From Octopus bimaculoides (lineage: Eukaryota), in NCBI RefSeq assembly GCF_001194135.2, contig NC_068984.1, positions 38,937,444 to 39,001,443 of the forward strand: 64,000 bases of DNA. The letters are read 5' to 3'. Below, in pieces: positions 1-64,000 of this stretch (within the stretch, counting starts at the first letter, position 1; each line of letters starts with the position of its first letter). The notes under the pieces are model-generated. The model saw only the letters and a program-made list of their open reading frames with translations. It did not search any database and was not told where the DNA came from. A program made the translations under genes and the position numbers.

Positions 1-446
1 GAAAATAAAAAGTACTTTTCCTTTGTTGAATTAAAAGAATCTTTGACAAGATAGTGTGTAAGCATTTGTTGAAAAAGTATCAAGGGAGTTAAATACCTAC
101 CAAATGAGGTTCTATATTATTTAAATTTATTTTCTATGTATCCCTATTTTAGAATAGCTACACTATGTCCCTAAGTGATAAGGGGGTTAAATGCGGATTA
201 ATGAGGATTTATCTAACTATATTTACTGTTATTTATGTACCTAGGTTTTAGAATAGGTACACTGTATCTCTAATGGAGTTGGAGACAGGAAAAGCATCTG
301 GCTGTAAAACACTACCTCAGAAAGTCTATCCAATCCATGTCAGTGAATGGAAAAGCAGATAAAATCGAGGTGGAGACAGACAGTCTGGATAAAAGTGTTT
401 AATAAGTCAAATTATAAGCAACATGTAAACACAGGAACAGTGTGTG

Positions 447-447
<1 letters not shown>

Positions 448-487
<40 letters not shown>
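448..487. repeat. (TA)n microsatellite abutting the end of the maT/Tc1 element
   Basis: About 20 TA units read directly. Confidence 0.95.
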
Positions 488-491
<4 letters not shown>

Positions 492-1711
492 GGTTATAAA
501 TACTAAAATAATGGTAGTAGACAAATATAATTTTAATGTAACATTTATTACAACAGAAACATTTACCACTCAATATGGCTGCTCTTTTGGGCAATTACTG
601 CCTCCACACAAGAACAAAATTTTTTGCAGCTGCTGCAACCTCTGCCTTTTTGATTTTGCATGTCACACACATGGTGCAAGTCTTCAAACTGTTGACACTC
701 AAGTGTGGTGAAACATTGGTCCTTGCATGAAGTACACCCCATAAAAAGTAATCGAGAAAGTTGAGATCTGTGCTATTTCTGGGCCAGATGTTGGCCCTCA
801 CAAAAAATGGCATCTCACCAAGGAAAGCCTGTGTTGCTTTTGACCCATGGTATGGTACAGAATCCTGGATAAGTACCATATTGTCAAGCCCAAACTTGTG
901 CTCCATCCAAGGTAACAGAGAGTTCTTCAGGATGTCCAGATACTCCTTTATGCCAATCTTAAAGCCAGACTCAATGAAGTGCTGGTCCATGATACTTCCA
1001 TCACTTGCCACAGCTCCACATACCATTACTAAGACAGGATTCTTAGTCTCAAACACAGTGGGGGTGGTGTCAGAAGGGTTGTATGCGATCACTCAAGAAT
1101 TTCTGTGATTCACCTCAGCATCTACAGTGAACTTTTTCTCATCCACAAACATGAGAGTTTTTTATGCACCTTGATGCTTGATGAATGACAGAAGCTTTCA
1201 GCATCTCTCAGCTCTGATTGCTTTGGCCTTGGCTGTTACGAGGTGACAGCATCATCGAACATACCTAGTCATGCTAAGGTTCCTATTCACAGCTCTAGAC
1301 ACTATGGGAAAGAACACATTGCATTTCTTTTCAAGATGTGTTGGCTTCAATTGAGCATTTGAGGCCAGCAAGAAACTTTGGATTGTGTTTGGAATCACTT
1401 TGAGTCTTGTGTTCTTTTCTATCAATCTTTTCCTCTTCTTTAAATTGTTTATACACATGATAAACTGTTGCTTTTGGAAGTTTCACTAACATAGCAATTT
1501 TATTGGCAATGTGCCTGGCACACACCAAAACAACAATGGTAGAATGATTCTGTTGTTCCATGACTTTCTGTTGTCGAATCAGTATGCCTTTTACCTGAAA
1601 AATAAAGAGAAGGATTAGATTTTCAAACAAGTAGGGTTTTGTCAAAAAATGAAACATTAAATTCACTAAGTCACTGCTAAAAATTGGTCTCAATTTATCT
1701 ACAAGACCCTG
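486..1711 (-). mobile_element. Degenerate IS630-Tc1-mariner transposon, maT/mori (DD37D)-like
   Basis: ORF 1331-1693 has an HTH-like N-terminus (KLPKATVYHVYKQF). ORF 595-1092 has VMVCGAVASDG, QDSVPYH and WPRNSTDLNFLDYFLWG, with D rather than E as third catalytic residue and 36 aa spacing here. Ends (c/t)AGGGT...ACCCTG are flanked by TA. Frameshifted. Confidence 0.85.
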
Positions 1712-2739
1712 TATATATTGCTACTAAATACAAACAGAAAGGACAATGCTACCAGAATAATTTGAAGAATTTAAGCTTTATTGTATCCCACTTATTTTTA
1801 AACTCAAAGTTGAAATTCAGCTTGTGTAAAACACTGAATAGTTCTGGCTTTAAATCACAGAAGTGAGACATTTTAGAATTAAACCAGCTGCCTCCCTGAA
1901 TCAAAAGTCAAAGGAACTCCATAAATATAAGTAGTAGTATTTTTGAAACAATGTCAACGTGATGTATCATTAGACAAAATAAATATCATATTGACATGAT
2001 TCTATACAATGTTCATCATGTTAAATCGATAGAAATGACAGTTAGAAATTATGTAGAAATTGTTAATTGAAGATAGTGGGTCTTGAATTTAAGGTCAAAG
2101 AAATAGTACTTGAGTTCTATATACAATTTTTCTCATTTCATCCTTGAAGGTTTGATATTTGTAATATCTTTCAGTAAACCAACGACCCACTGACTAATGA
2201 GACATTGTTATCACAGGAGCTTCTACAGGGTTTGAATTATAAAATGAAAGACTCCAGGAGATGTTTGAAATCTGGAAGAAAGCTATTTAGTCAATACATT
2301 TGAAGAGAAACATTGTTAGTTAGTAATAGAGATATTTAGAGGTGAACAGCATCAGAAAATAGGAATAAGATACTATGAAATTGGATAAACTGGTTATATA
2401 CTTTAACTATAATAGCAACTGTAAATAAGAGTACCTTTAGCTTAACTGAGAGTGTATAATTAAGTACATGTTTGCATAGTTGTGTCAGAATGAGGTTAAC
2501 TTGAATAAGAAACAGTTTGGCTTGCATCAGCATGTAATCCTAAAGATATCATCTTTCTTGTTAACCAATTGCAATAAAAGTTCTTAAAATATGAACAAAA
2601 CATCGTTTGATCTCTGACAGAATTTAATGGCTTAGAGTTTGGTGAAGACTGAAAAACTAATTGGACACCTGTGATTCTTAATCTGGTTGACAAGCCTATC
2701 CTTAGGTTAAGGATTACCAATCAGGTTAAAGTGGGCACT

Positions 2740-2779
2740 GTGGTGGTGGTGGTGGTGGTGGTGGTGGTGGTGGTGGTGG
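2740..2779. repeat. (GGT)n microsatellite
   Basis: About 13 units read directly. Confidence 0.95.
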
Positions 2780-2915
2780 CAGTGGGTGAGGGCATTTAGT
2801 GTTTAGAAAAATTATGATGTTCTTTTTTAGAAATATAATATCTAAGCTAGGTATAATACTTATATTTTATTCTTTTATTCTTTTTTTCTTTTATTTGTCT
2901 TGGTAAATTGACTGT

Positions 2916-3061
2916 NNNNNNNNNNNNNNNNNNNNNNNNNNNNNNNNNNNNNNNNNNNNNNNNNNNNNNNNNNNNNNNNNNNNNNNNNNNNNNNNNNNNN
3001 NNNNNNNNNNNNNNNNNNNNNNNNNNNNNNNNNNNNNNNNNNNNNNNNNNNNNNNNNNNNN
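2916..3061. other. Assembly gap (N run); other gaps at 12253-12262, 32240-32293, 45931-45955, 52605-52627
   Basis: N characters, mostly bordered by microsatellites or homopolymers. Confidence 1.
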
Positions 3062-3124
3062 GGGGGGGGGGGCACAAACACAGATGCACAAACATATACA
3101 CATATATATATATATATATATATA

Positions 3125-3285
3125 TGTGATGAGCTTTCAGTTTCTGTCTACCAAAACTACTCACAAGGCTTCGGTCGGCCTGAGGTTATAGTAGAAGATA
3201 CTTGCCCAAGATGCCACGCAGTGGGACTGAACCTGGAACCATGTGGTTGGGAAGTAAACTTCATACCACACAGCCATGCCTGCTC
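3125..3285 (-). mobile_element. tRNA-derived SINE, family B (head ...ggctgtgtggtaag...ggttcagtcccactgcgtggcaccttgggcaagtgtcttctactatagcc)
   Basis: Same motif recurs at about 14125-14275(-), 15050-15480(+), 15720-16080(-), 16860-17175(+), 19860-20000(+), 20640-20730(-), 36640-36750(-), 42420-42560(+), 50225-50445(+) and 55610-55750(+). Confidence 0.8.
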
Positions 3286-3329
3286 TTATTTTAACTTTTT
3301 GAATTCGAATATGAGTTGGATATTATGTT

Positions 3330-3800
3330 ATCAGTGAGGAGAAGACATGGCTGATAATGAACCAAGATCCAATACAATTTCATTATTGAAGTCCTTGTCT
3401 TCTTTGATAATTTCCACATAAATTTCACCTAGAGGGCAAATATCTAGAAATATCTGGAAGAGGTTCATACTAGATTGTATAGTGTAAGAAAATGTGGACA
3501 ATATTAGCAAGATTGGTTTCTGTTTCATTGAAATAACTGCTTTTCCAGTGAAAGGTGATACTGAGCAGCAAAAGCTGAAAACCACTCGGTGTAGACAAAA
3601 GACTTGTAAGAATTATTCAAACCGTGCATGAGTAAGTAAGAAGAAGATTGGCAGGGAGTACAGGGAAGCATATAGTATGTGGATAGATAGTCATCAGGTT
3701 TCTGCTTCCAAACCCCTCATTTTAATTATAGCTCTTAAGACTATGATAAAGGGATTCTAGACTGGATATCATTTGGAATAGATTTTGAGCATATTAAAAA
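3330..3800 (-). mobile_element. Degenerate LINE fragment, CR1/Jockey-like ORF2 linker region
   Basis: Broken translation EWFSAFAA...VKFMWKL resembles the PWFS..CAAA...FW motifs of CR1-like ORF2; many stops. Confidence 0.4.
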
Positions 3801-4404
3801 GTAAATGATGATACCTCAGTTCTTATTGACAAGACTGTTAAAAACCTGCTGAGAAAATTACAATGAATGGGGAATTGTTCAATCACTTAAAATAAAAGTG
3901 GCAAAGACCATTTTGTTAGTAACAAAAAGCACCAAATCTCAATGAGATATGAAGTCTTATTTGATATGTCAGTAGTATCTCAATGTGTATTCATTGTAAA
4001 TAATGAGTACACATAAGACTGTGGCTATAATAGATGCACAGATATGATTAACAGTAGGAGTGCTCTTGAAAGTAAGTTTACAAACTGATCAGTCAGGTTT
4101 ACCAGATGTAGTTGCTAGTTGGTGACCTAATTTGCAGTAGACATTGTAGCAATTCTATAGTAGCCAGAGTAATAGAGGGTTTGTCTCTCTCTCACTTCTT
4201 ACTCCCTATGTCTCTCTTGCTCCTCTCTCACACATACACACATGCACACGCACAGAAACATACACACACATGTACACAAACAGACATGCACAGAGCAAAA
4301 GAAAACTGTATGAAACATTTGTAAAGTATGTAATACTGCATGGTAATGAGACATGGATGTTAAAGAAAGACAAGAAAAGAAATGAGTAATTTTGGTTTAA
4401 AATT

Positions 4405-4610
4405 TTGATACAAGGCTAGTAATTTCAAGGGAGGGGTTAAATCAATTACACCAACCCCTGTATTCAACTAGTACTTATTTTATCAACCCTGAGAGGACGA
4501 AAGGCAAAGTTGACCTCAGCAGAATTTGAACTCAAAACGTAAAGCTGGATAATATGCTGCTGAGCATTTTGCCCAGCATGCTAACAGTTCTGCCAGCTCA
4601 CTGCTCTTGA
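4405..4610 (-). mobile_element. tRNA-derived SINE, family A (...ttctgagttcaaattccgccgaggtcgactttgcctttcatcc...)
   Basis: B-box-like GTTCAAATTC. Homologous copies at about 19065-19260, 23970-24175, 36400-36540, 39095-39300 and 57500-57730. Confidence 0.8.
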
Positions 4611-5554
4611 AAAGAGTAAAATTAAGCAGCTTAGAATGAAAGCAGTAATGAACAGAGAGAGCAGCTGTGTATTAAAGGAGAGTTTCAATTGATGTATATA
4701 GGCACCATGACAACATTAGTATGGAGATATGATGCAAATAGGGGGATGAGTAGAGGTGGGGAAAAGTACTTGTAGCAGATTTCAAGGTATTGAAATGTTG
4801 AGTATCTCATACAATACAAGATAACAAAAATTTGAGACAAGTGGTGATGTCCGTTCCTTTCCAACCTATCTCATGCCAGCAGTGGGAAAGCAATGATGAC
4901 AATGATGATGGTGATGAAAAATTTTGACTTCAGTCACAAAATTTACTTATTTTTTTGTTATTTATTTGACCAGTATGATTTACAAGTTACAATTTCTAAA
5001 ACCTAGACTAACCAGTGCAAGACAGATGCAATGGAATACATGACAGATTGTCATGTCTTGAATGCTAATCAAAATATAAATTTCCAATCATTCTTAGTTT
5101 GTGGGTCATTAACAATTAGATATCTAACTCCATCACATAATCTAAGTTAATGAGGCCCATTCAACAAGAAGGACTACAACTACTACTACTACTACCACCG
5201 CCACCACCACTACCACCACCATAATTGCTGTAAAACAACCCAGTCACAAAGCTCACTACCAGTATTACCTACTTTTGATGTTTATTATTTAACTAAGCCT
5301 ATTAAATATAACAATATTTACAGTGGATTAAAGAGCTAACACAGTTTTTAAAGTAGGCTCTTTGTTTCACAGAAAATAAACCAACAATATAACTTAAAGC
5401 AGTTGTTTTTCAATTTTTTCGATACTGAGGCACATGAGATCAAACAGAAAGTTGTTGATGCATTTCACATGGAAGTGTAAAAGAAATTACTTGCAGATTT
5501 GGTGTTCAAAAAAATAGTTTAAAATTCAGGAAAATATAGAAAATTAATGCTTAT

Positions 5555-6002
5555 ATAGGTGCAGGCATGGCTGTGTGGTTAAGATGCTTGCTTTACAACT
5601 ACATAATTTTGGGTGGCATGTAAATAGCACCGTTTAAGTGGTATCGTTACCAGCACCACCTTACTGGCACTTGTGCCGGTGGCATGTGAAAAAACATTTG
5701 AGCAAGGTCATTGCCAGCGCTGCTGGACGGGCTCCTGTGCATGTGGCATGTAAAATACACCATTCTGAGCATGGCCGTTGCCAGTACCGCCTGATTGGCT
5801 CTCGTGCCTGTGGCACGTAAAAGTACCCACTAACACCAACCACTCCAAGAGTGGTTGGTGTTAGGAAGGGTATCCAGCTGTAGAAACTACAGATCAGATT
5901 GGAGCCTGGCGCAGCCATCTGGTTCGCCAGTCCTCAGTCAAATCGTCCAATCCATGCTAGCATGGAAAGCAGACGCTAAACGATGAGGATGATGATGATG
6001 AT
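5555..6002 (+). mobile_element. SINE head joined to RTE-type 3' tail ending in (GAT)n
   Basis: Tail ttaggaagggcatccagctgtagaaac...ccatgctagcatggaaagc...aaacgatgatgat is shared with the 3' UTR of the RTE at 47237-48840. Further tail copies at about 11070-11395, 12620-12835, 20170-20335, 27130-27360, 41710-42048, 50800-50960 and 58240-58510. Confidence 0.8.
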
Positions 6003-7086
6003 ATAATAATCATACATGTGAATTACAAAATTGGGAATAATAAATTTCAAGATATTCAAGTTATAGTATAGATTTTCTAAAACCTTAAATTGTATTTTTA
6101 AAAATGTAAAGTACATCAATGCATTGCAGCACACCATATAAGAACCAATGGTTTAAAATATCTGATATTATCCGTCTACATAAACTATTTTGTGTTTATT
6201 TACTTTCAAGTGTTGTAATCTGTGGAAGAAAGTTGTGGGTTAAGTTGATAGAGCACTGCATTATCTCAAAGAGTTAATGACTTGCATTTTGCTCATGGTT
6301 TCATAGTGTTTTTATGGCCCTGACACTTAAGCCCTGATTGCTTGTCCGAACTAGATCTAAATAAGGTAAGAGATCTGCTGAAAGCTCAGTAAAATTTGGC
6401 AGCTAGCAAATTTTTGCTCATTTGCTGCTCTGTATTCAACTCGCCTTGTAGATACCTATAACCAAAGCATTCCATTCATGACCATCTCATCTTATTTTCA
6501 AGCAATTATATCCAATGATGTCTGTTCTTTATTTAATGATATGATAATAAAGAGTTCAAATTATGCAATAGTATCAGCTCTAGAGTAAAATTTTCATCTA
6601 TAATACATACTCAATGTACATATATTTTTGAAAAGTTTGACACTGCAGTGGTCATCTTGAGAAAAGATCCCTTTATAGACACAGTATGTTTAACACACTA
6701 CATCCATAAAAGGATCCTTTCTGAGATGACAACTCCAGCTTCTGACTTTTCAACAATATACCTACATTGAGTGTGTCATATAGATAAAGATTATAATACA
6801 AAATATTTTGAGATGAAATTGGTTCCTCTTTTTAGCAGGCTGAACAACTATGTAGATGGTCTTTCATTTGAACAATAAGGCTTGTTCATCTGGGGATGTG
6901 CTCTATGAAGCTGATTTTTCACTGTATGAAGATGAAACATTTTTTAGTGATATTTTTACACTTCAATGGATTACATGACACATTGATCTACTTATGAAAT
7001 AAATCTATTTATTCATAGCTAATTAAGTTTACATTGTAAATGATACATATTGCCATTTATTTAACACACACTTTGATATTATCCAT

Positions 7087-7240
7087 TGGCGTTAGGAAGG
7101 GCATCCAGCTGTAGAAACTCTGCCAAATTAGACTGGAGCCTGGTGTTGCCATCCGGTTTCACCAGTCCTCAGTCAAATCGTCCAACCCATGCTAGCATGG
7201 AAAGCGGACGTTAAACGATGATGATGATGATGATGATGAT
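7087..7240 (+). mobile_element. Young tail-only RTE-type retroposon with (GAT)n tail
   Basis: One mismatch versus the reverse complement of 40896-41046; CpGs intact. Confidence 0.85.
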
Positions 7241-7449
7241 CTTACATATCTGATTCTGTAAGCAATGATTTATTTATTATTTTCTAAGGACAGAAATATC
7301 AATGTCCTCTGAACTATTCAGAGATGAAATTATATCAGTATGCAGTGATCTTCAAATTTACAATGATCATCCACATTTTGTACTGTAATGAAACAATGTA
7401 ATAGAAAATCATGTGAAGTTTAATTTGATTTCTTTCTATTTTCGTTCAA

Positions 7450-9050
7450 CTAACACAGAATTATCAATAAATTTATTTCAAATTTGTATGCAAAAGTAAA
7501 ATTACTAAGATCAAGAGAAACAAAAACACCGAAAAACGTGTGGTGCTACTACTCTGTATTTCCACTGGTACCATCTGTTGGTTAATGATCTTGTTAGGAC
7601 AGAATGGTGATATCATGACTGACTTGATGTCAAAAAGGTACAAAGTGTAACATATGTCACTTGAGTACCTAGAAGTGGAAAATACTTTAAAATAGGTCAC
7701 AGACGAGATTTTTTTTATTTGCATGTATTCCACTGAAGATAAAATTTCCTGTTTACTATCATATCAAATAATTCCTGTTCCAATTTCAAGCATATTGATA
7801 CAACTGATTTTGAATATCAATACATCAATCCTGGCTTTCATGAAGAAGTCTTTTTTTTTTTTTAGAACTGAGTAAATGGCATCAAAGATGAACTCAGTAG
7901 ATGAGTCTGATTACAACTCTATACCATGCAGAAGAAAAAGAAAATAATTTTGGACTATTTTTCAATGGTGTCATAATCTCAGTGTCACCATAGCCAGTTG
8001 CAGAGCCTGAGTCTGATTTATCAGGAGCCAATAACAAGTATGAATAGAAATTCAACTAGATTAAATTAGTCATAAACATCCACCAGGTGGTATGCCTGTG
8101 TGAAATCATAAAGCATGAGACATCTGTTAAAGTGAAATATCTGAAGATATTCCTGCCAGTCACAAAGAAAGTATTTCAGAAATAGGATTGTGAAGTTTCA
8201 GAAGTTGACTGTGAAATGACAATATTGGAGTTCTTAAGGCATGAAAATTATCCCCACTGGCTGTCTACCATATACACAAATGAATGAACCAAATATTAAA
8301 AAGTTGTTAAAAATCACATCCAGAATTATGTTAATCAAAGATGCTTGAAAATTTCTTCAAGAAAAGAAACTGAAAAGGCATCTGAAGTTCAATGGGTGTG
8401 CATGGTAAGCAATTAAGTAGTGCAAATAAACAACTTTGTGACAAAATTTGTGGACCAATGATGCCAAATCACATTTGTGACAAACAACTGGCCATCCAAC
8501 TGTAATAAGCCATTTACTCCATATAATACAATTAATTTTGAACTTCAATACATTAATCCTGTCCTTCACAATGAATCCTTAAGAGCTATTATCGAAAGTG
8601 ATCTATACTGATTTTTACAGCAAATCTCTTCTATTTAAGCTATCTCCTTCAAATACAATGATTTAGCTGAGAAAATACAGAAAGGCGACCCAGGTTTTAA
8701 AGCTGAAAGTTATAGTCAGTCATAGTAAAGAAGGAAATTTGATTAGGAAGTGGTGAAATAATTGAATCTAGTGCAGCAGGGCATGAATAGGCATTTTTCA
8801 GAGGCACAGAGCAGTCTATGCAGTTCAATAATGGTCAGTAAAACATAAATCAGTGGAGACACCAAAAACACAGGAAGATACATTGGTATGTGTGCAAAGG
8901 TGGATTGCCTGAAGGAAGAGCTTGGTGTTGAGCATCTTATGTTGAAATCAGTATATGCAACACATAACTTAGCAGCTGAAGTAAAGGAGATCTTCAACTC
9001 AGTTGCAAAAATTCAAAATATTGTAAAATGCTTGTAGAATTGCTATTTTT
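7450..9050 (+). pseudogene. Highly degenerate hAT-like transposase remnant
   Basis: Fragments FEYQYINPGFHEE (about 7810), FELQYINPVLHNE (about 8545) and SGDTKNTGRYIGMCAK...LKSVYATHNLAA resemble the hAT TDGxxxNTG...CxxHxxxLA motif; many stops. Confidence 0.45.
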
Positions 9051-9143
9051 TTCCCACAAGTCACAATGACAAACTTCAAAACAAATACAAACTTAATAAC
9101 TCAGAAAAGGGTTACAAACCAAAATGGTTTACAAAACATTTAA

Positions 9144-9376
9144 CCCTTTGCTTGACCTGTGTATCAGAAATGATACACAAGACATATTTCCCTGGTGTCG
9201 ATGTATCATATATGATATATAATCTCAATTTTTTTCAACCACCAGAGTAACAGGGGACTTATGAAAAGAATGTTTTATATTACTCAAAATCTATGAAACA
9301 AGGATTAACTAAAATTCTGAAAACAAGCATGGCCATTTAGGATAAACTTATGAAAATGCTTTGGACAGGTAAAGAG
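9144..9376. mobile_element. TTAA-flanked MITE (piggyBac-like ends CCCTTT...AAAGAG)
   Basis: TTAA at 9140-9143 and 9377-9380; imperfect TIR ccctttg..acctgt / acaggtaaagag. Confidence 0.6.
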
Positions 9377-9489
9377 TTAAATTTGACCAAATTGAATTGA
9401 TAGAAAAGCTAAGAGATACAAAAACAAACAAACAAAAATGCAACTTTCTGAAGTTAGATCTTACTACTTTTGCCTCAAAAGAAATACAT

Positions 9490-10200
9490 TTTATACAAAT
9501 GTAATAAGGATTGACTATACACAGGTGTTCTCTTTGTATCAAAAAGTTGGCCCAAATATTGTATGTGGCAGATGTGCAGGAACAATAAGCACTAAGAGCA
9601 TATGCAACTTAGATTCTCTCAAATGCCCAGGAGGCTCTATTGAGGTGTAGATAGTTTCTGTTACCTAAGTGACTAAATTAGCAATGGTGGAGGATGCTCT
9701 GAAAGTATTGTTCCTAGAATAAGAATTGGGTGTAAGTTCAGAGAGCTATTACCTCTGTTGGCAGCAAAAGTACTCTCTCTCAGAGTGAAAGGTAGACTGT
9801 ATGATGCTTGTGCATGAATGACTATACTCCATGGTAGTGAGACATGGGTTCTGAACGCAGAAGACATGTGTAGACTGGAGAGAAATGAAGGTAGTATACT
9901 CCGTTGGATGTGCAACATCAGTGCGCATGTACAATAAAGTGCAAATGTATTGAGAGAAAAGCTGGGCATAAGAAGAATCAAATGTAGCATACAAGAGACT
10001 AAGTTGGTTTGGACATGTGATACATATGAATGAGGACAGCTGTGTAAAGAAGTGCTGATCACAGGAGAGGGAGACCCAGGAAGACATGGAATGAAGTGGT
10101 AAGGACTGATCTCAGGAAATGACCATGGACTGAGATGTCTGGTGATATGAAGTTCATGAGAAGACCTGCCCACATCAGCAAAACTGAGTTCTAGAAGTGA
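9490..10200 (+). mobile_element. Degenerate RTE LINE 3' fragment
   Basis: Homologous to 47640-48400 (e.g. ggcagcaaaagtactctctctcagagtgaaaggtagactgtatgatgcttgtg). Confidence 0.8.
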
Positions 10201-11070
10201 TGTGTGTCCCACCCACACTCTATCACAATGAACCAAACTACGTCTCTACATCTCTTCTCTTCCTCCCATTTCCGCTCCATGTACTATGATTACCTCCCAC
10301 ACTCCAATCATGTCCTCTTGGCCTGCTGCCACTGTATCATTGCTCTCTGCTTGCCCCCCAACATGTACATTCTACCCACATGCCTTGTCTCACTCTATTA
10401 ATGCCATCTGCCAGCCCCCGCTCTGGCTGTTCCACCCACATGTAACAAGAAAACTTTTTCCCTCAATCTACCCCAACAAACCAACCTACATCTCTTCTCT
10501 TTCTCGCATTTCCTCCTTCATTCACTATGCCTAGCTCCCACTCCCCAATCCTGTTCTCAAGGCCCTGTTTCTCTGTATCATTGCTATCTGGTAGCCCCCT
10601 GACTCTACATATACCCAGGTTTTCACCTCCTCTATCTCTGCACTTTCTAATTACACTTCCTCGCAATATCCTGCCACTTATATTACATTATATACTCTTA
10701 TATAGACATTCGACCCTCAAGGGTATGCCCTGTCACTTGCCACCATCTATATCTCTCTCTTCCTTTACTCAACCATTCCATTTATATTCTGATCCCGCTA
10801 CCTTTTGAGTATGCCCAGCACTTTGTCACCATCTCTCTCTCCTTCTCCTGCACTTCTCTCACATTGGGTAACCATGTATTTTCTTTGCAGCAGTGCACCT
10901 GTTTCTGTCTTTATTCCTGATCTCTCTCTCCCCTCTCCCCCCAGCCAGGTAACCTTGTATCTCTTCTACAACAAGACACCTGTTTCTGTCTCTCAGTCTC
11001 ACTATAACCTTTCATCATCTGACACAAGATCACCTCCTCCAATGCCCCCTCTTCTCACAAAAGAGATGTT
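10200..11070. repeat. Pyrimidine-rich (C/T on + strand) repeat-derived stretch leading into an RTE-type tail; similar stretches at 12430-12620 and 22700-22900
   Basis: Strong strand asymmetry; ends in cttgcaagtacttggtgac before the shared tail; no coherent ORF. Confidence 0.5.
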
Positions 11071-12312
11071 TTTGTCTTGCAAGTACTTGGTGACCCTCTC
11101 AGTGCAGGTGCCACTTAAAAGCACCTGATCCACACTGTAAAGTGATTGGCATTTAGAAGGGCATCCAGCTGTAAAAACCTTGCCAAAACTGAAGATGCCT
11201 GTGCTTGTGCCACATAAAAATCAACTAAGTCAACTCTGCTGAGTGGTTGATGTTAGGAAGAGCATCCAGCTGTAAAAATCCTGTCAAAACAGTTACAGAA
11301 GTCTGGTGCAGGCTTCTGCCTGGCCGGTTACTGTCAAACCGTCCCACCCATGCCAGCATGGAAGGCAGATGTTAAGTGATGTTGATGATGATGATGATAA
11401 AAATAAAATTAATTAATAAAGACAGGTAATTTATTATGGTAGCCAATGAATGGTACTTTTGATTACTGTATCTAAATATGTACTAATTATTTACTAAATG
11501 CTTGTAGACATTGTGTAATATTTGTTAAAGTGAATACTTTTCAGTGAATACTGGAACATGAATTCGCTTGCTTGCTATTGCTATTTATATCTGATTCAAG
11601 TGGTTTGTTGTTACTGATGATGTTATAAGTGCATAGGATAAAACGGTTTTCTAGACATTAAACAGTTTTCAATAAATTTTCTGATATTTCTGTTGCTTTT
11701 CTTTTTTTTTTTTAGACATATTTTTAAATGACAATCAAGTATACTTCTTCACTGTCTCATATGAGTTGGAAGATGAATGCATCTGAGACTTAAGTGATAG
11801 AAGTAATCAATAACCACAATAAAGGATTTCTGAGAAAATTCATAATATACTTAGCAGTACACACATGGTAGCATGCATGCCTGAGTAAGATAATCATTAG
11901 AGCGAGCCAGAGCATAGGCTGTGCAAATTATGCATTGATCAATTTTTCTTATTTCATACCCTGAACTAAATGGTTACAAGACTTAGTCAAGCAGTCTAGC
12001 ATTTCAGCCATTCATCTTTGACCTAAGTCGTAAAGATGAGATAAATGAAATAGATAAATAGCAACCAGTTATTTCTATATGTGCATGTGTGTGTGTGTGT
12101 ACATGTAGGGCAGAGAGGATGGAGGTTTTTGAAATGGCCATTAATCAACCCCAGTAGGCTGCACCAGGTTCCAATCTGATCTGGCAAGGTTTCTACAGCT
12201 GGATGCCCTTCCTAACACCAACCACTCCAAGAGTGCAGTGGGTGCATAGATANNNNNNNNNNGCTGGATGCCCTTCCTAACACCAACCACTCCAAGAGTG
12301 CAGTGGGTGCAT

Positions 12313-12349
<37 letters not shown>

Positions 12350-13279
12350 AGCACCTACACATGAACACAAATACATCATATATAAAAAGAGAAGCAGGGG
12401 TGATCAAAAGTTGCCAGGGAAGGAAAGGGAAGATGCACTTACCTACACATCTACCTTTTCTGCTCCTTTATCTTATTGTCTCTCATATTCACCTTGTGCC
12501 TTGACCTCACATCTCTCTCTCTCCAGTGGACAAGCCATGTATTCACCTCTTCAGCCAGATACCTACTCCTGTCCCTCTATCCTAGTTTCTTATCCTTTCA
12601 TTCTAAACACCACTCAGTTAAGGGCTCTTGTTTTGCAAGTACTTGGTGACATCAGTGGTGCTGGTGCAACGTAAAAAGCACCCAGTACACTTTGTGAAGT
12701 GGTTGGCATTAGGAAAGGCATCCAGCTGTAGATGCCATGCCAAAGCAGACACAGACCCTGATGCAGTCCTCTGGCCGAACAGTCCAACCCATGCTAGCAT
12801 GAAAAAAAGAGACATTAAATTATGATGATGATGATACATATAAATATATATATATGGTGGTATAGTTGTTTGGATAGAAAGATTGCTTTGTAACTTCATG
12901 GTCTCAAGTTATATCTCACTTTGTGATACTTTTGGTGTCTTCTATTGCAACTTCAGACTAACCAATGTCTTGTGAGTGTAATTGGTAGATGAAACTGTAA
13001 AGGAGCCACACACACACATATGTGTATGTGCACATGTATGCATGTGTGAATACTTATATTGTACTTCACAGTAAAGCATTATTCTAAAAAAATGTTGACA
13101 TTTATTGATATTCTTTGTCAAGAAATTGTCCTCTAGCTCTAAACTTTCAAAGATGAGAGGAATACTAATTAATACTTACTTAAAAACAGGTAAAGTTTAC
13201 AACACCCAGCTGTAAAAACAGTGTTGCAATGACATCTATTTGGCTAAGCCATGCTAGCCTGGAAATACACTAGAGAAAA

Positions 13280-13640
13280 GACATATGGAGGGAATCTCAG
13301 AGGGAGAGTAGTTTCTGGCCAGATGTGGGGTAGTGTACATGTGTAGGTACAACCAACGAGTTTTGCTGACCATTGTGAAATGAAGCTGGATAATCTGTTC
13401 TGATTTCATGGGTGTTCTTATTTTTTTGCTTTTCCTTTTACAGTTAGGCTATATAAGTTATTTTGTTTTGCTAAAAGAATTTATCATCATCACCATCATT
13501 ATTTAACATCCATTGTCCATGCTGGCATGGGTTGGACAGTTTGACCAGGGCTGGTAAGCTGGAAGGTGCATCAGACTCCAGTCTGATTTGGCATGGTTTT
13601 CTATGGTTGGATGCCCTTCCAAATGCCATTTTCACAACTG
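13280..13640 (-). repeat. Composite repeat: RTE-type tail plus LINE-like flank, sharing its junction with 35145-35455
   Basis: ...gaagctggata(a/c)tctgttctgatttcatgggtgtt...ttttgct(a/g)aaag(a/g)atttatcatcat... present at both loci. Confidence 0.7.
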
Positions 13641-15049
13641 CTTTTATCTGTAAGGTTTAGGTTGAGACTTTATGAGACAGTATCAATCTTTTAATCTTTT
13701 ATTTGTTTCACTCATCAGACTGGCCATGCTGTGGCACCTCCTTGAAGAATTTTAGTACTTATTTTTATTTTAAGCCTGGTAATTTATTCTATCCACTAGC
13801 TCAGGAGTGAAATTTGCTTAGGGGTGCAATCCCAGATCCAAATTTTTTTTTTACAAATAAGGAGTTGTTCTATTTATTTATTTTTTTCTTTGAGAAAAAA
13901 CCTAATTTTAAGCTACTTTTTACACGTTGTTTCCTAAACATGAAAAAAAGTAAGTAGGGTTACAAATTTTGATTTTGTACCCACCAAAAATTTTAGGAGG
14001 TGCACTTGCACCCCTTGCACCTGGGCCCATGATTCTAACTGAACCACTAGTTGTCAAGTATGGTAGTGGGGGACAAACACAAAGACACACATAGATACAC
14101 ACACACACACACTTATATAACAGGCTTCTGTCAGTTTCTATCTACCCCACTCACAAAGCTTCAGTTGGCTTGAAGTTACAGAAGAAGATTCTGGCCCAAA
14201 GTGCCAGGCAGTGGGACTGAACCCAGAACCATGTGGTTAGGAAGCAAGCTTCTTACCACACAGCCATTCCTGCACTTATGTGTGCTGCAGACATGTACAT
14301 GAATGTGTATATGCATGTGCATGTCTTTGTATTGAAACAACTTGTGCAGTGGTGAGTTTATGTTCTACATAAACCATAAAGTCCAGCAGTTCAGTGGTCC
14401 AACAAGCAAAGACATGGGATAAAGTATATTACTAGAAAAACAAATAAGGACTGTTGTTAGGAAGGGCATATGGCCATAGAATACTGCCTTAAGAAGTTTC
14501 ATGCAACTCATAGTGGCATAATAAAAAGCTAGCATAATAGTGATGATTCTACAAAATGACAAGAAAAGAGAGTTTGGTTAGGAGAAGGAACATGAAAATT
14601 AAAAGTGAAAATAGAAACAATATGTGAAAGTGTTCGAAACTTCCTATTGAAAATTTATCCATGATGGAGTAGGGAAAGAGAGAGGTGAGGAAGTAATGAG
14701 TGAGATTCAGACATCTGAGGATGCACTGTGAACAAAGGGAAGGGAAGGATTGGAAAGGAAAGACAGAAAAATCAGTACTTCAAACGATGTATGAAAAAAT
14801 AATAAAAAAGAAAACAAACAAATAGAATGGTGGTGGGGATGAAGAGTAAGTAGGAGTAAGAGACAGTAACCACACCTAAAAATACCACACATAGCAACAA
14901 CTCTTTCAATTTATATAGAATATTCTAGATCTTGAATGAATAATTGAAAAAATATTTGGGACACATTTGCATGCCTTCCTTTACAGGCCCACACATTTTC
15001 AGATACATACACAAATATGTAGAAGTAGGAGTCAATATATACATGGCAT

Positions 15050-15144
15050 AGACACCTTGGGCAAGTGTCTTCTACTATAGCCTCTGGCCGATCAAAGCTT
15101 TGTGAGTGGATTTGGTAAACGGAAACTGAAAGAAGCCTGTCGTA

Positions 15145-15223
<79 letters not shown>

Positions 15224-15480
15224 TTGTCCTCCTAGCATTGCTTGACAACCGATGCTGGTGTGTTTATGTCCCCGTCACTTAGCGGTTCGGCAAAAAGAGA
15301 ATAAGTACTAGGCTTACAAAGAATAAGTCCTGGGATCGATTTGCTATTGCACAGAAAAGATTCCTTTTAAGATTGCGTGATAGGATTGATATCCAGACAA
15401 CATCTATTTTGTTTAGGAGTGACCATACTGCATGGCTGCAGTCAAATGACTGAAACAAGTAAAAGAGTAAAAGAGTATAT
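15050..15480 (+). mobile_element. SINE family B copy with internal (TA)n and a 90-bp foreign insert (15340-15429)
   Basis: SINE body flanks an insert identical to 16673-16762. Confidence 0.85.
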
Positions 15481-16379
15481 ATATATATATATATATGATG
15501 GACTCACCCATTGAGGATGACATATGAGCACTCTGCTTTTGCAGAATGACCTGCACAAATGATCTGTTTATAGTGATCAAATCGATGTTGTCTGAACAGG
15601 TGCACTGTGAACTATGTATCAGGTGTTAAAATGACTGCAGAGCAACATGAGATGAAGTGTTTTGTTCAAAAACACAATGCACCACCCGGTCTAGGAACTG
15701 AAATCATGATCTAGCGACACAATATCTTATCCTTTATTTGTTTCAGTCATTTAGACTGAGGCCATGCTGGGGCACCACCTTGAAGAACTTTAATTGAATG
15801 CATTCACCCTATTAATTATTTTTTAAGCCTGATAGTTATTCCATCAGTCTCTTTTGTCGAACTGCTAAGTTATGGGGATGTATACACATCAAAACCAGTT
15901 GTCAAGATGTAGTGGGGAACAAACACACACATGGCTTCTTTCACTTTCCATCTATCAAATCCACTCACAAGGCTTTGGTCAGCTTAAGGCTATAGTAGAA
16001 AACACTTGCCCAAGGTGCCATGCAGTAGGGCTGAACCTGGAACCATGTGGCTGAGAAGCAAACTTCTTACCACACAGCTTAACAAAAAGTATACACATGC
16101 ATAATTATCAGAATATCATGTAGGAGTACATGTGAAATAAGCATGGGAGGGAAGAATTGTAAGAAGTTGAGGCTTATATTCATTCTCTGTAGAGCTGAAG
16201 TTTCCTGGTCTTAGATGAGATGCTTATTTTGTGCTGGTAGGAATAAGTTCAGCTATCATCATCATCAGGTTGAGCTTGCTCAAACATTTTTAATTTACAC
16301 ACACCTTCTATCTCAGTCTTGCATTAGTTGAGTGAGATCTTCAGAGAGACATTCAGTGTCTCTGGTGAGTTGATCTACA

Positions 16380-16840
16380 TACATTGTGTTCAAATGACCT
16401 GCTTGAGTACAGCCATGCTTTGGCGTCCATAACAGTATATCACTTACCAGCTCTTGTTTAGCTCACCAGCAATGCCCTGCAAAGTGCAGGTGCCTTTCCC
16501 TTATGATGGAGGATACAGGAAGATTTCCATACAGCTGATTCTTGGTGAGATATGTTCTCCAAGATATGTTTAAGACTGCTCTTAACATTCGGAGTGTCAG
16601 TTCCATCGAGTTCCATTGGATTCTAGTCTTTTGGTAAGCGACCAGGCTGCTATTCCATGTAAAAGGACTAACTTTGCTATTGCACAGAAAAGATTCCTTT
16701 TAAGATTGCGTGATAGGATTGATATCCAGACAACATCTATTTTGTTTAGGAGTGACCATACTTTGGCTGTGTGAGTTTTTACATCTTTTTCAGTTGAGGC
16801 CCTCTCAGAACCAGTCTTAGAGGTGCGGTAAAGGATCATG
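16380..16840 (-). mobile_element. RTE-clade LINE 3' fragment (second family)
   Basis: ORF 16597-16839 WSLLNKIDVVWISILSRNLKRNLFCA...WSLTKRLE resembles the RTE post-RT region. Confidence 0.65.
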
Positions 16841-19800
16841 GACTCTTAATTAAAAGACAAAATATATCAGGCATAGTAGCATAGTAAGAAGTCTGCTTCC
16901 CAACCACATGATTCCAGGTTTAGTCCTACCGCATGGCACCTCGGACAAGTGTCTTCTACTACGGCCTCCAGCTGACCAAAGCCTTGTAAGTAGATTTGGT
17001 AGATGGGAACTAAAAGCCTGTTGTGTGTGTGTTTATGTCCTTGCAACTTGGCAGTTCAGCAAGAGGCCAATAGAATAAGTACTAAGCTTAAAATTAGAAC
17101 GGGTTAATTCAATTAAAATTTTTCAAGGTAGTGCCCCAGTATGACTGCAGTTTGATAACTGAAACAAGTAAAAGGTATATTAATTGTAATAAAATTATCT
17201 ATCATTATGCATGTGACATACACGGTCCTATGTGACTAGAACTATTACACTTGACATTATAGGAACTTTATCCCAAACCATTTTTTGTTAAAATGCATTA
17301 ACACTTTCGATATGATTATCCATAGTTTAATTAGAGGAGTTGGAAGAGGAACATGTGCATGTGGAAGAACTTTTATTCTACAATCAGATCTGACCAGACG
17401 TATTTTAAAAACAACTTGTCTTCTTTCATAAAAATAGACATCCCATTCAGTTTCAATTCTGGCTATATGAAAATTGTTAACACTTTGGAGCCCTGCAAAG
17501 TGGAATGAGTTGTTCAGTGTTCTCCCTTCCCATTTTTCAAAGCAATACCTTTTGTAGTCTGCTTTAGACTACAAAACATTTGCAAGACTTGCAACAGTAT
17601 ATTTCTCAATAAACAATTTTGTGAGTGAGTTTGCAAGAATAAGTTTAATTTTGTCAAATGTTGACTATCAGTTAAGTATTCAGAATGTTGTTTCTCAAAA
17701 TTGCACAGATATATTACATCCAAAGCAGATATGTTAAGTAAATTATCAAAGAAAAACAGAAACTTGTCAATAGTACAACCATTCTCTCTCTTTTTTTTTT
17801 AATAATCAATAAATTAATACAACATATATATATACAAACTATTTTGGTTAGTATTTTCTTTTCAAAAATATCTGAATGCAAACATGGATTCAATTCAAAA
17901 TAGTTGTAAAATCATTTTTATACAGTTATTTTGATTATTTTCATTTATGAATGAAAAACTTTATTTTTCAAAATTACAACCAAAAATAGAAAAAGAAAAA
18001 AGGAGCAATTTCAGTTGATTTTTTTGATTTTTTGACTGAAACATTTGGATTATGTTTCATTAAAAAAAGCAGAATAAATAAAAAAAAATTATATCAAAAC
18101 TATAAAGCTGAAAAAAAATAATTAAAAGTAAATTGGATAAAAATTATCAACAAACAGAGCAATGCTACAAATTCTCTCACAATTATTATTCTTTGAAAAA
18201 ATATGTAATTAAAATTAAAGGAGGTAAAGAAGCTATAATGTTAAGGAACTGGGCTACTGACGACATGAAAACAATAACTACAAACTGTTGTACTCTGCAG
18301 CAAAGTACGAAATTCTGTTAGTCTCAGCATACTTAGCTGAAAATATTTAATACATATCCCACAATGCATTCAAGTGGTTGAGCATCCAACTATAAAAGTT
18401 AATCTCAATTATCCAAATGTAAATATACAAATTTGAGAAAGAAAAAAAAAACTCACATAATAAACTGTTTTTGTTTTTTAAACAATCTAAGAAATATGCT
18501 AAAACGTCTGAAATAGTTACTAGAAGTGAAAAAAAAAAAAAAAAAATTACATGTTCTTAGAAATAGTACAGTTAGAATAGCAACTTAACAGTTAGTAAAG
18601 TATTGTATATATTTTGAAATAGTTTCTGATAAGCAATATTTGGTGAAATAATTCTAAATGGAAGAGAAAACTATAAGATGCAAATTAAAATTTATTGAAC
18701 AGTTTATAATTTCAAATTTGCCCTATAAATAAACATTTTAATACTATAATATCAAGTAGGCATCGTATTAACAAAAATGTAATGTGAAGAAAATGGTTAG
18801 ATGAGACATATAATATCAAAATAGATTAGAAATCTTTTTTATTTTTATTAAATAAAACCATTTCTTACAAGGCAATTTTTGTTATGGATGACAGCCAGAA
18901 ATCTTGAAACAAAGTTGCAATATCTTAAACAGCTATATACAACTTTGTGTATTCAAGAGATTTCTTTTAATAAATACTCCTATATATTTGTCAGGATAAA
19001 GTATTTAGGATGACTTAGAAAATGGTACAAAATAAGTAATAATCATTTCTTTTCTATTATCGGCAGAAGGCCTGAAATTTGGTGGGCAGGAACTAGTCGA
19101 TTACATCAACCCCAGCACTTGAGTGGTATTTATTTCATTGATCCCTAATGGATGAAAGGCGAAGTCAACCTTGGAGGAATTTAAACTCAGAACGTAGTGA
19201 GACAAAATACCGCTAAGCATTTTGCCTGGCGTGCTATTGATTCCGCCAGTTCGCTGCCTATACAAAATAACTAATAATAATAAGTAAATATTTGACTCAC
19301 TTATCATGCATTTTTGTTAATCTTCTGGCCATCTTCAGATGGTATATTATTTTATACTATTAAGGAGGGTTTGAACTCCGAAACCAATTTTCTAATATGA
19401 AATTTCAATGCTCTTGACTGCTCTAATGGTCAATGCCATTGAAACCTTATATAAGAAATAAAGATGTTGAGTTCTGAACAAGCCTAGGGATACATATTAT
19501 ATAACTTTTTGACTTCATTAAAAAATAAACCATAATTCAACAAACTAACAACAAACAAGAACTAATTAAATATAATAATATGATGCACATTTTAACAAAA
19601 GTTGTTAGTACTGGGAACAAAAAAAGATATGTCAAAATTAATGTAATTCATTCAGTAACAAAACAATTAGAAACCTATAAATGAGTACAATATATATAAC
19701 AATATATATGAAACTAAAGTAGAAGAGACACGTCTTCTACTGTTGCTTCAATTGACCAATACTTTGTGAGTGAAACAAGCATAAATATGTATCTATATTT

Positions 19801-21285
19801 CTATGTTTACATAGAAATACATCAATGTATACATATGATATATACACATACACACATATAGTTGCAAGCCTGATTATATGGTTATGAAGTTTGCTTCTCA
19901 ACCATATGGTTTTAAGTTCAGTCCCACTTTCTGGTAATTTGGGCAAGTGTCTTCTACTATAGCCTTAGACCAACCAAAGCATTGCAAGTGGTTCTGGTAG
20001 ACAGAAACTGAAACAACTCCATTTTCTCTCTGTCTGTTTGTCTCTCCTATTGTATCTATGTGTGTGTGTTCTGTACAGCCTTGCTTGGACATCACCTGAT
20101 AACTGAAAATGATTATCACTACGGACATTAAAAGATGATGATGACAATGATACAAGCAATGTCATTCAATACTAATATTCTGCAAGAATATGTCTGGCCA
20201 AGGAGAAATATTACCTTGCTTGGAAATAGGTGAGAGTTGGCAATGCAAAGGGCATCTGGCTATAACAAATCTGCCTCAATAAAGTCTGTCCAATCCATGC
20301 AAGCAAGGAAAAGTGGACATTATGATGATGACATACAGTATGTGTGCATGTGTGTATGTACATTTGTGCATATTTGAGTGTGTCTCTGTGTATATTTTAT
20401 TGGGTCAACCAGAATCAGAGTTCATCTACACTGTATTTGCAAGCTTAAATATTGAGACAGAAATTTTGAAGTTTGTGAAACACAGAATACTGATTCCAGT
20501 TGGCCTAATAAATTACACTATACTTTAGGTAGAGAGTACTCTTCTTTACTACTACTAACCCTAATGATTACGCACATGCACATACACACACGAACTTCTA
20601 CATAATTTCCATCTACACAGGCCAGTCCAAGTCTATGTTACATATTCCCAAAATGCTGTGCAGTGTGGTTGAACTAGGAACCACATGATTATGAAACAAA
20701 CTTTTTAACCACACAGTCATGCCTGCATCCATTTTAATAAGGAAAAAATTAAGAGACAGATGAAGTGTTTTGAGAACAACCAAAAATACATATAAGAATG
20801 GCTGGATGGAATTAGATATTATGCAAAGTTGAACATGTAAAAAGAAAACAAACAAACATACTTTTAAATTATATAATTAAATAACATTTCAAAAAGTAAA
20901 ATTACTTTTTTTGTGGTTTAAATATAAAAATAATAAATAAAGCAAATTTACATAGGAATGTACAATTGTTGTCAAGAAGTTTTGTTGGCATGAATATCAT
21001 TGCTAGCCAGTTTAGAGAGTTTGCTACATGCAAGAGCATAAGCTTTACAGCTGCAATGACATATCATTGCAACAAAAGCTATCACTATAATTAATACAAA
21101 TACTGATGCAACAAAACTTAATTGGTATATTTGAGGGACAGACATTTCTCTAGGCAAACATATATATAAAAAAAAAAGAGTCTTTAGGTTATATTGAAAT
21201 AAACAGCATCCGTATGGCAATCCCAAATGAGAAAGAGAATGAGAAGGATTTTGTTGGATTGGTTTATAAGAAGTAAATGATTATT

Positions 21286-21413
21286 TCAGTACTGTGAATT
21301 TTTTTCTTCTTTATTCAGGAAGTATATTCGAACAGTGCCTTTCGTAGTTTCTACATCTTCATGATATCTGACCAACATCCAGCAAGCAATGCCATATGCC
21401 AATGTAGGAACAC
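21286..21413 (-). CDS. C15orf61: C15orf61/DUF4528 orthologue, last coding exon (GVPTLAYGIACWMLVRYHEDVETTKGTVRIYFLNKEEKNSQY*)
   Basis: Acceptor AG at 21415-21414; phase 1 matches the upstream exon; resembles the human C-terminus GIPTLLYGLGSWLF...TVYFLNKEDEGAMY; TGA at 21288-21286. Confidence 0.95.
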
Positions 21414-21539
21414 CTATGGTTTAAAAATAAAATAAAAAAATATTTAGACATTGAATCATTGTAACAAAAACTTGACGATATATGTACACACAAGCACTCA
21501 ATGGCATAGATGTGTTATTGAGGGTTTTAGAACAAGGAG

Positions 21540-21572
<33 letters not shown>

Positions 21573-22426
21573 ACTTGGGGATGGTCATATTGCCAGTTTA
21601 GCCAATATATATATATATAAAATAGAAGGAACCAACTTCTGTTAAAATCAACAAAAGAATCAGTTATATAAATCATCTGCAAATACAATGTCAGAGAAAA
21701 GCACAGCACCTTCAGTAATTAATGGTTGCTAAGCTGCTGAAAGTGCCAGAAAACATTATTGAACCAGCTTATACAGTCAACCAGTATATCTATATCTATG
21801 TCTCTCTTTTAATTGTTACAAATAGAAAAAGTTATTACATTCAGGAAATTAAAATGCAAGCAATCAAAACTAATAGAATAAACCATAAAAATTGTAAAGT
21901 TAACAGAACAGTAAAAAATATAATTCAAGTAGATAGGACATAATTTGAGTTTATCATACAAGATAGCTTACATCCACTTGTATACTAAATTCTTCATAGA
22001 ATCTAATCTTAATTCAAATCAGTAACTACAACTGTTCTTATGAACCAGACATCTGATTTTGGCAGAACTCTTTCAGATTAACAAAAACAAAGTTGTTTGT
22101 TCTTGGCTAAGGGCTATACTTGTAGTTATTTCATAGGTCCTTGCATACACTTTCACTGCATCATCATTGTTTTATATCCACTTTTTCATGCTGGCATAGG
22201 TTGGAGAGTCCTTATTCAGAGTCACTAAGTTGGGGCCATAAATCACACAATCAAGGAATTTAAGGTTGAGCAACCTGACAAATAATTCCTTAGTAACTAT
22301 AAATATTCATGACACAGTTAATCATCTCAAACATGAATACTGAATTCACAAGTAGAAACAAATTCTTGGTATTTACTCAATGATAGAGAGGATGTGGTTA
22401 TGTTTAATAATAGGTAATTCAACTAT

Positions 22427-22567
<141 letters not shown>

Positions 22568-24526
22568 TTTAACAGAAACAAAATAGCAGCTATACATGAT
22601 GTCAGAAATTTGTTTAAAAAGTACTTTTTGTCAATCATGTAATGAGGGATGGCACAGAAGCTGCCAGTGTCCAACCATCATCCTTATCTGTTAACATTGG
22701 ACTTCTTTAAATCTGACACACTCTACCATCTGTGTTGCTAGCTAACACTCACATTACCATGCCACTCATTATTGATGACCATCACTGATCTTTTCCATTA
22801 CTCTCTGCAGCACAGTTACACTTCTATCACATCATTCTCTACCTTTTTCTCTCCACACCCTTGATCACTTTGTTTCTCACTCCCTCTGCTATTCACTCTT
22901 ATGGACTTGTTGCTGTGAATGAATGGAGACATTGTAGAATAGTGAAGGCTGTTCATTTAACCTTGCAAGGTACAAGGCAATCTCTCTAGTTCTGGTACAA
23001 CAATAAAATGCACCTAATATGATCTGTAAGATAGCTGGCAAAAGAACAGAGAAAATGCAAATTGAAGAGGATCCTTCAGGCCAGGACCTCACTAATGTTG
23101 GTATAATGACAAAATACACTTAGTGCACTGTAAAGTGGTTCATGTAAGGAAGAGTATCCAGCCGTAGAAACCAAGTCAAAAATGAGATATGATAAAGATC
23201 TCTGACCTGTCTAGGATGGTAGCAACTTCAAATTAAAAAACTGACTTGGGCTATGGTGACACATCTACCTCAAGACAGCATATAAAGCAGATGTAAAATG
23301 ATGGTAGGTGATAAATTTTGGGGGAATCATAGATGTTAGATGTTTATTATTAATGTAAGATGGTAACTTGAGCAGAAATAAGCTGAAGTAAACTAATATA
23401 AAATGGGGAAGAGTAAATTAGATTCAAAGTGATGTTTTTTCTCATTTATTATGCATACTTGCAGTCACTTAAATTATCTATATGAATTTAAGTTTTTATT
23501 AATGTAGAATTTTTTAAAGGAAGCATTTTGCAAATATGTGAAAGAGGGCATGGTGTGAAAATGTAGTAATTGTTATTATTGTCATTTTCTTTATATTGCT
23601 TTTCTACAAAGGATTTTCTTTTGTATAAAAAGTGGATTTACCAGTATGACATATTCGTGATGTTACTATCAATGTACTTCTAAACTATTTATCTTTTATA
23701 CATTTTCTTAGTGTCATTGTTTAAACAAGATAATTATTGCATAAAACAATACTTGATATTTTATAATGTTCAGCACAGCTTACTTCAGTATTTATGGAAT
23801 GCCATGGGTGATTACTGTAGAAAATAGAATTTTTTTAGTTTTGGGGTTGAGGTTAGTGGAGCAAAGAAGTTTTTTTTTCATCATTTATTTTTATCTTTAT
23901 TATAGATGTTGATGACAAAGAAACAGAATAAAACTAAATTTTAAAATGCTTTCTACTTTTTTATTATAGGCACAAGGTCTGAAGTTTTGGGAGAGGGTGT
24001 TAGTCAATTACATTGACTCCCAGTGCTGAAATGGTACTAACTTTATTGACCCTGAAAGGGTGAAAGACAAAGTTGACCTCAGTGGAATTTGAACTCAGAA
24101 CATACAAATGGACAAAATGACACTAAACATTTTGTCTGATGTGTTAAATGATTCTGTCAGCACACCACCTTTGCAACTAAATCTTAGAATGATAAGGAAA
24201 ATAAAATTAATTCTTATGATTGACAATTTCAAATCTATTAAAATAAGTTGTATTAATTTGAATGTAAATTATTTTTAGACAAGTAAAAACAATGAGTTGC
24301 AAATTGTGCTGTAGTAGAAAAGAGTAAGTTTCAAACATATAATGAATAATCCAAGTTCATTTACATGCTGTATTTACTCAAGTACAATGTAATCTCAAAT
24401 ATAATACAAACCATACCCCTACTCTAAACAAAGTTAGTAATATATTTTATTCTTTCATGTTTTTTTTTTATATTTAAGTGTAATGCTTCCTCAAATTTTG
24501 ACTGCTATTTTGTATTAAATATCTCA

Positions 24527-24886
<360 letters not shown>

Positions 24887-25269
24887 TTAAATGAAACCAA
24901 ATATTTCCTCACTATAACAGAGAAATACAGAAATTTTACCTTAAAATGTTATCTTTTACATATTCATGAAACAACTTTTAACAACTTTTAATTTCATGAC
25001 AAAAAACAAAAATAAATTTCTAAAAATTTTAATCTCAATATATGGAGAAGTAAAAGCAAGTCCACCTGTTGCTTTATATAAATCCTATCTATTATTTTCA
25101 TGGTATTCACCCAAGATCTAAGTTCACAAGTTAGTTGCACTCACCCTTAAATTAGTAATCACAATATTATTTCTTGAAATACTACCCAGAATAAAGATTA
25201 TATTTTTATTTGTTTGCTTAAAGAGAAAGGATCACACCACATCTATGGCTAAACTGAGCAGTTTAATTT

Positions 25270-26340
25270 CAATTGTTGTACATTAGAAATTGGAGTGAAC
25301 ACAAAGGCAAGGAGGAATTTTCAAATGGATGCAATTCTGTGAAGCTGAAAGTTAGAGCAATTAGGAAAATTATTGGCTGAGTCAGGAAAGTTGTCTTTCA
25401 TAGAGATGAAGCTTACATTATAGTTTTTCACAACTTAAAGTCCCCTTAAATCAACAAGGAGGAAAGGAGAAACGAAAACAGAATAAGAGAGATTATAAAA
25501 TTTACTTAGGAGGACTAGTAGTTACCTATGATTGGTGTTAGATATTATGTATACAAAAGCAGCATGACTTTTTGTAAGACATGGAGGGTGAATATATTGA
25601 CAAGGTTAAATACTGAGAGGTGGAGAATGGTACCTAAGAAGTCAGTTGTTGGGTTTGTCATGAATAAAATATTCAGGTTAGGAATGAAGATATACTTCTT
25701 AAAACTGCACTATTTTTACTGGACCACATACAAAATATTGAAGAAGAGTAGGTAGTAGTGTTTTGATAACTCTGAGTCAAGTAGCAAGTCTAAATTTTCT
25801 AATATTTTCAATTGATTGAGCATACCTATTATCAAGAACATTCCAGCTATGACAACTCATCTTTTAGTAAATGTAGGACTCTGTTAATCAATCTATCCAT
25901 CCTTTTCCCAAAATTATAGAGTATGGGTTAGGAGAATTTCGCTGCTATTTCTAGCACAAATTTCCCTCGACTAAATTGTGACTGTCTTTTGAAAGAAGGC
26001 TGTGCTTTAAGTAATAAAACTTTGCACAACTGTCCTGCAATAAAGATGAAACACTGCTCAAATGAACATACTGAACAATTTGAACAATAAATAGCAGAAA
26101 GTCAGGACTTGTGGTTGCTCTTAGGCATTGTATCACTACTTCTAAAGTCATAAACCTGTTTAGAGTTGACTAAAGTTACTGAAATAAAAATTTCTAGCTG
26201 ACTACATCAAGACTGCTAGTGCTTACTTTACTATTAAGTTTCCAAGTAATAGGCATTGCTGAATATCCCCACTATACACACCTAGTCATTCTTATTAAAC
26301 AAAAACTGTCCAAATATATATCACATTTCTAAATCAATGG
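25270..26340 (-). mobile_element. Degenerate CR1/Jockey-like LINE 3' region
   Basis: Fragmentary translation resembling the FPxSYNLQSFK terminus of CR1-like ORF2; many stops. Confidence 0.35.
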
Positions 26341-27799
26341 GTGACATTTAGACATAACCGAGTTCCATACCAATTATACCTCCTACTTTAGCATGAGAGA
26401 TATTACACTAATGTAATTATAATAAATTTAAGCAATCAAGTCTTGTTTTTATATGAACAACAAAATAGACCTAACACTGTCCTAAAATGAAGTGCTCTGT
26501 AACTTGATTCACAGGTTTATTAACTACACAAATTCTATTGAATACAAAAATGAAAAGTGGCTCTTGATTGAATTAGACCATGACAGCCTTAATGTGAATA
26601 CAGAAACTGCTTTAAGCAAATATCAAGGAAGAAATGAGATATAAATAGAATAAAGAAAAAAAAAATCTAGTTTTATTTAAATAAATGGTTTCTTATCTTG
26701 CCACAACTTTGCTCTTGCTACTAACACAAAGCTGTGTATGCTGTATAACTGGAAAACTGACACATTTTTGCATTCAATTCTTTATAAGTCAATAAATGAA
26801 AATGTCTGTTCAGCGAAAGTTCACAAGATCAGTCATTATTCTTTGATTATAATGATTTGTTAAAACATGTTAAATACAGTCTCAGAATGGCTTTTATCTG
26901 TATTTTCCCTTGCTCTGGAAGAAATAGCTGTTCTAAGTTTGGTAAAGAAGTTTTATATCGCTTAAACCAGATTAGAGAACCTTTTAATGTTTAGAAGGCT
27001 GTGTTGAAGTTAACTGCCATTTAACAAGGCCTCTCTCCTACAGCAAGACACCTACACCTGCACCTGTCTTTCTATCATACTTTAACATCTCACCACCTGG
27101 TATAAAGCTACCTTCCTCAATTCTACACCCCTCAGTTGAGGGGTCTTGTAAGTTACCTAGTGATCTCACTGGTGCTATGTAAAAAGCACCCAGTACACCC
27201 TGTAAAGTGGTTAGCATTAGGAAAGGCATCCAGTTGAAGAAACCATGCCAAAACAGATATTGGAGCCTGGTGCAATCCTCTGATTTATCAACTCTTGTCA
27301 AACTGTCCAATACATGCCAGTATGAAAAGCAGGTGTTAAATGATGATGACAATGATGTTAAACCAATTATTATATAATATGTGCATAGAAATTCCAATGA
27401 AATGTAAAAGATAGTTTTGGAATAAGCACACATATCATAACATGAAAAATTTCTTCAGATTTCTGTTTTAAACATAATTTTAATTAAAAGTTTAGATAAA
27501 CAAATAGAGATAGATGTCTCTAAAATTAGCAATTAGTTGAAAATACAGGCTTTAAATAAAATTAAATCAACAAAAATATATTTCAGTATAATCATTTCCT
27601 CTCAAATCAGACTTCTTTCAGAAGACTACACTCAGTTTTTCAGATGGCCTAACAGTAACGCATGTAAATGAATTTGTCTACAGATAATGCGATTATACAA
27701 TAGTCTGTGCAAATGCAGAAATGACACATTATTCTCATGTCTAAGGATTCAATCTTGATATTGTAAACTAATAAAAAGTTACGACAGTTAGGCCAATAA

Positions 27800-29040
27800 C
27801 TTGGACAAGTATGTAACATCACTTAAACAACTAAAAGCCAGAAAACAACAACTTTGGCCAGGTAAGAACAGCACATTTTAAAATAGTACTGAAAGATAGA
27901 CAGATTGTAGGTAAAAAGGAAGGAAGCAAAGGGTTTGTCAGAATAGTATGTCCATATTAACACACACTGAAAGAGCAAATTTCTTGTTGCTGAGGTTTAC
28001 CAATGTTCTGTGGCGAAAGGTTCTTGCAAAGCAGTGTCAGGGCAAATAAAGACATTGGAAGATAGAAAGGTGTACAGAATGACGGTAGTGCATTTACCAT
28101 CACTGATGCAGAATTAAAGCTGTTTGGAAACGTTATTACAAGAAGTTGCTGAATGAGGAGTAGGTAAAAAGGTTTGTGTGTGTTGGCACTCCGTCGCTTA
28201 CGACGCCGAGCGTTCCAGTTGATCCGATCAACGGAACAGCCTGCTCGTGAAATTAACGTGCAAGTGGTTGAGCACTCCACAGACACGTGTACCCTTAACG
28301 TAGTTCTCGGGGATATTCAGCGTGACACAGTGTGACAAGGCTGATCCTTTGAATTACAGGCACAACAGGAGGTAAGAGTGAGAGAAAGTTGTGGTGGAAG
28401 AGTACAGCAGGGTTCGCCACCATCCCCTGCCGGAGCCTCGTGGAGCTTTAGGTGTTTTCGCTCAATAAACAGTCACAACGCCCGGTCTGGGAATCGAAAC
28501 CGCAATCCTATGACCGCGAGTCCGCTGCCCTAACCACTGGGCCATTGCACCTCCACAGGTAAAAAGGTCTACTCCAAGTAGATCCAACAGAGAGACCGGC
28601 AGTTACAGTTCATAAACACAACCAAGGATTAGAAGGCAGGGAAAGCAGCTGAAATGCCAAAGAGAGTCATTGAGATGCTGAAAATATTCAGTGCACTTGT
28701 TACATAGGTAGGTGCCATACCCAATGACTGGCATAGTAAGTATTAACGACAACTGCTTTAAAAACAAAGGAGATGCTCTAAAAAGCAACTGCAGAGGCAT
28801 CAAACTGACAGGCCAAGTTACGAAAGAATTATACAACTGATTAGGATATATATTACTGGAGATGAGATGCAGTTGAGTTTGTAGTGGTTTGTATCACTGG
28901 CGCCCTCTTCCTAGTGAGGCAACTACAGAAGTTCTTCGTTAAAAGTCACTGTTATCTTGCATTCAGTGATCTAGAGAAGGCCTTGGTAGTCTGATTGTTG
29001 CAGAAAAAAAAAACTGTTTGGCTGGATGGGTTGTAACAGC
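27800..29040 (+). mobile_element. Degenerate RTE LINE fragment interrupted by a SINE
   Basis: agaatgacggtagtgcatttaccatcactgatgcagaattaaag...ttattacaagaagttgctgaatgagg corresponds to an RNDxGxxxITDAExKxAWxxYYxKLLNEE-type RTE linker. Confidence 0.6.
28174..28556 (-). mobile_element. Young full-length tRNA-derived SINE with 12-bp TSD
   Basis: A-box TGGCCCAGTGG, B-box GGTTTCGATTCCC and (AC)n tail; TSD AGGTAAAAAGGT at 28162-28173 and 28557-28568; CpGs intact. Confidence 0.92.
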
Positions 29041-29380
29041 ATGCAAGCCCTATACAGAGACACCGTTAGAAACGTGTGAGTTATATATAAAGCGAAGATT
29101 TCAATGCACAGGAAGATGTTTATCGAGGTTCGGTTCAGATAACTGAATCTGTCGAATATTTATTTATAGAAATTCCCAAAACCAAGAGGCTTCAAGTAGA
29201 TCTAGCAATGATATAAACAAGAAAGAAAACTGGACAAGAGACATTAGGGAAGTGCCTCTGCTCAATAGAAAAGTAGTAAATAGAAAAGCTATGTTATGAA
29301 TTCAATGTAAACTATGAGTGCACAAGAATTGTAGAGAAATCACTAGGTAATTGACAGAAAAGGAAAACTTGGTATATAAC

Positions 29381-29443
29381 ACACAGGAGTAGTCAGCAGG
29401 TACACAGGTGTAGTCAGCAGATGCACAGGTGTAGCCAGTAGAT
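29381..29443. repeat. 21-bp minisatellite, 3 copies (acacaggtgtagtcagcagat)
   Basis: Three imperfect tandem units read directly. Confidence 0.85.
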
Positions 29444-29759
29444 AAACATAGTCATTAAATCAAATAAATTGGGCAACCCTAGAGTTCAGTATTCCATTGT
29501 TACTTTTATCAATCGGCAGGTAAAAAAATTTTGTTAGGAGACTGGTGAAGAAATTTGTTTGTATGTCGTTCATTTTTCACACACAAATTCTAAACAACCT
29601 GATACTATCATACTCTCCTCAGTGAGTTTGCACTGAATGAGTAAAATACTAGACAAAATAGAGTACTAATCTTAATTCAACACACACATTCAAAACAACC
29701 TATCTTCATTACAAATCAAAATATCCACTTCTCAAAAAAAAAAAAAAAAAAAAAGCTGC

Positions 29760-30560
29760 CGATCGCTAAACAAAACGATACTAAGCTGTTTGATTCACAT
29801 TTGTGAAAGTGGAGTACTAAACTCAAAGATCACCGACAAAGTCTTTCAAATTCTCGCAAGGATTCAGAGAAGTAATTTAATAGTTTATGTTACCTAATTA
29901 GCAGTAAGGTGAGCTTCCAAAGCATCATAGCCGGAGTTAGAACGGTGTAGATGAAATCTGCACGAACGACGAAGCCGAAATGAGTTAAGAACTAAAACGA
30001 AAGAAGCTATGTCCAGCACCTTTTCCACTACTTATTTTCCTTTTTAAAGATAATAAAGTCTAATTTGAGGAATATTTGACTGTTATTTCTAGAAGGGTGA
30101 GCGATCACGTTCCTAAAGATCGTTTAATGATCGAACAGACCGAGACTCAAAGACATTCTAACCAAGATTATCCCATTTTTTTTTCAGATATATATATTTT
30201 TTTTATCTCAGGCCTTCCCCCTTTTTTAAATATAGTAGGGTGTGCTTTGAGAATTAGCTGCTGTTTCTACCAGATCCAGCGACGGTGTAGAAATGTATTC
30301 GCTCCAATGAGCATTATAAAGAACTGAAAGATTGTTTCAGTTTTCCGGCTACACAATGCACTCAGCCTTGTGTGAATACATTGCTGATATAAAGTTTGTA
30401 TAAAATGCTGGGACTAGATATCGCTAAGAACGAATCATAACTGGAGATCTTATGACATAGTTCAGAAAGACATTATTCCTTTCGCATGTCTAACAGAAAC
30501 CTGTATCTGCAGCCGTTTTAAACACAACCAATGAAATAAATATTGATTCAACCAGACAAT
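29760..30560 (-). promoter_or_regulatory. CpG-retaining region; candidate promoter and non-coding first exon of C15orf61 (donor AG|GTAACA at 29894/29893)
   Basis: Many CpGs in non-repeat sequence compared with the depleted flanks; the downstream coding exon needs a 5' partner exon. Confidence 0.4.
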
Positions 30561-32852
30561 AAGGAAGTACTAAGACTTCGAAACATGTTTAAGTTCATAC
30601 CTTTTCTGAGAATTCATAATAGAAAGGCAACAGAAAGGCACGCGCATTTTACCACCAACATATTGTACCCGTAAAGTTAAGGAAAGTATTTAAAATTAAA
30701 CTAATCTAGTTAAGACAGGTTGTTTTGTGATTATATTGAAAAATGTCTGATGATTGATGTGTACAGTTAGAAAGTGTGCTAAACAAATAACAAAAGAAAT
30801 CTACGTTTCGTGTCTGAATATAGTTTTATCATAATTTACGAAAACAGTTAAAGTCAATAAACAAGAACGATAATAACAAAAACAAACATCGAAACAAACG
30901 GTTAATCAAACACGGTAATTTCTTAACACATTAAATGTGAAAGGCAACTTTTAATTAAGAATATATTATGTGAACGAAGAGTAGTTTTAGTGTTCATAAC
31001 GGTGTTGTAAAATAAAATTTGCAAACTATAAAAAAAATAATAAATTCCTTCGATAAATTGAAATATTCTGCCCGTAATACTTTTAAACCTTAACAGACGA
31101 CAGTGAAGAATTGCAAAGAAATGAATGAAAGAAAGATAACCCACTCAAATACAATTAAATATCTTTGTGATATAAGATGAAAGCAGTTTAAATTTCAAAA
31201 GTCAGTGGGTTACTCTACAAGTTAATGATTAGAATGAGAAAAAGTAATTGAAGATCAATAAATTACTTGCCGTGTGGAGGTCACGCTTGCATTACTGACA
31301 GCTTCGCAGTGCATTGTGGGTGTTCAAACATCCGGTACAACAATTTTATGGTACCTCTCTCACATGCAATAAAATGATAGACATGCTAGAAATAGCAGCT
31401 AAAAATCTTTCAAAATCCCACCGTGCTGTATTAAAAGAAGGAAAGGCCAGTTGGACAGTCAAATCCCTCATATACAAACAGACGGGGTTAGTCACGGCTT
31501 TTAATCGAAGATCTGCTCTATAAGGGCTGATGTAGGGCTAAACAGCAACGATGTCACGTGGTTGAATGCGAAATGGGGATCTTGTTCTGTGGCTCTACAA
31601 CAATTGTGGGCAATCTGTGACCAGAGAAATTTTCTGAATGGCACGCCTAATGAAAAATTATCGTAAAATTTTTTTAGTGGTGCGACTCACCTAATGATGA
31701 ACCATGCCTCATGCAGCTCGTTTCTTGGAAAAGGTTGCCCATGTCTGCTACGTGCTGAGGAAATGAAATCTACAATTTACTTGATCATTATATCCATTTC
31801 AACAATGTCTTTTTAATCTAGTGGAAATTGTTGATTCTGTACTCAAATGTATTTTGTAATTGAATGTGAAATAGTTGGAGTTAGTCTCTGTAGTCCGCAT
31901 AGAATTTCGATTGCAATTGGGTGGAGCAATTCGGCAAGTGTGGTTTCTTGCACTAATGCCAAAGTATAATTTCCTAGTTTAAATAAAATAGATGAAATAC
32001 CGCACGATATTTGCCCAGCATCAGACTAGGGAAGTGGGGCGACCTAGCGTAGGAGAAAGCTCTTAAAATTTCGAACAGTAAGTTTTTCTGGACAAGAAAA
32101 TGAAATCAATGGGATAAATATCTATTCTACATAACATATTGAGCACTCTTTGCTTCGTAATACACACACACACACACACACATATATATGGCGGTGCTCC
32201 AGCATGACCGATATTATATATATATATATATATATATATNNNNNNNNNNNNNNNNNNNNNNNNNNNNNNNNNNNNNNNNNNNNNNNNNNNNNNTATATAT
32301 GTATTCGAACTTTTTATTTCTTATTTCTCACGTATTTCAGTATTTCGTTTTCTTTTTATAGTACACCCTAAACTAAAGCTTTTTTTTTTAAATACATATT
32401 TTGTTAAATATTTTCAAGTAATTTCGAAAATATCCAACAAAATTCAAAAATAGTAGTTTGAAATGTCCAGTTTATTTCTCTGGAAATGAAAATTACTATA
32501 TTAAATCAACTTCAAAATAGAAATAGTTCAGCAGAAACATTAGCTTAATATACACGGAGCAACTGTTGAAACAAGAAAGACAAAGATAGGAACCAGAATA
32601 ATCCCAGGATCTTCTTTAACTTTGATGTTACTACGTATATGTGATCATAGGCAATAGCATTATTGGAAGAGTAGATAAAGCTCTTTAATTTGATTACAAG
32701 TTAAAACCTAATATTCGACAAAACGCATACACACGTGAACATACACAAATACAATAATCATATTTATTATCCTCCTCACTTTTCACAATTTCAATTTGAA
32801 CGGTGAGTTGCGAACCAAACAACCGTATAAACCGAAGGAATAGAACTCTATC

Positions 32853-32883
<31 letters not shown>

Positions 32884-33766
32884 CTATATGTCCGTCCATT
32901 CATCCCTCCCTCCCTCCCTCCGTTATCTATACACACCCACATATATACACACATAAATACGTAGGTACGTATATAATGTATATGATTCACGCCTGTCCAC
33001 GTGGACAATCTTTCAATTTTGTTTTCCTAACTTAAGTGGGATTTTTTATTTTTCTATTCTACTACTAACTGGAATTTTCGACTTTCTGAGCCAGCTTCAA
33101 GAAATTACTACTCTGAAATCTATTTTATCCCTTAAACTATTTCTTAGCATTGTTGAAATTATATTTTTGGTTTTGAATACATCAATTCATAATATTTATT
33201 ATTTTTAACGCTGTTTTGAACCAGGACCAGAGTTTGACGGTATTATAGATGAGTTTGAGGCAAAATCATCCCAATATTGATTTCTGAGTTTCCCTCACTT
33301 GTCGATCTGACAAAATTTTCGAAACAAATTCTTGACGATCCGAGTCATTTTAGTTTTTGCTCCTGCAAAAATACAGTTCATCACATTTTATGATAAGCAT
33401 TATTGATTAGGGGCTTAGGTAGGATTACTCAGGTTCAGGGTTTAGAGTTTGGGGTTAGAGTTTATAGTATACGCTTCTGGAGTTTATAATTTAAATGCCA
33501 ATAAAATGATAGGTGGAGTCATTTTTTTTTCAAACAAACGTCACACGTATTTCCCGCCTTTATAACAGGTATCTTCTGAATATAACTTGCTGAATAATGT
33601 AATGAAGATGGTGTAAGGAAATTAATCATTACATATAATTAATGTGTTTTATTAGATACAAGTAAAGGTTAGTGCCGTTTGCTAACTACGACACAAGTAT
33701 GTTAATTAGAAGTGAAAGACACGGAGAAAGAACTATCTGAGACAAGCGACATAGAAACCTCCAGAT

Positions 33767-34014
33767 CGATGGTTCTCAGCCGGGGTCCATATGGTCCTTG
33801 GGGTTCCAGATCAGATTTTGTTAAAATTTATCTGCAATAAATGTTATAATTTTACAATACACAAAATATTTCAACAGTTTTTATACGATTCCTAGTAATA
33901 TTTGATTATAAAAATATGATAAAATTGTTTAAACATCGAATGTCTAGGAGGGTCCATCCGAGTAAAATCGGAATCAAAGGGGTCCCTAGGTCAAAAACCG
34001 GTTGAGAAACACTG
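33767..34014. mobile_element. hAT (Charlie-like) MITE
   Basis: TIR cgatggttctcagccgg / ccggttgagaaacactg; 8-bp flanks ctccagat and ttctagat (6/8, NTCTAGAN-like). Confidence 0.7.
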
Positions 34015-34329
34015 TTCTAGATGGAGCTTTGCGACTCTCTGGTCCATTTCTCTATTGCCTTACTACAGCAAGGTAAGAGACTATCATATGAAGGAAGAGC
34101 AACATGACCTGTATAGTTCTGCCTAAAGTTGAATTCACTCATCTATTTATTACTGTTGGTTTGAAAGTTCTAGAAACTTCAACTAAACTGTTTGGTGGGA
34201 AAACTCATATACTTCCTTTGAAGATTGCCATTTCAGCCATAAGTCTGTCAATACTGATTGGTTGGGTCATACTCACATAGGCATTAATATATTTATGGTG
34301 ACATTTTTGCTTTTATGAGATTATATTAG

Positions 34330-35135
34330 TTCAAGGTTCTAGATAATGAAAATTTGAGACTTATGGTTCAAATTTCAGCTAGAGTCTCAGAAGATTTTGT
34401 TGCTATTCCTAGTAGTTCACCTAGAGCATCCACCCAAATCCTTTTTGTAAATAAGTTGTAGATAATTATTGTGGAGGAGTGAGGTGAGACATCAGGATCA
34501 GAAGGGAAGGGAAAGTGACATCGGGACTGGAAGCAAACGGAAATGACATCATGTCAAGAAGTGAGGCATTTGGAGAGCCTCTTTCTTCATCAGGACATTG
34601 ATATGTGAAGAGAATTTCGGAGGGAGAGTAGTTTCTGGCCAGATGTTGGGGTAATGGACATGTATAGGTATGACCAACGAGTTCTGCTGATCTTTGTGAA
34701 GTGAAGCTGGATACTCTATTCTGATTTTGTCTTGAGGTAAGAGTATTCTTATTTTAACCTCATTCCTTCTGCAAGCTATTTTGACTCATTGATTATCTGT
34801 CATGGGGACATATTTCTGTTTTTTTTTCTATTGCCTTACTGCAGCCAACACTCAAGATTGTTATGCAGATAAAGATTAGTAATGATGATTTGAGACCATT
34901 TTCAGGGATAGGTGATGTGGCCTGAATCAAAAATATTAAGCTTGTGGTGAAGTTGCAGGGCACTGAAGATGTGGCTGGTCTTATGCCACTTCTCTTAGAG
35001 AGAAGTGTGCGAAATCTGTATCTAGAAATGGATGAAGTGGATAAGCTGAAAATAGAGAATATTGAAGTGTGACTGAAGGATGCATACACAGGAGGAGCAT
35101 TCAAAGCCTACAACAAGCTTGGAAGAATGAGATGG
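34330..35135 (-). mobile_element. Degenerate LINE fragment, CR1-like endonuclease region
   Basis: Broken translation ...SLRNSL...NASLLD... resembles the AP-endonuclease end; 34612-34730 is homologous to 13280-13415. Confidence 0.35.
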
Positions 35136-36757
35136 ACAGACAAGCAAGTTCTGCTGACCATTGTGAAATGAAGCTGGATACTCTGTTCTGATTTCATGGG
35201 TGTTTTTATTTTTTTGCTTTTCCTTTTACAGTTATGCTATATAAGTTACTTTGTTTTGCTGAAAGGATTTATCATCATCATCATTTAATGTCCATTGTCC
35301 ATGGTGGCATGGGTTGGACAGTTTGACAAAAGGGTTGGTAAGCTGAGGTGCTGCACCAGACTTCAGTCTGATTTGGCATTGTTTCTACAGCTGGATGTCC
35401 TCCCTAACACCAACCACTCCAAGAGTGTAATGGGTGCTTTTATGTGCGACTGGCATTTATAAAATGTTGGTCAATAAAACCCTCTACAATTTCATCTAAA
35501 TAAAGAAATTTATTTGTGAAGAAACTGAATATTGTTTTTGGTCACATTTCTTCAATTAGAATTTCATTCATATGTAGGCTGCTTGATAATAATATTGAAA
35601 AGCTTCCCATACTTGACTGGTACTTTATTTAAAGCCCTCTGGAGGATAAAAGGTAAAGTTAAACACAAAATGTAAAGAGAGATTCATAACTAAACATTGT
35701 CTGATGCTCTAACAATTTTGTCAATCCTCTATTTGGTCATATTTTAAGGGCAATAAGAAATCAATGTCATCAATTATAACAAATCATTGATTGAGCCAGT
35801 GAGATAACCTTTATGTAGTTGTTCAAACTGCTAAAAATAAGTGCTGAATTTCACTCAGATCACACACTAGCATCATAAAAAAAGAAGTTCACATTTGATA
35901 ACAGAGACCTAGATACTTCTAGATCATGACTGTAATTTATTTGATCTGGTTTCATATGATGCAAAACACTGATTTCATAACAAGCTACTGAAAATGTGTT
36001 CAACTTCTTAGTTAAATATCTCTCTTTATTGGCTTCAAGTCCTATAATTTATTTGGGGCATTGAGTTCTGGTAGGGACAAAGAATTTCTATGACAAATGT
36101 ATTAAAAAATGTTTAGTTTTCAGTTATCTAGTTCATGACTATTTTCAAAATTAATGAGATCTAGATCAGTTCTAGAATGTTCAAGAGAAGTAAATTACCC
36201 TACGAAAAGGTAAATGGAAATATTATATAGTTAACATTTTTCAGAAATTGTTTAAGAAGGGTGTAGAAAGTGATTGCAAAGTAATTAAGTAATTAACTGC
36301 CCAAATTCTGCTTTCAGACATAACCAATTAAGATTTCATAAGGAAAGCTATTATTCTAATGTTACTGGAGGGAACAGATCTAATGTTTTACAGTATTTTG
36401 TTCCTTCTCTTTCAGTTTTCTGAGTTATAAGTTCAATGAAGTCAACTTTACCCTTCATCTGTGTGTTGTGATAAAATAAGTACCAGTAATATACTGGTGT
36501 TTATGGAATTGACTATGCACCCTTTCCCTACAAAATATTGCCTTATCAATCTCAATATTAAAAATTTACATTGTTTGCGTGAATTTTCTGTGACATACTT
36601 CCAGTTGACACATGCATATACATATGATAGACTTCTTTAGGTTTCCATTTAGCAAATCCACTCATAAGATTTTGGTTGACCTGGGGCTATAGTAGAAGAC
36701 ACCAGCCCGAGATACTATGAAATGGCATCTTGGGTAAGTATCTTCTACTATTTGTTT

Positions 36758-38520
36758 ATCATTATCAGCATTTAATGTCTGTTGTCCATACTGGCATGGG
36801 TTGGACAGCTTGACTAGGGCTAGCAAGCTAGAAGGCTGCATCAGACTCCAGTCTGATTTGACATGGTTTCTATGGCTGGATGCCCTCCCTAATGTCAACC
36901 ACTCTGAGAGTGTAATGGTTACTTTTATGTGACACTGGCATGGGTGCCATTTGCATGACACTGGTATTTGCTATTACTGCAATTTTACTTGGCTTGATGA
37001 GTCTTCTTCTCAAGCATGACATATTGCCAAAGGTCTTGGTCATTCGTCATTGCCTCTGTAAGGTTCAACACTTGAAAGGAGCTTCTCACATGCCACTGGC
37101 ATTGGCCACTTTGCCTCTGTGAAACCCAACACTCGAAAGGTGTTTTGTATGTGCCACCGGCATAGGTATCAGTTACATAACACCAACATCAGCCACGACT
37201 ACAATTTCACTTGACTTGACAGGTCTTCTCAAGCACAGCATATCACCAAAAGTCTCAGTCACTAGTCATTGCCTCTGTCAGGTCCAAAGTTTGAAGATCA
37301 TGCTTCACCACTTCGTCCCATGTCTTCCTTGGTCTACCTCTACCACAGCTTCCCTACACAGTTAGAGATCAGTACTTCTTTACACAGCTGCCCTCATCAC
37401 ATGGCCATACCAGCATAGTCATCTCTCTTGCACATCACATCTGATACCTATTACACCCAACTTTTCTCTCAAGATGCTTACACTCTGTCAAACATGCACA
37501 CTGACATTGCACATCCAGCGAAGTATACTGGCTTCATTTCTTTCAAGCCTACGCTTGTCCTCGGCTGTCACAGCCCATGTTTTACTGCCATGTAGCATAG
37601 CTGTTTGCACATAGGCATCATACATTCTGCCTTTCACACTGAGGGAAAGGCTCTTTGTTGCCAGCAGAGGTAGGAACTCACTGAATTTTGTCTAGCCTAT
37701 TCTTATTCTCACAGATATGCTCTCGGAGCATCCACCTTCACTACTATCTTGGTCACCTAGATAATAGAAGCTATCGACTACCTCAAGCTTACCCCACTGG
37801 CAGTTGATGGAGTCTATTTTCTGTACATTTTTGGTGTTTATTGTACCTTATGGAGTTTCTACATATGCCTTTTCTACAGATTGAGCTGGTCCATCTACCT
37901 GAAGGGATCCGTGATTTGTCTACCTTCCTACTTACTGAGACTGGTTTTTGCTAGGTTAACTCTAAGGTCCTTCAATTCTAGACCTTGCTTCCATACCAGA
38001 AACTACATCTCTAGTTCTGGTAGTGATTCCACTATAAGAACAAGGTCATCAGCATAGAGGAGTTCCCAAGGGCAGGCTTTCTTAAATTCCTCTGTTATTG
38101 CCTGGAGGACTATGATGAACAAGAGGAGGCTGAGGACCAATCCTTGGTGAACCCCTACATGTACCCTGAATTCTTCACTGTACTCGTTGCTAATCATCAT
38201 GTTACTGATAGCTTCCCTGTACATGGCTTTTACAGTTCTCACCATTTATCCCTAGTTTCTGCATTGACTGCCAGATAAGGGATTGGGGCACCCAGTAAAA
38301 TGCTTTCTCCAAGTCAACAAAAGCCAAGTACAGAGGTTTATCTTTGGCGTAGTATTTTTGCTGCCTTACCAGAAATATAGAATCAGTGATGCTTCTCCCT
38401 GGCACAAAACCAAACTGCATCTCATCTAGACTAACTTTCTCCCTAATTAGTTCAACCATGACCCTCTCTGTAACTTTCATCACCTGATCCAACAATTTGA
38501 TACCTTTGTAGCTATTTGAT
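36758..38520 (-). mobile_element. 5'-truncated RTE LINE (RT domain to 3' tail)
   Basis: YKGIKLLDQVMKVTERV, MQFGFVPGRSITDSIF, LYLAFVDLEKAF, VGVHQG, WELLYADDLVL; 3' UTR and tail shared with other copies; frameshifted. Confidence 0.92.
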
Positions 38521-39599
38521 ACCTTTGTAGTAATGGTAAACTTTGAATTACATGCTTCAATAACTGAATATGTAAACAATGCCAAGTGGCAATAGTGAAA
38601 GCATTCTTGGTCATTCGTCATTGCCTCTGTAAGGTTCAACACTTGAAAGGAGCTTCTCACATGCCACTGGCATTGGCCACTTTGCCTCTGTGAAACCCAA
38701 CACTCGAAAGGTGTTTTGTATGTGCCACCGGCATAGGTATCAGTTACATAACACCAACATCAGCCACGACTACAATTTCACTTGGCTTGACAGGTCTTCT
38801 CAAGCACAGCATATCACCAAAAGTCTCAGTCACTAGTCATTGCCTCTGTCAGGTCCAAAGTTTGAAGAAAGAGATTAAAGTGAAAACTTATGAAGTATTT
38901 CTCTTCCAAAGTTTTCTGAAACTGGAGCCAATCCGTGACCCTCATAACTCAAACCCATATTAACTTTTGTTTATTTCAGTTCAAATGTTCATATATGAGT
39001 GAAGACATTTTTATTTTTCAAAATGCAAAGAAAGATAAAAGAAGGATAAACTGAATGAGATTAGGGCATGTTTGCCATAAATATAATCCTTTCTACTCTA
39101 GGCACAAAGCCTGAAATTTTAGTGGGAGGGGATTAGTCAATTACATCGATTCCTGGTACTTATTTATTCTATTAACCCTGAAAGGGTGAAGGGCAAAGGG
39201 CAAAGTTGACCTTAGAGGCATTTGAACTCAGAATGAAAGGACCTAAGAAATGCTGCTTTGCATTTTGTCCAGTGCTCTAACAATTTGCCAACTTGCTACC
39301 ATATTTTTTGCCACAAATATTATATAACAAGCTTTTATGAAGCCATGTGATATGGTATAATATTGACTCATAACTCATTTTATATAGTGATATTTAAATA
39401 AAATTTAAACAACTTTTGCATGTCTTATCAGTACTTCCTTATAATTAGAGTAGCTTTGAGACAAAAGTTCCATAACAGATTTATCTGTAGCAGAAGTGAT
39501 TTACACTGTCATTATGTATGAGATGTTTTCATTTTGACTCATCTAGGCTTGAATACCAGAATGTCGGCTCCACAAGCCTTTTTATTTCAGCAGCTTCCA

Positions 39600-40100
39600 T
39601 GACCTCGTGATTAAATGAACTTGTTATTTGTATTGGTCCATTTCCAGCCATCCAATCATGTTGACGCAACAGTTAATTTTTTTCCTTATGTGGGAAATTA
39701 ATCACTAGCTCCTAGGAGTCTACTATTCTCTATAAGAAACAGCAGTTCTCAACTACTCTATGTCTTTGGAACATGCCACTAACCACATACAACTCGTCTC
39801 CAGTAACAATGTGTCTGACACCAACCAGTCTATGCTTTGAACTCCACCAAACCCCTGCTTACATCGTTTCTGTATGAATATCACATGACCAACAGACCAA
39901 CAGCTGCTTCTAAACACCACCAAATAGTTCGTCAACTTTGGCTACAAGATCAATCCAGCCTAATCAAGAAGTTACTCACACATCTTTGTTGTAACTTATG
40001 TTATTTTATTTCATGCATGGCAATCATTGTATTTTATAACGGAGAATAAATCATCTCTTACCAGTTCATTTCATCTCAAGTTATATACCTTTTACACATT
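39600..40100 (-). mobile_element. Possible very old mariner remnant
   Basis: HIVTGDELYV resembles the mariner first catalytic motif IVTGDETW; little else is alignable. Confidence 0.3.
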
Positions 40101-40723
40101 TCCCTCATTTATCATCTATGTTATATATCTATGAATCTTTAAGTTATGTGTGAAACATTATTTTAAATTATCGATAAATAAAAAAATATTTAGTTGTTTT
40201 AGGAAAACTATCTAAGTTCATTTTCATTTTAAAATTTAATTGAAGAACATAGGATATATAGTTTAGAAATATAGTTATAAAGCAGTTAAATTTTTTTAAT
40301 GAAATATGGTGAGATTACATAATGATCTGAATATAAAATGACCTGATTGTGAGGTAGGCTATGAATGTCTGGCAAAAACTGGTTTAAAACATTCTTGTGG
40401 GGAAAGGCTTCGAAAAATTGGGCTGCGCCTTGTAAGCATATATGTCTTATTAACCATCAAATATGGTATTAATTAACAAGTAAAGTTATTCACCCTCTCT
40501 TTTTCACTGCAAACACGTGCACACACTCATAGGCAAACAGAAGCGGATATACTGAAACAAAATATAAACACACACTCATTGACTAACATACATATACAGA
40601 TTCACAAACTGCTACACATATATTGACAGACATGCAGACATACACATGCACAAATCTTCATTGATATGCGTCTCTGGCAGGAAGCTCAAATTAATGGAAA
40701 GTCAGTCAACTTTAAGAACAGCA

Positions 40724-40759
<36 letters not shown>

Positions 40760-40843
40760 AAGAATTTTATATATATAGATTAAGCACATGTATTAAATGT
40801 TAATTTAAGGGTTAATATGTAACTGTAAATACCTTGCAACTAT

Positions 40844-40892
<49 letters not shown>

Positions 40893-40895
40893 AAT

Positions 40896-41046
40896 ATCAT
40901 CATCATCATCATCATCGTTTAACGTCCGCTTTCCATGCTAGCATGGGTTGGACGATTTGACTGAGGACTGGTGAAACCGGATGGCAACACCAGGCTCCAA
41001 TCTAATTTGGCAGAGTTTCTACAGCTGGATGCCCTTCCTAACGCCA
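40896..41046 (-). mobile_element. Young tail-only RTE-type retroposon inserted in a (TA)n tract
   Basis: Near-identical to 7087-7240; TA repeats on both sides. Confidence 0.85.
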
Positions 41047-41419
41047 TATATATATATATATATATATATAACAAATGAAAGACAGAAGATGGAATATACG
41101 AGACTATATTATTAACCACAACAATTGTTTCGACACATCTATTATCGACTCCTTTTGTGGGACACAAAAACTGGTTCAGGAGTATCCGGTGGTGCAGACG
41201 TATCTCATCGGGTGATAAATAAATAAAAAAAACTCGTTAAAATGACTGTTCCATAATGCAACTTTCCGTCCTGTAGAGAGAAAAACAGCCAGATGGAGGA
41301 AAATTCTTCATATATGTAGAAGATCCAAAAATAAAATTCCAGAAGACAAAAAGAGAAACGAACACTTAATCCAGCGAGAAAAGTATTGAAAATAACCATT
41401 AATAGATGTTAATTTAAGG

Positions 41420-41693
41420 CAGTGGTTCCCAAACTTTTTCGGGTTGCCACCCACTTGACGCCCAGGTTACATTCCTAGTGCCCCACCCCAAGTAACTATC
41501 ACAAACGTACACTGCTTTTTGAAGTAAATTCAAAGCAACTGTATTTCACAAATAAAACTTAACCTCACAAATCCATTATTTTGTTGTTTTTACATGAATT
41601 GCTACCCCATTATTGCCCCACTTTTCTTCAATTCCCCCTTGAAACTTTCCATTGGCCCCAGAGGGACAATACTGCCCACTTTGAGAACCACTG
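41420..41693. mobile_element. hAT MITE with perfect 8-bp TSD
   Basis: TIR CAGTGGTTCCCAAA / TTGAGAACCACTG; TSD ATTTAAGG at 41412-41419 and 41694-41701. Confidence 0.92.
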
Positions 41694-42953
41694 ATTTAAG
41701 GGTTAATATGTAAAAAGCACCATTCTGGTGGCATGTAAAAAACACTATTTGAGTATGATCGTTGCCAGTGCTACCTGACTGGCTCTCGTGCTGGTGACAC
41801 GTAAAAAGCACCATTTGAGCATGGTCAATGCTAGTACCAGCTGACTGGCCCTCATGCCGGTGACACATAAAAAGCACCCACTACACTCTCAGAGTGGTTG
41901 GTTGGGAAGGCCATCCAGCTGTAGAAACTTTGCCAGATCGAATTGGAGCCTGGAACAGCCTTCTGGCTTGCCAGCCCTCAGTCAAACTGTCTAACCCATG
42001 CCAACATGGAAAGTGGACATTAAACGACAATGATGATGATGATGAATGATGTAACTTTAAATACCTTGCAATGTTGCAGCTTCTACGATAATTATTAACT
42101 GGTATTTGAATGTTAAATGTGTAAAATAAGATGATCTTAGTGTTATCACATTAGAATTAAAAGTGAAACTATTATATCACATTACAATATAGATGTTGTT
42201 GTTTCACTTTTGACACATAATACTGGACTAGTGTAAGAGATAAGAGATTGCTCTGGGCCCACATTAGGCAAGAAGTTGAAAGTTTTTTTTAGCCCATAAC
42301 ACTCCAGGGACCCTATCTAATGCATGCGTAAAATTTGAATGAAATTGGCCGGGTAGTTCTTGAGTGTGTGTGTGAGAGAGAGAGAGAGAATGCATATGCG
42401 TGTGTGTATGTGTGTTATAGTTGCAGGCATGGCAATGTGGTTGAAAAGCTTACTTCTCAACCATGTGGTTTCAGATTCAGAACTAATGTGTTGCACCCTT
42501 TAGCCCTAAGTATACTTTAGCCCCAAGTATACCAAAATCTTTGAGTGTATTTGGTAGTACTTTGTGTACACCACTTTTTAACATAGATACATTGTTTCCC
42601 CCAACACATTGTTAGAGGTGACTGAAAGGGCTGGCATCAGGCATGACACCAGGTCATAAGACACTGCCACTAAATGTTCTATCCACGTCATGCCAGCATT
42701 GAAAACCCAAACATAAAAATGATTATGATGACAATGATGATGATGATGATGATAATAATGAGGAGGAGGATGTTGTACAAGCACTCAGCTCTGAGTGCAC
42801 TACTTCTTATAGTAGAAACAACTATAAGCTAATGAAAGTAATGAAAGATTACATCACTCCTATTCTTTTGTCATTCATTAATTGATATTATGCTCTATTC
42901 TTTCCTAATGCATTCTAAAGCATAAGTATATTGAGTTCTATGTCTTAGTGAAA

Positions 42954-42995
<42 letters not shown>

Positions 42996-44803
42996 GCACG
43001 CACACTCGCACACACACATAAACACACAGACAATAAAATTGCGGTACATACAAGCACATGCTGCTGCTCTCCACTCACCACTATCTTTAAGATATAATCT
43101 ATAAGTGCTAGTTAAAAAAAAAATCAATCATTGTTAGAGAAAATGACCTGAAACAGCATGTTCCAAATAAATACACAATAATAGGAAAATCTATTCAGGA
43201 ACACCTACACTAAATTGACAAAACTATGTCATAATGACAGATATGAATATAAACTGTAACCTACATTAGCAACTCGAGCAAGAAAAAGTTAGAGGTCAAA
43301 TTATCCAGTTTTAGGGTGGAGGACCTTAAAGGTCCTCCACCTTGAAAAATAACAGTTATTATATTAATGAAAAACAATACATTAGTATGAAAGATAATAT
43401 AAAGTATAATTAAATATTCTGATATACTTAAGTTTATCAGAATATTTAATTATTGTGATGAGTTAATATGAACTGTTTGAGTGGGCAAAATATTCAGCAA
43501 TCTGCTAATGGTTTGTAAGCTCATATCTGCAGCAAGCATTTCTGTGTTTCTAACAAGGTATTTCATTTTACATCAAGAGTAGGTATTTCATGTTTTCCAG
43601 ATTCATAAGTAAAAGACTAACCAGTCCTCAAAGTAAGTGTTGACATGCTTATACGGATGTTGAAGAAAAATAGCTCTTGTTGCAATTGGTTCAAATCATC
43701 TCAAGGAATTGCTGAAAAGCTTGAGTGAATATAGACCTTCTACCATTGGTGAATGAAATTTGTTGTCAGCTATGCTAAAAACACCACAACAGAATAAAGA
43801 ATGTGTCCAGGTTTCTGTGACTAATGCAATTAATTTTAGCTCTTTTAACTAAGAGTTAAAAAGTGAACTTTGTATAAACTTTGGGCATTCAAAAACTAAT
43901 TTGTATTTGGATTTAAGCCTATCATGATTCATAGGGGATTGTGTATTGTTCTTATTTAGTTTCCTGGAACTTTTCATTGCTGCCCTTTATAGACCAGCTA
44001 GCATCCCTTTCTGTGTCTGTTTATTATTGCATAAGCTAAAACTCACATGTGGTGCTATGTCAGAGGCTTATGTAACAGATGTATGTCACTGATATATGCA
44101 ATGAATTCTGCAGTTATTAGTATTAATAACAGATTATGTAAACTTTGTGGGACAGTGTGATATGCACCAAATGAATCAACAGAAGAAAAGAGTTATTTCT
44201 CAAAGATTTTATTTTCTTGTCAATTTGTTATTAGGAACAGTATACTGTTTCACAGTGGTAGAGGGGTGCTAGTATTGACATGATTTGCACACTTGATAGT
44301 ATTTGTGTCAGCTGTTGAAGTTAGAAAGATAAAGGTGTACTAGAAAGAGAAATGTGTAGCATCTAAAAGCAAAAGCAAACTGTTCTAGAATATTTGGAGT
44401 AGGCATGCTCCCCAGACAAGGTGTCAGGTGAAAAAGAGAGGCATTTTCCTCCAGCAAATGCTGGATACCAAGAGCAAGGTGCTCTTTCAGTGTGGTGCCA
44501 GATGAAAGAGGAAGAATTTTATTTAGTATTCTATATTAATACATGTTGAAAGTTGGATGCAAGTCAGAGAACAAAAGAAGGTAAATGCATTTATTTCTCT
44601 TGAACTGGCTTTAACATTAGATGTTTAGGAAAACAATAAAACTTATTTAAGTATAACAGTATTAATGCCAAGAACAATGGAAGGGAGTTTACAGAAAAAT
44701 CTTGATTGAGTTTTTGATTCCTGACTAAGAATCTAGGAAACAATCTTTTTCACATATATCAGGTAAACCAGAATGAATTGAATAAACGATTTTTCATGCT
44801 TAA

Positions 44804-45008
44804 CCCTTTAGTGTTTAGATTATTCTGTTAAATGTATTCCTTATTTATTTATGTTGTTTCGAATTACTCATGCATTATCTCATCTTCAAGATTTTAATGA
44901 TGTAGTTTATTTTTAGAATGACATTTTAGGGTAAATGTGAGAGGCCAGATCTGGCCTGTTTGAACATAAAGCAGGTAGAATATTTTGGCTGGTTTAAATG
45001 CTAAAGGA
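44804..45008. mobile_element. TTAA-flanked MITE; partial second copy at about 46995-47145
   Basis: TTAA at 44800-44803 and 45009-45012; TIR ccctttagtgttta / taaatgctaaagga. Confidence 0.75.
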
Positions 45009-45149
45009 TTAACTTTATCAGAGGCTGACTGGTATGTGTATATCTAGGTAGAACTCGAGAAGATTAATCTAACTAGTTTGGGTTTGGATCCCAGTTGACC
45101 AAGAAGGAGAATATTTTTTTGAGGATCACAAAGTCCTTGGATGTGTAAC

Positions 45150-45399
45150 AGTATCCAAGAACATTTGTACTGGCAATGCCAGTGCTTGACTACATCGTAT
45201 GATGGTGCATCATCACCATAAACTTCTTTCATCTCATCGAAAGCCTCTTTTGGTGTACGACCTTTCAAGCATAAGAACCTGATCACTGATCTGCATTCAA
45301 CTGCCTCCATTACAACATCTCAGTCCATTTCAGCAATGTAGAGATATGTATGATTATACCGGAAGTGGGTCAGGATAAATCTTTAATGAACACCCCTCG
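45150..45399 (-). mobile_element. Mariner 5' fragment (TIR plus N-terminal HTH)
   Basis: TA|CGAGGGGTG terminus at 45401-45391; MEAVECRSVIRFLCLKGRTPKEAFDEMKEVYGDDAPSYDVVKHW. Confidence 0.85.
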
Positions 45400-45559
45400 T
45401 AGTTATAATGAATGTATATAAATATCATCTCATGTGTCAGACATTACAGCTACCACTGTGATTACATCACAGATCTTTTTAAGCAATTATATACACACAG
45501 GTTTCTGTGTATACACACAATACACAAATGCATCCACACGTATATATGTATACATACAT

Positions 45560-45591
<32 letters not shown>

Positions 45592-47236
45592 TACATATAC
45601 ATATGTGTGTGTAATTATCCCTTTAAGAGATTAATATATCCTCTAATTAGCTTATATAGGCACACAATTTGTCTGCACAGTGAACTGTGTGTATTCCAAA
45701 AATATACTTCAGTTTTAGTATATACTACTTTTCTTCTTAACATATATATGTATGTAAACAGATTTGTTTGCATATACACTTATACATTATTCAGAAAAAT
45801 ATTTCATTATATCTTATCTGTTTAACGAGCATTCAAATGTGAGGCATTTTCGTTTTGCTTTTTTTGTGTGTGTGTGTGTTTTGCAGTTGTATAGAAGGAT
45901 AAACAGGATAAAATTGCCATGGTTTCATTGNNNNNNNNNNNNNNNNNNNNNNNNNACTATGCAACAAAATTGGTCGCCATTCTAAAATACAGATGTGCCC
46001 TGAAAATCACGTCTGCTATTTATGTACTAAACCTGAACTCTTTTCAAAATAGATGGGTTGAATGCAGTAAATTTCGTATTTCTATCTGCCTTCATTAACT
46101 CTTGGAGATCTCAGGTCAAAAATTGGCACACTACGATTCTGTGATGGATGGGGTCTGAGAAATGGTCCAACTATTAAACTGTCTCTTCAGTGCCTAGTCT
46201 GTGTTTTCCATCACCAATGCTGTCAAACATTCTGTTACACATGATATAATTACTACTTGTGTATCTGAGGAAATTAGTGATAGACAGGCATTTACTGGCA
46301 ACACATCAGTTGCAAATAACTACTAAATTTCTAAGCCAGGATGTGAAACCAAATCCACATTTTACCTAAAAGTTCTCTGTCTACTGGTTTCATCTGTTGC
46401 ACTAGGAAATTTTGGGCAGAAAACTAACCTCTTAACCTTTTTGAGTGGGTCAAAGCTTATACAGAGAAAAAATCCTTTGATTGGCCTGACCTAATTTAGT
46501 TAGGAAGAATATGAATATGCAACCAAAAGTCAGTTCTTTCTCTTTGGTCCCTTGGCTGCTGGTCAGAGAGTATCTCTCTTTCTCACTTTGAGTGTGGCCT
46601 TTCATTGTGCAACAACACAATTCTTAATCTTTCTATCTACCTAGATTCTCTTTTTCTCTTTCTAGTAATTACCCACAAATCAAGCTAACTATGCACAGAA
46701 TGCTGTTTACCACAACAGCTCAAAGTAGTTGTAACTTACTTTGTAACAATTACGATGATAAACAAAAGTCCTTTCAACTAACAATTAATATCTTCTCTCA
46801 TTTATTCGATGCATATTATCGTTACACATGATCATTATAATTACTGACCTCTGATGTTTATAAACTATTAAGATTGGATCTTACTCTTAACTGTAACAAA
46901 TTGGTGATGCTAACATGTACACATATACAATGTTGCACTTAACGATTACAAATTGGTAATGCCAATGTGCAAATATATTTATTGACAATGCTTTGAATTA
47001 CTCACGCATTATCTCAACTTAAAGATTTTAATGATGTGGCAGTTTATTTTTAGAATGACATTTTCGGGTAAATGTGAGAGGCTAGATCTGGCCTGTTTGA
47101 ACATAAAGCAGGTAGAATATTTTGGCTGGTTTAAATGCTAAAGGATTAACTTTATCAGAGGCTGACTGGTATGTGTATATCTAGGTAGAACTCGAGAAGA
47201 TTAATCTAACTAGTCTGGGTTTGGATCCCAGTTGAC

Positions 47237-48840
47237 AGGGTCCCTCGATCCTTTATCTGGTGGGTGATGCAGAAACTGGAAATTGATGAATGGTTAATAA
47301 GGGCTGTACAGGCCCTATACAGAAATGCTATTAGTAAGATTAGGGTTGGCAATGAGTATAGTGAAGAATTCCAGGTAGAAGTAGGGATCCACCAAAGATC
47401 AGCTCTCAGCCCCCTCTTATTCATCATAGTCCTCCAGGCAATAACAGAAGAATTCAAGACAGGTTGCCCTGGGAGCTTCTCTATGCTGATGACCTGGCCC
47501 TCATAGCAGAATCACTACCAGAACTAGAGAAGAAATTTCAGGTGTGGAAGCAAGGTTTAAAGTCGAAGGGCCTTAGAGTTAATGTTGCAAAGACCAAAGT
47601 TCTAGTAAGTAGGAAGGTGAACACATCACACACTCCTTAAAGTAGGTGGCCCTGCTCGATCTGTAGAAAAGGTGTAGGTAGAAACTCCATAAGATAGGTG
47701 CAGCAACATCAAAACAAGATTAATGGAAGATAGCTTTCGTGTGCAGCAGATGCACAGGGGCAATAAACACCACAGACGCTCAGAAAATTGATTCCATCAC
47801 ATGCTAGGGGGAAAAACTAAAAGTAGTTGATAGCTTCCACTACCTAGGTGACTAAGTCTGTAGTGGGGGTGGATGCTCTGAGAGCATTGCCACTAGAATA
47901 AGAATTGCCTGGGCAAAGTTCAGACAGCTTCTACCCCTGCTGGTGACAAAGGGCCTCTCACTCAGAATGGAAGGTAGATTGTACGATGCATGTGTGCAAA
48001 CTACCATGCTTCATGGCAGTGGAACATGGGCAGTGACTGCTAAAGACATGCATAGGCTCGAAAGAAATGAAGCTAGCATGATCCGCTGAATGTGTAATGT
48101 CAGTGTGCACACACAACAGAGTGTAAGTGCTCTGAGAGAAATGTTGGACATAAGTAGCATTGGATGTGGCGTGTAAGAGAGACGTTTGCGTTGGTATGAT
48201 CATGTACTACGGATGGATGAGGAGAGCTGTGTGAAGTGCCACTCCCAAACAGTGGAAGGAATCCAGGGTAGAAGGAGACCCAGGAAGACATGGGATGCGG
48301 TGGTCAAGCATGACCTTCAAACGTTGGGCCTCTGTGAGGCAATGGCAAACGACCAAGACCTCTGGAGATATGCTGTGACTGCAAAGACCCGACAAATAAA
48401 GTGAGTTCACGCCTGTATCCTACACTAGTGTTGCATAACCAGCCCACTCAAAATGTACCTTTGGATTGGAGGATGATATGCTGTGCTTGAGGAGACCTAG
48501 TGACTCAAGTACACCAAATCACAATCAAATGGAAATTGTAGTTGCGGTCCCTGTACCAGTGGCATGCAAAAAGCACCATCCGAATGTGGCCGATGCCAGC
48601 CTCGCCCCTGTGCCAGTGGCATGTAAAACGCACCATCCGATTGTGGTCGATGCCAGTCCCCTCTGGCCCGTAGAAAGCACCCACTACATTCTCGGAGTGG
48701 TTGGCATCCAGCTGTAAAAGCACTGCCAGATCAGACTGGAGCCTGGTGCAGCCTCCTGGCTTCTCAGACTCCAGTCGAACTGTCCAACCCATGCCAGCAT
48801 GGAAAACAGATGTTAAACGATGATGATGATGATGATGATA
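47237..48840 (+). mobile_element. 5'-truncated RTE LINE (RT C-half, 3' UTR, (GAT)n tail)
   Basis: DRVPRS..., VGIHQRSALSPLLFIIVLQ, YADD-encoding ctatgctgatgac, LRWYDHVLRM, GRRRPRKTW; tail ends at about 48838. Confidence 0.92.
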
Positions 48841-50445
48841 CTTTATATCAACATACAGAATCAAATTTGAGGAAAACTTCAGGGAATATAGTTATATACG
48901 CAAGGCTGCACTCTTTATTTTCTTTAAGAAAAACTTCTTTTATTCCAGAAAATGTGATATAATAGATGTTTTACAAAGAATTATAGTTGCATATAAACGA
49001 GACAGCAATCTAATTTATCAGCCCTACATCACATTGAAATTAACAGCTCATGATTATTGTTTTTCCAATTAGTTTTCTTCACTCAAAGTGAACCAATTTT
49101 CACATTCATAACTAGTATAACATTTTATATATACACTTTCTTCCAAACCAACTTAAAAAAAAGCTATAGGTCACCAGCTGCTGAAAAATAGAAATATTTG
49201 CTGGCAGAAAATAAGCAGGTCTTGCATACTATATTGAGATCTTGGGGGTAGCCAGTGAAGATCTATTTGATAAAACATATGCATATATATATTTAGGGAA
49301 CTATTTTGTGTCTTTCTTGTTCACCTGTCTTTTGTACATTTTAAATCTTCTTTGTTACTGTGACCTGACCCCAGTTCCAATAATAACCTCAATATTTAAA
49401 TGTGATGTGATCTAAGCATAATGGTCTTCCAGAAAGCAGAACTTAATGTGATTTACAATGTTTTCAAATAAAGTATAGCAATATCATCTCTTTTATGAAT
49501 ACAGTATAGCTCAGTCTTCATAACTAGTTGAAAGCTTTTGAAATTTTCTGTTATATCTTTTGCAAAAAGGTTTGATCTGACAATCAAAAGTCAGAATTAG
49601 TGTTACATTATGATAGAGTAATTTTGACATTTTAGTATATACATATATACATGTACTATTGCATTCACTTTTAGTATTCTTTTTATCAATAGTATATAGT
49701 ATTAATTATTATTCATCAAAAAACAGTACATTTAATGACTGACACTCCACTGTACTATTAAATATTTGATAAAAGGAGTGAAATGAAGCTGACTCATGAA
49801 TAATTACAAAAATGATACTTTATAGTTTACATAGTAATCTATATACATTTTGAGCTGACTAGAATTAAAATAATAAAAAAATAAACTAGAATTTTATAAG
49901 GTTGCAATATAGAAAAATTATTAAAAGGAAACTAAACAAAATTAAAAATTTAATATAAAATTGAAAGTTCATAATGAATAAGTTTAAGGCAGTATACACA
50001 ATAACAAGGATATTTTATAGCAAAAATATATTAGTTATCATGTAGTAACTATTAAAATGTTGGTGCTAAAGTATGTTGTTGCTGAAGTAAGCTAAGCTGA
50101 TAGTCACTAACCAAATATTTGTTAACATATTTTTAGTTTAACTTTGGTAAAATAGTTTCTTCTGTAACACTGCATTGCCTTTGTTATACTATATAAAAAT
50201 ATTAATTTAAAATCTATGACATGACTGTATAGTTAAGAAGCTTGTTTTCCAACAATGTGGTTTTGGGTTCAGTCTCTGTGTAGCACTTTAAGCATGCATT
50301 TTCTTCTATTAATCCAGACTGACCGAAGCCTTGTGAATGAATTTGTTACACAGAAACTGAAGGAAGTCTGTCTTCTAAGTGTGTGTGTGTGCATGTTTTC
50401 CCCTTGTCTTGACATCACATGATCGTTGTAAGCAAGTATCACCAC

Positions 50446-50714
50446 GAAGTAGTTGTATGCTGTCAACTTAATGTGACAGTCCCCTGAAGGGAATAATACT
50501 ACTGTTGGTTAGACCTAGGAAGCTGCACTGCTTCCTGTCGGCCTTGATACATTTCCTGTGTCCTTATGTTTACAAGGGGAAGACAAGCACCTCCACCCTT
50601 GTAGACATAAGGACACAGGAAATGTGTCAAGGCTGATAAGAAGCGGTGCAACCAACAGTAATATTATTCCCTTCAGGGGACTGTCACATTAAGTTGACAG
50701 CATACAACTACTTC
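50446..50714. repeat. 269-bp near-perfect inverted repeat (fold-back element)
   Basis: Outer arms of 64 bp with one mismatch; inner arms of about 55 bp with a few mismatches; one-sided 14-nt bulge and about 11-nt loop. Confidence 0.95.
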
Positions 50715-52559
50715 ATTGTATCACTACTGCATAAATCTCTCTGAGAGATTTAGAAATGTATTATTTCTAAAAGTATCACCACATTGCTCATGTCCAATCT
50801 TCTATGAAAAACACATTTGGTCACGGGGAAATAGTACCTTGCTTGGAAGCAGATAAAGGTTAGTGACAAGAAGAGTATTGGGCTGTAGAAATCTAACTAA
50901 ATGAATCCTGACTGGCCCACACAAGCATAGAAAAGTGGATATTATAATGATGATGATGAATATGTTGTCAGTCAAGTCAATCAATTTGTACAATAATTGA
51001 GAAATAGTGGAGATAATGTAGAGAATATTTCACAACTAATTTACATTAAGAAAAAAGCAGAGTTGCTGTCGAGTTTTATTTGAAACTTGGGTTCTTAACT
51101 GCAGAAAGTACATGCAGTTGTGAAAAGATAAGTCTCAACATTATGCAAATAACCAAATATTAAAAATGCTTCCCTCTTATGCTAACATTGATATACAAAC
51201 AGAACAGTATATGAAGTAGAAAATAATTGCCCTATTTCAAACCATATTGAAAATGTATACTGGTGATTACCAAACAAAGAAATGCAAAAGAAGAAAAGTT
51301 ACAGGAAATAAACTAAAACAGGTTTTCCTCAATGAATTATTTCAAATAATTAAAACAGTGTAATATTAAAAATGACAAAGCAAGAGTAACACAGCAACAC
51401 ATAATTGTACCAGTTTTGTTGTTAGGAAAAAAAAAAAACCCAAACATACACCAAAAATTTAGAGAAGAAAAAATTTTATGAAGCAATGTGTTATATGTTG
51501 GACACTTTTAATTGAAAGACGAATATATAGTTCTTTAATTGGTTTGAACAATTGTGGGGCTGGTCATGCTGGAGCACCACCACAAATACATGAATAAATT
51601 ATAAAACACGACTATTTAGCTGAAAATAATGCAACGATGAAATATGACATGATAAATTGATTTCACTGGTTAAACATTTTCAACGTAAAACTAGTAATGT
51701 TTCACATTTGAGTTTGTATTATAGCTTCAAAATTATAAATGTATATAGCTTTCTAAAGAAACAAAGCCTTAAGAAAGGAAATTCAAACTACATCATTGTA
51801 ATTTTATATATGAACGAGTGTATGTGCATGTGTGTGTAAGAGAGAGATGGTTAAGTAAACAAGTTCAGAAAAAGCTTTTGTGTTTGCAAATAGTTTTAAA
51901 CTGAAACCTTTAAAGTTTTAACTTAATTTTCAGAACATAAGGTTTCTGTACAAGTAGCATTCATTAAAAATAAGAGATTAACGAGCAAAAGCTAATGTAA
52001 ATAGAATAAGGCATTCAGGTGTTTACCTATGAATTATTGAGAGTTCATTTTTCACATCAAATTATAAGTAATGCTTAACTGGAATTATATGTTGAGGCTG
52101 ATATTGGTGCTGCTTATTAAAGTGTTGTCTCACAATTCTTTCAGAAATAGTTTCTAAAGAATGCCTAGGAAGAAAAATGAAGTAAAATTTGCTAATAATA
52201 CCAAGTTTTATCTTCCTTTTTTTGAAATTTATAAATAGTATAAGTCACTGATAGATCTAATGGTCAGATTTCATAGAAAAAAATAAATAGTTCGGAATCC
52301 ATATAAAAGTTTGGGTATATTTAGAGACGAGCAATGGGAAAGACAAGGGTCTTGCATAGAAAATTAAAGGAGCAAATGGAAAAAAAACATTCTTGTAATA
52401 TATGTGTGTGTGTATTTATATCCAAGTTAACATAGATATCTTGTTAGAGCACCAAATACAAGGCTTAATAATGATGTATTCAGTGTAGTAAGAAGGCATC
52501 CATATTTAGCTGGATATAAAGATTATCTTTTGGCATTAATACTGCTTCTGTCACTCATA

Positions 52560-52604
<45 letters not shown>

Positions 52605-52635
52605 NNNNNNNNNNNNNNNNNNNNNNNATATATAC

Positions 52636-52669
<34 letters not shown>

Positions 52670-53232
52670 TTCGACTGGGTGAAACCTAATGACATTTGAG
52701 GACAAAATTAGGGAGGGGAGTTAATTATTTAATTACTGTAAGGCTTGACGAATTAAACTTTAATATTCAGAGCCGATTCATGCACAACAACGTGGCTCAG
52801 CCTGCAATGTAGATATCACAAGCAGATAACATAAAATATTGTTGCTGATTGGGTTTTACAAGTTTATTCTTTTACTAATCCTAATCTACAGATATTCACA
52901 AGGTATTTTAAGGATTGAAGCTGCAGTCACATCATTGGCAAATATAATGCACATAATCTGTGGTAGTGCTGAAAAGGACTTTCATCCACTCAAGAGAGGC
53001 ATGTGTATGAGTGTATGTGCATGCATATATACACACAATACACACACCATGTTTTCAAAGCTGAGTCAACACAAGTCTCTATTCAGAGTTATCCCTTGAA
53101 TGGAGAATAAGAACAAGAAACTGAGTAGTAACTGGTGCAAACTCAACTTTGAACTAATTGATTCTACTCTCCTTTAAAAGATACGTTTTTCATACCAGTG
53201 TGAACCCATAACCATGTATATATAACAGACAG

Positions 53233-53266
<34 letters not shown>

Positions 53267-53685
53267 ATGAGATGGTACAGAATATAAAATAAAGCAATAT
53301 AAATAGACAAAGAAATAGAATATTGTCGAGAAACATTTTAATAAAACAACAACATGCTTTCCCAATATTTCCTGAGTATTATTTAAGGAATCAAACTTGT
53401 TGCAGAGCACATTTATTCTGGCACCTATCAACTTAGACCACTTTCTAATATTTTGGTTGGTCAGCCATTCCTTTATATAGGACAATCTTGGCTCATAGAT
53501 TCTTTTGGTAAGACTACAGAAGAGTCTCCTATAAGACAGAAATTTAGGAGGAAAAATAAGTGAGGAAAACAAGATTGTTGAATTCGAATTAATAATTCTT
53601 TGTGTTTGCTATAAAAAAGTACTTTTCTGTTTGGAAGAAATTTTTCTAGCAGTGTAAAGATTATATTAAATGTTTAGCACTAGTG

Positions 53686-53835
53686 TCAAGAAGTCAGTTT
53701 CTGTGGAACTTTGCCATCAACAATTGCTTTGACATCATCTGAGTCTAAAGTTTCATACTTCATAAGGGCTTGAGCGATAGCTTTGTGTTCTGTACTGTGA
53801 GTTTTCATGATATGTCGTGCTCGGTCATAAGATTC
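53686..53835 (-). CDS. YME1L1: YME1L1 last coding exon (ESYDRARHIMKTHSTEHKAIAQALMKYETLDSDDVKAIVDGKVPQKLTS*)
   Basis: Acceptor ttcttggcag, phase 0; resembles human DSYERAKHILKTHAKEHKNLAEALLTYETLD; TGA at 53688-53686. Confidence 0.95.
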   Translation of the reverse strand, partial: ESYDRARHIMKTHSTEHKAIAQALMKYETLDSDDVKAIVDGKVPQKLTS

Positions 53836-54234
53836 CTGCCAAGAAAATAATATAATTATACAATAAAATTTTTTAAAATACAGTATTTACATATTCATTT
53901 ACTACACATAGACGTGCATCTATATTCTTAAACTTTGTTTTGACCACTTATACACTTCTCCGTTCATTCTGTCTTGTACTTTCCGTCTTTCTCACTATTT
54001 TTTGTTTTTGGTCATTAGATCTTATATACATACATCAATAACATAGGCTAGTATATTTACAGTAGCACAACATGCTTCTTGGACAGTTAATATGGTTGTT
54101 AGTGATATAACAAGGTGTAAATAGAAATTATTTTTGTCACTGATGAACAGTACAACAGTCAAATATGGAAAATATGAGTATCTGACAATTATAGTAAGTA
54201 GTCCTCTATGGAGCAGAAATGTAACTCCTCTCAA

Positions 54235-54645
54235 AGACCCTGGCAAAGAAGATCAATGACTTTGATAGTAGAGTCCTGAGAACCATTGAAAACATCAGAT
54301 GGTACCATCACGTTTCCAACAAAGAACTGCATGCATCAGCCTGCAGCCTCCCACCTCATAGCTATCTGTTGCATGCGCTGGTACGGACATGTCCTCCATC
54401 TGTTAGATCATCCTACCAGGGCTTTACTCTCATATGATACAGTATAGCCTCATGGCAGGCTCTGCATGAAATGGTTAGATGTGATTGGGGAAGATCTCCA
54501 GAGGCTCAACTTTGGAGGATACAGAGGAGCTGACACAGGACTACCAGCGACGGAGAGCACTGGTGGGCCAGGTTGGCTCTATGCATGATGAAGTCTCTGG
54601 GACCACTAATTTGGATGACCCTCAACGTCATCAAGCAAGCAGTAC
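54235..54645 (+). mobile_element. RTE LINE 3' fragment in the last YME1L1 intron (antisense to host)
   Basis: cgctggtacggacatgtcctcc (RWYGHVL) and aaatggttagatgtgattggggaagatctc (KWLDVIGEDL). Confidence 0.65.
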
Positions 54646-55309
54646 AACAATCTTTAATTATCATCTAAGAATGACTATTATGTTACAACATAAAGAGAAG
54701 TTTTTCTCTTTGACATACACAACAGCAACTAGCATATTTTGCATCTGAACCTGCCAAGATGTATTAAGAATAGATATGTGAATACTGTTCCTGATCTCGC
54801 TGTATATGGAGTAAACAATGATTTTATATGATACAACTATTCAATAACTATGTGAAGTTATTTTATAGTTCTATGTTTTAGAAAAAATTTCTTTACATGG
54901 TACAACTTTGATAGTCACATGGTAAAATATTTCTGACATGAATACCTCAGACTGAAAATAGTTTAACATGGGTATAGTTGAGTATAATGAACCTCATTTT
55001 CACTTGTCCTTATCTTATTGATCTCAAAAAGAAGAATGTCAGTCAACATGGCTGGCATTGCATTTCAAATATAAAGGGACATAGCCAAATATTTCAAGGT
55101 AATTAAATTTTCTACTCATTCTGCTAGTCACTGTTTAACAAAAACATTTATATATTTCCTAAACTGTAAGCTAAGTTATTTTTTCTTGATACTTAAACCA
55201 CTATTCTATCCATGAACACAAACAGTATTTTAAAATCATAAGAACAAAATATGAAATAAAACCAAGAAGTTAAAATATGTTTTGTAATTCTGACATATGT
55301 CAGTCTTAC

Positions 55310-55432
55310 CTGCAAAATACGTTTAATTTCAATATCCAGCTGTTCTTGCATAGCAGGACTTAATTCATTGACTTTCAGCATAGAAAGGCCACTGTCAAAG
55401 GGATCGTTATCATCAAAGACACGAACACCAAT
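55310..55432 (-). CDS. YME1L1: YME1L1 coding exon (IGVRVFDDNDPFDSGLSMLKVNELSPAMQEQLDIEIKRILQ)
   Basis: Acceptor taatttcag, donor CAG|GTAAGA; 123 nt, phase 0/0; LSP...IEI.RIL motif. Confidence 0.93.
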
Positions 55433-56018
55433 CTGAAATTAACAGAATGAAAAATTCCATAACTTAAAAGAATTCAAAATAAATGGGGGGGGGGGGGAGT
55501 CTGAATATCGCTTCAAGGTGGTTGAATGTTTACCATTTCATTCTTGTGTACATGCATACAGACAAAATAAACACATTGTTTAAAAAATTATTAATGTTTT
55601 AGATATATAGCTACAGGGATAGATGTTAAGAAGTTTGCATTGCAATCAAGTGGGTTTGTATTTCATCCCACTGTGTGGCATATTGGCAAGTGTTTTCTAC
55701 TATAGTATTGATTTAACCACAAACTTGAGTGAAATTTGGTGGTAGGCAATTGCAGGGAAGTTAAAAGATAACACCTCACACAAAAATAAATGGAAAAAAA
55801 AAACACTATTCAATGTGAAAAATATGTTTTTCTCCACATTCATATACTACTACTAGAGAGAAGATAGTTACATTCAGAAATTTTTTTTTTAAAAACCCTA
55901 TTATTTACTCTGCTAAAAAAGCATGGAGTTTTTTTCTTTAGGTTGTAGTTTAATTTTCTTCATGAACAAACAATATCTGTCCCATTTCTCTTTCTCTCCA
56001 GGTGTATGTACATATATA

Positions 56019-57200
56019 CTGGGTCATCCCATAAATAATGTGGCTTTTTCAATTGCATGAACTAAAAGTCGGAGGGGGATGGGATAAACTACCTGCATCA
56101 ACTTGTTATAAAAGCAGGTAGCAATTTTACCTTTCGTAGTGCAAGTTTTGAAGAGTGCAGTTCAATTTTAACTGATATTTTTTCAAAGCTATAATGGAAG
56201 TGACAAGTATTCAGCATATTTTGCTTTATGAGTTCAATAAAAGCAATAACGCAACAGAAAAGTGTTGGGGAAAGTACATGGGGACCAGACAACAAGCGTA
56301 AGCCAATGTCAACAGTGGTTCCAGAAATTTCAAACTGGAAACTACAGCCTAGAAGACAAGCCTTGTCCTGGAAGATCTGTAGAGCTTGATGAGGATGTCC
56401 TGCAAACCACGATGGAACAAAATTCCATCATAACTGTTGAGGAACTAGCAGAGAAGCTTGGATTTAGTCATTCAACCATTCATTAACACCTGTGTACCAT
56501 CAGAAAAGTTAGCAAATTGAGTCAATGGGTTCCTCACAAACTTTCTGAGTTTAATCACATGCAGAGAGTGAATGTGTGCTTTTCTTTGGTGTTACGTCTA
56601 ATGAATGAACCTTTTTTTGGACTGCATAGTAACTGGTTATGAGAAATGGGTTCTCTATAAGACAGTGGGTAGAGAAAGGAGAAACACTAGCACCCCAGGT
56701 TAAAGCAAGTCTTCACCCACGTAAGGTGTTGTTATCTGTTTGGTAGGATATGAAAGGTTTAGTCCACCTTGAACTTTTAAACGCAAACCAAATGATAACA
56801 ATGTGAGCAGCTTGAGCGACTTAAGTCAGCACCAGAAGAAAAATGACTCTTTGGTTTCAAGATGAAAAGTTTTCTTCTATCAGGATAATGCTTGGCCACA
56901 TACAGCGAGGAGAACATTCGCTGGACATTGCCCCATCTGATTATCATTTATTCCACAGTCTTCAAAATCATTTAGATGGAAAAAAAATGAATTCTGTAGA
57001 CGAGGTCAGAACAGTAGTGGAGGGGTATTTTTTGTCACAGACAAGTGAATTTTGAAAGAGGGGCCTTGCAAGTCTACCAGACAGATGGAAAAGCATTGTA
57101 GAAAATGAAGGAGAGTACATTTTAGATTAAAAAAGAACTTTATGTTAATTTTGAAAAATAAAAGTAGCATAAAAAAAACTTTATTTATGGGATGACCCAA
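56019..57200 (+). mobile_element. Near full-length mariner (D,D34D) with pseudogenised transposase, intronic and antisense to YME1L1
   Basis: TIR (c/t)tgggtcatcccataaataa at both ends with TA flanks; WVPHKL and DIAPSDYHLF motifs; stops and frameshifts. Confidence 0.95.
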
Positions 57201-58536
57201 TATATATATTGCCAGGTGGATGACATAATTGGAGAGCATTGGACAAAATATCTTGCGATATTTGGTTATCACGTTTATTTATGCCATTTATCCAGGTAAA
57301 TGCCGTTTTTCAGGAGTGCTGAGACTGGTGAGATGATGGGAGGAATTTATCCTCAAACTAAAGACTTGGCCTGAATGCTTACAACCAGGGTGAACTTCAC
57401 TGAAAGCGGACAATGACCAGCTGGTGGTGTTAAACTGAGTAATGAATCAAGTCAACTATTCAAGAACTCAAAACAAAATGAACTGGAATAAATAGCACCG
57501 ATCCACCAACCTAAATTGGTACTTTGGTTTTATTGACTTTAAAAAGATGAAAGCAAAAATGACAATGGTGTAATTTGAGCAGAGAGAGAGCCACAGTAAA
57601 TTCCACTATGGCATTTTAAACTATGTTCTAATATTTCTGTCAATTTGCTACCAATGTCCCAAAGTTTGATTATTGCTCAAGTCCATTTTGTCTTTCACTC
57701 TTCAGGGTTAGAAAAATAAATACTAAGGGTAGGGTTTGATGTAATTACTATCACTTAGAAAATGGTGTTCCAGCATGGCCACAGTTGGATGAACAAAACC
57801 AATCGAATACTTTTACCCTATAATCCTATTTTAATCATCATTAGGATCATGATATGCTTAAGAATATAGACAGAGAATATACAGTGGCAAGGAACAAGTA
57901 TAATTGGAACAAAGATTTATTTGTTACATCAGTATGATACCTGCACCATACTTGGGTATATTCCAAAAGCTTCATTCTACAACAAGGCTATCCATTTTAG
58001 ACATAAATATACTTTAGTGTAGTAAAACAAAATAAGCTATGCATGATTGGAGAAATTGCAACTGACACTAGTTTAGTGCCATGGCTACACAGACGTAAAA
58101 ACATAATACAATATTGGACAAAACTTTCAGGACATCCCCTAGTATCATTAATGCTGCAAGGCACTGTTTGAAAGAACAACATTATCAGAAGGTTCCAAAA
58201 TCATTATGGTCTCCAGTTTACAACTGACTTAATTTCTTTTAGTGCCATGTTCCGCTGGACTGGCTCCCATGCAGGTGGCACATAAAAAACACCTCTTTGA
58301 GCGTGGCCGTTGCCAGTACCGTGTGACTGGCCCTCGTGCCGGTGGCACATAAAAGCACCCACTACACTCTTGGAGTAATTGGCGTTAGGAAGGGCATCCA
58401 GCTGTAGAAACTCTGCCAGATCAGATTGGAGCCTGGCTTGCCAGTCCTCAGTCAAATCATCCAACCCATGCTATCATGGAAAGCGGATGTTAAATGACGA
58501 TGATGATGATAATTATAAAATGAAAGTAAGTAATAC

Positions 58537-58610
58537 CTTTTCAGACATTCCAAACTTTTTTACCATAGCTTCTGCAATAGCTGTGGCTTGCTGAAAATCT
58601 GACCCGGCAC
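58537..58610 (-). CDS. YME1L1: YME1L1 coding exon (GAGSDFQQATAIAEAMVKKFGMSEK)
   Basis: Acceptor aattttcag, donor AAG|GTATTA; phase 1 in and 0 out, consistent with neighbours; M41 protease GAxSD and FGMSEK motifs. Confidence 0.95.
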
Positions 58611-59022
58611 CTGAAAATTGATGGAAATGTCAGTTCATGAAATGGCATCATGTAATTAACATGTAATTCACTGAATATAAATCATCATAAAGTATTTTTG
58701 AGGATAAATTGTAAAAATACTTTTGATAGAGTGATTATCAAGAAGGACTATCCTAAATTAGTGAGAAGTGAAACATTGTAATAGAATTAACAGAAATGCT
58801 TTAGTGTCAAAGGTAACAAAATTTGACAGGCCAATTATATCAAACAAACATGATTAGAGTGAAAAGCTGATGAAAATCATGTTAAAGAATAAGAGTTACT
58901 ACTTAATAATTTAGGAATACAGAATAGCTTATGTAAATCATAACTTACAAACTATGAAACATAAGTACAATACAAATGAAAAAAATGTAAATGTTTTTGC
59001 AGTTCAATAAATAAATTTTTAA

Positions 59023-62000
59023 GAGTCGTTACACAACTCAGGGTATGGAAGTTTTACCCAGTTTTGTAGAGGTCTAAACTACCAAAACTCAGTAAAATCG
59101 TGCTATAGCTGCAGTATTATATACTTTGTGTTGCATATTTATGAAATTCTCGAAAATGTCAATTTTTCGAAAAGCTACAATGTAAATCTCTAAGGTATTT
59201 CATCTGTTTTCTTATACTTAACCTTTAAAGAAGATATTTTGCTCTTTATCTTTGCCTCAGTTGGATTTGTGGATATATCATCGTGTGGAGGATGTCTTTG
59301 TTGGAACAATTCCCATGCCCTGCGTGGTATAATATTAGGATCTTCCTGAAATATTTCCAGCATTGTTGACTTGAATGGCTCATGAATTCCATGGCTAGCA
59401 TTATACAATGTTGATTGTCCTTTTGTTTTGTTTGCCATCATGGATGAAATAACAGTTCAAATTTCTGTTTTCGATGGTTAATCCAAATGCCCAGGATGTT
59501 TACGTTTAAGTTCCACTAACATTTTACCTGGACCTCATTTCATAGCTTTGTTTTCAATACCCAAATTAAACATATCAATAATTTCTTGTTTAAATGGATC
59601 CACATACTTTTGACCATACTTATTACCATGCTTTCTTGTTCTTGCCCATCTGGTTTCAAATCCACAACACTCATTATTATTATGCTGGATTGCTTCATGA
59701 ATGGGATCAAACATCTTAAGTTCTTCAACATTTGAACTAATATTAATCACCTCAAATTGATGCTGTACATGTATATCTTTAGCATAAACAATAGCATGAC
59801 TGATTAAATCTTGTTGTCCTACGGCTCCCTTGCAATTATGAATTTCCATTTTGTAGGCAGTTGCAAATTCCCTATGACATAAATTACATTGAAGAGGATT
59901 TTCATCGTCTGATTCCATATCTAAATCATTAATATTTGATGCTACAGCAAGTCCAATACAATGCTTCTCTGGGATATTCCCCTCAACACCATAAACAATA
60001 CATTCTGTTAAGCTGCCTCTACCTTTCTCTATAAGACCAATATCTTCAACAGTGTCTGTATCAAATATTTCATTTTCATTGGAAGCACAATCCTCATCGA
60101 ATTTGCTTTCACAATTTCCTTCATTTACGTCATTCGTAGTGCCAATGATAAGGTTGTATGTTGCTGTCAATGGTAAGTTCGAATTTTCATAAAGTGAAGT
60201 GGGATTTCTTGTCAAATCAAACTGTACTTCCATATGATCACCTATGTTTTGTAATTTTCCAATTATCTTAGTTTTCCTGTTCAAACTGTTCAACAGCAGG
60301 CCTATTAATACCAACCAATGCTGTCACTGTATTACTTACACTGCCATTAGCATTTAAAGCATCAACTAATTCAACAGGAGTTATAACATCTGAACCCATA
60401 TTACAATGCATATACACATGCCTCATAGCTGTAGCAAAATGAGCGTCGATACTGCCTTTAACATCTTGTACACCAGTGTGTATAAAAGTACAAAGTTTAA
60501 GGTTGTATCTACCTGCAATTTTATATAATGTAAACAATAAGTTTCTCTTCTTATAACATCTTGCGTTGTCAGATTGTACATAAAGATTTCAAATGTATAG
60601 AAATTTGGTTGATATTTATCTACATACTCCATCAAAATAGGACATAACAGCCACATAGTCTTGCTTACTACCCCCAGTAGAAATGTGATCGAAATGATAT
60701 GATAATCCTTTAAATTTTCAGTATTACGCCGTTCTTCATTGATGTATCTTGTATACATCATGGTTCCATGCCACGATGACCCTTTCTTACCGTAAAAATC
60801 TGTAGTTTTTTCCCTATAGTATATAGCTTCGAATTTCATTTTGAAATCCATAACAACCATAGCATCTTCTAAACGTAAATTGAACATTATTTCATCAATC
60901 CTATTGCATTGATTAAGTACTCTCACATGATGACCAAATAAAAGATGCAATGTTTCCATAGCATCATTCAAAAGAATTATATGTTCTGGGCTCACATGCC
61001 ATTTAATGTATTGTATTACATACTTGGAGAAGCAACAAACACCACAGTGTTTCATTTCCGCTCCAGAGATGGATAAAGAAAACTCTTTATCAGTGACACT
61101 ACATGTAGAAATGTGTCCCTCATAGGTTGTCTTAATGTAAGCTTCTAAACCGTTAACAACAGCATTCAAAGATTCTGATTCGGCACTGGTAGCAACAACA
61201 GTCTTCAAACGTGCAAAATTATCATACAGTAATACTCTCATACATAATTGACTGCTTGTTTAATTGTTTGATCCTTGGTAGTTAACGTTTTGACTATCTT
61301 CTGGAATGATGTAGAGCCTAATTGTTTATTTGAGGTATGGTTTTTTTGTAATCACGTAGCATTATAGTTGTATTCTTTCCCTAATCAGCTTGGGGAAATG
61401 TATTTCTTCACCATTAATCGTAAATGTTTTGGTACTCCATGAGATTCGGCATACATTAGCATCCGACAAAACAAACTCCTCTGCAGCTTCCATTTGATCA
61501 TGATCGTATCGTATAATTGATCTATTGGAAGGTGTAAGCTGCTTTCCACTGGCATATGTTTATACTTTCGTCGTAATGAAGCTACTTTCTTCATACCAAT
61601 ACCAAAATGATCTTTCAAAACATTTGAAACTAAGGATACTGCTAATGGAGCTGTAACAGCATCAGCTTGTACATTTTTTGGCAATGCATCTTGTACTTTA
61701 ATGATATTTTCTGCTAATTTGCCTTCATTGATGACACCTTCTTCATTTTTAACAACCTCTTTCATAAGGCCTTCAGCATCATACAGACTAATGATAGAGC
61801 ATACTTTTTCATTATGGTACTAGTTAGTTTCACTAGTCGTTTTTTAGCTGCCTCGTCAAAGTCTTCCATTCGGGTACTTTCACGTTTAGCTTTTCCCGGT
61901 AATGATGATGATGATTTTAAACCAAATGCTTCATACAATGCCCCCACTGTTGAAACAATTCGTGACGGATCGCTAACTTCTGGTTCAGAATCCTTTTGTT

Positions 62001-62377
62001 CCGTATATACACTATGTTTTCTTGTATTCATATTTGTTTTATGTGTGCTGACATCTCCCATAAGTCGTATTCTCTTTGTGGCACATGTGTTTACATTTTC
62101 GTTGCGTTTATTATCTCCACGACATGTACATCCACATCTGTAACATCCTTGACAACTAATACATCTATCTTCTTTGCAAGTACATGATAATTCAGACATA
62201 ACTGCCGACTGGGTGAAGCAAAATCAAAATCAAAATCAAAATCTGGACTACCTGTGTGGGTTTTTTTTTATCTATTAATTTTAACCAATCAAATTGCCCT
62301 GTTTATTATTCAGTTTGTGATAATTCAGTATTTTAAAGTTCTACAAAAAGTTAATACTCTGACCCACGAAGCAACTC
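59023..62377 (-). mobile_element. Sola3-like DNA transposon (3355 bp) with a disrupted transposase of about 1000 codons, inside a YME1L1 intron
   Basis: TTAA at 59019-59022 and 62378-62381; termini GAG...CTC; short imperfect TIR (gagt-N11-tcagRgtat). Motifs VVMDFKMKFEAIYYREK..FYGKKGSSWHG, YVQSDNARCY and GVQDVKGSIDAHFA give a DDD triad. Confidence 0.8.
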
Positions 62378-62699
62378 TTAAGAAAATTTCAAAAACAAAT
62401 AAATGAATATTCTTGAGATATATCTCAACAAAAAACTTTAATCTGTTGTAACTTCTGTTAATAGAAATGACTGTTTCAAAACTGATTAGGATAGAAAGAG
62501 AATAAATGTACAAAGGAATTAGGATAATAAAAGTGAATATGAACAAGTATGAGTGACAGTACCAAGCCATGAAGTAATTATTGTCACAGCAAATAGAGTA
62601 AGGAATACAAGTATGCTTGAAAAAACCAGGTTGAACAAATTTAGTAATATTTATATACATATTATATAAATGTGTGTGTGTGTTATGCTGAAATGATTA

Positions 62700-63525
62700 C
62701 AATAGGAACTGGACCACAAACTTAGAAGAGAACAAGCAGGTTTTCGAAAAGGAAGATCATGCAATATTCACATTAAGGAAACATCATTGAGCAATCACTA
62801 GAACATAGAACCCCAGGAGCAATAAATTATGTTGACTTAAAAAAGAAAAAAAAAACCTTTGACAGCATACACTGCTAGTCACTTTGGAAGATCCTTCAGA
62901 TCTATGGTGTCCCTGATTGCTATATCAAAATCTGTAAGTCACTTTATGAAAACTCAAGTTGTTGTATAAAAGCAGAATTGGAATTTACTGAGTTTTTTTC
63001 AATTCTATCAGGAGTGTAACAAAGATGCATCCTGTCCCCATTCTTTTTCTTGATAATCTTGGACTACATTCTATGGTCCTTGGATACATGTAGATATGGC
63101 TGAAAATGGGGAAGAAGGAAACTGGCAGATTTAGACTTTGCTGATGACTTAGCCCTTCTTGCCAACAACTGCACAGAAACACACACTATGACAAATGCTC
63201 TAGATGAAACAGCTGGAAAATCCACTTGAGGGTAAATATATCAAAAACAAAAATACAGAAAGTTGCCTGCAGTGAAATACATGAAGTCTTAATCAATGGG
63301 GAAAAGATAGAAGAGGTTCAACGCTTCACATATCTTTGTAGCATTCAGGCAGCAGATGGCAATGCTGAAACTGACACAAAACAAAGGACAACCAAAGGCG
63401 CAGGAGTATCAAACAAGCTCCAATTGCTATGTCAATCAAAGAGGCTCATGTCACAAACCAAATTAAGGTTATTCTGGTCAATTGTTGTCTCAACATGTAT
63501 GCTGCTGATACATGGATGAGTATCA
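62700..63525 (+). mobile_element. RTE LINE RT fragment in a YME1L1 intron (antisense)
   Basis: LDFADDLALL, LRVNISKTK and IEEVQRFTYLCS; frameshifted. Confidence 0.85.
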
Positions 63526-63641
63526 CTGGAATTATCAACACTTCATATACAAATGTCTCAAGCTAACAAATAAATTAGATGTGAATGAAATATATATGTC
63601 TAAAGCATAAATTGTGATGAAAGAACACCAAAAATGTTTAC

Positions 63642-63768
63642 CTGTTGTAATTTTCTCACCACCATAGATAACTTCTTCAGCAACACGACCTCCCATACAA
63701 ACATCAATTTCTGCTAACAACTGAGCTTTTGTTTTATTAAAGATTTCTTTCTCAGCAATATATGATGT
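63642..63768 (-). CDS. YME1L1: YME1L1 coding exon (TSYIAEKEIFNKTKAQLLAEIDVCMGGRVAEEVIYGGEKITTG); the gene continues beyond the window
   Basis: Acceptor tttataacag, donor G|GTAAAC; 127 nt; resembles human RAQLLAQMDVSMGGRVAEELIFGTDHITTG, distinguishing it from AFG3L2/SPG7. Confidence 0.95.
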
Positions 63769-64000
63769 CTGTTATAAAAAGAATAGAAATAGAAATTGTC
63801 TAGCATTCAGATTTAATATGTCTAATTTAGCAATTGAGTTAATGCACAGCACAAACATTTGATTACTATAAACAAATCATCTGTGTAGGTTGTTCAGTAA
63901 GGAATTGCAGAATTTTCATCTGTCATCTATGATAGAAAAATCCACCATACATTCCAAAACACAAATAAACAAAAATATTATTTTTTATAATTCAACTGCT

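Follow-up and report, generated by a model that had tools for sequence, protein, structure and literature searches.

A fossil TTAA-inserted DNA transposon, probably of the Sola3 group, in an intron of a YME1L1-like gene of Octopus bimaculoides

Introduction

The Sola superfamily of DNA transposons was reportedly described in 2009, and a 4-bp TTAA target duplication is said to have been given by Bao et al. in that year as the hallmark of its Sola3 group. TTAA duplication is also common to two other superfamilies, piggyBac and Kolobok. Kolobok elements have been documented with TTAA duplications, 5′-RR...YY-3′ ends and a C/DxxH motif between the second and third acidic residues (PMC9587614). Majorek et al. 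2014 give in their supplement (PMC3985635) the RNase H-like cores of Sola1-1_AP, Sola2-1_HM, Sola3-1_HM and C. remanei CRE_08425 (Sola3 group, E.13).

In cephalopods, the RepeatMasker-style tables of Marino et al. 2022 (Table S2) assign DNA/Sola-3 a share of 0.234% among the repeat copies of Nautilus and of 0.0018% among those of O. bimaculoides, and record none in O. vulgaris (PMC8967140). An ORF-based survey, which included two cephalopods, found Sola ORFs solely in bivalves among the analysed molluscs (PMC10294476). The initial annotation of the present locus had described its lineage as rare or unannotated in cephalopods; the second of these terms is not quite accurate, DNA/Sola-3 being already tabulated there at low frequency (PMC8967140).

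Here we report the analysis of a single element in O. bimaculoides. The window, that is the whole stretch of 64,000 nucleotides analysed, comes from a draft assembly, has 35% G+C and contains five runs of N. With its architecture, target duplication, homology and decay all observed, the feature is very probably the decayed relic of a Sola3-group element (Sola superfamily), an autonomous class II DNA transposon of the cut-and-paste type.

Element ends, inverted repeats and target site

The element spans 59023-62377 of the window (3355 bp); read from the sequence, GAG opens it at 59023 and CTC closes it at 62377. The following features were found at its ends.

59019..59022, no strand: left TTAA target-site duplication, read directly; TTAA stands at the same junction of the O. 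vulgaris copy L020, in an unrelated flank
59023..59046, minus strand: terminal inverted repeat at the element's 3′ end in gene orientation, GAGTCGTTACACAACTCAGGGTAT, with a 15/24 match to the other end
59062..59082, no strand: left arm of a subterminal inverted repeat (partner 62328-62348), 21 nt, 81% complementary
62219..62243, no strand: 5′ untranslated microsatellite (CAAAAT)4, from Tandem Repeats Finder; it exceeds its O. vulgaris counterpart by 12 bp
62328..62348, no strand: right arm of the subterminal inverted repeat, paired with 59062-59082
62354..62377, minus strand: terminal inverted repeat at the element's 5′ end in gene orientation, reverse complement GAGTTGCTTCGTGGGTCAGAGTAT
62378..62381, no strand: right TTAA target-site duplication, read directly; also present in L020

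The inverted repeats proved short and imperfect, as had been proposed: the outermost 24 nt match at 15 of 24 positions in the window copy, and the repeats are 31-37 bp long in the relatives described below. They are imperfect even in the better-preserved O. vulgaris copy (about 18/24), in which the counterpart of the window's left end reads AAGTCGTTACACGACTCAGAGTAT and that of the 5′-end repeat GAGTCACTTCGCGGGTCAGAGTAT. As a background, 16,647 pairs of TTAA lying 2-6 kb apart in the window were compared, and 57 of these reach 14/24 or better. The 15/24 match taken by itself is modest evidence.

The transposase pseudogene

Using the intact relatives P0001 and P0002 as tblastn queries, 62199-59205 was covered in alternating frames, and the joined protein of the window can be aligned over its full length to intact relatives, which measure 903-1061 aa. 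It was initially suggested that five minus-strand pieces join into one protein of about 1000 aa. The joined protein and its length hold, while the number of pieces has to be raised to at least seven. The coding features are given below.

59190..62199, minus strand: transposase pseudogene of ~1000 codons in at least seven frame segments, with 6 frameshifts and ~9 in-frame stops (tblastn of P0001 and P0002)
62122..62184, minus strand: N-terminal motif CTCKEDRCISCQGCYRCGCTC, rich in cysteine and putatively a zinc module that binds DNA; P0004, P0007, P0010 and P0012 have comparable Cys clusters
60834..60857, minus strand: first aspartate motif VVMDFKMK, putatively catalytic; its D is invariant in alignments A1 and A2, lies on β1 of the model and aligns with the first D of the Sola3 cores
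60553..60576, minus strand: second aspartate motif QSDNARCY, putatively catalytic; SDNA is invariant and lies at the end of β4 in the model
60436..60453, minus strand: third aspartate motif SIDAHF, putatively catalytic; D and H are invariant and lie at the start of the helix after β5 in the model
59826..59894, minus strand: C-terminal C2HC or C2H2-like zinc finger LQCNLCHREFATAYKMEIHNCKG, conserved in the alignment; zf-C2H2 matches in intact relatives are weak and below threshold

The DDD triad was thus located as claimed, and its three aspartates are invariant in the family alignments. In the alignment with the Sola3 references, QSDNARCY falls on KSDNASSY and RSDNAGCY. The reference cores end just before the point corresponding to SIDAHF, which would nonetheless provide the third aspartate. 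The three residues would be catalytic, and the cysteine-rich and zinc-finger modules may bind DNA. The frameshifts lie near 61809, 61553, 61392/61374, 61239, 60695 and 60269. With the frame broken by at least six frameshifts and about nine stops, the transposase cannot be made and the copy is inactive, as initially stated. An exact-sequence look-up of one window ORF returned no matching record.

The wider family

Twelve proteins matched the stitched protein at E values of 1e-216 to 1e-91, several of them uninterrupted and 903-1061 aa long. They align with the window protein over its whole length, and all 12 are unnamed and free of Pfam domains. In alignments A1 and A2, the invariant blocks MDFKMKFE, REKT-DFYGKKG-SWH, QSDNA-CY and HTG-QDGKG-ID-HF stand beside the three aspartates. 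When 1.84 billion cluster representatives were searched with a profile, 4766 relatives came out at E ≤0.001, 440 of which reach E ≤1e-30. The family is large and widespread.

Four relatives sit in GCA_014466275, GCA_047291915, SRR28961174 and SRR7244356. Intact relatives were found in three elements of similar size (about 3.3-3.5 kb; L005, L009 and L007), and a single end could be read in a fourth locus, L001.

L005: GCA_047291915.1, 984-aa ORF; TTAA followed by CAGTGGAACCACGAG...; the element measures 3419 bp, its 31-bp repeats are perfect and both flanks carry TTAA
L009: Tara metagenome; TTAA followed by CACCCGCGTCACC...; the repeats of 33 bp match perfectly and TTAA flanks either end
L007: Logan assembly of SRR7244356; TTAA followed by CACC..., inverted repeats matching at 31/35
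L001: transcriptome contig, with an MMETSP transcript in the cluster of its protein; TTAA followed by CAGTCGTTACACGAGTGAAGG stands at one end, which has the 11-mer AGTCGTTACAC

L005 appears fully intact, with its open frame uninterrupted, its repeats perfect and TTAA at both junctions. The ORFs of the intact relatives are intronless and 900-1060 aa long. The contigs of the intact relatives share the same design, so that insertion at TTAA and short inverted repeats can be regarded as traits of the family. The 11 nt adjoining TTAA at the left end of the window element are identical in the distant relative L001. The outermost triplets are GAG...CTC in the window, AAG...CTC in O. vulgaris and CAG...CTG or CAC...GTG in the relatives. 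GAG/CTC is evidently not constant in the family; the first base varies, being C in most relatives and G in the window. That this short-repeat, intronless (~1000 aa), strictly TTAA-targeting branch from marine protists and animals might constitute a large undescribed Sola3 lineage is a tentative and rather unlikely proposition.

Superfamily assignment

The family was compared with the cores of the Sola groups, each group being represented by one or two reference sequences and the scores being pairwise.

C. remanei CRE_08425 (Sola3 group): hhalign against the family, Prob 98.3%, E 2.5e-14; HMM of the intact relatives, 48.7 bits
Sola3-1_HM: hhalign, Prob 96.5%, E 9.9e-10; HMM, 28.8 bits
Sola2-1_HM: hhalign, E 0.014; HMM, 8.9 bits
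Sola1-1_AP: hhalign, no match; HMM, −4.4 bits

Both the profile and the HMM match the Sola3 cores far better than those of Sola2 and Sola1, in line with the initial assignment to Sola3, and the comparison supports placing the family with Sola3, as a divergent branch. TTAA was found on both sides of the window element, the O. vulgaris copy, L005, L009 and L007. The initial annotation had also stated that GAG/CTC ends characterise Sola3 and that most described animal elements of this group have long inverted repeats; neither statement was confirmed. In the Sola3-1_HM-like locus L010, the target duplication is ambiguous and inverted repeats of ~860 bp flank the ORFs. The sample of Hydra-type Sola3 consists of ten loci that represent one locus across many Tara samples, and its matches are short ORF fragments.

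An alternative is that the lineage is related to Sola as a group of its own, a sister of Sola3 rather than Sola3 proper. The core identity to the Sola3 references is only 21-22%, the ORFs of L010 come in short pieces between repeats of great length as opposed to the intronless ORF and 31-37 bp repeats here, and the family, with its 4766 representatives, is very large by itself. Against such a separation, phmmer with the C. remanei core alone retrieves dozens of family members at E values of 1e-9 to 1e-13 and one at 6e-28, the Sola3 match is at least seven orders of magnitude better than that to Sola2, and FYGKKG-S-H and SDNA--Y, which are Sola3-specific among the three reference cores, are shared by the family. 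A separate sister group is accordingly considered very improbable, and the placement within Sola3 is preferred.

Membership in one of the other TTAA-specific superfamilies is more improbable still. The TTAA duplication would suit both piggyBac and Kolobok, and the 5′-RR...YY-3′ termini of Kolobok (PMC9587614) would fit GAG...CTC. Pfam was searched at E values up to 1 with the window pieces and five intact relatives, and nothing above threshold was found; the piggyBac domain PF13843 (DDE_Tnp_1_7) was unmatched in both. Kolobok, judged by its published description, is excluded because the relatives start with C (CAG or CAC, not RR), the C/DxxH motif described between the second and third acidic residues (PMC9587614) is not conserved in the family, and there is homology to Sola3. 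This positive homology speaks against piggyBac as well.

For the fold, the intact relative P0002 was modelled with AlphaFold; the model is of medium quality (mean pLDDT 65) and better in the core. The predicted order of elements is RNase H-like, with D1 on β1, D2 just after β4 and D3 at the start of the helix after β5. A Foldseek comparison of this model with the PDB gave no significant match (best E about 0.1); the weak top matches are mostly RNase H-like nucleases, among them terminase nuclease domains, Mos1, Tn5, Hermes and the PIWI domain of Argonaute. Searching the PDB sequences with the family profile gave weak zinc-finger matches only.

Independent octopus copies and decay

The nearest relatives of the window protein, found with its N- and C-terminal pieces, are three predicted proteins of Octopus vulgaris (79-83% identity). 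A full-length paralogous copy was located in the O. vulgaris locus L020 (OX597816.1, 96.93 Mb), and its alignment with the window spans 59017 to 62384. Global alignment of the two copies gives 91.5% identity over 3314 bases, with 22 indels and a 2.9:1 excess of transitions. The flanks of L020 are unrelated to those of the window, and the likeness stops exactly at 59023 and 62377. The junctions of L020 read ...gttTTAA followed by AAGTCGTTACACGACTCAGAGTATGG at one end and CGCGAAGTGACTC followed by TTAAcaat... at the other. When other copies were examined for the same TTAA boundaries, as the initial annotation had advised, this paralogue was thus found to end at the identical bases with TTAA on both sides, and 59023 and 62377 are the complete boundaries of the element. 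A third copy, an internal fragment in L021, matches 60717-61976 of the window at 91.6%.

The idea that the ORF pieces belong to a larger or differently bounded repeat, with TTAA/GAG ends arising by chance in AT-rich DNA where TTAA is common (530 sites, 0.8% of positions in the window) and inverted matches of 14/24 do occur by chance, is effectively refuted by the end points of the O. vulgaris copy, by the terminal 11-mer kept in a distant relative beside its own TTAA and by the equal size of the intact relatives.

All six frameshifts of the window copy coincide with deletions that are private to it with respect to L020, and a different set of indels and stops marks the O. vulgaris copy. Both thus go back to an intact element, from which each has decayed on its own. 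The finding of no cephalopod Sola ORFs in the survey mentioned above (PMC10294476) fits the octopus copies here, all of which are broken, and for this reason ORF-based surveys miss such families. Separately, parts of the transposon are built into predicted octopus hexosaminidase proteins; these fusions would more probably be an annotation problem than real exonization.

Host gene context

The host exons were searched by tblastn with a human YME1L1 C-terminal sequence.

63640..63771, minus strand: exon of the host gene on the upstream side of the insertion, QTSYIAEKEIF...EKITTG of a YME1-like protease domain (tblastn E 3.9e-11), with an AG acceptor and a GTAAAC donor
58534..58623, minus strand: host exon downstream of the insertion, GAGSDFQQATAIAEAMVKKFGMSEK (tblastn E 4e-6), with the true acceptor near 58609
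53838-53710, minus strand: third YME1-like exon (tblastn E 1e-11), running into a stop codon

Canonical splice signals are present at each of the three exons, and the joined exons have yeast YME1 as their best PDB match (6az0, E 1.7e-21), with FtsH and AFG3L2 ranking behind it. The proposed location in a YME1L1 intron is thereby borne out. Between the first two exons is an intron of ~5 kb, two-thirds of which the element takes up; gene and element share one strand (sense orientation). None of the FtsH motifs Walker A, SRH and HExxH turned up in a motif scan of the window, because only the C-terminal exons lie there. Nothing in the sequence points to a function of the window copy besides filling this part of the intron. 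The window also carries a mariner-like remnant and a reverse-transcriptase remnant, and many SINE-like repeats are common to the window and the O. vulgaris loci. These repeats, along with the closest relatives being O. vulgaris sequences, give good support to an octopus origin of the window.

Proposed origin and significance

The history most compatible with a Sola3 origin would be as follows. The intact ancestor would have encoded a single intronless transposase of ~1000 aa, with a cysteine-rich N-terminus, an RNase H-like core containing the three aspartates, and then a zinc finger and a conserved domain. This transposase would bind the short inverted repeats at both ends, probably via the cysteine-rich N-terminus and the zinc finger. 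Its chemistry would be of the cut-and-paste type: the DDD site would cut, the element would be excised and then inserted at a TTAA, which becomes duplicated. The window copy presumably landed in sense at an intronic TTAA between two C-terminal exons of the octopus YME1L1-like gene. Neutral decay would have followed, with private small frame-shifting deletions, stops and base changes in the inverted repeats.

The window copy alone matters little, being one decayed intronic transposon and a piece of ordinary biology. Through it, the exact ends, the target site and the protein architecture are now given for an octopus Sola3 family. The wider family includes apparently intact TTAA-specific elements. 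If the intact copies are active and excise precisely, they would represent a second TTAA-specific system unrelated to piggyBac and a candidate tool.

Comparison with known systems

The closest likeness is to Sola3. It lies in a homologous RNase H-like DDD core with D-(F/Y/W)-x-x-K, FYGK(K/S)G-x-S-x-H and SDNA-x-x-Y, and in a cut-and-paste design in which inverted repeats bound the element and 4 bp are duplicated. The family differs in its intronless ORF of ~1000 aa and inverted repeats of 24-37 bp, whereas the ORFs of L010 are split and its repeats are ~860 bp long. The termini, moreover, are CAG, CAC or GAG and not one fixed triplet.

With piggyBac, the element has in common TTAA-specific insertion, a predicted DDD catalysis, short inverted repeats and a single long transposase with a Cys-rich module. 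It differs in that the octopus element has no PF13843 match, its termini are not CCC...GGG and its Cys-rich module is N-terminal. The likeness to Kolobok consists of the TTAA duplication and of the purine-purine start of the window copy, which fits 5′-RR. The relatives, in contrast, start with C and are without C/DxxH, and they are homologous to Sola3; it is by the description of Kolobok that the family is set apart from it.

Host gene and mobile-element remnants in the window

Three C-terminal exons of a gene for a YME1L1-like i-AAA protease were located on the minus strand, all with canonical splice sites.

Exons of the YME1L1-like gene
63771-63640, minus: C-terminal exon
58623-58534, minus: C-terminal exon
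53838-53710, minus: C-terminal exon, reaching the stop codon

A further short exon was expected within 58534-53838 and none was found there. The intron that holds the Sola3 copy also contains an ORF at 63226-63519 (plus strand), which has no Pfam match and by eye resembles a LINE tail.

The ORFs at 595-1092 and 1331-1693 (both minus) are the remnant of a Tc1/mariner-type transposase; the former has a weak, below-threshold Pfam match to DDE_3 (E 7e-4), while the latter, lying upstream of it, has no Pfam match and by eye looks like the N-terminal helix-turn-helix region of this transposase type. A reverse-transcriptase remnant was found at 38202-38660 (minus; RVT_1, E 8e-10). SINE-like repeats of 170-390 bp recur many times, at 67-88% identity, within L021, the O. 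vulgaris locus with an internal fragment of the Sola3 element.

SINE-like repeats (others are also present)
3068-3289
14050-14281
15053-15345
15733-16078
28357-28563
41050-41225

Two ORFs, at 41602-41877 and 48505-48864 (both minus), share a repeated peptide pattern (MVLFTCHQHE and MVRFTCHWHR, respectively), and no Pfam match was obtained for either of them. The pattern suggests another repeat family, dispersed or tandem.

Relatives of the Sola3 copy

The closest intact relative is carried by the transcriptome contig L001 (noted region 1-90). At the 3′ end of this element TTAA adjoins CAGTCGTTACAC, while the 5′ end is CAGATCTTTCCACGAG, preceded by CTTC and not by TTAA; the inverted repeats are perfect over the inner 23 nt only. 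In L004 (3736-5808), the copy encoding the relative P0010 is truncated at the C-terminal end. Among the ORFs that come after it, one has an NDC10_II domain (PF16787) and may represent an insertion of another mobile element.

Translated pieces of this Sola3-type transposon were also seen joined to glycosyl hydrolase domains in predicted octopus hexosaminidases; either the gene models are artefactual here or an intronic copy has been exonized.

Predicted hexosaminidases with transposon pieces
P0009: UniParc UPI00078A67FB
P0260: O. vulgaris beta-hexosaminidase subunit beta-like

The locus L010 from the Tara metagenomes, which resembles the Hydra reference Sola3-1_HM, has inverted repeats of ~860 bp on either side (1457-2301 and 6645-7470) that are 84% identical. 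It was found again in ten samples at >99% identity and therefore represents one host locus, not many copies.
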